Shown piece by piece: positions 1-55,699 of a stretch of 55,699 nucleotides of DNA (position 1 is the stretch's first letter; the number at the start of each line of letters is the position of its first letter). The position numbers and the translations under genes were made by a program. The stretch lies in contig JAGBFS010000021.1 of assembly GCA_017936365.1 (NCBI GenBank), positions 1 to 55,699 of the forward strand. The letters run 5' to 3'. This DNA comes from Clostridia bacterium (GTDB taxonomy: Bacteria > Bacillota > Clostridia > Oscillospirales > Acutalibacteraceae). The notes beneath the pieces are model-generated. The model searched no databases. It saw only the letters and a list, made by a program, of their open reading frames with translations, and was not told where the DNA came from.

Positions 1-365
1 GAATCGTCGACGGCGCCATGTATCATCACGAGCGTTACGACGGAACCGGTTACTGCAAAGGTCTGAAGGGCGAGGATATCCCCTTCTTTGCCCGAATAAT
101 CGGAGTTGCCGACGCGTATGATGCCATGTCAAGCGCACGCTGTTATCGCCCGGCGTTAAGCCGCGAAAAGATCATAAGCGAGCTTGAGGATGGCTCCGCA
201 ACACAGTTTGACCCCACTGTTGCAAAGGTAATGCTTGAAATGATCGACGACGGTACCGCCGATCGCCTCGCCGAAAACTCTTCCGCCTGCGAACACGGCC
301 ATTCCAACATCCGTCTTTGCGATCTTGAGGAAAGATTCGAGCAATCCGATACTGACGAGCAATAA
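1..365 (+). CDS. HD-GYP-like metal-dependent phosphohydrolase, C-terminal fragment (5' end outside window)
   Basis: Frame is open to the window edge. Contains [10 protein letters not shown](C) and GVADAYDAM motifs typical of HD-GYP domains. A hairpin terminator follows. Confidence 0.7.
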
Positions 366-374
366 TGAATCCGA

Positions 375-410
375 AAAGGAGCAGATGACACAAATCATTT
401 GCTCCTTTTT
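375..410 (+). terminator. Rho-independent terminator
   Basis: aaaggagca...tgctccttt stem followed by a T run, directly after the stop at 365. Confidence 0.6.
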
Positions 411-597
411 CAATATGCAATAATCCTGCCAATATATCTTATCGGAAACAAAAATTATTCTCTTATTTTCCTCTGCTATAATAATTTTGCCGGATCGGTC
501 ATAAAACAAAGTTTTACATAGTAATATGTTGAAAAAAGGCCGATTTTGATATATAATTAAATTGCTATTTGAAACTGTTTCGAGGTGTATTGTTTTT

Positions 598-2286
598 ATG
601 GAACCGTTATTTAATCCCCAAAGTGACGAACAAACTACCATCCTTTCCTCCGACGAGCAAACAACGATACTTACCGGCGGCAATCCGCCCGCTGAAGAAA
701 TGACCACTTTGTTGTCTGATGCTCCCGCGGATGCCATCCCTGTTTTCTGCGACCCCGACTCCCTCAATATTAGCTTTGATGATGTCGCTGCAGACAACTC
801 CGCTCCTCCAGATATTATTTACTCAACAACCATGGAATCCGACAGCGAAACATCAGCACTCCAGCCGGTAACGGAATCTCTTGACCTCTATCCCATTTAT
901 GACTCAAGCAGCGAAGATCTGGTTCCTTATGAGCCGGAGGAAAAAAAGGGGCTTTTTGCTTCCATCGGCCGTTTCTGCAAAACCCACACCGCATTGATGG
1001 TATCGCTCGCAGCATTTCTTTTTGTTGCAATAGCTGCTCTGCTTCTTCTTAATATTTTCCTTTTCCAGCCGCTCAAAACATACAACAACGCAGTCAAGCT
1101 GCGCGATGAGGATAAGTACGCTGAAGCCATCGCGGAATTTTCTTCTATCAGCAACTTCCGCGATTCGCAGGAGCAGATAACCAAGACCCGTTATGTACAC
1201 GGCTGTGACCTGTACGATCAGGGCAAGTACTACGATTCCTACAAGGAATTTTCCGCCATTGAATATGAGGACAGCGCCGCTCGTTCTCTTTTGAGCCACT
1301 ATATGTACGCAACCGAGCTTATGAATTCCGGAAAGCTGACCGATGCAGCCTCCCACTTTTCATCGCTCGGCGACTATACCCCCCCGGCACAGACCGATGA
1401 AACCGGTGCCGTCGTAAAAGCATACGATTCCAGCCCGGAGATGCAGAAGCTCTGTAATTACAAATACGGCCAGCACCTGCTCGGCTCAAGACTTTTTACC
1501 GAAGCCGAAGCCGTCTTTTCCGAGCTTGGTGATTATACTCCCAAATCCTCGGTCGATCCCGCTACCGGCCAGCCCATAAACTACAGCAGCAGCGCCATTA
1601 TGGCGAAAGAGTGCGGTTATCAGTATGCCTGCAGCCTTTACACCGCAAAAAACTATGCCGATGCCGCAACGGCATTCGAGGGGCTCAGCGGATATAAGGA
1701 CAGCGCAAGACAGGCTCTGCACATGCACTATCTTGTCGCAAAGGGACACATGGAAGCCGGTCTGTACGAAACCGCAATCGATGAATTCACTGCTATAAGC
1801 TCCTACAGCGACAGCGAGCGCAAAGCAAACGACTGCCGTTATTATTACGTTAAGAGCCATTTTGATAAAACCAACTCCACAACGATGGCATACATCGATC
1901 ATCTGAAGTCGGTTGGTTATCCCGGCGCACAGAAGCTCTACAAGGATCTTACCAAATGGACAATAAAGATCGTCACCAATACAAGCTCAAGCGATACTGC
2001 TACAGATATGCGTACCGCAAGCGTATTTTCCACATGGTACTTCCACATGACGGTCAACGGCGGCCCGACCGACGGAAGGCTTCGTATGCGTTACCAATAC
2101 ACATGGCCGGACGGAACAAAAACCTCCTACACCCCCAGCACTACCGCATACGACGGCTGGCGCGGCTATGATTACGAGAGTTACTCCTACTTCGACGATT
2201 GCAAAACCGGCACATTCACCATCCGCGTATATAACGCAGATACAAACGAACTCCTTGCTTCTGACAGCATAAAACTTATCAACTGA
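598..2286 (+). CDS. Hypothetical single-pass membrane protein with TPR-like repeats and a beta-rich C-terminal domain
   Basis: ATG at 598 lies 10 nt after GAGGTG; the track start at 562 is TTG. One hydrophobic helix (ALMVSLAAFLFVAIAALLLLNIFLF). Repeated 'F..LGDY/F..IS.Y.DS' helical units. Confidence 0.65.
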   Translation: MEPLFNPQSDEQTTILSSDEQTTILTGGNPPAEEMTTLLSDAPADAIPVFCDPDSLNISFDDVAADNSAPPDIIYSTTMESDSETSALQPVTESLDLYPIYDSSSEDLVPYEPEEKKGLFASIGRFCKTHTALMVSLAAFLFVAIAALLLLNIFLFQPLKTYNNAVKLRDEDKYAEAIAEFSSISNFRDSQEQITKTRYVHGCDLYDQGKYYDSYKEFSAIEYEDSAARSLLSHYMYATELMNSGKLTDAASHFSSLGDYTPPAQTDETGAVVKAYDSSPEMQKLCNYKYGQHLLGSRLFTEAEAVFSELGDYTPKSSVDPATGQPINYSSSAIMAKECGYQYACSLYTAKNYADAATAFEGLSGYKDSARQALHMHYLVAKGHMEAGLYETAIDEFTAISSYSDSERKANDCRYYYVKSHFDKTNSTTMAYIDHLKSVGYPGAQKLYKDLTKWTIKIVTNTSSSDTATDMRTASVFSTWYFHMTVNGGPTDGRLRMRYQYTWPDGTKTSYTPSTTAYDGWRGYDYESYSYFDDCKTGTFTIRVYNADTNELLASDSIKLIN

Positions 2287-2302
2287 TAATCTTTAAAATT
2301 AC

Positions 2303-2340
2303 AATCCCCCGAAACGGATTTAAATCCGTTTCGGGGGATT
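2303..2340. terminator. Bidirectional terminator (38-bp perfect inverted repeat) between convergent genes
   Basis: aatcccccgaaacggattTAaatccgtttcgggggatt, flanked by A/T on both sides. Confidence 0.75.
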
Positions 2341-2351
2341 TATTCATACGG

Positions 2352-3284
2352 TTATTTTACAAGCTTGTCGATAATATCGTCAAACTCTTCGGTCTTTTCA
2401 TCGGGGAACTGCTGATGCGCGCAAACGACATCCCAATTTTCCACAAGCGTGACCGATTCGCCCTTTGCAATCGCCATCTGTCCGCCGAGAGCTTCGACCT
2501 CAAGCGAATTTGCATCGGTATAGGATTCAAAATTGCAGCCGTAATCAGGATAATCGGCATTTGCGTCGAAGCTGAACTTCTTGACAAACAATTGCCCTGC
2601 AACGGCATATCCGCACCAGCCGGTCTCATTGTTGCAGCCGAACTTAAACGAGCGATTGATGCCCATATCCTGGCGGAGCTTTATGTATCTTGAGGATACG
2701 GAAAATCTGTCATCGTTCATATCGGCATACGGCCAGTAAACGATTATACGGTTTGCAAGCGGACTGTCATCACGCGTATTCTGCGGAACAACGGCAACGC
2801 CGCCCTTGCGAACCTGTGTTATACCCCACGGTGCAGTATACCAGCTATCCTTGTGACCGTTATTTGTCACAGTCTGTGTTACCTTGACTCCGGCGCCGCT
2901 TTCTTCAAGCTGAACGGATATCGAATACGCAATGCCGTTCGACTGTGCCGGAGGTGTAAATCTTGCGCCGTTCTCTATCTCCTCCCACTCAACGGGAACA
3001 TCATCGGGATAATATGTATCCGGCAATCTTTCCGGCGTTGCCCAGATTCTGTGTCCACCCAGCATCAGATATTTATCCTTGCCATAGGCTTCCTTTATGG
3101 TCTTATCATCCGAGCAAACCGACAGCGTATCGTCCACAAAAAAGAAGTTTTCGCCGCCAAACGCTTTGTAAGAGATAATTCGCGGTCCGCGGTCGATAGT
3201 AACAAGAAGCTGTGCATCACCGTTTGATATCTCAACGCATCTGCCCATGTGGACAAGCTCGGTCAATTTGATGAAAACTGCCAT
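2352..3284 (-). CDS. Hypothetical protein; an aldose-epimerase-like/DUF4380-like fold is suspected only
   Basis: 310-aa ORF with no competing frame and an SD upstream. The family assignment is recollection of similar sequences, not a search. Confidence 0.6.
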   Translation of the reverse strand: MAVFIKLTELVHMGRCVEISNGDAQLLVTIDRGPRIISYKAFGGENFFFVDDTLSVCSDDKTIKEAYGKDKYLMLGGHRIWATPERLPDTYYPDDVPVEWEEIENGARFTPPAQSNGIAYSISVQLEESGAGVKVTQTVTNNGHKDSWYTAPWGITQVRKGGVAVVPQNTRDDSPLANRIIVYWPYADMNDDRFSVSSRYIKLRQDMGINRSFKFGCNNETGWCGYAVAGQLFVKKFSFDANADYPDYGCNFESYTDANSLEVEALGGQMAIAKGESVTLVENWDVVCAHQQFPDEKTEEFDDIIDKLVK

Positions 3285-3315
3285 AACATTAATCTTCCTT
3301 TCCGTTCTCTTATTT

Positions 3316-3663
3316 TCAGCTTATAAGTGAATCAAGGTCATCTTCGCTCAATCCATCGGGGAAATCATTTGCATCAAGCTCGCCGTCTTCCAATATCTCT
3401 TCTGCAATCTCCTCTGCCGCCTCTTTTGCCTCCTGGGCTTCCTTCTCTATCTCTTCGGCGACATCTTCGATCTCGTCTTCAAGCTTATCAAGTATCTCAT
3501 CAGCTTCTTTTTGATTAAGTTTGTTTTTTGACAGACGGAATTCGCCGCTTAAGCTGCGCTCCCTGTTGTCACTCTTCTTCACAAAATCAATAACATACTT
3601 TGCTGCAACCACAGCTCCGGCAGCAGCCGCTGCCAATGCAACCACCTTAACAAAGTTCTTCAT
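3316..3663 (-). CDS. Small membrane-anchored protein with a highly acidic coiled C-terminus
   Basis: ATG at 3663 is preceded by AGGAGG. N-terminal Ala-rich TM helix, then an E/D-rich tail. Confidence 0.6.
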   Translation of the reverse strand: MKNFVKVVALAAAAAGAVVAAKYVIDFVKKSDNRERSLSGEFRLSKNKLNQKEADEILDKLEDEIEDVAEEIEKEAQEAKEAAEEIAEEILEDGELDANDFPDGLSEDDLDSLIS

Positions 3664-3710
3664 CCTTATACCTCCTGTAATATTTATTCTAAAAATTACC
3701 AATAGTCGCG

Positions 3711-4550
3711 TTATTCGGCTAATAATTTATAAATTTCGCTCTTTTTGTGACCCGTTTGCCTTGCCGCTTCTTTCGCCGCGGCCGATGCCGCCATTCCGTC
3801 ATCCATCAGCCCTCTGGCAATCTTCGCCGCCGACTGAAGGTCAACCTGCTCTTCTTCCTGCGGCTTTGCACCTTCAATAATTATAACAAACTCGCCACGC
3901 GCCGGATTTTCTTCGTAAAAAGCAACCGCCTGAAAAAGTGTGGTTCTGATAACCTCTTCATGCAGCTTTGTCAGCTCGCGAGCCAGAGCTATCCGCCGAT
4001 CGCCAAGCGACTGGAGCAGATCGCGCAGAGTGTTGAGCAGCTTATGCGGAGCTTCGTAAAAAACCATAGTCCGCCGCTCGTCCTGTATCTGCGACAGATG
4101 CTCCCTCCGGCTTTTTCCGGAAACGCTCAAAAAGCCCTCAAAGCAGAATCTTCCCGTGGGCAGCCCCGACATCGCCAGCGCGGTAACCACCGCCGACGGT
4201 CCCGGCACACAAAGCACCTTTATCCCCCGTTCATTGCACATATCCACAAGCTGTTCACCGGGATCGCTTATCGCCGGCATTCCGGCATCGGTAACAAGGC
4301 AGCAAACCTCGCCCGATTCAATGCGGTCGCAGATCTCATCCGAACGACCGTTCATGTTATGCTGATAATAGCTTATCAGCGGTTTTTTTATTCCAAAATG
4401 GTTAAGCAATTTGAGCGTGACTCTTGTATCCTCCGCCGCAATAAAATCACAGCTTTCAAGAGCATCCTTTGCTCTGGGACTGAAATCACCCAGATTACCT
4501 ATCGGTGTACCAACAAGCACAAGCGCACCGTTTTTTTGTTCATTGCTCAT
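3711..4550 (-). CDS. rsmI: 16S rRNA (cytidine1402-2'-O)-methyltransferase RsmI
   Basis: LVGTPIGNLGD..S.RA...L...D.IAAEDTR N-terminus and tetrapyrrole-methylase-like body. Synteny with the yabB-like methyltransferase matches Bacillus. Confidence 0.92.
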   Translation of the reverse strand: MSNEQKNGALVLVGTPIGNLGDFSPRAKDALESCDFIAAEDTRVTLKLLNHFGIKKPLISYYQHNMNGRSDEICDRIESGEVCCLVTDAGMPAISDPGEQLVDMCNERGIKVLCVPGPSAVVTALAMSGLPTGRFCFEGFLSVSGKSRREHLSQIQDERRTMVFYEAPHKLLNTLRDLLQSLGDRRIALARELTKLHEEVIRTTLFQAVAFYEENPARGEFVIIIEGAKPQEEEQVDLQSAAKIARGLMDDGMAASAAAKEAARQTGHKKSEIYKLLAE

Positions 4551-5295
4551 TCTTCACGCTTCCCCTTGTCGTTCTGTATTGCTCATAAAGACGGTCGAGC
4601 ATCGGCGAATCATTGCCCTTTTCATCGCGCATAACAAAGGGCTTTTCCCACAAAAGCGACGGCTTTCCGCCTCTTTTTCCTTCGGTAAGGATAAGCCACG
4701 GCGCACCGCCCGGCGTATTCTGAACCACGCGTATACGCTTCGGCTCTATTCCGTTTTCCCTCATAGCGCCAAAAACATCGACCGTTCGTTCCGGACGGTG
4801 ACAAAGGCAAAGCCTTCCGCCGTATTTGAGCAAATATTTCGCCGCAGCACATACATCAGAAATGCTGCACTCAAGCTCGGTTCGTGCCGTTGCTCGCTCC
4901 GGATCGGGAGAAATATAACCGCTGCGCGGATCGAAATACGGCGGATTGCAGCAGACCATGTCAAAATGTTCCCTGTCGACCACACCGCTTATTTTACGCA
5001 TATCGATGCACATTACCTCAAAATGCAATGTGTCACCGTTCACCCGCGCTGTCTGCGATGCAAGCTCGCACGCTTCCTCACTTATATCTATTCCGAGGAC
5101 GGTGCGAACCTCGCCCTTTCCCAGCCACAAGGTCGGTATTATTCCGCAGCCCGTTCCAAGCTCGCAGACGTTATCCTTCTTTTTCGGCGCTGCAAAATCA
5201 GCAAGCAGAAAAGCATCCGTACCAAAGGTATGCTGATCGCTGACAAGGATATTACGGCCCTCGCCAAGAGGCTCTATCCTTACTGCTATACCCAT
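4540..5295 (-). CDS. SAM-dependent methyltransferase, tRNA (adenine-N6) TrmN6/YabB-like
   Basis: ELGTGCGIIP SAM-binding loop and NPPYF motif. ATG at 5295 is chosen because homology starts there; the track start at 5448 adds 51 non-conserved residues. Confidence 0.78.
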   Translation of the reverse strand: MGIAVRIEPLGEGRNILVSDQHTFGTDAFLLADFAAPKKKDNVCELGTGCGIIPTLWLGKGEVRTVLGIDISEEACELASQTARVNGDTLHFEVMCIDMRKISGVVDREHFDMVCCNPPYFDPRSGYISPDPERATARTELECSISDVCAAAKYLLKYGGRLCLCHRPERTVDVFGAMRENGIEPKRIRVVQNTPGGAPWLILTEGKRGGKPSLLWEKPFVMRDEKGNDSPMLDRLYEQYRTTRGSVKNEQ

Positions 5296-5374
5296 ATACA
5301 CCCCAAAAATACGCAAATGGCGGAACGTCTGATATATGACGCTCCGCCGGTGCGTTAATGATTTTGTGTCTAAA

Positions 5375-5542
5375 TTACTCCGCCTGAGGAGCACCGACAG
5401 GGCAGGAGCCTGCACATGCGCCGCAATCGATGCAAGCAGCAGGATCAATCACATAAGGATTACCCTCGGAAATAGCGGAAACGGGGCAATCAGCTGCACA
5501 TGCGCCGCAGCCGATGCAATCTTCGCTGATTTTATATGCCAT
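5375..5542 (-). CDS. fdx: 2x[4Fe-4S] clostridial-type ferredoxin (55 aa; absent from the ORF track)
   Basis: Hand translation: MAYKISEDCIGCGACAADCPVSAISEGNPYVIDPAACIDCGACAGSCPVGAPQAE*. Two CxxCxxCxxxCP motifs, and GGAGGTG 6 nt upstream of the ATG. Confidence 0.88.
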   Translation of the reverse strand: MAYKISEDCIGCGACAADCPVSAISEGNPYVIDPAACIDCGACAGSCPVGAPQAE

Positions 5543-5663
5543 AGTTGCACCTCCAAATTCAGATTAACTACATTCTACTATATAACAGCCGAAAATTCAA
5601 GTTTTTTCGCCATTATACCCCTTAAAATTTATTCCAGACCTTCCAGCACCTTTTATGCCCTTA

Positions 5664-6521
5664 TCAGCCTGTAACCTCACGGAGCCATTCTTCCAATGTT
5701 TCACATGAAACTTGTTCCCTTTCGGCCTTTTCAAGAAGCTCACGGCATTTAAGCCTTAGCTTGCTCGCCTTGCTTGCCGAAAGCTTGCCGCGGCACTTTC
5801 GTGTATATATCCTGCTACAGGCCGCACGGCATGCGCTCTTGAGCGAATCGGCATTGACCCTCTCGCTGTGAGCCCTTACCGCACCTACATCGCGGCAATA
5901 TTTTCCATCCACCGTCTTGCCGTCACAATAAAGCCGGTTTCTTCTTCCCGGCATAAAGTATCTTCCGCAGCTCGGGCACACCCGCGGTGCGTATCCAAGA
6001 GAAAGTGATTTCATCATATCAAAAAGAAGAAGCTGAATAAGCGAGGGGAATATGTATCGCAGGCCGATTTCTCCGCCGATTATATCAAACTCCACCTTGG
6101 GCGATATAATTCCGGGCAGAACCGTCCTTTCCAGCATATCTTCCTTTCTCAGAGCATCGGTGATTGACGGAAGCTTTTCCAAAAACAGCTCCAGCGCCTG
6201 TGCGTCGCTTCGATCATCGGAGCGGCATTTTGTAAGAAAATGCCTCATATATACTCTAAAACAGATGATCTCGTCAATCATCCTGTGCAATTCTTCGCAA
6301 TCGCACTTCTTCGCGAAAGCACCAAGCCATCCAAGCTCGGACATCGCATCACATATCTTTGCCTCCGCATTGCGCGCGCTGTAAAGCTTGCTGAGCCTTG
6401 TCACCAGCTCTTTATCCATCGCCAGTATATCGGTCGCCGCAAACCCGGGCTTTCCCCTTTTATCCGCCGCGATGGCAAATCCATCCGTATATTCTATTAC
6501 AAAAGTCACTTTGCTATTCAT
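5664..6521 (-). CDS. Hypothetical protein with a C-terminal Cys-rich (zinc-ribbon-like) and basic helical region
   Basis: ATG at 6521 follows a purine-rich SD. CPSCGRYF...YCDG...YC cluster. Confidence 0.6.
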   Translation of the reverse strand: MNSKVTFVIEYTDGFAIAADKRGKPGFAATDILAMDKELVTRLSKLYSARNAEAKICDAMSELGWLGAFAKKCDCEELHRMIDEIICFRVYMRHFLTKCRSDDRSDAQALELFLEKLPSITDALRKEDMLERTVLPGIISPKVEFDIIGGEIGLRYIFPSLIQLLLFDMMKSLSLGYAPRVCPSCGRYFMPGRRNRLYCDGKTVDGKYCRDVGAVRAHSERVNADSLKSACRAACSRIYTRKCRGKLSASKASKLRLKCRELLEKAEREQVSCETLEEWLREVTG

Positions 6522-6698
6522 TCCCCTGCCCCTTTTTTGTAATAAACCATTTTCGAAAATTACCTTTATTGCAATTCTATATACATTTTCTTTCTTTGTC
6601 AACACTTTTACTTCTTTTACTTTTTATAAATTTCTGTTATAATAAAATATAGCAATAATTTTATGGCTTGATTTTGCCTAAAGGAGCTGGAACGTCAC

Positions 6699-7562
6699 AT
6701 GAATATAAGAACCCTGTTCGACAATAAAAAACCGGTTTTTTCGCTTGAAATATTTCCGCCCAAGCGTTCTTCATCCATCGACAGCATCTACAGCAAGTTA
6801 GACAGCTTTATGGAGGTAAAACCCGACTATATAAGCGTAACCTTTGGCGCCGGCGGAAGCGAAAACGAAAACCTCACCTGCAAGCTTGCCTCGGATATAA
6901 AGACGAAATACGGTGTTGAGCCGCTCGCACACCTCACCTGCATACATTCAACACGCCAGCAGATCGACGCACAGCTTAACGCATTGAAAAACGCCGGAAT
7001 TGAAAACGTGCTGGCTCTGCGCGGTGACCGTGTGGAGGGCATGGAGCCAACCCGTGACTTTGCTCACGCAAGCGACCTTGCCGCATACATAAAGGATTTC
7101 GGCGGCTTCAATATAGTCGGCGCGTGCTATCCGGAGGGACATCCCGAATGCAGCTCCAGAGGCCAGGATACTTTCAACCTCCGATACAAGGTGGATGCCG
7201 GCGTTACACATCTTAATTCACAGCTCTTCTTTTCCAACGATGACTTTTATGCCTTTCTGGAAAGACTCCGCGCGGCCGGAATCAACGTCCCTGTCGAAGC
7301 CGGCATAATGGCCGTAACCAACAAAAACCAGATCGAACGCATGGTATCTCTGTGCGGAGCAAGTCTGCCGGCAAAATTCACACGCATAATGGCGCGCTAT
7401 GAAAGCAACCCTGCGGCTCTCTTTGACGCGGGTATCGCCTATGCCGTGAACCAGATCGTTGACCTCATCGGAAGCGGAGTGGACGGTATACACCTTTATA
7501 CCATGAACAATCCGGAGGTCGCTCTTCGTATATACAGCGCTGTTCGCAATCTTCTCAACTAA
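6699..7562 (+). CDS. metF: Methylenetetrahydrofolate reductase
   Basis: FSLEIFPPK N-terminus, SVTFGAGGS and LALRGD motifs. AAGGAG SD upstream. Confidence 0.9.
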   Translation: MNIRTLFDNKKPVFSLEIFPPKRSSSIDSIYSKLDSFMEVKPDYISVTFGAGGSENENLTCKLASDIKTKYGVEPLAHLTCIHSTRQQIDAQLNALKNAGIENVLALRGDRVEGMEPTRDFAHASDLAAYIKDFGGFNIVGACYPEGHPECSSRGQDTFNLRYKVDAGVTHLNSQLFFSNDDFYAFLERLRAAGINVPVEAGIMAVTNKNQIERMVSLCGASLPAKFTRIMARYESNPAALFDAGIAYAVNQIVDLIGSGVDGIHLYTMNNPEVALRIYSAVRNLLN

Positions 7563-7695
7563 AGAATAAATATATTCCTTTCTGCAAATGATATTATCAA
7601 TACCGCGAAAAGGATCAAACTGCGGTTTTACGCTGCGCCTGCTGTCGGGCACACCGTAAAGCCGCATACTTTTCGAAGAAAGGAATATTTATAAA

Positions 7696-8124
7696 ATGTC
7701 TGAAAACAGAGAATTACTTGAAAGCATATATAAAAATGCCGAGATGGGACGCGATTCCATCGAACAACTCACCGAGCGTACCGACAACGAAAACTTTCGC
7801 GACGCCTTAAACCAGCAGCGAAGCGAGTACCAAAGCATCATGGACGATGCTCGCAGGCTCCTTTCCGATCACGGCCACTCTCCCGAAGGCGTAAGTAACA
7901 TGGCAAAAACCTCCGCCCGAATGATGGCAAGCGCAAAAACCTCGATCGATCCGTCGGTCGGAAACATGGCCGAAATGATGATAAAGGGCAGTACAAAAGG
8001 TATCGTCAAGCTCACCTCCGAGCTGAACGGTTATACAAATCTTGACACCGATGTCCACACCCTTGCAAACAAGCTTCTTCACACCGAACAGAATAATATA
8101 GACCAGATGAAATCATTTCTCTGA
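7696..8124 (+). CDS. Hypothetical helical protein (four-helix-bundle-like)
   Basis: 142-aa ORF with SD and downstream terminator. No recognisable catalytic motif. Confidence 0.55.
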   Translation: MSENRELLESIYKNAEMGRDSIEQLTERTDNENFRDALNQQRSEYQSIMDDARRLLSDHGHSPEGVSNMAKTSARMMASAKTSIDPSVGNMAEMMIKGSTKGIVKLTSELNGYTNLDTDVHTLANKLLHTEQNNIDQMKSFL

Positions 8125-8134
8125 TAAAAAATTA

Positions 8135-8166
8135 AGGACCGGCGAATATCGTCGGTCCTGTTTTAT
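8135..8166 (+). terminator. Rho-independent terminator
   Basis: aggaccg...cggtcct stem followed by a T-rich tract. Confidence 0.6.
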
Positions 8167-8177
8167 TGTTTTTAATT

Positions 8178-8870
8178 TTAGCCTCTTTCGTTGCGACGAA
8201 GCTCTACCGCAATGCCAAATATGCGGACATTCTTTTCCACAAGCTCTGCCGTTGTAAGATAGAACTCCTCCTGAATAGGATCAAGCGGATAGATAACCTT
8301 ACCCTCGCGCTTCTGCGTAACTCTTGCAAGGAAAGCATCCTGTCCGTCCATTGCAATGATGCAGGTCTGATCCTTTTTGGGCTTCTGTTTTCTTTCAAAA
8401 ACAAGGAGATCACCGGAAAAATATCTCGGCGCAAGACGTCCGTTAGGTATGCGATAGCCGAAATATTCCCTGCCGCCCACAAGCCATGCTGTGGGGACAA
8501 GCTCGGTAACGGTCTCGTCAAGCTCGCCGGCATCGGGGCCCGTCATTTTTGTGAATACCTTTATGGAAAAACCTGTGGTCTCAACACCCTGTGCCGGTGT
8601 AGGCTCACACATAACATCGGTCTTTCCGAGGATATAGTCGCTTGAAACACCAAGTATCTTGCTAAGGCAATAGATCGTGCTTGCCGAAGGCTCATGGATA
8701 CCGTTTTCGTATTTCGATATCATTCCCTTGTTTGTGTTTGCTCCAAAATCTCTGTTGAGTCTGTCGGCGATATCGTTGAGGGAGAGTCCTGCATCTCTCC
8801 GGACAGCGTTAAGACGCTTTCCGATCTCAATCATGCTCGCCTTCTTTTCTGCTGTGGTAGGTTTTCTCAT
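8178..8870 (-). CDS. XRE-family HTH repressor fused to an S24 (LexA/CI)-like C-terminal domain
   Basis: The N-terminus has the IGKRL...R...GLS...A..L... HTH pattern. The C-terminus ends ...IFGIAVELRRN as in CI/LexA S24 domains. ATG at 8870 follows GGAGTG. Confidence 0.78.
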   Translation of the reverse strand: MRKPTTAEKKASMIEIGKRLNAVRRDAGLSLNDIADRLNRDFGANTNKGMISKYENGIHEPSASTIYCLSKILGVSSDYILGKTDVMCEPTPAQGVETTGFSIKVFTKMTGPDAGELDETVTELVPTAWLVGGREYFGYRIPNGRLAPRYFSGDLLVFERKQKPKKDQTCIIAMDGQDAFLARVTQKREGKVIYPLDPIQEEFYLTTAELVEKNVRIFGIAVELRRNERG

Positions 8871-9059
8871 AATTAACACTCCTGTATTATATTATATGAA
8901 CATTTTCATGCCCATAAAATCTGCCCATACCCCCATACATGACCAATTATATCACATTATTTCCAAAAATAAAATACCTATATCTCAACTTTCTGCATAT
9001 CCAAACATATAATCTTTAAATTATGCACCCATGCATATCAATCGCCCCATATCATAACG

Positions 9060-10004
9060 TTATTTCGTTTTTCGCTTTCTGCTCACCGCTTTTATCATTG
9101 CTTCAAGCGGAGCTCTGGCACTCTCTGCCAGATCAAAGGGCAGAATTATCTGCTCTCCTGCCTCACCCTTCAGCGCTCGTTCGACCACCTCAAGGGTGGT
9201 CAGCCGCATACTGTTGCATATCAGCTTGCTCGGTGCAAGCTGTCTGAAAAAGCGTTCCGGATATTTCCTGTACAATCTGCCGTGTATCGAAATCTCATCA
9301 CAAATTATTACCTCATGAAGCGACTTATTGCAATACTCAACTATCTCGCCGGTACTTGCACAAAAATCAGCAAGCTTCCTTACCTCCGACCGACAGGCGT
9401 TATTGACCACGACCGGCACCCCCGGCCACTTCTGCCTTGCAAGCTCTATATCGGATATATCCACGCTTCGCAAAACCGGACAACCGCCCGGCCAGACCTC
9501 GATCTCTTTTTCCGGCATATTCTCTTTCAGATAATTACCAAGGCTTTCGTCGGGCAAAAAAAGTATCTTGTCCTTCTTTACCGACGACGCTACGCGGAGA
9601 ATATTTTCCGCATCCGCACAAATATCCGCTTCGGCTTTTATCTCCAGACTGCTGTTGATGCTTGCCATTATGCATACATCGGGGTTGTCCTCCCGATACT
9701 TGCGCACGCGCACCGCACTCATCTGTCCGGTGACCGGGCAGATGGCCTGCGAATGGGATAATCTTATATTTTTATCCGGCGCCATAACCGCTGCAGTTTC
9801 AGCTGTATATCTAACCGAGCATATCAGTATATTTTTTTGCTTTGCCTGCTCTGCGGCAAGCGCCATGCCAAGACTGTCTCCGCAATAGTCTGCAACCTCG
9901 ATTATATCGGGATCCATATAATTGTGCGCAAATATCGCTGTGTCTGTCTCTCTTTTAAGCTGTTTAATATCTTCTATCAAAACGATCGGTTCACGAACCG
10001 GCAT
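9060..10004 (-). CDS. Quinolinate-synthase (NadA)-like paralog, degenerate active site
   Basis: Collinear with the canonical NadA at 12013-12933 (AH.Y, GDS, R..AET, LSH...CP, GGCP, C..MRLTT). However HPEC is replaced by NNAC, YINTT by SINSS and GTEN by CDEI. Confidence 0.72.
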   Translation of the reverse strand: MPVREPIVLIEDIKQLKRETDTAIFAHNYMDPDIIEVADYCGDSLGMALAAEQAKQKNILICSVRYTAETAAVMAPDKNIRLSHSQAICPVTGQMSAVRVRKYREDNPDVCIMASINSSLEIKAEADICADAENILRVASSVKKDKILFLPDESLGNYLKENMPEKEIEVWPGGCPVLRSVDISDIELARQKWPGVPVVVNNACRSEVRKLADFCASTGEIVEYCNKSLHEVIICDEISIHGRLYRKYPERFFRQLAPSKLICNSMRLTTLEVVERALKGEAGEQIILPFDLAESARAPLEAMIKAVSRKRKTK

Positions 10005-10242
10005 CTGTCATTCCTCCGTATATATAAAGCATATAGCTGTATGCCAAAAACTCTGATTAAATATTACAATGCAAATTTTAAGAATACAACCGAAATCTTG
10101 TTAAGTTTTCTTTGCCGCGGCGAAAATTTTAATAACTGCGCTCAAATGCGATAAATATTCACATTTTTCCTGTTGAAATATTGCCCTGTACGGTGTTATA
10201 TTATAATGTATATGATAACGTTTTACCGGAAGGAATGATTCC

Positions 10243-11961
10243 ATGCTAAATCAGGTCATCCCTCCCTATGAGGGGAATCAGCCTTTTCTTTACGCCTGTT
10301 ACTGCGCCGAAGATGAGGCATTGGCCTTTCCTATACTTGCAAGAATGTACAACGAGGGTTTCAGGCTCTTTTCAGCCCTCGCTTGCAGAAGCGACCGTCA
10401 CAGCAAAAAGGGCGACAATGACTTCCGCTCGGTTCAGCGTCTTAACGCCAGCTCCAGCGTCATACTTTTCATGTCGCACAATATGCTTGACCGTATCCGC
10501 CGCAGCGACCCGGAAGTTATAACAGCGGTCAAGAGTGCCAGCTTAAGAGTGGTAGTCCAGCTTGACGGCAGCGAACCGTCCGGCGATATCTATGCGCTTT
10601 CGGTTCCCGACCATATCGAATATTCACACGGCAACGATGCCCCATTCTGGCTGTACATCTATAGCTCTGACGCGCTTGAAAAATGCCGCGGCCCCTGGCC
10701 GGAGGAAAGCAAGCGCCTTCGCATGACCGAATCCAATTTTGAAGATGTTTCCGAAGAAGCCCTTTCCGAAGAATACTTCCAGCTTGAAAACATTCTTTCG
10801 GGCAAATCGGCCGCACAACCCCAGAAACAGGAAACCTATATAAACAACGGCGGATATATCATGCCCGTCCCCGACGAATATGTCTATATCCCGCTTGATT
10901 ACACCGGTGATAAGCAATTCGATGAGGTTTTCGGACTTCTCAACAAAGAAGCCGAACACGCTCATGCAGTAGCTACCGCTCCTTTAAAAACCGAATTGCC
11001 GCCGCAGCCGACAGAAGAGTCTTACCCCGAACCAAACTGGGATGCCGCACCGAAGCACCAAATAACAGAAGAACTGCCCCCACCACCGCCTGTTCAGCAG
11101 GATGCACCTGAAATAAAGGCCGACACAATCGTCGATCTGTCCGAGCCTGTTGAGCAAGTCGAGCCCGAATCGGAACCGATAGCGGAAGCATCTCTCTCCC
11201 CCGCCGAAGTGGAGGAAGAAGCCACAACCGAACCCGAAGCCCCGACGTCCGAACCGGAACCGCAGCCGACACCCGCCGCCGAAGAGCCCGCCGTTCTTCC
11301 CGAACCGGAGCCCTTGCCGGAACAAAAAAGCGAACCTGCAAAGCCCTCCAGCGTTCCGGTAATGGTTAAAACCGCATCCCGCCGCCGTGTACGCACAAGC
11401 GTTACTGCGGTAAGACGCACAAAGGTTGCCGCTTCTCACATGACTCTTGAACCCGATTCCTCCGCTCTTATTGAGGCCAACATGAGGGATCGCGCATATC
11501 TGCAAAACTACGCCCGACGGCTTGTAAGAGAAGCTATGGCCGAAACCGTCCCTCTGCTCAAGGCTGAAGCTCTGTCCGCCGTTCAGCCGACCGAACCGGA
11601 GGCTCCGGCAGAAACCAAAAGAAAACACAGCCGCAAACCGACCGCACCTGTACTGCAGGCCGCCGTCGAACCGATCAATATAAATCAACAGCCCGAGCCC
11701 GCCGCAAAAGCATCGGCCGCCGAACCCGCTGCGGAGGATACCGTAAAGGGCCGCAAAAACAAGCATCCCCATTCCAAGGGACTTTCCGGTTTGTTTGCCG
11801 CGCTGAAAGCAAAACGCAGAGAAAAGGATACAACGATTGAAAACGCTCCTGCTACAGTACCCGAACCCGATATCGACGATCTTCTTCCCGAGCCAAAAGA
11901 GGATACCCCTGTTTTGGAGGCCGCCGTTTCAAAATTCATGCGAAAGTCAGCAGGAAAATAA
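10243..11961 (+). CDS. TIR-like N-terminal domain protein with a roughly 400-aa Pro/Glu/Ala-rich low-complexity tail
   Basis: The N-terminus YEGNQPFLYACYCAEDEALAFPILARMYNEGFRLF...VILFMSHNML matches the beta-alpha-beta pattern of bacterial TIR_2 domains. The rest is PE-rich. Confidence 0.55.
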   Translation: MLNQVIPPYEGNQPFLYACYCAEDEALAFPILARMYNEGFRLFSALACRSDRHSKKGDNDFRSVQRLNASSSVILFMSHNMLDRIRRSDPEVITAVKSASLRVVVQLDGSEPSGDIYALSVPDHIEYSHGNDAPFWLYIYSSDALEKCRGPWPEESKRLRMTESNFEDVSEEALSEEYFQLENILSGKSAAQPQKQETYINNGGYIMPVPDEYVYIPLDYTGDKQFDEVFGLLNKEAEHAHAVATAPLKTELPPQPTEESYPEPNWDAAPKHQITEELPPPPPVQQDAPEIKADTIVDLSEPVEQVEPESEPIAEASLSPAEVEEEATTEPEAPTSEPEPQPTPAAEEPAVLPEPEPLPEQKSEPAKPSSVPVMVKTASRRRVRTSVTAVRRTKVAASHMTLEPDSSALIEANMRDRAYLQNYARRLVREAMAETVPLLKAEALSAVQPTEPEAPAETKRKHSRKPTAPVLQAAVEPININQQPEPAAKASAAEPAAEDTVKGRKNKHPHSKGLSGLFAALKAKRREKDTTIENAPATVPEPDIDDLLPEPKEDTPVLEAAVSKFMRKSAGK

Positions 11962-11972
11962 TATAACCGCAT

Positions 11973-12007
11973 AAAAAAAGACCGACATCGAATGATGTCG
12001 GTCTTTC
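11973..12007. terminator. Bidirectional terminator between convergent genes
   Basis: aaaaaaagaccgacatc gaat gatgtcggtcttt. Confidence 0.7.
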
Positions 12008-12012
12008 AATAT

Positions 12013-12933
12013 TTATTTTGAATAATAAAGCATAGCGTCAATACACTTTTTGGCCTTTATGCGCTGTTCTTCCGACATTACTATCTCTTCGCCGCTCTCG
12101 CCCTTTACACAGCGATAAACATCCATCAATGTCGTAAGCCTCATATCATCACACACGCAGCCCTTTGACAGCATATAGAAGCTCTTGTCGGGATGGCTGA
12201 ACTGCAGGTGCTGAACGATACTGTTTTCCGTTCCGATAATGAACTCTTTTGCATCGCTTTTTTCCACAAATGCCGATATGCCGGTAGTGCTTCCTATATA
12301 ATCGGCATACGCGCTGACCTCTTCACGGCATTCCGGATGAATCAGCAAAAGCGCATTGGGGTGCAGTCTTTTTGCCTCTTTCACATCATCGACAGTAATG
12401 CTCATATGTATCGGACAGCCGCCCTTTATAAAATGGAAATTCTTCTCCGGGAGCTGTGCCGCTATCCACGAACCAAGATTGCAGTCCGGAATAAACAGAA
12501 TATCTTTATTCGGCAGATTCTTTACAACCTCGAGCGCAGATGCCGATGTTACACACACATCACATTCGGTCTTCAGCTCGGCTGTTGTGTTGATATAGGC
12601 CACCACAGCACAATCCTTATATTGCTTTTTCAGCTCGCGAAGCTCATCGATCGTCAACTGCTCCGCCATCGGACAGCCGGCCTGAGGATGGGAAAGTATT
12701 ACCTTCTTTTCCGGCGAAAGTATTTTTACCGTTTCGGCCATAAAGCGGACTCCGCACATCAAAAGGGTGTTTTGCTGTGCCTTCTGCGCCTGACTGCTCA
12801 GCCCGAACGAGTCGCCGATAAAATCGGCTACTTCCAATATATCCTGCGTCTGATAAGCGTGCGCCAGTATGCACACATCGTTTTCTTTCTTCAGACGTAT
12901 AATCTCATCCTGTAATTCCTTGATGTTGATCAT
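12013..12933 (-). CDS. nadA: Quinolinate synthase NadA
   Basis: Full motif set is present (AHAY, GDS, RFMAET, GCPMA, YINTT, GGCPIH, HPEC, IGTEN, C.CDDMRLTT). ATG at 12933 lies 5 nt after GGAGG; the track start at 12939 is GTG. Confidence 0.92.
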   Translation of the reverse strand: MINIKELQDEIIRLKKENDVCILAHAYQTQDILEVADFIGDSFGLSSQAQKAQQNTLLMCGVRFMAETVKILSPEKKVILSHPQAGCPMAEQLTIDELRELKKQYKDCAVVAYINTTAELKTECDVCVTSASALEVVKNLPNKDILFIPDCNLGSWIAAQLPEKNFHFIKGGCPIHMSITVDDVKEAKRLHPNALLLIHPECREEVSAYADYIGSTTGISAFVEKSDAKEFIIGTENSIVQHLQFSHPDKSFYMLSKGCVCDDMRLTTLMDVYRCVKGESGEEIVMSEEQRIKAKKCIDAMLYYSK

Positions 12934-12982
12934 AGCCACCTCCCGACCAATTAAACAGTATTATAATAAAAACCGACGCAGG

Positions 12983-13014
12983 TGTCAAGACATATATTGA
13001 CATGTGTCTTGACA
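12983..13014. promoter_or_regulatory. Pair of inverted 10-mers, TGTCAAGACA (12983-12992) and TGTCTTGACA (13005-13014): candidate NiaR operator
   Basis: The two 10-mers are exact reverse complements in the nadA/nadB divergent intergenic region. They overlap the nadB promoter, and niaR is encoded in the same operon. Confidence 0.6.
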
Positions 13015-13025
13015 TATAGTAAAAT
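12997..13025 (+). promoter_or_regulatory. Sigma-A-type promoter of nadB-nadC-niaR
   Basis: TTGACA (12997-13002), 17-bp spacer, TAAAAT (13020-13025), 35 nt upstream of the nadB ATG. Confidence 0.6.
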
Positions 13026-13060
13026 ATATGCCATCTTGATGTGAATTTGGAAGGAATAAA

Positions 13061-14344
13061 ATGGAAACCGATATTTTAATTGTCGGCAGCGGGTGCTCCG
13101 GTCTGTACTGCGCCCTCTGTCTGCCGGACGACAAAAAAATAACCGTTATCACAAAATCTGCCGTCGAGGAAAGCGATTCTTTTCTTGCACAGGGCGGTAT
13201 TTGTGTGCTGAAAGACGAAAGCGACTTCGATTCCTTTTTTGAAGATACCCTAAAAGCCGGTCATTATGAAAACGACCGCGAAAGCGTAAAAATAATGATA
13301 GAATCCTCACGCGATGTCATTTCCGACCTTGTTGGATTCGGAGTCGACTTCTGCCGCGATGATGACGGTAATTTCCGTTACACACGCGAGGGTGCTCATT
13401 CCCAAAGCCGCATCCTGTATCACAAGGATATAACCGGTCGGGAAATCACCTCAAAGCTGCTTGCCCGCGCGCGCGAACGAGCCAACATAAAAATCCTCGA
13501 AAACACCACCTTGCTTGATATAATTGAGCAGAGCGGCGAATGTGTCGGCGCGGTAATATTAAATAACCACGGCGAAACAAAAACGATCAAGGCCGATTTT
13601 ACCGTTCTTGCCACCGGCGGTATTGGCGGACTTTTTAAACACTCCACCAACTTCCGCCATCTTACCGGCGATGCGCTTGCCATTGCGCTTGACCATGGCA
13701 TCGCTTTGAAAAATCCGGATTATGTTCAAATCCATCCGACCACCCTTTATTCCCCAAACGACCGCGACCGCTGTTTTCTGATATCCGAATCGGTAAGAGG
13801 CGAGGGCGCAAAACTTTACAACAAAAACATGGAGCGCTTTGTGGACGAACTTCTCCCACGCGACCTGCTGACAAAAGCCATTCACAAGCAGATGGCTCTG
13901 GACGGCAGCAACTTTGTCTGGGAGGATCTTCGCCCCATCCCCGAAGATATACTTCGCGAACACTTTCCCAATATAGTTGAGCACTGCAGGTCAAAGGGCT
14001 ATGACGTAACAAAGCAATGCATACCGGTCGTTCCGGCTCAGCATTACTTCATGGGCGGCGTAAAAATCGATCATTTCGGAAAAACGTCAATGCCCAATCT
14101 TTACGCCGTCGGCGAGACCGCCTGCAACTCGGTTCACGGAAAGAACCGTCTTGCAAGCAATTCATTACTCGAAAGTCTTGTTTTTGCAAAACGAGCCGCC
14201 CGTGATATAAATCAACACCCCGCAATTGACCACCGGCCGCTTCCGCCGGTCGATCTTAATCGGTATGCTGATATTAAAGCATTGGAGCGCCGATACAAAA
14301 AAATCGTACTTGAAGAAATAAACAGGAGGAACGAAAATGTTTGA
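13061..14344 (+). CDS. nadB: L-aspartate oxidase
   Basis: DILIVGSG.SG FAD-binding N-terminus, AQGGI, and HYFMGG motif near the C-terminus. Operon with nadC. Confidence 0.93.
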   Translation: METDILIVGSGCSGLYCALCLPDDKKITVITKSAVEESDSFLAQGGICVLKDESDFDSFFEDTLKAGHYENDRESVKIMIESSRDVISDLVGFGVDFCRDDDGNFRYTREGAHSQSRILYHKDITGREITSKLLARARERANIKILENTTLLDIIEQSGECVGAVILNNHGETKTIKADFTVLATGGIGGLFKHSTNFRHLTGDALAIALDHGIALKNPDYVQIHPTTLYSPNDRDRCFLISESVRGEGAKLYNKNMERFVDELLPRDLLTKAIHKQMALDGSNFVWEDLRPIPEDILREHFPNIVEHCRSKGYDVTKQCIPVVPAQHYFMGGVKIDHFGKTSMPNLYAVGETACNSVHGKNRLASNSLLESLVFAKRAARDINQHPAIDHRPLPPVDLNRYADIKALERRYKKIVLEEINRRNENV

Positions 14345-15191
14345 TCAGGCAACACTAAAATTAAAGGTAGATCCGCTTATCCTAATGGCACTGGATGAAG
14401 ATATCACCAGCGAAGATATCTCCACAAACAGCGTTATGCCCGTCGAAACCCCGGGCGAAGTCAACCTTATCTGTAAAGAAGATGGTATCCTTTGCGGAAT
14501 TCAGGTCTTTGCAAGGGTATTCACTCTGCTTGACAGCTCTACCAAATTTGAATTTTTCGCACAAGACGGCGACGAAATAAAAGCAGGACAGCTTATCGGA
14601 AAGATCCGCGGCGATATTCGTGTGCTTCTTTCCGGCGAACGCACAGCGCTTAACTATCTGCAACGCATGAGCGGTATAGCGACCTATACCAAAAAAGTTG
14701 CCGCTCTGCTTGACGGAACAAAAACAAAGCTGCTTGATACCCGAAAAACCACTCCGAACAACCGTATATTTGAAAAATATTCGGTTCGCATCGGCGGCGG
14801 CAACAACCACCGATACAACCTTTCCGACGGTGTTCTTCTCAAGGATAACCATATCGGCGCGGCTGGCGGCGTCAAAAAGGCTGTAGAAATGGCGAAGGCT
14901 TATGCACCCTTTGTCCGCAAGATAGAAGTCGAAGTGGAAAACCTCGAAATGGTCAAGGAGGCTGTAGATGCCGGTGCGGACATCATCATGCTTGACAATA
15001 TGTCACATGATGCTTTGAAAGCGGCTATCGAATACATCGGCGGCCGCGCAGAGGTCGAAGTTTCCGGCAACGTTACCAAGGAAAACATTGCACGGCTTAC
15101 CGACCTCGGTGTCGACTATATCTCCAGCGGCGCGCTTACGCACTCCTCCCCCATTCTTGATCTCTCTCTTAAAAATTTGCACGCGATATAA
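14337..15191 (+). CDS. nadC: Nicotinate-nucleotide pyrophosphorylase (carboxylating)
   Basis: ERTALN.LQ..SGIAT, LLDTRKT.P and LKDNH motifs. 8-nt overlap with nadB. Confidence 0.93.
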   Translation: MFDQATLKLKVDPLILMALDEDITSEDISTNSVMPVETPGEVNLICKEDGILCGIQVFARVFTLLDSSTKFEFFAQDGDEIKAGQLIGKIRGDIRVLLSGERTALNYLQRMSGIATYTKKVAALLDGTKTKLLDTRKTTPNNRIFEKYSVRIGGGNNHRYNLSDGVLLKDNHIGAAGGVKKAVEMAKAYAPFVRKIEVEVENLEMVKEAVDAGADIIMLDNMSHDALKAAIEYIGGRAEVEVSGNVTKENIARLTDLGVDYISSGALTHSSPILDLSLKNLHAI

Positions 15192-15202
15192 AAGGTGATA
15201 AA

Positions 15203-15739
15203 ATGAATGCAGAAAACAGAAGAAAGGAAATCATATCTCGGCTGACCGATGCCGAAGCTCCCATCTCCGCTTCACGTCTGGCCTCCGAATTCGGAGTAAG
15301 CCGTCAGGTTATCGTTCAGGACATCGCGATCATCCGAGCCTCCGGTATCGACATCGTTTCCCTCTCACGCGGATATGTTCTGGAAAGCACCGGCAATTTT
15401 CAGAAGATTTTCAAAATATATCATTCGGACGAGGACGTCGAAAAGGAGCTTAATCTTATCGTCGACGCCGGAGGCACGATCATTGATGTCTTTGTCTTTC
15501 ACAAAGCCTATGGCACAGTGCGTGCCGATATGGGCATAAAATCGCGCCGTCAGGTAAAACAGTTTCTCGACGATATCGCATCCGGAAAATCCAGTCTGCT
15601 GAAAAATGTTACATCCGGATACCATTATCACACCATAGGCGCCGACCATCCCGAAACGCTTGATATTATTGAAAACAGTCTTCGCGAAAATGGATTTCTC
15701 GCCCCTTTACAGGAATACGAACCGAACGGCGTTATGTGA
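15203..15739 (+). CDS. niaR: NAD-biosynthesis transcriptional repressor NiaR (YrxA-type, HTH + 3H domain)
   Basis: The N-terminus R...I...L......I.A..LA..F.VSRQVIVQDIA.IRA is characteristic. It is the last gene of the nadBC operon, as in Bacillus and Clostridium. Confidence 0.85.
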   Translation: MNAENRRKEIISRLTDAEAPISASRLASEFGVSRQVIVQDIAIIRASGIDIVSLSRGYVLESTGNFQKIFKIYHSDEDVEKELNLIVDAGGTIIDVFVFHKAYGTVRADMGIKSRRQVKQFLDDIASGKSSLLKNVTSGYHYHTIGADHPETLDIIENSLRENGFLAPLQEYEPNGVM

Positions 15740-15818
15740 AATTTTTTCAGCATTTACCCGCAAAACTCGATACGCAAAGCAATAATAGGCTTTAATAATA
15801 CAATTTGTAGAGGTATTT

Positions 15819-16589
15819 ATGGTAATTTATTACACCGGAACGGGAAACAGCCGTTATATCGCCGAAGGTCTTTCATATCATTTGGGCGACGAGATCCTTG
15901 ATGCAACCGATATGATTCGCCGCCGCGAAACACCGGAACTGTACTCCGAATCACCATGGATTTTTGTCTGCCCGATATATGCATGGCGCTTGCCCCGGAT
16001 ATTTTCCGATTGGATCGAGCGCACGGATTTCAAGGGCTGCAGGAATGCCTATTTTATCATTACCTGCGGAAGCGAAATCGGCAACGCAAAAAAATATCTT
16101 TCCCGCCTTTGTGAGAAAAAGAATTTTTCTCTTCGCGGCGTCGGCGAGATAGTTATGCCCGAAAACTACGTTGCCATGTTCGATGTGCCGGACGAAACCA
16201 CCGCCGCAAGAATCCGAAAGCACGCCGACCGCATGGTTAAGAAAATGTCGGCACAGATTGCCGGGGGTGAGACTCTTGCGGATAAAAAAATAACCCTTAC
16301 CGATAAAATAAAATCATCGGTGGTCAACCCTATCTTCTATCCACTATTTGTAAAGTCGAAAGCCTTTAGGGCAACCGAAGCCTGCATATCCTGCGGCAAA
16401 TGCGAAAAGGGCTGTCCGGTTGGGGGAATCGTCATGTGCGACGGCCGCCCCGAATGGATCGGCAACTGCACCCACTGCATGGCCTGTATCTGCGGCTGTC
16501 CCACATCGGCAATAGAGTATGGCAAAAAGAGCGTAGGCAAGGTAAGATATCAATGCCCGTCTTTTGCTGCGAGCGATGAGACCAAATAA
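15819..16589 (+). CDS. Flavodoxin-like / 4Fe-4S fusion protein (EFR1-family ferredoxin-like)
   Basis: IYYTGTGNSRY N-terminus. C-terminal C..CGKCEK.CP and C..C.AC...CP cluster motifs. Confidence 0.78.
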   Translation: MVIYYTGTGNSRYIAEGLSYHLGDEILDATDMIRRRETPELYSESPWIFVCPIYAWRLPRIFSDWIERTDFKGCRNAYFIITCGSEIGNAKKYLSRLCEKKNFSLRGVGEIVMPENYVAMFDVPDETTAARIRKHADRMVKKMSAQIAGGETLADKKITLTDKIKSSVVNPIFYPLFVKSKAFRATEACISCGKCEKGCPVGGIVMCDGRPEWIGNCTHCMACICGCPTSAIEYGKKSVGKVRYQCPSFAASDETK

Positions 16590-16648
16590 ATTATAATCCA
16601 AAACCTGAATTCTAATTTTACATATTCCCGTTATGGAGGCATTCTTTC

Positions 16649-17362
16649 ATGATGAAATTCAGCGACAACTACATCTTTTCCGAATCAGACTTTGACACCT
16701 TCGGCAACATCCTCCCCAGCAAAGTGCTTGATGTTTTCCAGATCCTTGCCGGCAATCACGCCTCACAGCTTGGAATCGGCTTTCACTCTATGCTCGACCG
16801 CCATCTTTTATGGGTAGTCACTCAAATAAAATATCAGGTATGCGCAGACATTGCCCCCGGTCAGCAGGTAACCGGCATAACCTGGCCTCTGCCGCCCACA
16901 CGTCACGGCTTTGAACGTCAATATCTGATTTGCGACAGCGATGGGAACATACTCATAAAGGGAACCTCCAACTGGGCGCTTATCGATACCGAAACCCGCC
17001 ATTTAGCTTCTGTTTCAGATGTCTATCCCGAAGGCGAGCATTGTACCGACCGGAATTTTGACGAAAAAATCCGTCGTCTTCGCGATTTCGATGCAGTGGG
17101 CGAAACCTTTGAGATCTGCCCCGATGAATCGACCATCGACCGAAACGGACACGTCAACAATACAAACTATGCCGAGTTTGTCCGCGCCGCTCTTGGCTGC
17201 TTCGGCGGAAAGATAGATACCTTCCAGATAGATTTCATCAACGAGGTTATGTGTCATCAAAAGCTGTATATTCAGCATGCCGTTTCGGGCACCACTACCC
17301 TTGTAAAAGGTCTGTCCGATGACGACAAGCGTATGTTTACCTGCTCTATCACTTTGAAATAA
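16649..17362 (+). CDS. Acyl-ACP thioesterase
   Basis: Double hot-dog pattern, with LLWVV...KY in the first half and NGHVNNTNY in the second. Confidence 0.75.
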   Translation: MMKFSDNYIFSESDFDTFGNILPSKVLDVFQILAGNHASQLGIGFHSMLDRHLLWVVTQIKYQVCADIAPGQQVTGITWPLPPTRHGFERQYLICDSDGNILIKGTSNWALIDTETRHLASVSDVYPEGEHCTDRNFDEKIRRLRDFDAVGETFEICPDESTIDRNGHVNNTNYAEFVRAALGCFGGKIDTFQIDFINEVMCHQKLYIQHAVSGTTTLVKGLSDDDKRMFTCSITLK

Positions 17363-17382
17363 TATTCACATATAATCAACAA

Positions 17383-17420
17383 AGCCGGAATCGCAATATA
17401 TGCGGTTCCGGCTCTTGTGT
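17383..17420. terminator. Bidirectional terminator between convergent genes
   Basis: agccggaatcgca atata tgcggttccggct. Confidence 0.6.
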
Positions 17421-17450
17421 TATAACTTGCCTGCACAAAGTCTGTTTGAT

Positions 17451-19193
17451 TTATATTACATATTTCATATTATAATAATCGATCTTCTGACGGTAATCTT
17501 CACCGTAATTTCTGACCGCTCGCAGATGCTCATGGAAATTCATGTCGTGGTTTGCAAAATCAAGCAGACATCCGGCTATATTTGAGCAATGGTCAGATAT
17601 TCTCTCCAGATCTGTCAGAAGATCCGACCAGATAAACCCAAGGTCGATCGTACATCCGCCCTGCTGAAGACGCAGAATATGATTTGTCCTCATCTTTTCC
17701 TTAAGGCTGTCAATCACCTGCTCCAGCGGGGATATAGCGTATACAGCATCTGCGTCGCCGCCCGAAAAAGCCGCTGTTGTCAGCTGCATGATCTCATCTA
17801 TTGCGCTGATGAGAACATCCATCTCGGCACTTGCCTCATCGGAAAAAGCAATACCCTTGCTGCAAAGCTCCTCGGCCGACTCCAGCACATTAAGTGCATG
17901 ATCGGAAATGCGCTCATAGTCTCCGATAATCTTCAGCAGCATCGCCGCCTCTGCACTGTCATTTTCATCTATCTGCAGCGAGCTTAGCTTTACAAGATAT
18001 GTGGAAAGGCTGTCTTCGTATTTATCGGTCTTTTCTTCGTTTTCTCTGACCGCATCAGCCAGCGCCGGAGTATAATTTTTCAACGCCGCCGCAGCATCGC
18101 TAAACGATTTTGCCGAACAGTTCGCCATCTCCTCTGCGACGGCGCGGCTCTGTTCAAGAGCTATCGCAGGTGTTGTCATAAGTCTTTCATCGAGCACACT
18201 CAAAGTTTCCGGTTCCTTGGAATCGGGAACAAGCTTTATTACCAGCTTTTCAAGCAACTTTGACATCGGCAGCAGCAGAATAGTACAAAGAATATTGAAA
18301 ACGGAATGAGCAACTGCTATGCCGAATAGCGATGCCGACTGCGTGAGCAGTACCGGGCTCAACACGATTTTGATAATCCAGAACACCACCAGCCAGACTA
18401 TCGTTCCTATAACATTGAAGCTCAAATGCACCATTGCTGCACGTTTTGCATTTTTTGTTGTACCTATAGAGGATAGCATTGCCGTAACGCATGTACCGAT
18501 ATTCTGTCCCATGATGATGGGAATGGCTGCGCCGTAGCTTACCTGACCTGTTGCCGCAAGCGCCTGAAGAATACCCACCGACGCCGAGCTGGACTGGATT
18601 ATCGCCGTCAGCACCGCTCCGGCAAGAACACCAAGCAGCGGATTCTGGAACATAATAAACAGATTTTTGAATGCCTCGACCTCTCGGAGTCCGGAAACCG
18701 AATCTGACATGGCATCCATACCAAACATCAGCGTTGCAAAGCCGAGCAGAATTACACCGTTATCCTTTTTCTTGCCATTCTTACAGAACATATAATATAT
18801 TATGCCGATAATGGCAAGTATCGGTGTAAAAGAAGTCGGTTTCAAAAGCTGTACAAACATATTTTTGCTGTCGATACCGCTAAGACTCAGCAGCCACGCT
18901 GTAACGGTCGTACCGACATTTGCACCCATAATTACATTGATCGCCTGACTAAGGGCAAGCAGACCGGAATTAACAAAGCCGACAACCATAACTGTCGTTG
19001 CCGATGAGCTCTGGATAATAGCGGTCACGCCAAGACCGGTAAGGAAACCTGCTGATTTTTTTGTTGTAAGCCTTCCAAGGATTGTCCGCAATCCGTTACC
19101 CGCTCTGCGTTCAAGTGCCTCACCCATAAGGTTCATTCCGAAAAGGAACAAGCAAAGACCGCCGATCAGACTCAATACATCAAAAACACTCAT
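17451..19193 (-). CDS. Na+/phosphate cotransporter family protein with a C-terminal PhoU-like domain
   Basis: Duplicated QSSSAT/QSSSAS motifs in a polytopic N-terminal half. ERI.DH repeats (ERISDHALN, ERISDHCSN) in the C-terminal half. Confidence 0.9.
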   Translation of the reverse strand: MSVFDVLSLIGGLCLFLFGMNLMGEALERRAGNGLRTILGRLTTKKSAGFLTGLGVTAIIQSSSATTVMVVGFVNSGLLALSQAINVIMGANVGTTVTAWLLSLSGIDSKNMFVQLLKPTSFTPILAIIGIIYYMFCKNGKKKDNGVILLGFATLMFGMDAMSDSVSGLREVEAFKNLFIMFQNPLLGVLAGAVLTAIIQSSSASVGILQALAATGQVSYGAAIPIIMGQNIGTCVTAMLSSIGTTKNAKRAAMVHLSFNVIGTIVWLVVFWIIKIVLSPVLLTQSASLFGIAVAHSVFNILCTILLLPMSKLLEKLVIKLVPDSKEPETLSVLDERLMTTPAIALEQSRAVAEEMANCSAKSFSDAAAALKNYTPALADAVRENEEKTDKYEDSLSTYLVKLSSLQIDENDSAEAAMLLKIIGDYERISDHALNVLESAEELCSKGIAFSDEASAEMDVLISAIDEIMQLTTAAFSGGDADAVYAISPLEQVIDSLKEKMRTNHILRLQQGGCTIDLGFIWSDLLTDLERISDHCSNIAGCLLDFANHDMNFHEHLRAVRNYGEDYRQKIDYYNMKYVI

Positions 19194-19266
19194 TTCATCA
19201 CTTCCATTATTATTTTATGACACTAAAATTCTAACAAACCAAATGCTATATCCGCTATCTCATCGC

Positions 19267-19294
19267 CGTGAAATGCTCGTAAAATGTTTGTTAA
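19267..19294 (-). promoter_or_regulatory. Three direct hexamer repeats with 11-bp phasing (TTAACA-n5-TTTACG-n5-TTCACG on the minus strand): Pho-box-like
   Basis: Hexamers at 19289-19294, 19278-19283 and 19267-19272. They lie 74-101 nt upstream of the Na/Pi transporter start. Confidence 0.4.
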
Positions 19295-19446
19295 GCTATT
19301 TTTCACCATTTTACATTCAATTAACAGTTTCCCCCTAACCGCACTGCTTTTATTCACCAAATGCATAGCCCTATGTTAAACTACACCGTAAAAACATGTT
19401 GAGAAAAACTATATTATGCGCTAAAATAAACAATGAGGTGATTTTG

Positions 19447-20295
19447 ATGCTGACGCTCGCGAAAATGTATCGGCCTATTACGGCCACACCGCTTAAATGT
19501 GATTATACCTATTGTGAAATCGAACCGTGTGAAGCACTCAAGCCCTATATCCGCTGCTTCTGGGGCACACGATCACCGATTGCAAACAGCGTAAGCAAAC
19601 ATCTGACCAATCTGGTTATCCCCGACACCTGCATGGATATACTTTTCAAAATAAATTACACCGCCAACAAATATGACGGTCTTTTTTGCCCTATCGACGA
19701 ACACCCGCACCAATCGGAAGTCAGCACAGATACCGATCTTACCGCCACCTTTGCGATCAGGTTTTATGCATGGTCGGCCATTCTGTTCTCCGACCACGAT
19801 TTCAGAAACAACAGCATTTTCTCCATCGAAGAGTTTTCGCAAAAACTGAAATCCGATCTGGAGCCTCTTTTGTTCGACATACCTGCTTTGAAGGATAAGA
19901 TTTATTTTACCGAACGATTTTTGATCCGGCGTCTCAACAAAAACCGCATCAACCACACTCTTCTTAACAGCATTTATTATATGGTCAGTAACTGCGGCCG
20001 GGCAAAAATTTCCGAGGTTTGCAATTACTCATCCGCTTCCGAAAAACAGCTCGAGCGTCTTTTTAAATATAATATCGGGGTTTCGCCCAAAACCTTTTCA
20101 TCACTTGTTCGTTATCAGCTCCTATGGCGCGATATGCTTTTTTCATCAAATTACAACGTTCTCGACGCGGTGGACAAATACGGTTATACTGACCAGGCGC
20201 ATCTTATCCACGATTTTAAAAAACGTCATCTTATGTCGCCGAAAGAAGCAATAAACTATGCCATGTCGGATTTTTACAATACAAAAAGCCTGTGA
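19447..20295 (+). CDS. AraC-family transcriptional regulator
   Basis: C-terminal dual HTH (...F....G.SPK.F..L.R...) ending GY.DQAHL..DFK. ATG at 19447 follows GAGGTG. Confidence 0.82.
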   Translation: MLTLAKMYRPITATPLKCDYTYCEIEPCEALKPYIRCFWGTRSPIANSVSKHLTNLVIPDTCMDILFKINYTANKYDGLFCPIDEHPHQSEVSTDTDLTATFAIRFYAWSAILFSDHDFRNNSIFSIEEFSQKLKSDLEPLLFDIPALKDKIYFTERFLIRRLNKNRINHTLLNSIYYMVSNCGRAKISEVCNYSSASEKQLERLFKYNIGVSPKTFSSLVRYQLLWRDMLFSSNYNVLDAVDKYGYTDQAHLIHDFKKRHLMSPKEAINYAMSDFYNTKSL

Positions 20296-20339
20296 TGTGA
20301 TAATCTTAAAGCAACAAAACCGAAAGAAGGAATAAGATT

Positions 20340-20615
20340 ATGATCGATTCAAGATGCGGACTTCACTGTACAGGCTGTGAGTATAAGGACACCTGCAATT
20401 GCGGCGGATGTATCGAAACAAACGGACACCCATTTCACGGTGAATGTCCTGTTGCAATCTGCTGTCAGGATAATGGCATAATCCATTGCGGCGAATGCCG
20501 CAATTTCCCCTGCGAACTGCTGATTCAGTATACCTGTGATCCCGAACATGGCGATAATCCGCACGGCGCAAGAATAAAGCAATGCAGAATCTGGAAAGAG
20601 GAATCAATGACATAA
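20340..20615 (+). CDS. Cys-rich DUF3795-like protein
   Basis: CGL.C..C......C.GC........C....C.......CG.C..FPC pattern. Confidence 0.7.
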   Translation: MIDSRCGLHCTGCEYKDTCNCGGCIETNGHPFHGECPVAICCQDNGIIHCGECRNFPCELLIQYTCDPEHGDNPHGARIKQCRIWKEESMT

Positions 20616-20718
20616 CCTGTTGTTTTCAAATATTTCTCTTTGCAGTATTGCCGCTGTACAAACACTCGCAAAAAGCTGTACCGTACAACCACAATTAATC
20701 TGAAGGAGGATATAAATA

Positions 20719-21633
20719 ATGGCTTTACCGGATTTCAAAAAACTCGAACAGGATAAGACCGCTGTGCCTCAATGGGCAAAATTTCTCAAAGACGGCGAAT
20801 TTATCAGCTATTCCAATACCTACAAAAGCAAAATCTATTTTGATTTATTCGACAGGTATATTTATCCGTGTCAGCAGACCGGTGATATCAGATACTACGT
20901 CTATGACCCGATAAAACACGGAGCCGACCCCGAAAAGAAATATCCTGTTCTGATGTGGCTGCACGGTGCAAGCAACTCCCTTATGGAGGAGGGCTGCATT
21001 ATGTGCTGCGGCGCGGAGCAATACGCTTCTCCAAAATATCAGCAGGCTATGGGCGGAGCCTATCTTATTGTCCCGCTGGCTAACGAGCAGCGACTTGAAG
21101 ACGGAACTATTATCGGCGCATGGGCAAAGGAACACAGCGCACCTATAAAAGCGATCTATGACAAAGTGTGTGAAGAACACCGCGAAAACATCGGGAAGAA
21201 ATTTGTTATGGGTGCATCATCTGGCGGATATTTCACATGGCAGCTGCTCGAGGATTACTGCGGATATTTTGACGGCGCGATCCCTATTTCATCCGGGTAT
21301 ATTCCCGCCGACGACGCTCTTGATATGATATCCGAAAGCGGTACACATCTCATCATCGCCCACGGCAAGCATGACGAAATGGCTCTTTTTGATAAGTGTG
21401 TCGCGCCGCGTATCAACAAGCTTACCTCTATGAAAAACAGTATTTGCTTCTTCCCCGAATGGGTCTACAACGGAGACGGCGGTATATCCTCTGTCTTCTA
21501 CGGCCTTGAAATGGGACAGCATTGCATGATCAACTGGATTCAGCATGATCTCATGTTCGATAACGGCACGCCTGCCGACGAAAGATTGCCCGATGGCATT
21601 ACCGGATGGATAAAGCAGATTAGCACAAAATAA
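20719..21633 (+). CDS. Alpha/beta-hydrolase esterase
   Basis: YPVLMWLHG oxyanion region, GASSGG nucleophile elbow, and late HGKHD. Confidence 0.72.
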   Translation: MALPDFKKLEQDKTAVPQWAKFLKDGEFISYSNTYKSKIYFDLFDRYIYPCQQTGDIRYYVYDPIKHGADPEKKYPVLMWLHGASNSLMEEGCIMCCGAEQYASPKYQQAMGGAYLIVPLANEQRLEDGTIIGAWAKEHSAPIKAIYDKVCEEHRENIGKKFVMGASSGGYFTWQLLEDYCGYFDGAIPISSGYIPADDALDMISESGTHLIIAHGKHDEMALFDKCVAPRINKLTSMKNSICFFPEWVYNGDGGISSVFYGLEMGQHCMINWIQHDLMFDNGTPADERLPDGITGWIKQISTK

Positions 21634-21735
21634 CCATTTATTTAAAACGGCACAAAAAAGAGCGCACAGTGTTAGTCAGATAGTCATACAGAAAGTTTAA
21701 AAATCAAGGCTAAAACCAATTACATCGGATATGAC

Positions 21736-21773
21736 AACACCACCGTATCACGTTTGATACGGTGGTGTTTTTA
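21736..21773 (+). terminator. Rho-independent terminator
   Basis: aacaccaccgtatca cgtt tgatacggtggtgtt followed by ttttt. Confidence 0.75.
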
Positions 21774-21909
21774 TCGCTGATGCTCCCTGCTATGCTCCAT
21801 AACCCATACCGCCGGTATAAGAAACACCATAAAAATTATATTATCGGTAGGTTGAAGAGCATAGCAGCCCGTGCTAAAATTTAAATATAACATCGAAAGG
21901 AAAAAGCTG

Positions 21910-23007
21910 ATGAAAATTAAAATTGCTGAAAATATAAAATCACTACGCAAACAATATTCCTTCACACAGGAACAGCTTGCCGAGGCACTCGGAGTTACAG
22001 TCGGCGCTGTATATAAGTGGGAATCGGGTCAGTCGATGCCTGAGGTAAAGCTGATTATGGAGCTTGCGGATTTGTTTGAAATCTCCATCGATACCCTTTT
22101 GGGTTATGACCGACAGAACGAAAATATCGCAAACAGGATAGCGCGGCTAAAACAGTATATATTCGAAAAGGATTTTGACGAGGCTGTGCTTGAAGCGGAA
22201 AAGGCGCTGAAGAAATATCCCAACAATTTTGAAATAGTCTATGTGGCTGCAATGGCGTATATGTTTAAGTTTTCCGAAGAAAAAGACGAAAAGTCGATGC
22301 TGAAATCCAACGGGCTTTTTCACAGCGCAATTTCACTTCTGTACCAGAATAAGGAAAGCAGCATAAATGAAACAACTATCCGCAACATGATCGCTCTGAA
22401 CCATCTTAACGCAGGACAGACGGAAAAGGGACTTGAGCTTCTGAAACAGAACAACATCTGTGATATAAACAGCGCCCGTATCGGCTTTACATACGCTGTG
22501 ATGAAGCAGCCTCTCAAAGCAAGAACACATCTTTACAACTCTTTCGTGAGTGTTATGAATAACACCATTCATACAATGGGCGGAATGGTCCTTATGTTTG
22601 CTCAGCAGAAAGATGAGTTTTGCATTGATGCCGCAATATGGCTTATGCATTACTTTGACAGTATAAAAGAAGACAAGAGCAGTATCATTTTTATCGACAA
22701 GCTGAAAGCAATTCTTTATGCACAGCTTGCAGTAATGACAGCGGCTTTCGGCAGATATTGTGAAGCAGAAAAATACATCGCTGACGCGTATAATCTTGCC
22801 GTAAAATTCGACGCCGCACCGGTTTACACTACACAGGGCATAAAATTTCTGAAAGGCGAAGACCGGGTGGGGATTTCTCTGGATGGTCTGGGAGAGACTG
22901 CCCTTGACGGAATTGAAAGTTTTATTTTTGCAAATGCCGAACCGTCGCAGTCACTTGACTTTGTAAAAAACAGATTTGAGGAACTGAAAAATGAAGAGGA
23001 AAAGTAA
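21910..23007 (+). CDS. XRE-family HTH regulator with a TPR-like helical C-terminal domain
   Basis: The N-terminus IKSLRK...FTQEQLAE.LGVT..AVYKWESG is a Cro/C1 HTH, followed by about 300 aa of helical repeats. Start moved to ATG 21910 (MKIKIAEN). Confidence 0.78.
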   Translation: MKIKIAENIKSLRKQYSFTQEQLAEALGVTVGAVYKWESGQSMPEVKLIMELADLFEISIDTLLGYDRQNENIANRIARLKQYIFEKDFDEAVLEAEKALKKYPNNFEIVYVAAMAYMFKFSEEKDEKSMLKSNGLFHSAISLLYQNKESSINETTIRNMIALNHLNAGQTEKGLELLKQNNICDINSARIGFTYAVMKQPLKARTHLYNSFVSVMNNTIHTMGGMVLMFAQQKDEFCIDAAIWLMHYFDSIKEDKSSIIFIDKLKAILYAQLAVMTAAFGRYCEAEKYIADAYNLAVKFDAAPVYTTQGIKFLKGEDRVGISLDGLGETALDGIESFIFANAEPSQSLDFVKNRFEELKNEEEK

Positions 23008-23947
23008 AATGGCATCAAAAATTATTATCATCGTTTTAATCGTTCTGTGCGTTCTTCTGCTGATTGCGTTTATCAATCACAGAATAAAAACAGAAAGCGA
23101 AAAGTCACTTCTCAATCCTATAGGTCAGCTTGTGGAGGTCGATGGCAAAAATATGTGCGTTTATACCGAGGGCGAGGGCGAAAAAACACTTGTCTTCCTG
23201 TCGGGCGGCGGCACCCCCTCACCTATCCTTGATTTCAAGTCGCTGTACTCACAGCTGACAGACGAATATAAAATCGCTGTTGTGGAGAAATTCGGCTACG
23301 GTTTCAGCGACGACAGCGACAGAAGCAGAGATATTGATACCATGCTGGAAGATACAAGAAAAGCACTTTCAGAAGCTGGCGTTGAAGCGCCTTATGTTCT
23401 TTGTCCCCATTCATTGTCGGGACTTGAAGCAATATACTGGGCGCAGAAATATCCCGATGAGGTTGAGGCAATAATCGGACTTGATATGGCGGCGCCCGAA
23501 TATTACACCGACCTGCATATCGGCGCAGGGGGCTTGAAACTGAATCAGGTGCTCGGTGAAATGGGTCTTGCACGGCTTGTTTCGGGAAGCGTGAACGTTC
23601 TGTATGAGAACTCGCAGCTCACGGAAAAAGAATTGAGCATTATAAAAGCAATTTACAGCAGACGCTGTGTTTCGGACGCTTTGGTAAACGAAGGAAAAAT
23701 GTGCAGGGAAAATGCAAAAATTATAAGCGAGGGCGGTATGCCGCAGGTTCCCGTGCTTATGTTTATTTCAAACGGCGACGGCATAAATTACGACAAGAAG
23801 GCGTGGGTGGAAACGTCCGTGAGTTATGCCGAAAGCCTTGAAAACGGCGAGTATATACAGCTTGACTGCCCTCACTACATTCATAATTCTGAGTATATGA
23901 GGATTGCCGACGAAATAAAACAGTTTTTGGGAGAAGCAAATGAATAA
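22991..23947 (+). CDS. Membrane-anchored alpha/beta hydrolase
   Basis: N-terminal TM helix, LVFLSGGG oxyanion region, and HSLSG nucleophile elbow. Overlaps the upstream regulator by 17 nt. Confidence 0.78.
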   Translation: MKRKSKMASKIIIIVLIVLCVLLLIAFINHRIKTESEKSLLNPIGQLVEVDGKNMCVYTEGEGEKTLVFLSGGGTPSPILDFKSLYSQLTDEYKIAVVEKFGYGFSDDSDRSRDIDTMLEDTRKALSEAGVEAPYVLCPHSLSGLEAIYWAQKYPDEVEAIIGLDMAAPEYYTDLHIGAGGLKLNQVLGEMGLARLVSGSVNVLYENSQLTEKELSIIKAIYSRRCVSDALVNEGKMCRENAKIISEGGMPQVPVLMFISNGDGINYDKKAWVETSVSYAESLENGEYIQLDCPHYIHNSEYMRIADEIKQFLGEANE

Positions 23948-25601
23948 TTCACTTGACAGAGAGCTTTTAAAAATATGCAGAAAAAACAGGCTCACGGGAG
24001 CAAACATTGCGCTGTATGACAATGAAAAAATTATTTACAGCTTTAACTTCGGCTACGCCAATAAAGCGCAAAAGCGCAAGAGCACCAACGACAGTCTGTA
24101 TATGATCGGTTCAAACACAAAGGTTATGACCGCCCTCGGCATTTTCAAGCTGATGGAAGACGGCGTGCTTTCTTTGGACGATGATATAAGAAAATTCATC
24201 CCCGAATTTGAGATAAAATCCGAGTTTGAATATGAAAGCATCACAATCGAAAATCTGCTTATGCACAGGGCGGGATTGCAGTGCGATCTGTTTGATCTGA
24301 TTCTCGACAGAAACAGGGATTTTCACGAGACGGTCGGCGAGCTGAAAAACACATACCTGACAGAAAAACCGGGGAAAATGTTTGCCTATTCAAACGTTGG
24401 ATATACCGTGCTCGGAATTATCATCGAAAGAGCGTCGGGGCAAACGTATCAGGATTATATCGAAAAAGTGATAGCCGAGCCTCTGGGCATAAAAATCCAC
24501 TTTCTGCAGACCGACGCGGAAAGAACCCCTTTCTCATCAACCGTTTCTCTTTCCTATGACAAAAAGGGCAATGAAGTTGAAGACAAGCTTTTCACAATGC
24601 TCCCCGCAGGCTCAAACACCTATATTTCCATGAACGATTTCGTGAAATTCGGTCAGATATTCCTAAATAAGGATAACACCATTTTCAGAAAAGGAACCCT
24701 TGAGCTTATGGAAACCCTGAATGTAAGCGAGCCGCTTGACCGCGAGATTGCAATGGCAGGTTATTGCCTTGCACACAATGCTTTTAATTTCGGCAAGAAT
24801 ACGGGAAAGGTTTGGGGTCACGGCGGCGGCACGATCTGTCACCACTCGTTTTTCAGTTATATTCCCGACAGAAATGTCGGCGCTATGGTTATGACCAATA
24901 ACGAACGGGGAAACAAAGTCGCCACAGCGCTTGGTTTGAAGGCCATCACGAATTACCTGAAAAGCAAAGGATTGATACGCGGCAGATTATCTTTTGAGCA
25001 TAAGCACGTCCGGACAAACTGCGATAAATACCTCGGCAGATTTGCAACGATATCGGGTCTCATAGATATCAGAAAAAACTGCAGAGGCGAGCTTGTCACA
25101 AAGATTGCGGGCTTATCGGTCAAACTGATACCTTGCGAGGACGGATTTTTACAGTGCTGCCCGAACAGCTTGCTGTTAAAGCTGCCCGTCTTTAAAAAAG
25201 TAATTATGTGTATGAGGTTGAAAACAGCCGATTACGACGGCGAAGAGGTTCTGATTCTGGAAAAGACATCGGAATATTCCAAAAATCTGAACATAATCGG
25301 CTGCCGCTATACAGAAATAAAGATCCCGCAGACCTTTGAAAAAGCCTGCGGACGCTATGAAGTCGCAAGTGAAAACCTGAAAAATATGAGTGCTGACTGT
25401 TCGCTTGGTATTGAGGACGGTGCGTTGATATTAAAAATAAACGCATTGAACAGCAAATTCAATATCTGCTTAAAACCCGTCAGTGATAATCTTGCCTTCA
25501 CACAAGGTTTTGGAAGAATGGCAAGAGAAGCTGTAACTTTGTGCGAAAATAAAGATGGATTTTATCTGACGTACAGCGGGATCGTTTTTAAAAAGAGCTG
25601 A
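23940..25601 (+). CDS. Serine hydrolase of the beta-lactamase/PBP (class C-like) family with an extra C-terminal domain
   Basis: SxxK motif (GSNTK), YSN motif (YSNVGY), late HGG. 8-nt overlap with the upstream gene. Confidence 0.82.
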   Translation: MNNSLDRELLKICRKNRLTGANIALYDNEKIIYSFNFGYANKAQKRKSTNDSLYMIGSNTKVMTALGIFKLMEDGVLSLDDDIRKFIPEFEIKSEFEYESITIENLLMHRAGLQCDLFDLILDRNRDFHETVGELKNTYLTEKPGKMFAYSNVGYTVLGIIIERASGQTYQDYIEKVIAEPLGIKIHFLQTDAERTPFSSTVSLSYDKKGNEVEDKLFTMLPAGSNTYISMNDFVKFGQIFLNKDNTIFRKGTLELMETLNVSEPLDREIAMAGYCLAHNAFNFGKNTGKVWGHGGGTICHHSFFSYIPDRNVGAMVMTNNERGNKVATALGLKAITNYLKSKGLIRGRLSFEHKHVRTNCDKYLGRFATISGLIDIRKNCRGELVTKIAGLSVKLIPCEDGFLQCCPNSLLLKLPVFKKVIMCMRLKTADYDGEEVLILEKTSEYSKNLNIIGCRYTEIKIPQTFEKACGRYEVASENLKNMSADCSLGIEDGALILKINALNSKFNICLKPVSDNLAFTQGFGRMAREAVTLCENKDGFYLTYSGIVFKKS

Positions 25602-25802
25602 CAAGACACCGATATACAGACTGCTCGCAAGTGCGGAAAAATTACAAAGCTTATTTTTGAGATAATACACGAGCATATTGAGAAAAACGCTGTTCACGCA
25701 CCCGATAAGTCCGGCAAATGAAAAAGAAAATTGAGATTCACTTCAGATTTCACGTCGCTTTTTCCATTACTGTTGCTGACAGTATGAAATATGACAAAAG
25801 AG

Positions 25803-25836
25803 AAAGGATGCGCAGGTTTTCCTGCGCATCCTTTTA
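25803..25836. terminator. Strong hairpin terminator
   Basis: aaaggatgcgcagg tttt cctgcgcatccttt. Confidence 0.65.
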
Positions 25837-25901
25837 CTACAATTTGAATACTTCTTTTGAGGGCACGACTTTATCTGTGCGCCCTTAATTATCACGCTTA
25901 T

Positions 25902-26507
25902 TTAATACTCGTCAACCTCACGATTTCTCTTCTTTCTGCGAACCTTCTTTGTGCGCAGAACCAGCTTGCCGACGACGACAAAGCCGATAAGAAGAGCGGC
26001 AAAACCGAGAACAAGCCACAGAAGCGACTGACCTACTTCGGTATTGCTTATCTTATATATTTCGGTCAATCTGTCCTCATTTGCAATATTCTCTGCACTC
26101 ATACTGCCATAGGTCTGCGAAAACAGCTCAAGCTGTTCAAAGAGTGCAAGCAGCGTTACGACCAGACCTACACAAATTCCAAAGAAAGCAATTGAAAGAA
26201 GCGTGCCGATCGATCCTGCCTTATCGGATGACTCGATCTGATATGCAACTCTTGTGATCGGGCGCATATTGCTTATATCCACACGCTTCGCATCACGAAT
26301 GGCAAGCGCAGCGTTAGCCTTGACAGAAAGTCCAAGCTTGTTATCATCGTCAGGTATATTTGCATCGTCGATCGGATAACCGTCCTGATCAAATCCACCT
26401 GTCGTATTTGTCCGCGTCGTACTCTCGTAATCGACAAGTTCCTTACCGCAGTTATAACAGAAGCGGTCGCCCTCTTCGCTCAAAGCGGCACAATTACTGC
26501 ATATCAT
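25902..26507 (-). CDS. Zinc-ribbon membrane protein
   Basis: N-terminal C..C...(n)...C..CG knuckles, two C-terminal TM helices, basic tail. GAGGAA SD. Confidence 0.68.
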   Translation of the reverse strand: MICSNCAALSEEGDRFCYNCGKELVDYESTTRTNTTGGFDQDGYPIDDANIPDDDNKLGLSVKANAALAIRDAKRVDISNMRPITRVAYQIESSDKAGSIGTLLSIAFFGICVGLVVTLLALFEQLELFSQTYGSMSAENIANEDRLTEIYKISNTEVGQSLLWLVLGFAALLIGFVVVGKLVLRTKKVRRKKRNREVDEY

Positions 26508-26546
26508 TGTTCATTCCTCAATTCGGAGTAAAATAATAAATTTGAA

Positions 26547-27032
26547 TTACTTCTTGATCTTGTTGATGAATCTCTTGACAAGCCACACAAGACCTACGAT
26601 GCTGATGATAGCAACGATTGCAACAGCAGCAACTTCAAGGATAAAGAGCTTGCCTTCGGGATCGTTCGATGCGCTGCCGCCAACAAATTCAGAGGTGGGC
26701 TCGTTAATATTTCCTCCTTCACCAAACCAGCCGTTCAGTGTGGTCTTTGCGTCATCAAAAATAGTACCGGCCTTGCCGAACAGACCCTTTGCGGTAAGTG
26801 CGATCCAGCCGGCGATACTTGCGATGATGGTTGCAAGCGGTCCCTTAAGGCTGGTTTTCTTTGCCTTGCCGGTTTCCTTTGCCTTATCTGCTTCTTCAGC
26901 AGCTACTGCCAATGTGCCATTGTTTGCCTTTGCAAGAAGCTCGCCGATGGGCTCCTCTTCGGGACGTCTGCCGCAAACGGGGCAGCTCTCGCTTCCATCG
27001 GGAACAAAATTTGAACAGAACTTACAATTCAT
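26547..27032 (-). CDS. Zinc-ribbon membrane protein
   Basis: MNCKFCSNFVPDGSESCPVCG followed by TM helices. AAGGAAGAG SD. Confidence 0.68.
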   Translation of the reverse strand: MNCKFCSNFVPDGSESCPVCGRRPEEEPIGELLAKANNGTLAVAAEEADKAKETGKAKKTSLKGPLATIIASIAGWIALTAKGLFGKAGTIFDDAKTTLNGWFGEGGNINEPTSEFVGGSASNDPEGKLFILEVAAVAIVAIISIVGLVWLVKRFINKIKK

Positions 27033-27096
27033 GATACACTCTTCCTTTCATTATTTAACGCGGTCTCCACCGCATTTAAGCCTTTTTGTTTTGGAG

Positions 27097-27819
27097 CTAT
27101 TTTATGTAGATTATATCGTTTTCGGCACAATAATCTATTATCGCCTGAAGCTGTGTTTCCGACTCTGCATCTAATAACATTTCGTAAAGCCTGTCAGCAT
27201 ACACTCTGAATTTATCGGCATCATCCGCTACCGTTCCTCCAAAGAGCATATTGTCGCGATAATACTCAAACTTCCTTGCACAGAATTCGGTATAAGCAAC
27301 CATAAACCCGCATTGGGTAAACATGACCTCAAGCTCAGAGGGATCCTCTCCTCGTGCCTCTTTAAAAAGCTGCTCATATTTTGCCATGAACTTATAATCA
27401 TCGGCTTTGCCTTCTGAATTAATAAGATCCGCCATAAGATCTTTAATATTGTCGTTTCGGACATCGGCAACAAGTGCCAAACTTGCGCTGTATACATCAT
27501 TGGAAACGTCGGTTTCGTTGAACTTGCTGCCCATAGCTCCCGGATTCTGGCGGAAGATATATATGACGGTGATAACCACAACCACCATCGCAACAATACC
27601 AACAATAGAACCGGCGGCGATGCCTGCTCTCTTCAGATTTTTCTTTGAATAGAATTTTTCGACCGGTGCAAGCGCTATAAGAGGAACTGTCGTTGATTGA
27701 CTTGCCTCATAACCTCCGGATTGTGCAGATTTATCTACTGCGACTCCGCAGCCGGTGCAAAAATTCGCGTCATCGCGAAATACTTTTCCGCATTTGCTGC
27801 ATGTTGCCACAAGCACCAC
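27097..27819 (-). CDS. Zinc-ribbon membrane protein (start codon uncertain among clustered GTGs at 27819/27816/27810)
   Basis: CSKCGKVF...FCTGCG, one TM helix, helical C-terminal domain. Ends in TAG. Confidence 0.65.
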   Translation of the reverse strand: MVLVATCSKCGKVFRDDANFCTGCGVAVDKSAQSGGYEASQSTTVPLIALAPVEKFYSKKNLKRAGIAAGSIVGIVAMVVVVITVIYIFRQNPGAMGSKFNETDVSNDVYSASLALVADVRNDNIKDLMADLINSEGKADDYKFMAKYEQLFKEARGEDPSELEVMFTQCGFMVAYTEFCARKFEYYRDNMLFGGTVADDADKFRVYADRLYEMLLDAESETQLQAIIDYCAENDIIYIK

Positions 27820-27927
27820 TCCCTAAAAATTATTTTACAGAGTTAATTATGTCACATTTCTCCCGAAACGTCAATATCTCTTAACAAACAATTTAAAATT
27901 ATTCTTTCTATGCACGCTTTTGTTCGA

Positions 27928-27956
27928 TTGACATTTTTGTGTTTTGTCTGTATATT
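27928..27956 (+). promoter_or_regulatory. Sigma-A-type promoter of the GT2 gene
   Basis: TTGACA, 17-bp spacer, TATATT, about 30 nt upstream of AAGGAG-ATG. Confidence 0.5.
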
Positions 27957-27987
27957 AGAATTTATACATAATATATAAGGAGTTTTC

Positions 27988-28941
27988 ATGAAGCTAAGTG
28001 TTATTATTCCCTGCTATAATGAGGAGGAAACTGTAGCATCTCTCTTTTCCGAGATGTGCGAGGTCTTCTCGTCACGAGGGATCGAATTTAATGCCGTTTT
28101 TGTGGATGACGGTTCAAAGGATTCAACCGCTCAAAAGCTTTCCGAAATTGCTTCCAAATCGGATCATCAGGTCAAGGTGGTCTATTTTTCCCGCAATTTC
28201 GGAAAGGAAGCCGCTATATATGCCGGTCTCCAACAGGCCGACGGCGAATACACCGCCATCATGGACGGAGATATGCAGCACCCGCCTGCGGTAGTTGCCG
28301 ATATGGTCGACTATCTTGATTCCCATCCCGATACCGATTGCGTGACCGCCGTTCAGAATCAGCGCATCGAAGGATGTGTTCTTTCGTTTTTCAAGCGCTC
28401 ATTCTATAAGATCATAAACCGCGCCGCATCGGTTGAATTTGTTTCCGGAGCCAGCGATTTCCGTGTATTTCGCCGAGCGATGGTCGATGCAATACTGAGC
28501 ATATCTGAATATTACCGTTTTTCAAAGGGCATATTCTCGTACGTCGGATTCAACACGCATTATATGCCGTATATAGCAAGAGAACGCGGCGGCGGAAAAA
28601 CCAAATGGTCTTTCGGCAAGCTTTTCCGCTATGCAATGGACGGAATAATCGGATATACCACTGCACCCCTTAAGTTTCTCTCCCTTGTCGGAACCCTGAT
28701 GTCAATTGCATCATTTATCTATCTCATCTTTATCGTAATAAAACGCCTTGCCTTCGGCGATTCGGTCGCCGGCTTTGCAACTCTTGCATCGCTCATTCTC
28801 CTTCTTGGCGGTATCCAGCTTTTGGGACTTGGCATCATCGGCGAATATGTCGGAAGAAACTATGTGGAAACAAAAAAGCGCCCAATATATATTGCAAGAA
28901 AAATAACCGACAACCGACAAAATAAAAAAGATTCGGAATAA
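27988..28941 (+). CDS. Family-2 glycosyltransferase, polyprenyl-phosphate sugar transferase (GtrB-like) with two C-terminal TM helices
   Basis: LSVIIPCYNEE, VDDGS.D.T, and a DGD..H motif. C-terminal TM pair. Confidence 0.88.
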   Translation: MKLSVIIPCYNEEETVASLFSEMCEVFSSRGIEFNAVFVDDGSKDSTAQKLSEIASKSDHQVKVVYFSRNFGKEAAIYAGLQQADGEYTAIMDGDMQHPPAVVADMVDYLDSHPDTDCVTAVQNQRIEGCVLSFFKRSFYKIINRAASVEFVSGASDFRVFRRAMVDAILSISEYYRFSKGIFSYVGFNTHYMPYIARERGGGKTKWSFGKLFRYAMDGIIGYTTAPLKFLSLVGTLMSIASFIYLIFIVIKRLAFGDSVAGFATLASLILLLGGIQLLGLGIIGEYVGRNYVETKKRPIYIARKITDNRQNKKDSE

Positions 28942-28984
28942 AAAACAACGACCGCGCCAAAATGGTACGGTCGTTATCTTTTTA
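28942..28984. terminator. Bidirectional terminator (GT2 gene on +, structured RNA on -)
   Basis: aaaaacaacgaccg...cggtcgtt atcttttt. Confidence 0.65.
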
Positions 28985-28987
28985 TGA

Positions 28988-29195
28988 GAGCCCACCCGGA
29001 CGTATCGCACTTTAAATAACCTGCCTACGAAAAGCAGGTGGGTGCCATCCCAACGGTTTCACGCTCCCTTCTTCCATTAACCGGTCAAAGCCGTAACGGG
29101 AGGTCTGCAATCTGCCGTCGGAGCCTGGCTCCCTTTTAAAAAAGTGTAGGGTTATAAAAGCGCAGTCCGCGCGCCGGGCAGGATATCAAGCTTTT
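28988..29195 (-). ncRNA. ssrS: Structured roughly 190-200-nt RNA, rod-like; candidate 6S RNA (ssrS)
   Basis: Nested helices pair only on the minus strand, through G.U wobbles. They are 29174-29182/28991-28999, 29157-29164/29006-29013, 29150-29155/29016-29021 and 29146-29149/29025-29028. Sits between a gene end and a terminator. Extended -10 TGGTATACT upstream. Confidence 0.5.
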
Positions 29196-29246
29196 TAATT
29201 ATCTGGCTTTAGTATACCACATCAGCAAAGAAAATAAACAGGAAAT

Positions 29247-29534
29247 TTATTCCTCTTCGTAAAGCTCAGAAAATCTTTCTTCAAAAATTTCAGCAAGAGT
29301 ATCGAGGAGCTCGTCATCTTCGATCTCCGTAAGCTCTTCCTCGCCATCGCTTTCGATAACCTGAAGAATGTAATATTCGCTCTCTTCCTCACCTGCAGCA
29401 TTTTCAATATACGGAAGAAGTGCAACATAACGACCGTCATCGGTCTCTATCGCGTCAAGCAGCTCGAACTCGTGGGTCTTTCCCTCGTCGTCTATAAGTG
29501 TAATAAGGTTTGCATTGTATTCTTTTTCTGCCAT
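29247..29534 (-). CDS. DUF1292-family small acidic protein
   Basis: ...ITL.DDEG....FELLD.IE.DG..YVAL.P pattern with an acidic C-terminus. Confidence 0.82.
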   Translation of the reverse strand: MAEKEYNANLITLIDDEGKTHEFELLDAIETDDGRYVALLPYIENAAGEEESEYYILQVIESDGEEELTEIEDDELLDTLAEIFEERFSELYEEE

Positions 29535-29617
29535 AATTTAAGACCATTCCTTTCCAGCAAAAAGGGCTTGGTGTTGATCCAATCTCAAATCATACCGATC
29601 CTTTTGCTTACAAAATG

Positions 29618-29646
29618 ATTTTAACCGTTTCCGGCTCCAAAGTCAA
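29618..29646 (-). promoter_or_regulatory. Sigma-A-type promoter of the DUF1292 gene
   Basis: Minus strand: TTGACT (29646-29641), 17-bp spacer, TAAAAT (29623-29618). Confidence 0.55.
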
Positions 29647-29705
29647 CAACAATATTGTCTAATGGCTATTTGCACAAAAATTTTTATCTTTTTATGTTTT
29701 TTCTA

Positions 29706-29734
29706 TTGACAAACACGTTATGGTATGCTATTAT
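29706..29734 (+). promoter_or_regulatory. Near-consensus sigma-A promoter with no annotated gene downstream
   Basis: TTGACA (29706-29711), 17-bp spacer, TATTAT (29729-29734). Confidence 0.55.
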
Positions 29735-29799
29735 ATAGACAACAAAAGAGAGATAGAAAAGTTAAGAACAAAACATCAAAATGAAAGAAGGTGTTGCCC

Positions 29800-29862
29800 A
29801 TGTACTGTTCAGATGAAATACAGATCATAGGCTTTTGCACCTGTAGATCTACCTCCCGATAA
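29800..29862 (+). CDS. Candidate 20-codon Cys-rich sORF (MYCSDEIQIIGFCTCRSTSR)
   Basis: ATG lies 6 nt after GAAGGTG and about 60 nt downstream of the 29706 promoter. No homology evidence. Confidence 0.25.
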   Translation: MYCSDEIQIIGFCTCRSTSR

Positions 29863-30332
29863 ACAAAGGGCATCTCGATTCTAACAGCAACCGAAAATAA
29901 AAGCTTCGGCTTCTGCACGGTTTGAATGGTGCTATCCTATAAGGTTTGAATTCAGGGAAGGATCGGTACAAAAGCTGTCACCACAGTTAAAGTTGATGAT
30001 ATCGTAAAAAACTTAATACGTGAAAAATCGATCCAATCAATAAGACTGCTAAAAGTGATACGACGGTATCCTCCAGCCGTACAGCCAGTGCAAGCAACTG
30101 TAATGCGACTACCCGGATGGACAGCAGCAATCCACAGGCAGATATGTGGCGGTAATTCATCAGCTTAATGTATCGACATAGTGCAAAGCCTGAAAGGCTA
30201 AAATCAGCCAAAACAAAATTTACATATATAAATCTATAAAAAGGTGAGTCCAATGAAATAATCGGTGGCTCAAAGCCAAAATCGATATACAATATGTAAT
30301 TTTATAAAATAATATAAAGATATGTATTTAAA

Positions 30333-30369
30333 AACCGCTTCTTTAAGTATAAAGAGGCGGTTTGTTTTT
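30333..30369 (+). terminator. Plus-strand intrinsic terminator
   Basis: 12-bp stem 30333-30344/30351-30362. It contains a U.G pair (30339/30356) that would be A.C on the minus strand. Followed by tttgttttt. Confidence 0.6.
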
Positions 30370-30380
30370 GTGGTTTGGAA

Positions 30381-30415
30381 TAAAAAACCGACAGCTCAAA
30401 CTTTTAGCTGCCGGT
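30381..30415 (-). terminator. Minus-strand intrinsic terminator of the 30429-31112 gene
   Basis: 10-bp stem 30387-30396/30406-30415. It contains a pair that is G.U on the minus strand and A.C on the plus strand. T run on the minus strand. Confidence 0.6.
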
Positions 30416-30428
30416 CAAATTATTATAT

Positions 30429-31112
30429 TTATTTGTTCTGCGGTAAAACAACCGTCTTTTCAATAACGATCTCGGGACGCTTCTCTGCAGGCTTTTCTGC
30501 CTTTTCCTCTTTTTCTTCCTTCTTTACTTCATTTGTTTCTGCAGGCTTCTGCTCCTGTTTGAAATCATTCTGACGTCTGCCGTTCTTATTCTTTTTGTTT
30601 CTGCCTCGGTTTTTATCGGTACTGTCGATAGCACTTCCATCCTTCATGAGCTGGAGCATGCAGTTGTCCAAAACCTCACGATGATAAATATATCTTGTAA
30701 CATTGCTCATAACCGGGCGTGTCTTGACAACCTCAACACCGTCAACGATGTCATAATACTCCTCTTCCCCAACCTGCTCAAGTGTGGTAAGAGATACAAA
30801 TGAGCCCTGCAGCATACCGTTAACGCGCATATAGTCGAGCTCATTAAGAGATACACCGAGATAATCTGCTGCATCATACTCCGTAAGGAAGCTGAGCATC
30901 GGCTGCTGAAGCGACATCGTCGAGCTGTCTTTTTTGCCGCGGCCAACGGTCATTCCGCTTACCAGAAGGAATGCCGCACCGACAATACTTATGCTTAAAA
31001 TGATAATACCAATAATAAACGCTGCTGTATTCATAATTAATTCAACCATACCTTTCTGCTCATAAATGATTGAGCTCTCAAGATCCGAATCTAACATTTC
31101 ATATGGAATCAA
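30429..31112 (-). CDS. Hypothetical membrane-anchored protein with an excisionase/MerR-like HTH segment and a Lys/Glu-rich tail (start uncertain: 31112 TTG, 31049 or 31034 ATG)
   Basis: One TM helix (AAFIIGIIILSISIVGAAFLLV), then ...EYDAADYLGVSLNELDYMRVNG..., then a KE-rich tail. Confidence 0.6.
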   Translation of the reverse strand: MIPYEMLDSDLESSIIYEQKGMVELIMNTAAFIIGIIILSISIVGAAFLLVSGMTVGRGKKDSSTMSLQQPMLSFLTEYDAADYLGVSLNELDYMRVNGMLQGSFVSLTTLEQVGEEEYYDIVDGVEVVKTRPVMSNVTRYIYHREVLDNCMLQLMKDGSAIDSTDKNRGRNKKNKNGRRQNDFKQEQKPAETNEVKKEEKEEKAEKPAEKRPEIVIEKTVVLPQNK

Positions 31113-31206
31113 TTATAATGATATTTTCTTTCAAGTCAAGTCAGAAAGGGCGAGCTTTTGGTAAAACGTGAAAATTTACGTCTTATTAATTAAATATCAC
31201 CAAATC

Positions 31207-32532
31207 TCATCCCTGTTGAGATGTCTGTGCCTGATTTTCCTTTATCTCAATATCATTTTCATTACAATAGTCTTTATAGTATTCATAAGCCTCTCTGTAC
31301 ATTCTTTCCTTTGATGTTCTTTCTTCTGCGAGCTCTTCACAGTTTTCCATACACATCAGTACAGCTTTATCTCTATACATTTTTGCCGTTGCTGCACAGG
31401 AACCTCCCTGTTCAATATACAGATCAATAGCAGCCAGCGAGTCGCTGTTTTCATTTATTATTGTTTCCGGTCCTCTGTTTTCAACCCTTTCAAGAGAAGT
31501 TTCAACATTTTTAAATGAATCGAACTTTTCAAGCTCGTTGCACAACACTACGAGTTCAGAGAAAATTTCGTCCTCTCCAATGCAGTATCCTTTTGCAGTA
31601 TTTATATTCCTTTTGCTTAATTTTTCTATACCTATACTTATATATTCAACCGCACTGTTAAAGTTATCGAAATCGCTATTCATACCAGGCTGTGACGGCT
31701 TATCACTATAAAGCCGTTTGATATCGTCAAATGAATAGCCAAGTCCTATAGCCTGCGCAGCTTCATACGAAAGTGTAATTTCTTTACAAGTTGTTATATT
31801 TGCGATTTCTCTGTTTGCGGCACTTCTCAAAATCTCATTGTCCGATCCGCTGTAACTGCGAAGACGGCTGAGTACATCATCAACATCATCATTGATATTC
31901 AATGACGTTTCCGGATATAATATCGACGGCTCACTCAAAGCATATGCAAAGCTTCCGTTGTGATTGCTTCCTCCAAAGAGCTTATCAACATCCATTAATA
32001 CCGCATTGGCTGTATTGTAAAGCTCTAACTCCGCCTTTTTTTCTTCGCTTTCCGTCTCTCCCAACTTTTCTCTCGCTTGCTGGAGATAAGCTTGCGCACC
32101 CTGATAGTCGGAATCGCTTATTTTCTGTATTGCCTGGGCAATATTATGGTCAAACGAAGATCCTTCTGTCTTTCCAATACCGTTCCCATTACCCGATACT
32201 ATGAGCATTATTATAACTATAACCGCAACGATTAAAAATCCGCCAAGCACATATATCATTGCTTTTCCTGTATTCCCTTGCTTTTCTGAATCAGCAGGTC
32301 TGTCCATCATGACCGGCTGCGAACTAAACTGTGCATATTGAGGAGAAGCAGGTGCAGGAATTACTGCCGGCGGTACGACAGGAGCCGGTACTACAGCAGG
32401 CACAGGCTGATTAACCTGAGGCTTTACTGCTGCCGGCTCCGGCTTTTTAAGTATAACCGTGCGTTCCTCTTTATCGCTATCGGGAAGGTTTGTTATTGTT
32501 TCCGTTACTTTGAAAAAAAACTGATTATTCAT
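31207..32532 (-). CDS. Hypothetical single-pass membrane protein (Pro-rich N-terminus, helical C-terminal domain)
   Basis: 441-aa ORF. PAVVPAPVVPPAVIPAP tract, TM helix, long helical ectodomain. Confidence 0.6.
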   Translation of the reverse strand: MNNQFFFKVTETITNLPDSDKEERTVILKKPEPAAVKPQVNQPVPAVVPAPVVPPAVIPAPASPQYAQFSSQPVMMDRPADSEKQGNTGKAMIYVLGGFLIVAVIVIIMLIVSGNGNGIGKTEGSSFDHNIAQAIQKISDSDYQGAQAYLQQAREKLGETESEEKKAELELYNTANAVLMDVDKLFGGSNHNGSFAYALSEPSILYPETSLNINDDVDDVLSRLRSYSGSDNEILRSAANREIANITTCKEITLSYEAAQAIGLGYSFDDIKRLYSDKPSQPGMNSDFDNFNSAVEYISIGIEKLSKRNINTAKGYCIGEDEIFSELVVLCNELEKFDSFKNVETSLERVENRGPETIINENSDSLAAIDLYIEQGGSCAATAKMYRDKAVLMCMENCEELAEERTSKERMYREAYEYYKDYCNENDIEIKENQAQTSQQG

Positions 32533-32665
32533 AGTGTTTTACACCACCTTTTCTTTCGTTACATATCTTTTCCAGCATCTCTTTATTAATATAATATTTT
32601 ACCATATTTCACTATTAATAATCAATAAAAAACTCAATATTGTTTCATTTATATCTCTTCAATTA

Positions 32666-32715
32666 AAAAATCTCCTTTGCTGATGCATAAACCAACATCA
32701 TCAAAAGAGATTTTT
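32666..32715 (-). terminator. Long hairpin terminator after mnmA
   Basis: aaaaatctcctttgctgatg / catcatcaaaagagattttt (2 mismatches), with a T run on the minus strand. Confidence 0.6.
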
Positions 32716-32725
32716 CGTCTATAAT

Positions 32726-33775
32726 TTAGTTTCTTATTACGCGATTTATTATCGCACCGCCAATAAGACGATCCTCATCATAAAATACTGCTGATTGTCC
32801 CGGCGTGATGGCTCTTTGCGGCTCATCAAATATGATTACTGCTTCGTTGCTGTTAATGGTTATCATGGCATCTGCTGCTGCAGCGGCATAACGTGGTTTA
32901 ACCTTTGCCCGAAAAGAACCATCCTTAATGTTTCCATCAATGATGTTAATATCGCTGCATTGTATCTTGCTGCTGTACTGACTTCCCTCCGGGCCAAGAA
33001 TAACATTTCCGTTATCAAACGCTACCACATACATCGGCTGTGACAGACTTATTCCCAAACCCTTTCTCTGTCCAACGGTGTAATTTTCAATACCTTTATG
33101 CATTCCTAAAATATTACCGTTGCTGTCAACAAAATTACCGGGTTGAGAAAAACCACTAAAGTTATCATATAGAAACTTTTTGTAATTACCATCCGGAACA
33201 AAGCATATATCCTGACTGTCTTTCTTTCCGGAGGTCGGAAGACCCGCTTCCTGCGCCAGTTCACGCAGTTCTTCCTTTTCATACCCCCCTATCGGGAATA
33301 AAACATGGGACAGTACTCGCTGTGTAAGCATCCAGAGAACATAGCTCTGATCCTTGTTTTTGTTTGCGCGAAAAATCTGATACTTTCCATCAGCTTCGTT
33401 TTTTATTATTTTTGCATAATGTCCCGTAGCTATATAATCATATCCGTTTTCAAGCGCGTAATCAAGCATTGCACCAAATTTTATATTGCGATTACAGGTT
33501 ATACACGGGTTGGGAGTATTTCCGATTTTATATTGCTCTGCAAATTCTTCTATAACACATGAATAAAACTGCTGTCTTAAATTGAGAATCCTGTGTTCAA
33601 TTCCAAGATGCTCACAAACATAACGCGCGTCTGCAACATCCTGCGATTCTTCTGATGATTGCGGAGAAAGAAGCATCGTTACGCCGCAAACATCATATCC
33701 TTGTCTTTTCAAAAGCAGAGCGGCGGCAGAAGAATCCACGCCGCCGCTCATACCTAACATTACTTTTTTGCTCAC
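32726..33775 (-). CDS. mnmA: tRNA 2-thiouridine(34) synthase MnmA
   Basis: [11 protein letters not shown]-loop, C..C motif, full length. GTG start overlapping the serS stop. Confidence 0.93.
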
Positions 33776-35049
33776 TTTATCAAATCTGTGCCCATGAAGT
33801 CGCGAAGGATTTCAGGTATAGTAACCGAACCGTCTTCGTTCTGGAAGTTTTCAAGGATAGCTGCTGTAGTTCTGCCTACCGCAACACCCGAACCGTTAAG
33901 AGTATGGATCATCTTTGCCTTATCCTTGGGGCCGTTCTTGAATCTGATCTTCGCTCTTCTTGCCTGATAGTCCTCAAAGTTAGAGCAGCTGGAAATCTCA
34001 ACATATCGACCATAAGAAGGCATCCATACCTCTATATCGTATGTCTTTGCAGAACAGAAGCCAAGGTCACCACCGGAAAGTGCAACTACTCTATACGGCA
34101 GACCAAGCATCTGAAGAACTCTTTCTGCATCGTTTGTAAGTGATTCAAGCTCATCATAGCTCTTTTCCGGATCAGCAAACTTAACAAGCTCTACCTTATT
34201 GAACTGATGCTGACGGATAAGTCCTCTGGTATCTCTTCCGGCAGAACCTGCTTCTGCTCTGAAGCAGGCAGAATAAGCACAATACTTGAGCGGAAGGCTG
34301 CTTCCTTCAAGAATATCATCGCGGTACATATTGGTAACCGGAACCTCTGCTGTCGGAATAAGGTAAAGCTCTTCATTCGAAAGCACATAAGCACCCTCGT
34401 TCTGAACAAACTTCGGATACTGACCTGTACCAATCATCGAATCGCGGTTGACCATATACGGAGGAAATACTTCTGTATACCCGTTCTGTGTATGAGTATT
34501 GAGATAGAAATTAACAATAGATCTCTCAAGACGTGCGCCGAGACCCTTATAAAAATGGAATCTTGCACCCGATACTTTACCGGCTGTTTCCGGATCGAGA
34601 ATATCAAGAGCTGCACCAAGCTCCCAATGCGGCTTCGGTTCAAAATCAAATTTACGAGGCTCGCCCCATCTTCTTATTTCAACGTTATCACTGTCGTCCT
34701 TGCCGCACGGTACGCTCTCATGCGGAGTATTAGGAATATTGAGAAGCAGATCACGCTGCTTTGCATCAAGATCGGTGAGTTTAGCATCGCCTTCCTTTAT
34801 TTCATCAGAAAGCTTTTTGAGTTCTTCCATAAGAGCAGTTGTGTCCTCCCCTGCCTTTTTAAGCTGGGGAATCTTCTTGCTTGCAGCATTCTGTTCTGCC
34901 TTCTTGCTTTCTACCTGTTGGATGACTTCTCTTCTCTGGCTATCAATGGCAAGAACCTCATCGATCATCTCACTATAGCCTTCGCCTCGTTTTGCAAGCT
35001 TTGCCTTTACTTCTTCTGTTTGATTTCTGATAATATTTATATCAAGCAT
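33772..35049 (-). CDS. serS: Seryl-tRNA synthetase
   Basis: N-terminal coiled coil (MLDI..IR), class II motifs ([30 protein letters not shown]). Confidence 0.95.
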
Positions 35050-35104
35050 TGTATATTTATCCTTTCTTTTTTGTATAAAATTGAATATTATTTATATATT
35101 TACA

Positions 35105-35962
35105 TTAATACTCTTCTCCGGCTAACCTGTTTGCCATATCTGCAAGCTCTTCAATAGAGAAAAACGGTATTTCAAGTACACCCTTTTTTTCATTTCCTGT
35201 GACTTTGATTTTTCTATGGAGTGCCTGCGAAAGAGCTATCTGTACTTCATCAAGCTGACTGTTTCTATCCGACCGGCTCTTTCCGGATTTATCTCCTGAT
35301 TTTTCGCTTTTGACAGCCTTTTCTATTTCACGGACATTCATCGACTTTCTGACCGCAAGATCAGCCAATCGAAGCATTTCATCTTCATCATTGAGCTTCA
35401 GCAAAGCCCTTGCATGTCCGGCTGTCAGATCTCTGTCCTTAAGCATCTTTTTTATGCTGTCGGGCAAATCCAACAATCTTACTGCATTTGCTATTGCCGG
35501 TCGGGATTTTCCTACCCTTTCAGAAACCTGCTCCTGTGTCATTCCATAATCTTTAATAAGATTCTTAAAGCCTTCAGCTTCTTCTATCGGGTCAAGATCC
35601 TCTCTTTGAAGATTTTCAATAAGCGCAAATTCTGCGACTTCCTTATCAGTCAGCTCACGGATAACAACAGGAACCTCTTTTAAACCGGCAAGCTGCGCTG
35701 CACGCCATCTTCTTTCACCGGCAACTATCTGATATCCGCCTTCTGTCAAAGGACGCACAATAAGCGGCTGAATTATACCGACCGCTGCTATAGAATCGGC
35801 TAATTCTGTCAGCGCACTCTGTTCAAATGTTCTTCTGGGCTGATTCTTATTAGGTTCAATTTCTGTCAGCTTCATTTTTTGCGCTGACTGCGCCGAATCG
35901 GAAGCATTATCTTCAAAAATTGCATCTAATCCTTTTCCAAGCCCGCCTTTTCGCTGTGCCAT
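35105..35962 (-). CDS. parB: Chromosome partitioning protein ParB/Spo0J
   Basis: GLGKGLDA, I.PN..QPR, GERRWRAA, LIENLQRE.L motifs. Confidence 0.93.
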   Translation of the reverse strand: MAQRKGGLGKGLDAIFEDNASDSAQSAQKMKLTEIEPNKNQPRRTFEQSALTELADSIAAVGIIQPLIVRPLTEGGYQIVAGERRWRAAQLAGLKEVPVVIRELTDKEVAEFALIENLQREDLDPIEEAEGFKNLIKDYGMTQEQVSERVGKSRPAIANAVRLLDLPDSIKKMLKDRDLTAGHARALLKLNDEDEMLRLADLAVRKSMNVREIEKAVKSEKSGDKSGKSRSDRNSQLDEVQIALSQALHRKIKVTGNEKKGVLEIPFFSIEELADMANRLAGEEY

Positions 35963-36000
35963 TGCTTCAATCCCCCTTTATAACTTAATTATTAGTAATT

Positions 36001-36768
36001 TTATCTGTTTTTCTTTATTAATTCCTTCGCCAGTGATCTGTAAGCATCTGTTCCCTTACATCTCTTATCAAAATAGTTTATCGGCTGACCAAAGCTTGGT
36101 GCCTCCGATATTCTTACCGTCCTTGGAATTACCGTTTTAAATACTTGTCTTGGGAAGAATTTTTTGACCTGTGCCGCAACCTCCTGCGTAAGATTCAAAC
36201 GACTGTCATACATTGTCATAAGAACACCTTCTGTTTCAAGCTGTTCATTATACAATCTTTTTACCTTACCAACAGTATTTGTAAGCTGGGACAGACCCTC
36301 CAAAGCATAATATTCGCACTGAATAGGTATAATTACTGAATCGGCCGCAGTTAAAGCATTCACGGTTATCAGACCAAGTGATGGCGGACAATCAATAATA
36401 ATGAAATCAAAAAGATCTCTTACATGCGCTAATGCTGATTTCAATCGTTTTTCTCTCGATGTAATAGAAACAAGCTCTATTTCCGCACCCGCAAGCTCCA
36501 TACAAGCAGGAATGATCCATACATTTTTGAATTCAGTCTGAATCATAGTATTTTCTGCATTAGCTTCACCAAGAATCAGCTCATAGGAAGACGCTTCTTT
36601 TCCTCTTTTCTTCTCTATTCCCATTCCTGATGTTGCATTTCCCTGCGGATCAATGTCCACAAGCAGGCACTTTTTTCCCAATTCACCAAGAGCAGACGTA
36701 AGATTAACCGATGTGGTTGTTTTTCCTACTCCACCCTTCTGATTGGCTATTGCAATAATTTTTCCCAT
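36001..36768 (-). CDS. soj: Chromosome partitioning ATPase ParA/Soj
   Basis: IAIANQKGGVGKTTT deviant Walker A. ATG at 36768 follows AGGAG; the track start at 36792 adds 8 residues. Confidence 0.93.
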   Translation of the reverse strand: MGKIIAIANQKGGVGKTTTSVNLTSALGELGKKCLLVDIDPQGNATSGMGIEKKRGKEASSYELILGEANAENTMIQTEFKNVWIIPACMELAGAEIELVSITSREKRLKSALAHVRDLFDFIIIDCPPSLGLITVNALTAADSVIIPIQCEYYALEGLSQLTNTVGKVKRLYNEQLETEGVLMTMYDSRLNLTQEVAAQVKKFFPRQVFKTVIPRTVRISEAPSFGQPINYFDKRCKGTDAYRSLAKELIKKNR

Positions 36769-36868
36769 TCCATATAGTCTCCTGTATTGCAAAATATCGT
36801 TACTTAATTATAGCACACCTATATTTAAAAATAAAGGCGTTTTACTAAATTAATAAACAAAAAAGGAA

Positions 36869-36884
36869 TGTTTCACGTGAAACA
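36869..36884. promoter_or_regulatory. parS: parS site (TGTTTCACGTGAAACA), at the centre of a 40-bp perfect palindrome (36857-36896) that can also act as the rsmG terminator
   Basis: Exact match to the Firmicute parS consensus TGTTNCACGTGAAACA. Located in the rsmG-parA intergenic region. Confidence 0.85.
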
Positions 36885-36903
36885 TTCCTTTTTTGTTTAC
36901 TCA

Positions 36904-37638
36904 TCATAACGGTTTTTTCTTGATTGCGGCAGATCTCCTCGGGTATTTATCAGGAGTTGCCCCGATTTTTCTCATAATAAGTATATTTCTTTCAGATTCA
37001 TCTGGCAGAATAATTTTTTCCATATCCTCAATTACAACATTTAACTCACTCATTGCATTTTTTGCTTCTGCAATCTCGTTTTCTGCATTTTTACCTTTCA
37101 TTGCAACAAAAAAGCCGCCGACTTTAATTAAAGGAACACACAATTCTGTAAGCGTATTAAGTGAGGCTACAGCACGCGATACAGCAAAGTCGTATTTTTC
37201 TCTGTGGTTTTCGTTTTTTGCCGCTTCTTCTGCTCTCGAACAAACAACCTTAGGACTATGTGCATAACCCTCCCCTATTTCAGCTATCAAATCAATCAGA
37301 TAATTTATTTTCTTTTCCGAGCTGTCAAGAAGTGTAGATTGATTTTCTTTCAATGCAAGCGCAGCAATCGTGCCCGGAAAACCTGCACCCGTTCCAACAT
37401 CAATTACACTTCCAAGCTTATTGATTTTAGAAATCACCGGTACAATTGTAAGAGAATCGATAAAATGCTTGTTTATTATATCATTTGGTTCAAGAATTGC
37501 TGTGAGATTATAACATTTATTCTTTTCAACAAGCTGTTCAGCAATAAAATCATAATATTTCAGCATACCTTCCGGGATAACTATTCCATACTTCTCTGCC
37601 GTTATTTTTAAATTATTAGTATCAATCATATTAGTCAT
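36904..37638 (-). CDS. rsmG: 16S rRNA (guanine527-N7)-methyltransferase RsmG
   Basis: DVGTGAGFPG SAM loop and gidB-family layout. Downstream of mnmG. Confidence 0.92.
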   Translation of the reverse strand: MTNMIDTNNLKITAEKYGIVIPEGMLKYYDFIAEQLVEKNKCYNLTAILEPNDIINKHFIDSLTIVPVISKINKLGSVIDVGTGAGFPGTIAALALKENQSTLLDSSEKKINYLIDLIAEIGEGYAHSPKVVCSRAEEAAKNENHREKYDFAVSRAVASLNTLTELCVPLIKVGGFFVAMKGKNAENEIAEAKNAMSELNVVIEDMEKIILPDESERNILIMRKIGATPDKYPRRSAAIKKKPL

Positions 37639-37641
37639 CCC

Positions 37642-39513
37642 TTAACAATGAAATTTTGCTTTCAGATATATCATAAGCACAGAAACATCGGCTGGTGAGA
37701 CACCGGAAATTCTTGAAGCCTGTCCGACATTAATAGGTCTGAATTTTTTTAATTTTTCTGTTGCTTCAAGTCTCAATCCTTTGACATCATCATAATCAAT
37801 GTCTTTTGGTATAATTTTTCTTTCCAAGCGCTTTAATTCATTGATCTGATCCATCTGTCGCTTGATATACCCTTCGTATTTTATCTCTACTTCAGCCTGC
37901 TCCAATATCTGTTGTGGTATATCAGGTCTTGTTATATCTACCTCTTCAAGTGATTTGTAATTAATCTGCGGTCTTTTCAATAAATCAGCCAGCCTTACAC
38001 CCGTTTCTACAGGTGTTGTTTCACGTGAAACAAGTATCTCATTTAGCTTTTCAGACGGTGAAATAGTTGTCTTTTTTGCTCTTTCTATTTCTTCATACTT
38101 TAAAGCTATATTTCTTTTAAAAATCTCATAACTTTCCTTACTCAACAATCCTATCTCATACCCTATTTCTGAAAGGCGCTCCTGTGCATTATCCTGGCGT
38201 AAAACCAATCTGTATTCCGAACGCGAGGTCATCATACGATATGGATCCATAACACCCTTTGTTACAAGATCATCAATTAAAGTACCAATATAGCTATTTG
38301 AACGACTGAAAATTATCGGTTCAAGCTTTTTTACTTTTCTTGCGGCATTTATACCGGCAACTAAACCCTGAGCAGCAGCTTCCTCATATCCGGATGACCC
38401 ATTAAACTGTCCAGCTCCGAAAAGGCCTTCAAATTCTTTAAATTCCAAAGAAGGATACATTTCGGTTGGATCAATACAATCATACTCGATAGCATAAGCT
38501 GATCTCATTATTTTCACGTTTTCCATTCCATCCATTGTCCTATACAGACTTATCTGAACATCTTCAGGCAATGAACTTGAAATACCCTGTAAATACATTT
38601 CATCAGTATTTATTCCACAAGGCTCTATAAAACATTGATGCCTTGGTTTATCCGGAAATCTTACTATTTTATCCTCTATGCTCGGACAGTATCTCGGCCC
38701 AACACCTTCAATCATTCCACCATACAGCGGCGATCTATGTAAATTATCCTTTATAACTTTTTTAGTATTGTCATTTGTCCAACTGATATAACATTTTACC
38801 TTATTTTCTATCTCATTCTCGGTTGCAGAAGAAAATGGTATAGGATCTTCATCACCACACTGCTCATCAAGCCCACTAAAATCAATTGAGCTCTTTAAAA
38901 CTCTCGCAGGCGTTCCGGTCTTAAATCTTCTTAATTTCAGACCAAGCTCTTTCATAGATTGGCTGAGCTGTGTTGCAGCAAACATACCGTCAGGACCACT
39001 TTCATAATTAACATCGCCGACAAAAACTCTTCCCCCAAGGTATGTACCGGTAGCAATGATAACACATGAAACATCATGCTGCGCACCAAGTCTTGTAGTA
39101 AGAGTCCACCCGTTGTTTGTTCTTTCAATCGCTACAATTTCAGCCTGACGCAAAAGAAGATTTTCCTGCTTTTCAAGAGTATGCTTCATATACTCGCTGT
39201 ACATTTTCCTGTCTACCTGAACACGCATACTGTGAACAGCCGGACCTTTTCCTCTGTTCAGCATACGACTCTGTATTGTGGACACATCGGCTGCCTTACC
39301 CATCTCTCCGCCAAGGGCATCTATTTCAAAAACAAGATGTCCTTTTGCAGTTCCTCCTATCGCTGGATTGCATGGGAGATTACCGACACTATCCATATTG
39401 ATTGTAAAAATTACAGTTTTACAGCCAAGTCTTGCCGAAGCCAAAGCTGCCTCTATTCCGGCATGTCCTGCTCCTATAACTGCAACATCATATTCTTCTG
39501 CTTTGTAATTCAT
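37642..39513 (-). CDS. mnmG: tRNA uridine 5-carboxymethylaminomethyl modification enzyme MnmG (GidA)
   Basis: YDV.VIGAGHAG.EAA FAD motif, full-length 623 aa. Confidence 0.95.
   Translation of the reverse strand: MNYKAEEYDVAVIGAGHAGIEAALASARLGCKTVIFTINMDSVGNLPCNPAIGGTAKGHLVFEIDALGGEMGKAADVSTIQSRMLNRGKGPAVHSMRVQVDRKMYSEYMKHTLEKQENLLLRQAEIVAIERTNNGWTLTTRLGAQHDVSCVIIATGTYLGGRVFVGDVNYESGPDGMFAATQLSQSMKELGLKLRRFKTGTPARVLKSSIDFSGLDEQCGDEDPIPFSSATENEIENKVKCYISWTNDNTKKVIKDNLHRSPLYGGMIEGVGPRYCPSIEDKIVRFPDKPRHQCFIEPCGINTDEMYLQGISSSLPEDVQISLYRTMDGMENVKIMRSAYAIEYDCIDPTEMYPSLEFKEFEGLFGAGQFNGSSGYEEAAAQGLVAGINAARKVKKLEPIIFSRSNSYIGTLIDDLVTKGVMDPYRMMTSRSEYRLVLRQDNAQERLSEIGYEIGLLSKESYEIFKRNIALKYEEIERAKKTTISPSEKLNEILVSRETTPVETGVRLADLLKRPQINYKSLEEVDITRPDIPQQILEQAEVEIKYEGYIKRQMDQINELKRLERKIIPKDIDYDDVKGLRLEATEKLKKFRPINVGQASRISGVSPADVSVLMIYLKAKFHC
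38007..38022. promoter_or_regulatory. parS: Second perfect parS 16-mer, inside the mnmG coding sequence
   Basis: TGTTTCACGTGAAACA, identical to the site at 36869. It encodes part of ...VSRETTP... Confidence 0.8.
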
Positions 39514-39567
39514 AAATTATATCTTGCCTTTCGCATCAAATCTGATTAACTTTCAGAATCAAATTAA

Positions 39568-40932
39568 CTATTTGCCTATACAGAATTTTGAGAATATCTC
39601 ATTTACTATTTCTTCTGAAACCCTCTCTCCTGTCAACTCAAATAATTTTTCAAGGGCGTTGTCAATTGAAACATTTATTGCATCAAATGTCATTCCGTAT
39701 TTTGTGTCATCAATAGCCTTGCCAATATTTTCAAGGGCAATTTTTGCACAATAAAGTTGTCTTTCATTTATTATAATTCCGCTTGCAGCATCCAAATTCT
39801 CAAGCTGGGTTACGGATAAAATACTCTTTTTTAATTCTTCAATACCCAGCTCTTCACGAGCTGATATATAAACTGTATGTTTTATTTTATTTAAAATATA
39901 CTTATCGTCTATTTTTTTATTCTTATCTGACTTATTTATAATAGCAATAGAAGGTCTCCCTGCTATCATATCAATAAGCTCAATATCCTCTTTTTGCAGT
40001 TCTTCCGAACTGTCAAATAAGGCGAGTATTAATTGAGCTGTTTCAATAGCTTTCTTTGCACGTTCTACACCTATAGTTTCAACTTTATCATTTGTTTCTC
40101 TTATACCTGCTGTATCACTCAATAACAAAACACAGCCATCAACATTAACAGATTCATCAACCGTATCACGCGTTGTACCGGGTATATCGGTAACTATGCT
40201 CTTTTCTTTTCCTGAAAGAAGATTCATCAAAGTAGATTTACCGACATTAGGACGTCCGCATATTACCGTTCTTATACCTTCCTGTATAAGACATCCATAT
40301 TTACCGGCTTCAACAACTTCGGTAAGCTTTTCTTCAGCCTTTTCTAGTGATTTTATTAATTCATCTTCAGTTACAACAGGCGTATCGTCCTCCGGAAAAT
40401 CACTCCATGCCGCAAGAGTAGCATCTATATCCTTCAGCATATTGCATATTTCAGCTATATTTTTTGAAAGCTTGCCTTCCCTTGCAGCCATCGCAGCCAT
40501 TGCACTTTGTTTTCCATTGGAGGACACTATATTCATAACAGATTCTGCCTGAGTCAAAGACATCTTACCGTTTTCAAATGCTCTCTTTGTAAATTCTCCT
40601 GCTTGTGCAGGTCTTGCTCCGGCATCAATACAGGCTTTCAAAGTCATCTCTGTGGAATATCTTCCTCCGTGGCAGGATAGTTCAACAACATCCTCACCGG
40701 TATAGCTATGCGGTGAAATAAAAACAAGAGCCACTGCTTCATCAGAAAAATCATTTTTTCCTTCAACTCTACCATACATAGCATGATATCCGGAAAGCGA
40801 AGCTAATTTTTTACCGGAAACAGATTTAAAAACCTTGTCCCCTATTTCTACAGCATTATTTCCCGAAATTCTTATTACACCTATACCTCCGGGATCCTGA
40901 CCGGTTGCAATGGCAGCAATGGTTTCGCTCAT
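39568..40932 (-). CDS. mnmE: tRNA modification GTPase MnmE
   Basis: TIAAIAT N-terminus, GRPNVGKS G1 motif, DTAG, and the invariant C-terminal FCIGK followed by TAG. ATG at 40932. Confidence 0.95.
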   Translation of the reverse strand: MSETIAAIATGQDPGGIGVIRISGNNAVEIGDKVFKSVSGKKLASLSGYHAMYGRVEGKNDFSDEAVALVFISPHSYTGEDVVELSCHGGRYSTEMTLKACIDAGARPAQAGEFTKRAFENGKMSLTQAESVMNIVSSNGKQSAMAAMAAREGKLSKNIAEICNMLKDIDATLAAWSDFPEDDTPVVTEDELIKSLEKAEEKLTEVVEAGKYGCLIQEGIRTVICGRPNVGKSTLMNLLSGKEKSIVTDIPGTTRDTVDESVNVDGCVLLLSDTAGIRETNDKVETIGVERAKKAIETAQLILALFDSSEELQKEDIELIDMIAGRPSIAIINKSDKNKKIDDKYILNKIKHTVYISAREELGIEELKKSILSVTQLENLDAASGIIINERQLYCAKIALENIGKAIDDTKYGMTFDAINVSIDNALEKLFELTGERVSEEIVNEIFSKFCIGK

Positions 40933-41020
40933 TTTTTCATTCCTCTTCTCACGAAAAATAAAAATGATATTTAAAAAAATCAAAGCCGACCAAAGTTACC
41001 TCCGGCCGGCTGATAATAAA

Positions 41021-42091
41021 TTATTCGCTGTCGTTATTCTCACTGCTCTTCGGCACGGTAATACGTCCGTAAAGCGGAGCTGTTGTATCCTTTTTAGGAT
41101 TTGTGTTAGGCACAGCGGCTGAATTATTATTGCGATATGATGACTTGGAATAATTATTGGAATAGGTCTTTATACCATTCCTATTCTTGTTATATCCACC
41201 GCGATCACGATTATAACCACCTCTGCGGTCTCTGTTGTAACCGCCCTTATTATAACCGCCTCTGCCTCCGCGATTGAAATTAACGGAGAGACCATCCTCG
41301 CCTTCTGCAAGACCGGTGGGTCCTATAACAACATGACGCTTTGCACCTTCATCAACCGACCAGCTTGAAACACCGTCGATCTTCTGAACTGCTGTGTGGA
41401 TAATTCTTCTCTCATAAGGATTCAAAGCTTCAAGAGCAAGATTCTTATTTATCTTCAAAGCTCTTGCAGCAGTTTTCCTTGCGAGATTTTCAAGATAACT
41501 TTCGCGCTTTTCTCTGTAATTTCCAATATTGAGAGAAATTCTGAAATAATCATCATCGCCGTTATTTGCGGCAAGACTTACAAGATACTGAAGAGAAGTC
41601 AAAACTTCGCCTCTTCTGCCGATTATAGTACCGAGTCCTTCGCCGGTCAATTCAAGAACAGCACCATTTTTCTCGTCCGTAGAAGGCTTAACAGCTATGT
41701 TGACCTTCTTCATATCCATACAATCAAGTATTGTTCTGAGATAATCACGGGCTATTATTGCCTGCTTCTGAATCTCTTCAGGCTGTGAAACAGCTTCACT
41801 TGCATCAGCAATTATTTCTGTTTTTTCTTTTTTTTCGACAGACTTTACTTCTTCTTTTTTAACAACAGGCTCTGCTTTTTTGATTTTTTCAACCGGTTTT
41901 TCTTCCGGCTCTTCAATTTCGAAATAAACCCTTACTTTTGCAGGAGCTCCTCCGAAAAGACCGAAAGTTTTGCTTTTGGGGTATTCCAATACCTCCACAC
42001 CGACATCATCGCGTGACACTCCAAGCTCACGGCAGCCTTTTTCAATAGCTTCTTCCGTGGTTGTGCCGGTTACCACGACTTCTTTTAACAC
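41021..42091 (-). CDS. jag: Jag/KhpB-type RNA-binding protein (Jag_N + KH + R3H) with a KE-rich linker and a roughly 90-aa RGG/GYN-rich tail
   Basis: N-terminal Jag_N, GRRGE..SLQYL KH region, PYERRIIH R3H motif. The tail reads GGRGGYNKGGYNRDRRGGYNRDRGGYNKNRN. Confidence 0.85.
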   Translation of the reverse strand: MLKEVVVTGTTTEEAIEKGCRELGVSRDDVGVEVLEYPKSKTFGLFGGAPAKVRVYFEIEEPEEKPVEKIKKAEPVVKKEEVKSVEKKEKTEIIADASEAVSQPEEIQKQAIIARDYLRTILDCMDMKKVNIAVKPSTDEKNGAVLELTGEGLGTIIGRRGEVLTSLQYLVSLAANNGDDDYFRISLNIGNYREKRESYLENLARKTAARALKINKNLALEALNPYERRIIHTAVQKIDGVSSWSVDEGAKRHVVIGPTGLAEGEDGLSVNFNRGGRGGYNKGGYNRDRRGGYNRDRGGYNKNRNGIKTYSNNYSKSSYRNNNSAAVPNTNPKKDTTAPLYGRITVPKSSENNDSE

Positions 42092-42166
42092 TATTTATTC
42101 ACCTTCCTGTAATGCCGTTTTTAACGGCAGATAATAACCTTTTTTACTTACCAACTTTTGATTTTT

Positions 42167-43243
42167 TTACTTTTTATTCTTTTTATTTTTATTGGATCCG
42201 CCCTGGATTCCAAGACCTTCAAACTTATCCTTCGGATACTCAGGTTTAATTATTATTTTACCCTTTTTTGCATTGATCTCATCAATTATTTTCTGCTCAT
42301 CCTGCTTTATCATTGCAACACGCTGTGCTTCAGCCTTTGCATTAAGAACCTGTGTACCAAAATACTTCTTTGTAATCCAGGACTGAACGGGAGCGATGCA
42401 GCTGCCGGTGATCCAGTAAAGAGCAAGAGCTGCAGGAACCATGAAAGAGAACCATGTGGACATAGCAGCCATACCATATGTCATAACGTTGGGGCTGCAG
42501 CCGCCTGCCGACTGATTGCTTACCTTGTTGATCTTGTTTGTGATCTGCATGCTGAGAACACTTGTTACAAATACAAGTATGGAGAAAATTATAAGAATAT
42601 TGATAGGATTCAAAGAAGGAGTTCCAAGAAGATCAAGACCGAGGAAACGGAAAGAATTGCTGCATTTCTCTATCTGCTTGATATATTCCGGTCCGATCGT
42701 ACCATTAAGCTTTTCCATGATTGCTGCGGCTGATGCACTGCCCGAAGCATTTCCGGAAGCGGTTTTTATAGTTTCACCAATATTGCGGATAATGTTGATT
42801 TCAGCGTAGCCTGTAGTTACATCTACATTGAACGCCTGATAAAGAGCAGTAATTACCTTTTCAGGCAAATGAAGAACGCAGGAAAGAGGATTTCTTATAG
42901 CCTCATAAAGACCAAAAAGGAGAGGCATCTGAATAAGCATGGGAAGACAGCCTGCGCTGGGAGATACGCCTTCCTTTGCATAAAGCTCCTGTACGGCTCT
43001 GTTATAGCCTTCCTTATCGTTCCCGTACTGTGTCTGAAGCTGCTTTAATTTAGGCTGCAGACGGCTCTGTGCTGCGGTTGATTTCTGCTGCTTGATATTG
43101 AGCGGAAACAGAAGGATTCGCGTAAAAATAGAAAACAGAATTATCGAAACACCGTAATTTTTGAATATGCTATAGAAAAAATAAATTACCCAACCGAATA
43201 TGTTACCGATAAGACTGAAAATTTCGGAGCATCCTGAACACAT
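42167..43243 (-). CDS. yidC: Membrane protein insertase YidC/SpoIIIJ family
   Basis: Polytopic. GCLP.L.Q.P...LY motif. Position between yidD and jag. Confidence 0.9.
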   Translation of the reverse strand: MCSGCSEIFSLIGNIFGWVIYFFYSIFKNYGVSIILFSIFTRILLFPLNIKQQKSTAAQSRLQPKLKQLQTQYGNDKEGYNRAVQELYAKEGVSPSAGCLPMLIQMPLLFGLYEAIRNPLSCVLHLPEKVITALYQAFNVDVTTGYAEINIIRNIGETIKTASGNASGSASAAAIMEKLNGTIGPEYIKQIEKCSNSFRFLGLDLLGTPSLNPINILIIFSILVFVTSVLSMQITNKINKVSNQSAGGCSPNVMTYGMAAMSTWFSFMVPAALALYWITGSCIAPVQSWITKKYFGTQVLNAKAEAQRVAMIKQDEQKIIDEINAKKGKIIIKPEYPKDKFEGLGIQGGSNKNKKNKK

Positions 43244-43279
43244 AATTTTTTAATTCCTCCCAAACTTAACTTTATCATT

Positions 43280-43573
43280 TTAAATATCATCTTCATCCGA
43301 ACCACAATCACAATCATGCATATCGGAATAATTTTCTACTTTTTTTCTTTTTCCAAAAAGCTTTTCGGGAACAGGATCATATCCGCCCTTAAATAGAGGA
43401 TTGCATCTGAGCAGTCTGAAAAAACCCAGAAAACATCCTATAAGACATCCATAACGGTCAACTGCCTGATATGTGTAACTTGAACAGGTGGGATAAAATC
43501 TGCAGCAAGGCGGTGTTCTTGGCGAAATTTTTTGCTGATACCACAATATCAGCTTCTTTGCAAGCTTTTTCAT
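43280..43573 (-). CDS. yidD: Membrane protein insertion efficiency factor YidD (with an acidic C-terminal extension)
   Basis: CRF.PTCS.Y...A....G...G.......R.LRC.P...GG.DP. Confidence 0.85.
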   Translation of the reverse strand: MKKLAKKLILWYQQKISPRTPPCCRFYPTCSSYTYQAVDRYGCLIGCFLGFFRLLRCNPLFKGGYDPVPEKLFGKRKKVENYSDMHDCDCGSDEDDI

Positions 43574-43896
43574 TGAATCAATCCGGCCTTTTTTAAATGA
43601 TCCCTCATCTGTTCAAGAACAACCTGCATTTTATCATGTGCTGTTTTTGTTCTTGCAACAAAAACGATATCCCAATTACCGCGGATATCGTTTTCAAGCT
43701 CTCTGAAAGCTGCTCTGATAACACGCCGTGCTCTGTTTCTGTCAACTGCACAGCCTATTTTTTTACCGGTCGTGATACCGACCCTTACAGATCCGTACTT
43801 TTTTTTGACGCAATAGGTTACAAGAGAAGGAGAGACAAAGCTTTTTCCCTTTGAATAAGCCCTTCTGAATTCATAATTCTCTTTTAACGATCTCAT
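43570..43896 (-). CDS. rnpA: RNase P protein component
   Basis: Basic 108-aa protein downstream of rpmH, with RNR.RR motif. 4-nt overlap with yidD. Confidence 0.9.
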   Translation of the reverse strand: MRSLKENYEFRRAYSKGKSFVSPSLVTYCVKKKYGSVRVGITTGKKIGCAVDRNRARRVIRAAFRELENDIRGNWDIVFVARTKTAHDKMQVVLEQMRDHLKKAGLIQ

Positions 43897-43985
43897 AGCG
43901 GAACCTTTAAAACAATAGTATAAAAGGCCACGCGAAGGTGGCCTCTGACCGTCGGTTAAATTTACCGTTCTTTATGGAAATTAGA

Positions 43986-44120
43986 TTAATAAGAGAGCTT
44001 TTTTCTGCCCTTTGCTCTGCGACGTGCAAGAACCTTGCGGCCATTTTTGGTGGACATTCTCTTTCTGAATCCATGTTCCTTTTTTCTCTGACGCTTCTTC
44101 GGCTGATAAGTTCTAAACAT
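43986..44120 (-). CDS. rpmH: 50S ribosomal protein L34
   Basis: [47 protein letters not shown] at 44120 follows AAGGAG; the track ORF is N-terminally over-extended. Confidence 0.95.
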
Positions 44121-44157
44121 TGTATGCTTCTCCTTTCGCATTACTCTACAGAATAGA

Positions 44158-44186
44158 ATTATATCCGCATCTTGCCAAACTGTCAA
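44158..44186 (-). promoter_or_regulatory. Consensus sigma-A promoter of rpmH-rnpA
   Basis: Minus strand: TTGACA (44186-44181), 17-bp spacer, TATAAT (44163-44158). Confidence 0.7.
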
Positions 44187-44314
44187 CAAATTTTTTTTGT
44201 CACAAAAATTTTATTTTTCTCATAATAAAAGAAAAATCAATATTTGTTGTGCCTTTTGACATAATACAATACAATATTTTGCTAAAAATTTTTTTATCTT
44301 TTTTTATTTTATTG
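44187..44314. other. Extremely AT-rich tract between the divergent rpmH and dnaA promoters (candidate unwinding/oriC-associated region)
   Basis: Almost pure A/T with phased A/T runs. It lies at the point where gene orientation switches. Confidence 0.35.
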
Positions 44315-44343
44315 TTGGAATAAAAGTCTTTATATGCTATAAT
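44315..44343 (+). promoter_or_regulatory. dnaA promoter with extended -10
   Basis: TTGGAA (44315-44320), 17-bp spacer including TGc, TATAAT (44338-44343). Confidence 0.5.
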
Positions 44344-44385
44344 ATTGTAGTTATTATAAATCATTATATAAGGAGCGATTTTCAT

Positions 44386-45693
44386 ATGGATTCCTTCGTC
44401 GATATGTGGAAATTAATTGAGCCCACAATCCATGATGAAATTGGTGAAACAGCATATAACGTCTGGATCAAACCAATGGTTCCGGTTGATCTTACATCCG
44501 AAGAAGCTGTTATGAAGGTACCTTCCGACTTTTATAAAAATGTCATTGAAGGAAGATATAAAAGCAGCATAAAAAATGCCATTCTGACCGTAACCGGTCT
44601 TGATGTTGAAGTTAAAATAATAATTTCCGATGATGTAAAAATAACCGAGACAAAAGAAAAAGATGAGGTTCCCGAAGCTGATGAATATACCTTTGACAGC
44701 TTCGTTGTCGGTTCTACAAACCGCTTTGCACACGCCGCAGCTCAGGCTGTTTCCAACAACCCCGGCAGCGCCTATAATCCCCTTTTTATCTACGGTCCGT
44801 CCGGTATGGGAAAAACACACCTTCTTTTTGCTATATAGGAGCGTATTTTAAAAACCCATCCCGATATGAATATCGTCTATATGAAGGGCGATCAATTTAC
44901 AAACGAGCTGATAGAAGCTCTTAACAAAGACCAGTATCAGCTCATGGCTTTCAGAAAGAAATATCGTTATGCCGATGTTATTTTAATGGACGATATTCAC
45001 TTTATCGCCGGTAAGGAACAGACTCAGGAGGAATTCTTCAACACCTTCAATACCCTTTATCAGGAAAACAAGCAGATCGTTCTGACAAGTGACCGTCCTC
45101 CGAAGGCTATAAAAACTCTTGAAGAAAGACTCCGTACCCGATTTGAAAGCGGACTTCTTGCCGACATTCAGCCGCCTGAGTATGAAACAAGGATAGCAAT
45201 CATCAAGCGCAAAGCTAACCAGTATAACATGGATATGTCCGATGATATAGCCGAATTTATCGCGCTCAAGGTAAAATCGAACATAAGACAGCTTGAAGGC
45301 GTTGTCAAAAAAATAAACATAATGTGCCTTATTGATAAAGAAAAGCCATCCATATCAATTGCACAGAATGCTATCAAGGATATACTCAATGATGTCCAGC
45401 CTCTTCCCCAGACAATAGAAAAAATAACAGAAGAGGTTGCAAGGGCATTCAATGTTCAGCCTCAGGATATCTACTCAAAGAGAAGAACCGCCAATCTTTC
45501 CATCGCCCGTCAGGTTTCCATGTACTGTGTAAGAGAGATAACAGGACTCCCCTACGACGCTATCGGAAGGGAATTTGGCGGCAAGGATCATACAACCGTT
45601 ATCTACGCTGTCCAGCAGATAACCAAAAAGATGAACACCCAATCCGATCTTAAATCAACTATCGACGATATAATAAAAAATATCAAGTCATAG
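44386..45693 (+). pseudogene. dnaA: Chromosomal replication initiator DnaA, interrupted by one in-frame TAG at 44836-44838 (track ORFs 44386-44838 and 44866-45693 share a frame)
   Basis: N-terminal domain I, Walker [15 protein letters not shown], then TAG. The sequence continues collinearly: ERILKTHPDMNIVYMKGDQFTNE..., Walker B ILMDDIHF, sensor and box motifs, and the C-terminal DNA-binding domain (GGKDHTTV). Confidence 0.9.
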
Positions 45694-45919
45694 TTTTCAA
45701 CCATATCAACGTTTATAAACAGTTAAAATACCTTAAAAGCTGTTAATAACTAAAACGGTCATGTTAACAAAAAATATTATCCACTTTTTCAAAGAAAATA
45801 TTAACAGCCTTTATTTGACATTATTCAGGGATAAAATAACATTTTAAACATTTTCAACCGCCTCTAATAATACTACTAAACACTATTAGTTACTCTATTA
45901 GTAAAAAAGGAATGATCTG
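45694..45919. other. dnaA-dnaN intergenic region, a candidate oriC segment. One 8/9 DnaA box TTATCCACT (45777-45785), TTTTCAACC x2 (45694-45702, 45851-45859), CTATTAGT x2 with 12-bp phasing (45883-45902)
   Basis: AT-rich, in the position where Firmicute oriC normally lies. Only one near-consensus DnaA box is visible. Confidence 0.4.
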
Positions 45920-47017
45920 ATGAAGTTTGTATGTGCACAGCAGGAGCTGATGGATACTCTCAATATAGTTTCCAGAGCGGCAGCATCAAAATCAACCCTG
46001 TCCGTAATTCAGAATATTTATTTTGAAGCAAGAAACAACGAGATTTATATATGCTGTTATAACCTTGAAATGGGAATTTCAAAGGTTATATTGGCACAGA
46101 TAAAGGAAAAAGGATCTGCAATCATCCCAATCCGCCTTTGTGATATAGTCAAAAAGCTCTCCGGTGATATGGTTGAGATCGATTGCGACGACAAATACAT
46201 AATAAGCATAAAATCCGGTTTTTCCGAATTCAAGCTTATTGGAACATCTGCGGAAGAATTCCCTGAGCTTCCGGCTATTAATGCCGATTATTCAATCAAT
46301 ATAGATCAGGGTAAGCTTAAATCCATGATAGCCCAGACTGCGTTTGCTATCAGCACAAATGATCAGCGCCCGGTATGTACCGGAGCCCTTTTTGAGGTTG
46401 AAGAGGGTATTTTAAAAATGGTAACGGTCGATGGTTACCGCCTTGCAATAAGAAAGGAACATATCGTATGTGATATAAACTGTTCCTTTATTGTACCCGG
46501 TAAAACCCTTTCCGAGCTTCAGAAGATACTTGCCGATACTAATAAAGAGGACGTAATAATAAACGCGGCAAAAAATAATATCATATTTTCTGTTGGTGGA
46601 TACAGTATTATTTCACGTCTTCTTACAGGTGAATTTATTAATTATAAGAGCGCAATTGCCGGTGAATATATATATGAAACTGCCGTCAGTACTTCCGAAA
46701 TAATAAGAAGTACCGAAAGAATATCTCTTATGATAAATGAGACCTTTAAAATACCGGTCAGATGTGTGTTTACCGATGAAAATATAACATTGAGCTGTGA
46801 TACACCGATAGGTAAAGCGGAAGATGTTATTTCATCACGCGGTAATTGCGACGGTATTGATATGAGCTTTAACAGCAAATATATGCTCGATGCTTTCAGA
46901 GCTGTTGATACAGATGAAATGAAGATACTTATAAGGGAAAAATGCAAATCTGTAAAAATACTTCCGCCTGAAGGCGATTCGTTCCTTTTCATTCTTATGC
47001 CTATAGGGAGAAGATAA
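45920..47017 (+). CDS. dnaN: DNA polymerase III beta sliding clamp
   Basis: 365 aa with three-domain clamp pattern. M.F....EL N-terminus and LMP... C-terminus. Follows dnaA. Confidence 0.95.
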   Translation: MKFVCAQQELMDTLNIVSRAAASKSTLSVIQNIYFEARNNEIYICCYNLEMGISKVILAQIKEKGSAIIPIRLCDIVKKLSGDMVEIDCDDKYIISIKSGFSEFKLIGTSAEEFPELPAINADYSINIDQGKLKSMIAQTAFAISTNDQRPVCTGALFEVEEGILKMVTVDGYRLAIRKEHIVCDINCSFIVPGKTLSELQKILADTNKEDVIINAAKNNIIFSVGGYSIISRLLTGEFINYKSAIAGEYIYETAVSTSEIIRSTERISLMINETFKIPVRCVFTDENITLSCDTPIGKAEDVISSRGNCDGIDMSFNSKYMLDAFRAVDTDEMKILIREKCKSVKILPPEGDSFLFILMPIGRR

Positions 47018-47018
47018 A

Positions 47019-47246
47019 TTGAAAAAAATCGGTATAAGTACAGAATTTATAAAACTTGATTCATTCCTTAAATTTTCAGGTATTACCTTTGACGGAAGTG
47101 AAGCAAAGCGTCTTGTTCAGGCGGGAGAGGTAAAGGTAAACGGCGAGGTTTGCCTTATGAGAGGTAAAAAGCTTTATCCCGGCGATACAGTAGAAGCACA
47201 GGGCTGCACATTGGAGGTATGCACTGATGACGGTGAAGAGGATTGA
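47019..47246 (+). CDS. yaaA: S4-domain RNA-binding protein (YaaA-like)
   Basis: I.L..FLK..G....G.EAK.L...G.V.VNGE....RGKKL..GD. TTG start after GGGAGAAG. Conserved dnaN-recF position. Confidence 0.82.
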   Translation: MKKIGISTEFIKLDSFLKFSGITFDGSEAKRLVQAGEVKVNGEVCLMRGKKLYPGDTVEAQGCTLEVCTDDGEED

Positions 47247-48330
47247 GCTTATAGATTTCAGAAATATTGAAAATCAATCAATAGAAGCACATGACGGAAT
47301 AAATGTAATAAGCGGTGAAAACGGACAGGGAAAGACAAATATATTGGAAGCAATAGGTCTTTTTACCGGTACTCGTTCCTTTCGCGGAGCACGAAATATT
47401 CAGATGATAAAACACGGGAAACAGTTTTCGCGTCTTTCGATGGATTTTTTTGCCGCAGGAAGGGATCAGAACGCAAAAATGGTGGTTACTCCCGATTCAA
47501 GGGATACCACAATAAACGGTGTAAAACAAGCTGCAGCATCATCTCTTATAGGAAGATTCTGTGCGGTTGTATTTTCACCGGATAAAATGATGCTTGTATC
47601 GGGCGGGGCTTCGGAGCGGAGAAAATTTCTCGATGCTGCAATAAGTCAGGCTTTTCCGCAATTTGCATCGCTTCTTGTAAAATATAATACCGTTCTGACC
47701 CAGCGAAATACTCTGCTTAAAAAATATGAACACAGCAGCAGCGCAAAAGATACAATTGATATATGGGACAGATCGATAGCTTCTATAGGTGCAGAGATTG
47801 TAAAAAAGAGGCTTGGTTTTATAAAAAACCTCTCCCCTTCTGCAGAGAAGTTTTATGAGGGTATATCTTCGGGAAGGGAACCTTTGGAGCTTGAATACAG
47901 CTGTTCTTTTTCACAGCAGCCTCTTTCCGATGATCTTGAAGAAAAATTTTATGATTGTCTGAAAGAAAGTATTTTAAGTGATGTAAGGACCGGATATACC
48001 CAGCATGGTCCTCACAGAGATGATCTTTTGATTTTGCTTGGCGGAAATCAGTCAAGAATATTTGGTTCGCAGGGACAAAAGAGATCTGCCGTGCTTGCTT
48101 TGAAGCTTGCCGAGGCTGAACAGCTTTCGGTACTTACCGGCGAACAGCCGGTGGCTCTTCTTGACGATGTAATGAGCGAGCTCGATCAGTTAAGACAGGA
48201 ATATCTTCTAAACCGTATAAAAGGATGGCAGGTCTTTATAACCTGCTGTGATCCGGCTTCTTTGAAGCTTCTTGATAAAGGACGTATATTCATAGTAAAA
48301 AACGGCACAGTAGAAAAAACAGATAAATAA
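47227..48330 (+). CDS. recF: DNA replication and repair protein RecF
   Basis: GENGQGKTNILEAI Walker A, SQGQ.R signature, LLDDV..ELD Walker B. Confidence 0.93.
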   Translation: MTVKRIELIDFRNIENQSIEAHDGINVISGENGQGKTNILEAIGLFTGTRSFRGARNIQMIKHGKQFSRLSMDFFAAGRDQNAKMVVTPDSRDTTINGVKQAAASSLIGRFCAVVFSPDKMMLVSGGASERRKFLDAAISQAFPQFASLLVKYNTVLTQRNTLLKKYEHSSSAKDTIDIWDRSIASIGAEIVKKRLGFIKNLSPSAEKFYEGISSGREPLELEYSCSFSQQPLSDDLEEKFYDCLKESILSDVRTGYTQHGPHRDDLLILLGGNQSRIFGSQGQKRSAVLALKLAEAEQLSVLTGEQPVALLDDVMSELDQLRQEYLLNRIKGWQVFITCCDPASLKLLDKGRIFIVKNGTVEKTDK

Positions 48331-48331
48331 T

Positions 48332-48604
48332 ATGTACATACATTTAGGACAGGATACCGTTATTTTAACGCAGGATATAATTGGAATATTCGATCTTGAC
48401 AATACCACGGTATCAAAAAAAACAAGAGATTTTTTAAATGAGGCCGAAAAAAAAGGACAGGTAACCGCTGTTTCTTATGAACTTCCGAAAAGCTTTATAA
48501 TAAGCTTCGACAGGAATAAAAAAGATACACATGTTTATCTGTCGCAATTATCGGCGGAAACATTAAAAAAGCGTGCAGAACATTCAATTAGAGAGATAAC
48601 CTGA
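48332..48604 (+). CDS. DUF370-family protein (RemB/YaaB-like)
   Basis: Conserved small gene between recF and gyrB in Firmicutes. I.L..D.VI....IIGIFD pattern. Confidence 0.8.
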   Translation: MYIHLGQDTVILTQDIIGIFDLDNTTVSKKTRDFLNEAEKKGQVTAVSYELPKSFIISFDRNKKDTHVYLSQLSAETLKKRAEHSIREIT

Positions 48605-51273
<2,669 letters not shown>

Positions 51274-51284
51274 AGGATGATTTT

Positions 51285-51833
51285 ATGAGAGTAATGACAA
51301 ACAGATTTTCAGCAAGTACTGTACTTTTGGAAAATGAATTTTCCGAGCTGCTCGATTCAAAATTTAAATTGTGGCAGGAAAAAAGAATAAGAAATGCTGT
51401 TTTGATTTTAGGTATAGCAGTTTTTATAATTGCAATTCTTATAATCGGTTGGTCGGGATCATTCTGGGCTTGGTTTTCAAGAATTGCTGTTTTGGCAATC
51501 ATTGCAGCGGCCGTAATATTTGGAACAGATCCATTGATAAAATATCTTAAATCATTCATTTTAAAAAGGTCTTTGGAGCTTTCTAAAAATAACGGTGCAA
51601 AGCTTAATTATGGTTTTAACGAGGATAATTTTACAATTGTTTTTGATAATCAGCACAGCATTGTAAATTATTCATCGGTAAAAAATATAACCGAGTCCGA
51701 TAAAAGCTTTGTTATATGGTGTGATGAAAACAGCGGATTTGTAATCAATAAATCAGGATTCAATTTCGGAGAGATATCTGAATTTCCAAAGTTTTTAAAA
51801 GATAAGACAAATAAGGATATAACAGCAATTTAG
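51285..51833 (+). CDS. YcxB-like membrane protein, paralog of the preceding gene
   Basis: Same architecture (two TM helices, then NY.F.ED.FTI...........Y..V..I.E....F). Confidence 0.6.
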   Translation: MRVMTNRFSASTVLLENEFSELLDSKFKLWQEKRIRNAVLILGIAVFIIAILIIGWSGSFWAWFSRIAVLAIIAAAVIFGTDPLIKYLKSFILKRSLELSKNNGAKLNYGFNEDNFTIVFDNQHSIVNYSSVKNITESDKSFVIWCDENSGFVINKSGFNFGEISEFPKFLKDKTNKDITAI

Positions 51834-51878
51834 CTTTTTTAAGAAAACAGCGCAAAGCTGCGAAAGGAATGGAATTTT

Positions 51879-54443
51879 ATGGCGGAAACTGTAAGCTGGG
51901 AGAACATTCCTCAGAAGATAATCGAAGTAGACATAGAAAAGGAAATGAAAAAATCTTTCCTTGATTATTCTATGTCGGTCATTATCGCAAGAGCTCTCCC
52001 CGATGTGCGTGACGGATTAAAGCCTGTACATAGAAGAATACTTTATGCTATGTATGAAGACGGCATTACTCACGATAAGCCTTATAAAAAGTGCGCTACA
52101 ACAGTCGGTAACGTGCTTGGTCGATATCATCCGCACGGTGACGCATCGGTATATGATGCCCTTGTAAGATTGGCACAGGATTTCTCTATGAGGGAAATGC
52201 TGGTCGATGGTCACGGTAACTTTGGTTCTGTTGACGGTGACCCGCCTGCTGCATACCGTTATACCGAAGCAAGAATGAGCAAGATCAGCACAGAAATGCT
52301 GACCGATATTGAAAAAGAAACAATAGATTATGTGCCCAACTTCGATGATTCAAGAAAGGAACCTGCTGTCCTTCCGGCAAGATTCCCGAATCTCCTTGTA
52401 AACGGCTCGATGGGTATAGCCGTCGGTATGACTACCAATATACCGCCGCACAATCTTCGTGAAATTGGCGGTGCGGTATGTTTTCTCCTTGATAATCCCG
52501 ATGCTACGCTTGATGAGCTTATGGAATTCATCAAAGGTCCCGATTTTCCGACAGCAGGTATCATCATGGGTCGTGCCGGTATCAGAGCTGCGTATGCAAC
52601 CGGCCGCGGAAAATTGACCGTGCGAGCAAAGGCAGAAATTGTTGAAACGGCAAAGGGACATAATCAGATAGTCGTTACCGAGCTTCCATATCAGGTAAAT
52701 AAAGCGGTTCTTATTAAAACAATCGCTGATATGGTTAAGGAAAAGCGCCTTGAAGGAATAACCAATATAGAGGATCATTCCGACCGTCAGGGTATGTGTA
52801 TAACCATAGACCTCAAGCGCGATGCTGTTCCTAATGTTGTTTTAAATAATCTTTTCAAGTATACAAATATGCAGTCTACTTTTGGTGTTATTTCGGTTGC
52901 GATTGTCAACGGCGAGCCGAAACAGCTGAGCTTAAAGCAGATGCTTGAACACTACATAGACCATCAGCTTAATATAATATACAGAAGAACTGTATTTATC
53001 TTAAGGAAGACAAAAGAGCGCGAGCATATTCTTGAAGGATTAAAGATAGCTCTTGATAATATTGATGAAATAATTTCGATAATCAGAAGCTCAAAAGGCA
53101 TACAGGAAAGTAAGGAAAGATTAATGGCTCGTTTTGAGCTGGATGATATCCAGGCAACAGCCATTGTTCAGATGAGATTGGGTCAGCTTTCCGGTATGGA
53201 ACGCGAAAAGATAGAGGAAGAATTGGCTTCTCTTATCGAAAAGATAGCCGATTGTGAAGATATCCTTGCAAGAGAGGAAAGAAGAAAGGATATAATCAAA
53301 GAAGAGCTTGGCGAGATAATGAGAAAATACGGAAGTGACCGCCGTACACAGATAGAGATAATATCCGGTGAAATGGATGTTGAAGATCTCATTCCGGAAG
53401 AGGATTGCGTTATCACCCTGACCGAATTCGGATATATCAAGCGCCAGAAGACTGATAATTATCAGATCCAGCACAGAGGCGGCAGAGGCATTTCCGGTAT
53501 GACTACAAGAGAAGAAGATGTGCCGATAGAAATGCTTATCGGCTGTACGCATGACTACGTTATGTTCTTCTCAAATCTTGGTCGTGTTTATAAGCTCAAA
53601 GGCTATGAGATACCCGAAGGTTCAAGAACCTCAAAGGGTATGAATATTGTAAATCTGCTTCCCCTTATGCCGGAAGAAAAGATAACAAGCATGATAAAGG
53701 TACTTCGTGATTATGATAACGAAATGTACTTTGTCATGGTAACAAAGGACGGTATAGTCAAGCGTACTGCATTGAGCGCGTTTGATAATGTCCGCAAAAA
53801 GGGTGTTATAGCACTCTCGCTTCGTGAAGGTGACGAGCTTGTCCGTACAAGACTTACCGACGGCAGCAAGGAATTGATTATAGCGACTTCAAAGGGTATG
53901 GCTATACGTTTTGCCGAAACCAATGTAAGAGTTATGGGAAGAACGGCTTCCGGTGTTCACAGCATCAGATTGGCAGAGGGTGACTTTGTCATAGGAATGT
54001 CTGTGCTGCGCGAAGGCGGCAAGGTTCTTACCATCTCCGAAAACGGCTACGGCCGCCTTTCCCCCATCGACAACTATCGTCTGCAGAGCAGAGGCGGTAA
54101 GGGTATTATCAATTATCGCAATAAGGTCGGCAACGTTGCAGCGATAAGAGTCGTTGATGATGATGACGACATCATAATCATCAATGATGCAGGTGTTGTA
54201 ATAAGAATAGCTGTTTCCGAAATTCGTGAATGTGCAAGACCGTCAAAGGGTGTTAGAGTCATGCGAATCGCCGACGGCAATAAAATAGTTGCTCTTGCAA
54301 GAGTAAAGCATGACGAAAACGAAGTATCCGATTCTCTTCCCGAGCAGACTGCCGAGGACGAAGAAGATGAACCCATGAGCGAAGAAGAATTGATGCTTGA
54401 AGCACAGGAAGATGAGGTCATCGATGACAGCGATGAAGAATAA
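51879..54443 (+). CDS. gyrA: DNA gyrase subunit A (acidic C-terminal tail)
   Basis: [31 protein letters not shown] (catalytic Tyr), six C-terminal beta-pinwheel repeats, and a DE-rich tail. Confidence 0.96.
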
Positions 54444-55233
54444 ACTGACATTATTTATTCTTGTCGTAACAGTTATGTTCACCCTCCTTCCATTGTCCGG
54501 TTGTCTGGACGATACATGGGAGGGTGAATGGAACCGCACCGGTGATTCAACATTCAATCGCGGTGTTGTTACGATATCCGATTATTCAAGCGACGGTTTT
54601 ACATTTTCGCTAAAGGTTTATAACGGAAATATTGCAGGAAGCATTACCAATGCAAAAGCGGTATTTACCAATAATGAAAATACCGAAGCAAAATATTTTA
54701 TTCCGGACGGATACGGAGCATATCTGCTTTTTTCTCTTGACGAAGAAAGTGAAGATCTTGATATTATCTTCACAAGCGGAGAGTATACCGAGATGGATAT
54801 TCTCGGGTTTGCAAGCGGCGGATATATAACCGGAAGATATCAAAAAGGCGATGTTGAATATCTCAATTACAGTCTTTATGATATGGGAATCATAGAAAAA
54901 AGCTATGATGACCAGCTTCGTTCAATGATGTCAAAGGATAATTATATTCGTCTGCTTGACTGCTATCAGAGTTATGAGGTAAAGAGAAACAACGAAATAG
55001 GCGGATTTATCTATTACGGCTCCAACAGTATGCAGAAATATACTGCGGCAATGATCTGTTTTGATGATGGTACCGTCAGCGTAGTAATTTCGCGTGAAAG
55101 CGAAAGTATGCTTTACTTTACAAATAACAAGATCTATGATACCAGTATGCTTGCCTATCCTCTGGATAACTGGATAGAGGAGTACGAGCTGGAAAAAGAA
55201 AAACAGAATGAATCAACTGTAGTTCTGCCATAA
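54433..55233 (+). CDS. Hypothetical lipoprotein
   Basis: [24 protein letters not shown] lipobox. The start overlaps the gyrA stop by 11 nt; the track start at 54397 lies inside the gyrA tail. Confidence 0.68.
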
Positions 55234-55239
55234 ATTCAA

Positions 55240-55279
55240 AAGACCCGATACCTCAAAAAAGGCGTCGGGTCTTGTTTTG
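55240..55279 (+). terminator. Rho-independent terminator
   Basis: aagacccga...tcgggtctt followed by gttttgt. Confidence 0.65.
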
Positions 55280-55327
55280 TATTACTAAATAATACAATAT
55301 GTTGTTTTTAATTATATTATTATAAAA

Positions 55328-55699
55328 TTAACCGTTGTTGAGAGATTTTATGATAACATCAGGTCTTGTCAGAATACGTTGAAGCTTTTCGGCGCGATGG
55401 GAAATGATTTTAAGTTCCGATTTTCTGTCAAAAGAAACGGTTATTTTCTTTGAAAACTGTGAGTCGGGCTCATATTCCTCGATGATAATGCTTGCTTTGC
55501 AGGCTCTTGCAAATTCAAAGACCGACATAAGACCGATTCCGCTGCCGCCTGTTTTTGTACGGGTGGTTATCTTTTTGTATCCCATATTTTCAAAAACGCT
55601 CGGTTCAAATTCCTTGCCGCTGTCAAGGACGCTGACAAAGTTGATGCTATTGTTATTGCCGGTCTCAAGCCGGATGTGTTTTTCTTCGCAGTCTTCCGA
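55328..55699 (-). CDS. GHKL-type ATPase domain, C-terminal part of a sensor histidine kinase-like protein (5' end outside window)
   Basis: Frame is open to the window edge. ...DSGKEF......F.....K..TGGSGIGL G-box pattern. Confidence 0.65.
   Translation of the reverse strand, partial: SEDCEEKHIRLETGNNNSINFVSVLDSGKEFEPSVFENMGYKKITTRTKTGGSGIGLMSVFEFARACKASIIIEEYEPDSQFSKKITVSFDRKSELKIISHRAEKLQRILTRPDVIIKSLNNG

Follow-up and report, generated by a model that had tools for sequence, protein, structure and literature searches.

Cytosolic aconitase/IRP1 and the bacterial aconitases are examples of a [4Fe-4S] enzyme in which one iron of the cluster has no cysteine ligand and the state of the cluster is used in regulation. 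IRP1 is itself an RNA-binding protein and is still an enzyme in its holo form. In other systems a metabolite state is reported to a regulatory partner, as occurs with the glutamine synthetase of B. subtilis and the transcription factors TnrA and GlnR, and with HisZ, a dead paralog.

In quinolinate synthase (NadA; EC 2.5.1.72) the cluster iron that has no cysteine ligand is the one to which the substrate binds, and the free-iron chemistry of aconitase is mentioned in the same source (PMC7725820). In Firmicutes, NiaR (YrxA) is the niacin-responsive repressor of nadABC, and its type I sites have the core TGT-N4-ACA (PMC2330245).

We describe here a locus in a 55,699-nucleotide stretch of DNA, the window, from a Clostridia bacterium of the family Acutalibacteraceae. 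On its minus strand lie a canonical nadA (12013..12933), used as comparator, and a second NadA-like gene (9060-10004) whose product is named NadA* here, followed by regX (8178..8870, minus strand), encoding a regulator with an XRE-type HTH and an S24-like domain. NadA* resembles the quinolinate synthases of known structure (T. maritima 4P3X, P. horikoshii 4ZK6/5KTN) in its fold, its three cluster cysteines, His19, Tyr21, Ser209/Thr210 and Glu230 (T. maritima numbering). Unlike them, it has replaced Tyr107, Ser124, His171, His193, Pro194, Glu195 and Thr229, and it scores below the equivalog cut-offs for the enzyme; its gene has no NiaR box and shows no clade-wide linkage to nadB and nadC. A literature search found no paper on this clade of NadA paralogs or on an XRE/S24-like regulator of a NAD operon.

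The NadA* protein and its active site

The NadA* gene is an intact reading frame for a 314-aa protein; its ATG has a Shine-Dalgarno sequence (GGAGG) 9 nt upstream. As stated in the initial annotation of the window, the product can be aligned with the canonical NadA from one end to the other, here at 37% identity across 297 residues (E 2e-72), and the motif strings quoted there were all present, both those of NadA* (ICPV, GGCPV(L), LICNSMRLTT, NNAC, SINSS, ICDEI) and those of the canonical copy (GCPM, GGCPIH, CVCDDMRLTT, HPEC, YINTT, IGTEN). Both proteins cover positions 2-294/295 of the Pfam NadA profile (PF02445), NadA* scoring 261 bits and its canonical counterpart 378 bits. The NCBIfam equivalog cut-offs separate them, the canonical NadA lying above both (362 and 298 bits) and NadA* under both (250.7 against 294 for NF006878; 217.4 against 262.9 for TIGR00550). 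The AF2 model of NadA* (pLDDT 94.6) was superposed by Foldseek on the T. maritima and P. horikoshii enzymes, a comparison proposed in the initial annotation, and gave TM scores of 0.90-0.94 with an rmsd of 1.6-1.8 A. At the level of a predicted model, NadA* is thus shown to be a full-length, well-folded protein of the three-domain NadA fold.

Residues were placed by alignment to the T. maritima NadA chain, whose numbering is used below unless NadA* is named; conservation was scored in 52-54 canonical NadAs and in 12-18 members of the NadA* clade. The three cluster-type cysteines, Cys89, Cys175 and Cys263 of NadA*, correspond to Cys81, Cys168 and Cys254, which are invariant across both the clade and the canonical NadAs. 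From these kept ligands we infer that NadA* binds a [4Fe-4S] cluster. His27 and Tyr29 of NadA* are the retained His19 and Tyr21, and Asp35, Lys115, Ser209/Thr210 and Glu230 are retained as well. The Ser-Thr pair 209/210 belongs to the GST motif, and its retention is a small correction to the initial annotation.

Elsewhere in the pocket NadA* has changed: Tyr107 is replaced by Ser, Ser124 by Ala, His171 by Leu, His193 by Asn, Pro194 by Asn, Glu195 by Ala and Thr229 by Asp. When the active-site columns were scored, as had also been proposed, F58, A84, Y107, S124, H171, H193, P194, E195 and T229 proved to be 98-100% conserved in the canonical NadAs and replaced in the clade. The loss of active-site motifs that had been claimed was therefore borne out for Tyr107, His171, His193, Glu195 and Thr229 and did not hold for Asn109 of the Y.N motif, which is kept in the NadA* of the window and is variable across the clade. 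Asn109 is in fact the one residue that NadA* keeps from the set formed by Tyr107, Asn109, Ser124, His171, His193-Pro-Glu195 and Thr229. His193, Glu195 and Thr229 presumably have catalytic roles in T. maritima NadA. According to the titles of PDB entries, Y21, A84 and S124 have been picked for mutation by crystallographers, and the chain sequences of the NadA entries compared differ at Y107 (Y or F) and at S124 (S or A).

The full site set is present in 51 of the 52 ordinary NadAs tabulated, the exception (L015) being a regX-linked protein of the intermediate form described below, and the star substitutions, those of NadA*, were found in no ordinary NadA among the 52. NadA* thus lacks substrate-site residues that all canonical NadAs compared have kept. 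That it continues to work as a quinolinate synthase through an atypical active site is scarcely credible: the full-length fold, the cluster cysteines and the position of the gene 3 kb from nadA/nadBC in the window would suit such an enzyme, but the substitutions and the equivalog scores weigh against it, as do the location of the gene away from nad genes in other genomes and the occurrence of the intermediate form in a genome (G195) where nadC was not found.

Within the clade, the old pocket positions 36, 59, 109, 124, 171, 194 and 195 are variable, and T229 to D is the sole replacement that has become fixed at the old pocket. Tyr58, Thr/Ser84, Asn/Ser193 and Asp229 are the pocket positions conserved in a new state. 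Away from the pocket, R4, D12, D31, Q86, R99, L188, K192, C225, Q255 and K260 are conserved specifically in the clade. Judged from these alignments, constraint on the old pocket is relaxed and has not been re-specified.

The main rival to a regulatory function starts from the same residues. NadA* could be a new enzyme, whose free iron acts as a Lewis acid on another substrate, for example by dehydrating or condensing a different hydroxy or dicarboxylic acid, with regX as a local or historical regulator. This is possible, although we regard it as doubtful. The three cysteines, His19, Tyr21, Ser209/Thr210 and Glu230 are kept, the four pocket positions in a new state are conserved, purifying selection is strong (see below), and degenerate NadA-like groups other than NadA* exist in nature (13 of the 148 top representatives had at least 6 of 20 key sites changed). 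The freedom of seven old pocket positions to vary would, however, be unusual for the site of a single substrate, and the gene has no conserved metabolic neighbour; its flanks differ between sub-branches and a transcription factor is the only constant neighbour.

Distribution, descent and selection of NadA*

Twelve NadA* clusters, at 41-89% identity, came out of a word-based search among 5.8 billion proteins. Among 1.84 billion representatives, a profile search gave two star-type proteins and one intermediate, below which scores were those of ordinary NadAs. Six further carriers (about 7 in all), titled Acutalibacteraceae or Oscillospiraceae, were added when 185,579 species genomes were scanned. 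The clade is thus very rare, and its records are all titled Acutalibacteraceae, Oscillospiraceae or Clostridia. Within the family of the window a star-type copy occurred in none of 200 other sampled genomes, and one of these 200, G195, had a regX-linked intermediate form.

In a maximum-likelihood tree of NadA, the 13 star proteins formed one clade (SH-aLRT 97), with the NadA-like protein of G195 as its sister (97); star and intermediate proteins together were sister (94) to a group that holds the NadAs encoded in nadA-nadB-nadC-regX operons. The canonical NadA of the window falls in a NadA lineage separate from that of NadA*, and the two copies therefore stem from different NadA lineages and not from a recent duplication. 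The canonical nadA was also considered as a foreign gene and this was rejected, since NadAs of its type (P0002-type, 49-68% identity) occur in 60 of the 200 sampled genomes of the family.

The intermediate type is represented by G195, L046 and P0142, is conserved, and is likewise followed by regX. It keeps Tyr107, Asn109, His171 and His193 and carries P194L, E195G, T210A and T229A.

Compared with its nearest relative, that of L001 (89% of amino acids identical), the NadA* of the window had a dN/dS of 0.058, and a second pair, L004 and L033, gave 0.056. For the same two genomes as the first pair the values were 0.067 for nadB and 0.034 for the canonical nadA; the dN of NadA* was about three times that of the canonical copy. 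In none of the 17 loci, which span 38-89% identity, is the NadA-like reading frame broken. NadA* is thus under strong purifying selection and, given a dN/dS of 0.058, its gene is maintained and is not decaying. The notion that NadA* is a relic without function, drifting towards a pseudogene, can draw on the canonical nadA present in most carrier genomes, on the faster dN of NadA* and on its loss beside regX in one genome (G061); with a dN/dS near 0.06, 17 intact frames of 17 and clade-specific invariant residues it is already disfavoured, and we consider it very improbable.

The regX regulator and the nadABC operon

The likely start of regX is the ATG at 8870, which gives a 230-aa protein beginning with MRKP, as in its homologues. 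The spacer between the NadA* gene and regX (8880..9059, minus strand), in which no strong intrinsic terminator was predicted, carries a conserved candidate promoter element for regX, TTTC-like ... GAAA ... TGnTATAAT (8946-8980, minus strand). A candidate promoter of the NadA* gene itself, TTGTAT-17-TAATAT preceded by ATTTCGG, lies at 10061..10096 (minus strand); it was recognized by eye in aligned upstream regions, and the block TTTCG(A/G)TTGTATT, also read by eye, is repeated 5' of NadA* in eight loci from both sub-branches.

What is new here is the constancy of regX as a neighbour of the NadA-like gene. In 17/17 loci with a star or intermediate gene it follows that gene on the same strand, at a gap of ~180-480 bp; this count includes one locus at a contig end, where a truncated gene for an HTH_3 (XRE-type HTH) protein was taken as regX. 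The outer flanks vary by sub-branch, with a TIR-like gene or DUF6062 upstream and DUF2383, uvrC or others downstream, and no conserved metabolic gene was found beside the pair in the loci examined. The neighbours had been singled out for a survey in the initial annotation: the S24-like gene does co-occur in every locus, while the TIR-like gene is confined to one sub-branch. The products of the latter gene (572-637 aa) are without a family match, and the comparison with TIR_2 was not significant (E 0.13). A defence system made up of the TIR-like gene, a NAD gene and a repressor was considered and rejected, since neither NadA* nor the TIR-like protein was matched by PADLOC, the TIR-like gene is replaced by DUF6062 in the other sub-branch, and the TIR_2 match is no better than just given.

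The sub-branches of the regX tree match those of the NadA* tree. Across its clade, NadA* has been co-inherited with regX. NadA* has occasionally been lost, as in G061, a genome of the same genus. The regX family is broader than NadA* (about 85 clusters). It was present in 6 of the 201 genomes of the family of the window and in none of 374 genomes from 29 other families of the order. A regX without a NadA-like neighbour was found in G061, G013 and G155; remnants of NadA* were searched for beside regX in G061 and G013 and none were found. From the promoter of its own and this solo occurrence it follows that regX does not strictly require NadA*.

These facts bear on a further alternative, namely that NadA* has a cluster-dependent role unrelated to regX, such as Fe-S storage, Fe-S carriage or that of a protective decoy, with the adjacency left over from an operon. 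The kept cysteine ligands, the relaxed pocket, the separate regX promoter and the solo occurrence of regX would fit, but the 17/17 adjacency has lasted through several rearrangements of the outer flanks and saturation of synonymous sites, and the two trees are mirrored; this alternative appears improbable.

Like LexA and lambda CI, regX combines an N-terminal HTH with a C-terminal S24-like domain. In an hhalign comparison with the LexA of its own genome (probability 87%, E 4e-6), the protease Ser (of GESM) aligned with Arg and the Lys (of TVKR) with Ala. In the regX family, the Lys column holds Ala or Cys, and a Ser-Met motif at the Ser column was absent in 26 of 27 members. With both residues of the S24 dyad replaced, the RecA-type self-cleavage that switches LexA and CI is not expected in regX, which therefore needs another input. 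That regX replaces LexA was rejected, since a normal LexA is encoded elsewhere in the genome of the window.

In L030 (genome G043), L034 and L035, regX is the fourth and last gene of a tight nadA-nadB-nadC-regX operon, and NiaR was not found in G043, a genome 98% complete. In these operons regX fills the slot that elsewhere belongs to niaR, at the end of nadABC. Its fold, unlike that of NiaR (HTH_11 + 3H), would be an XRE HTH with an S24-like barrel, and no TGT-N4-ACA operator stands at NadA* or regX. The operon-type regX proteins lie outside a clade, supported at 99%, of the pair-type ones. The outside position of the operon types, together with a regX tree that mirrors that of NadA*, would fit a single change from operon to pair, after which the two genes were inherited together.

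At the canonical locus of the window two inverted, exact TGTCTTGACA boxes lie between nadA and nadB-nadC-niaR (12983-12992, minus strand; 13005-13014, plus strand), and both match the TGT-N4-ACA core of type I NiaR sites. For canonical nadA the ATG at 12933 is the better start, since it has GGAGG 5 nt upstream, while a GTG at 12939 overlaps this Shine-Dalgarno sequence; its active-site columns are all intact. The core is absent from 10005-10242, upstream of NadA*, and from 8880-9059; the contrast with the canonical locus that had been drawn from the missing NiaR-type box upstream of NadA* is thus confirmed by two exact boxes on one side and none on the other. An Rfam scan of 7500-13200 called no riboswitch or leader; two sub-threshold matches both fell on the terminator after the TIR-like gene.

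A separate canonical nadA-nadB-nadC-niaR locus is present in five of the six star genomes checked (that of the window, G584, G585, G587 and G588). In G195 (85% complete) the intermediate form is the only match to NadA, and nadC and NiaR were not found. No nad genes occur in the sequenced flanks of the clade loci examined, except in the window, where the 3 kb distance was noted above, and in its near-copy L001. Given the separate nadABC-niaR in most carriers, the absence of nadC from what was sequenced of G195 and the missing NiaR core, NadA* is neither required by the de novo NAD pathway nor wired into it. The claim that NadA* has been repurposed away from quinolinate synthesis thus finds support in site conservation, dN/dS, distribution and the lack of a NiaR-type box.

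An operator common to these genes was also looked for by eye in the promoters of NadA*, regX and the operon-type nadA; each class had its own conserved block, and no convincing shared palindrome was seen. No regX regulon emerged from this comparison of promoters.

A possible sensor role for NadA* and its significance

The reading that we favour, tentatively and at somewhat less than even confidence, is that NadA* is an iron-sulfur pseudoenzyme, preserved in the role of a regX sensor or partner. It is the best fit to the evidence because the pocket is relaxed, the cluster site is intact, new positions have become conserved, and the constant neighbour is a regulator without a switch of its own. 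An ancestral nadABC-regX operon would have lost nadB and nadC, quinolinate in most carriers now coming from the separate nadABC-niaR locus. The leftover nadA would then have lost catalysis in two steps, the first affecting Pro194, Glu195, Thr210 and Thr229 and the second Tyr107, Ser124, His171 and His193. The resulting protein would no longer form quinolinate and would have been retained as a non-catalytic iron-sulfur sensor. Its signal might be a small ligand on the free iron, for example quinolinate, niacin or another pyridine carboxylate or dicarboxylate, or else the oxidation state and integrity of an oxygen-labile cluster. Itself devoid of a protease switch, regX would receive the state of NadA* and respond by changing the repression of its targets.

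Several observations stand against the sensor reading. The regX promoter in the spacer (8946-8980) is conserved and regX occurs alone in three genomes; the adjacency may be inertia from the ancestral operon; and Tyr58, Thr/Ser84, Asn/Ser193 and Asp229, together with the kept His19, Tyr21 and Glu230, would also fit a new catalytic site. In a more specific form of the sensor reading, NadA* would be the effector-sensing subunit of a two-protein switch, its effector being either oxygen or a ligand akin to quinolinate or niacin, and would act on a non-cleaving repressor of the LexA/CI kind that originally governed nadABC. We hold this form to be possible but uncertain, and on balance unlikely.

Unlike IRP1, NadA* seems to have dropped catalysis, and any regulation would go through a separate DNA-binding protein. 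The known pairs of enzyme and transcription factor differ in another way, since here an iron-sulfur protein would act as the sensor, and its candidate partner is predicted to be a repressor of the XRE/S24-like kind.

NadA is treated as a housekeeping enzyme with a single function, and here a whole clade keeps its fold and its cluster site and drops its catalytic residues, in what look like two steps, yet remains linked to a single transcription-factor gene and strongly selected. If the sensor reading is true, NadA* would be a clean natural case of an iron-sulfur enzyme turned sensor, the route by which a signal reaches a non-cleavable LexA/CI-like repressor would be explained, and the XRE/S24-like protein would become a candidate for a fifth type of bacterial NAD regulator, beside NadR, NiaR, NrtR and NadQ. 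The two-protein switch, if real, would add a new family of NAD-related regulators, and the NadA fold would have gained a novel use. At least one member of the clade is labelled 'quinolinate synthase NadA' in a public source, and such labels would over-call de novo NAD synthesis in uncultured Clostridia that have a NadA-like gene alone, of which G195 is a case.

Degenerate NadA-like proteins

Besides NadA*, the NadA-like protein that keeps its cluster cysteines with its catalytic-site residues replaced, a second conserved NadA-like type was recognized, comprising a gene from genome G195 (L032:6140-7039, minus strand), another at L046:3898-4755, and the protein representative P0142. These intermediate-type proteins are about 70% identical and share one motif state, retaining Tyr107, Asn109, His171 and His193 (T. 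maritima numbering) and carrying the changes P194L, E195G, T210A, and T229A. The gene for regX, the XRE-type, S24-like regulator encoded downstream of NadA*, follows the intermediate gene in both loci with sequence context (G195 and L046). The intermediate type looks like a frozen first step in the loss of catalysis.

Ten further NadA-family representatives, all metagenomic (P0143, P0144, P0156, P0174, P0176, P0188, P0215, P0228, P0268, and P0275), retain the three cysteines, His19 and Glu230 and carry changes at 7-12 of the 20 key sites; a 717-aa fusion is among them. Degenerate versions of the NadA fold seem to have evolved on several occasions. A weak family match (174 bits; C54:27883-28788) in genome G586, additional to its NadA*, possibly marks one more divergent NadA-like gene; neither nadC nor NiaR, the niacin-responsive repressor of nadABC, was found in this genome.

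Promoter regions and neighbors of the NadA*-regX pair

A conserved block upstream of regX (window 8946-8980, minus strand) recurs in the matching spacers of L001-L007, L028, L032, L033, L036, L039, and L046. It reads (C/T)TTTC(C/T)TTT..G(A/C)AA, is preceded in the regX spacers by AAGG(A/T), and lies 6-8 nt ahead of an extended -10 element (TGnTATAAT); it may serve as an operator for autoregulation or define a second type of promoter. Upstream of NadA*, the block TTTCG(A/G)TTGTATT (window 10083-10096, minus strand) overlaps the -35 element of the likely NadA* promoter. Near-identical copies precede NadA* in L001, L004, L007, L033, L038, L039, and L040, and the block is common to both NadA* sub-branches despite saturated synonymous sites between them.

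The "TIR-like" neighbor (window 10243-11961, plus strand; L001:2455-4203, L002:1598-3322, and L003:5860-7773 in relatives) encodes a protein of 572-637 aa with a long Pro/Glu-rich tail, for which a search for family matches gave none that was significant (TIR_2, E 0.13). This gene is confined to one sub-branch; in the other, an unrelated, divergent DUF6062 gene stands in for it. On the regX side, a DUF2383-like (four-helix-bundle) gene encoding 142-143 aa (window 7696-8124, plus strand; L001:6334-6762, L002:5446-5874, L006:8175-8606) adjoins regX in several loci, in varying orientation, and uvrC follows regX in L004, L005, L007, and L033. These neighbors might point to a regX regulon connected with stress.

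NiaR-type boxes and regX in nadABC operons

An exact TGTCTTGACA, which fits the core of the NiaR type, occurs for a third time at window 30720-30729 (plus strand), within an ORF (30429-31112, minus strand) without a match in Pfam. About 2.8 matches with at most one mismatch are expected by chance across the whole window, and this box could be another NiaR target or a chance occurrence.

In three relatives, regX is the fourth gene of a tight nadA-nadB-nadC-regX operon (L030:3963-8099, L034:1629-5708, and L035:1667-5687), where it occupies the slot held elsewhere by niaR. NiaR was sought by its 3H domain in G043, the genome of the L030 operon, and not found, and no paper was found on an XRE/S24-like regulator of nadABC operons. 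Operon-type regX proteins are candidates for a new family of regulators of NAD biosynthesis.

Follow-up and report, generated by a model that had tools for sequence, protein, structure and literature searches.

In the laboratory, Escherichia coli dnaA(Am) mutants are kept alive by suppressor tRNAs. The dnaA gene described here resembles these strains in carrying an amber codon within an essential initiator gene, a condition under which a suppressor is needed for viability. It differs from them in that no suppressor is in evidence, the allele is unconserved, and the sequence is a natural one derived from a metagenome. The reading of UAG as sense within gut ecosystems is a further point of resemblance, described in TAG-recoded gut phages (PMC10879173, PMC9523058). 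These phages contain many in-frame TAGs, whereas the window (the whole stretch of 55,699 nucleotides analysed here) belongs to a bacterial chromosome, has a single in-frame TAG and otherwise uses TAG as a normal stop.

Compared with canonical DnaA, as represented by the Bacillus subtilis protein (PDB 8btg), the gene shares the four-domain layout, the Walker A motif (GPSGMGKTH), a length of about 435 aa and the rpmH-dnaA-dnaN synteny of the origin. Unlike canonical DnaA, the window copy stops at codon 151, and its clade has Lys, Arg, Gln or Cys where the model DnaAs have Gly. A different kind of comparison is provided by the consensus noise of short-read metagenomes and metagenome-assembled genomes (MAGs). 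Like such noise, the window shows isolated private changes, mostly non-synonymous, at a rate of about 1-2 in every 10 kb. They also occur in ENA scaffolds of the project labelled XIEF21 but not in Logan contigs, and invariant catalytic residues are among those struck (GyrB E50K in the window, RecF G35R in a scaffold). The TAG departs from such noise in being common to two assemblies, which requires either shared reads or a real allele.

The dnaA locus and its interrupting codon

The first-pass annotation of this DNA described two ORFs, at 44386-44838 and 44866-45693, lying in the same frame with a TAG at 44836-44838 as their sole interruption. Both the sequence and the ORF check bore this out, and translation through the TAG gave, as had been stated, a DnaA of normal length (435 aa). 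The locus comprises the following features:

44386..45693, plus strand: dnaA, 435 codons plus stop, with one interruption at codon 151
44836..44838, plus strand: in-frame TAG at codon 151, AAG (Lys) in sister contigs
44386..44838, plus strand: dnaA 5′ ORF of 150 aa, containing domains I-II followed by the first part of the AAA+ domain, up to and including the Walker A helix
44866..45693, plus strand: dnaA 3′ ORF, 275 aa when counted from its first ATG, containing the remaining AAA+ domain and the DNA-binding domain IV
43986..44120, minus strand: rpmH, upstream neighbour, a 44-aa Ribosomal_L34 protein called in all sister contigs
45950..47017, plus strand: dnaN, downstream neighbour, intact, with its exact 355-aa product in six sister contigs

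Apart from codon 151, the dnaA translation is 100% identical to an intact 435-aa protein (P0001), and matches of the read-through protein to DnaA structures in the PDB reached a best E-value of 2.5e-107. In the Pfam search, the 5′ piece matched DnaA_N and positions 4-54 of the Bac_DnaA profile, including the Walker A motif, while the 3′ piece matched Bac_DnaA positions 66-161 and Bac_DnaA_C. Together, the two pieces provide all DnaA domains (DnaA_N, the AAA+ domain of Bac_DnaA and the C-terminal DnaA-box-binding HTH). These profile positions confirm that the split separates Walker A from Walker B inside the AAA+ core. The reading frame, broken in the window by the TAG, is whole in 10 sister contigs. 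A check for possible re-initiation downstream of the TAG revealed an AGGAG at 44837-44841 with no ATG, GTG or TTG at Shine-Dalgarno spacing, the first ATG being 24 nt further on. The damage to the gene consists of this single lesion, and the only other window-private change in dnaA is one synonymous base. No repeated k-mer that might have caused mis-assembly was found around the TAG, and no second dnaA was found within the 55.7-kb window.

Upstream of dnaA are located rpmH, rnpA, yidD, yidC, jag, mnmE and mnmG, and downstream dnaN, recF, gyrB and gyrA; the rpmH-dnaA-dnaN arrangement is the same in the window and in the sister contigs. The cumulative GC skew reaches its minimum at about 45-46 kb in the window, which, together with the neighbouring genes, identifies this dnaA as the origin-linked copy. 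The DnaA-box scan detected one box with at most one mismatch (TTATCCACT at 45777) in the dnaA-dnaN spacer (45694-45949) and none in the rpmH-dnaA spacer (44121-44385). The sole perfect box in the scan, TTATCCACA, lies at 41395 inside jag, and the DnaA boxes of the origin may deviate from the consensus. The AT-rich rpmH-dnaA spacer also includes a 61-aa ORF on the minus strand (44200-44385), which was called in every sister contig and matched no family; it is probably a spurious call within the origin/promoter region.

The first-pass annotation had further argued that TAG is not globally reassigned in this DNA, and the stop codons agree with that view. TAG ends mnmE directly after the CIGK motif (...FCIGK-TAG), dnaA itself, the gene at 27097 and both YcxB-like ORFs. 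Among 50 long non-overlapping ORFs, the stops were TAA in 31, TGA in 13 and TAG in 6. The dnaA TAG is the sole one in the window to link two open frames that each reach 100 codons. ARAGORN detected no tRNA genes in the window. Folding of the RNA around and downstream of the stop (44806-44925) revealed no unusual structure, with z = -1.07 and 31 of 200 shuffled sequences folding at least as well.

Codon 151 in sister contigs and homologues

A search with the read-through protein retrieved P0001, which has Lys at position 151, and the contigs encoding it (L001-L007) were fetched. Across dnaA, L001-L006 differ from the window at 2 bases and L007 at 6. Codon 151 reads AAG in these seven contigs as well as in L010, L017 and L018, which makes ten assemblies, although some SRR and SAMN records among them may represent one biological sample. 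The ten AAG contigs share 99.2-99.96% nucleotide identity with the window over 2-21 kb. Besides the window, the T at base 44836 is present in a single assembly, a scaffold from sample SAMN15830132, and absent from 10 others, which have A. Two more 435-aa proteins from the same 90%-identity protein cluster (P0121 and P0122) also have K151. A protein-based scan of GTDB-representative contigs, a collection without the species of the window, yielded as nearest genome only the Oscillospiraceae MAG SIG585, with 79% amino acid identity in DnaA and an AGA (Arg) codon at this position. When the exact 44-nt context of the TAG was searched with N at the variable base, no match was obtained in the genome-contig or metagenome-contig collections.

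Among the 120 closest homologues, the column of codon 151 contains Q in 46, R in 39, C in 18, K in 10, S in 3, and G, A and Y in one each, with no TAG, and it is among the most variable near Walker A. This result qualifies the proposal that the TAG replaces a near-invariant Gly. Gly does occupy the aligned position in the DnaA proteins of B. subtilis (8btg), Thermotoga maritima (2z4r) and Aquifex aeolicus (2hcb), but the column is variable in the closest homologues and the conspecifics encode Lys. The accompanying argument, that no GGN codon can reach TAG by one substitution, fails because the ancestral codon here is AAG and the position varies within the clade; one A-to-T transversion at 44836 is sufficient. 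Inspection of the orthologous codon in sister genomes, as had been recommended, thus returned a sense codon in all ten contigs, the outcome named beforehand as pointing to an assembly error, and at the level of sequence comparison the ancestral state of codon 151 is shown to be AAG (Lys), with a one-step path to TAG. Conservation arguments taken from model organisms, such as the Gly of B. subtilis DnaA, can mislead for a distant clade.

The exact 150-aa truncated DnaA is recorded from only one other contig, the 38.5-kb scaffold_2126 of XIEF21-1_SAMN15830132 (ENA ERZ28654337), labelled L008, L014, L019 and L031 in our analysis. Judging from the label, XIEF21 most plausibly denotes the ruminant gastrointestinal metagenome project of Xie et al. 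2021. That project (PRJNA657455/PRJNA657473) comprised 370 samples sequenced on NovaSeq from PCR-free libraries, with single-sample assemblies by MEGAHIT and IDBA-UD as well as co-assemblies (PMC8199421). Scaffold_2126 shows several defects, including N gaps, a 16-bp deletion adjoining one of these gaps and a 1-bp deletion at window position 21836. It stops inside dnaA at window 45202, and the following scaffold (L029) restarts at 45396.

The other private alleles of the window, at 21955, 30892, 32125-32809, 47392 and 48770, are missing from scaffold_2126, so the two TAG-bearing assemblies are not one consensus. Since it is implausible that random error struck the same base twice independently, either reads were shared, for example through co-assembly, or the T was present in some real molecules. 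Three of the four anomalies in the scaffold (the deletion at 21836, the N gap at 30625 and the break at 45202-45396) lie within 270 bp of window-private sites, and these positions hint that a window-like strain co-occurs in sample SAMN15830132. The haplotype of the window was also sought through proteins with private alleles, namely the 275-aa dnaA fragment, the product of a 441-aa gene and that of the 378-aa HTH gene; none of them is recorded, and the exact 275-aa 3′ product occurs nowhere among the recorded proteins.

Private changes in the window and its sister assemblies

All differences between the window and all sister contigs were tabulated. Outside one recombination-like tract, the isolated window-private changes comprised seven non-synonymous changes, one nonsense change and two synonymous changes, listed here from the sister contigs to the window:

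12728: NadA-like gene, A71V
21955: 378-aa HTH gene, H29Y
30892: 227-aa gene, N74S
32809: mnmA, L323I
37337: gidB, F101S
44836: dnaA, K151 to stop
48770, plus strand: gyrB, E50K (GAA to AAA)
51235: YcxB-like gene, K185E (one comparator only)
45279, plus strand: dnaA Ser298, synonymous (TCG in the window, TCA in the sister contigs; 7 comparators)
47392: recF, synonymous

For random changes in dnaA, 21% of the possible single-base changes would be synonymous and 4% would create stops. The 7:1:2 spectrum matches this expectation, which indicates that the private changes are unselected. Polymorphisms that are common to several samples or clustered (23332-23455, 32125-32209 and 46636-46990) are mostly synonymous, as expected of variation that has passed through selection. 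Compared with about 50 kb of sister sequence, the window contains no Ns and no frameshifting indels.

Two of the clustered regions were characterized individually. In the region 23332-23455, within the ORF at 22991-23947, SNPs are densely packed, the samples show three haplotypes, and most of the differences are synonymous; one sister scaffold begins at 23276, adjoining the block, which looks like a recombination tract. The region 32125-32209 includes six clustered SNPs and a 3-bp indel, all private to the window, with five of the six SNPs synonymous. It is located in a 441-aa gene on the minus strand (31207-32532) with no Pfam match and, in contrast to the isolated singletons, probably reflects genuine variation between strains or recombination.

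In the case of gyrB (48623-50686), codon 50 is AAA (Lys) in the window and GAA (Glu) in two sister contigs. GyrB chains in the PDB have Glu at the equivalent of residue 50, within the motif GLHHLVWEIVDN. This residue is the catalytic base of the ATPase, corresponding to E42 of E. coli GyrB. On sequence grounds, E50K would be a second private change of lethal effect, about 4 kb from the TAG in dnaA.

The ENA scaffolds of the XIEF21 project exhibited private singletons of their own, almost all of them non-synonymous. In sample S102 (SAMN15830102; L010/L020), RecF carries G35R in the Walker A motif GENGQGKT (window 47329) and YidD carries K62E. The private changes of S107 are K318Q, A192S and A158D, and those of S132 (SAMN15830132) are E485A, SerS L73I, YidC Y73D and DnaA L257F. 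The private sites of L008/L031, from the latter sample, are at window positions 11696, 34833, 43027 and 45154, in addition to the 1-bp deletion at 21836. Over about 49 kb, the Logan contigs of this species showed one private singleton, which is synonymous. These observations suggest that the private changes of the XIEF21 scaffolds are assembly-pipeline noise at about 1 per 10 kb. Such a pattern is what unselected noise would leave in a family of assemblies, and it does not fit a living genotype.

Origin of the amber codon and minor features of the window

The TAG is probably an unprogrammed single-base difference, arising either as assembly or sequencing noise or as a captured rare variant, with a working dnaA that reads AAG. 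The working gene of the species would be uninterrupted and would encode Lys151 at a residue-tolerant site just past the Walker A helix. An A-to-T change at 44836 (AAG to TAG) would then have entered a consensus assembled from metagenome data for an uncultured Oscillospiraceae of the ruminant gut. The consensus of the window carries isolated private changes unfiltered by selection, with the amber codon as one example and the loss of the catalytic Glu of GyrB as another. Their likely source would be sequencing or assembly noise, or rare variants from mixed-strain data of modest coverage, and the source data may come from the same project as the other TAG-bearing scaffold.

Assembly or sequencing error had been listed among the options in the first-pass annotation. 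In its favour, AAG is found in ten sister contigs and the TAG is accompanied by unselected private changes, GyrB E50K included, as is also the case in the sister ENA scaffolds; the same T in a second assembly speaks against it, as does the otherwise clean sequence of the window, free of Ns and frameshifting indels. We infer that the T at 44836 is an artefact or a minority allele, and that it is not fixed in a living clone.

It is unlikely, to begin with the alternative that survives best, that the T is a real recent null allele in a minority or heterozygous state, belonging to a co-occurring strain or to some chromosome copies of a polyploid cell and followed by the assembler. The sharing of the TAG by two assemblies would be accounted for in this way, and so would the proximity of three of the four scaffold anomalies to window-private sites. 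However, a dnaA null would be unable to spread in haploid cells, and no recorded assembly shows both alleles.

Less likely still is a viable strain that truly carries the amber allele, in which DnaA would be produced by a suppressor tRNA with a CUA anticodon, encoded by the chromosome or a prophage, or by near-cognate read-through. The residues likely to be inserted (Gln, Lys or Tyr) would be tolerated at the variable position 151, where relatives accept Q, R, C, K, S, G, A and Y, and the TAG does appear in two assemblies that differ elsewhere. Furthermore, UAG suppressor tRNAs are carried by gut phages (PMC10879173, PMC9523058). Against these points, none of the 10 near-identical contigs and none of the relatives has the TAG, no tRNA is found in the window, and five other genes end in TAG at a conserved terminus. 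A GyrB allele without catalytic function accompanies the TAG in the same consensus; because this co-occurring E50K change lies beyond rescue by suppression, noise is favoured over a living genotype. Site-specific amber suppression, which had been proposed as one option for this codon, likewise gains no support from the single occurrence of an in-frame TAG in the window or from the ordinary RNA fold. The broader claim, that an amber allele of dnaA occurs naturally and circulates in an Oscillospiraceae strain of the ruminant gut, where suppression or read-through keeps it viable, for example by a tRNA of a TAG-recoded prophage, is slightly less probable again. If the codon were fixed and translated, dnaA would offer a rare example from nature of an essential initiator dependent on stop-codon suppression; the evidence points against it.

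A decaying pseudogene, with an intact second dnaA doing the work elsewhere in the genome, is very improbable, given the location of this copy at the GC-skew minimum with canonical rpmH-dnaA-dnaN synteny, the single lesion in a protein otherwise identical to intact orthologues, and the lack of any further dnaA in the window. Two more readings, a reassigned TAG (through pyrrolysine or an altered code) and a two-piece DnaA that functions, were rejected as having next to no probability: TAG ends mnmE after CIGK and four other genes with no other in-frame TAG in the window, the plain Lys (AAG) of the conspecific contigs effectively refutes reassignment, and a split product would have its AAA+ core cut between Walker A and Walker B, with no well-placed start codon at Shine-Dalgarno distance after the TAG.

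The original observation on the sequence is thus correct, the reasoning that gave it interest is refuted, and the best description of the codon is an artefact or an unselected variant of a known, ordinary kind. When a genome derived from metagenomes contains a lone in-frame stop, a comparison with conspecific contigs should precede any interpretation as recoding.

Two further features of the window were observed. The genes gyrB and gyrA are usually adjacent; here, two tandem YcxB-like ORFs (50683-51273 and 51285-51833), the first of which is a weak Pfam match, are located between them, and the pair is kept in sister contig L026. The G+C content is 47-51% in the first 19 kb or so, compared with 36-43% around the origin (30000-55699), a marked step within one contig.
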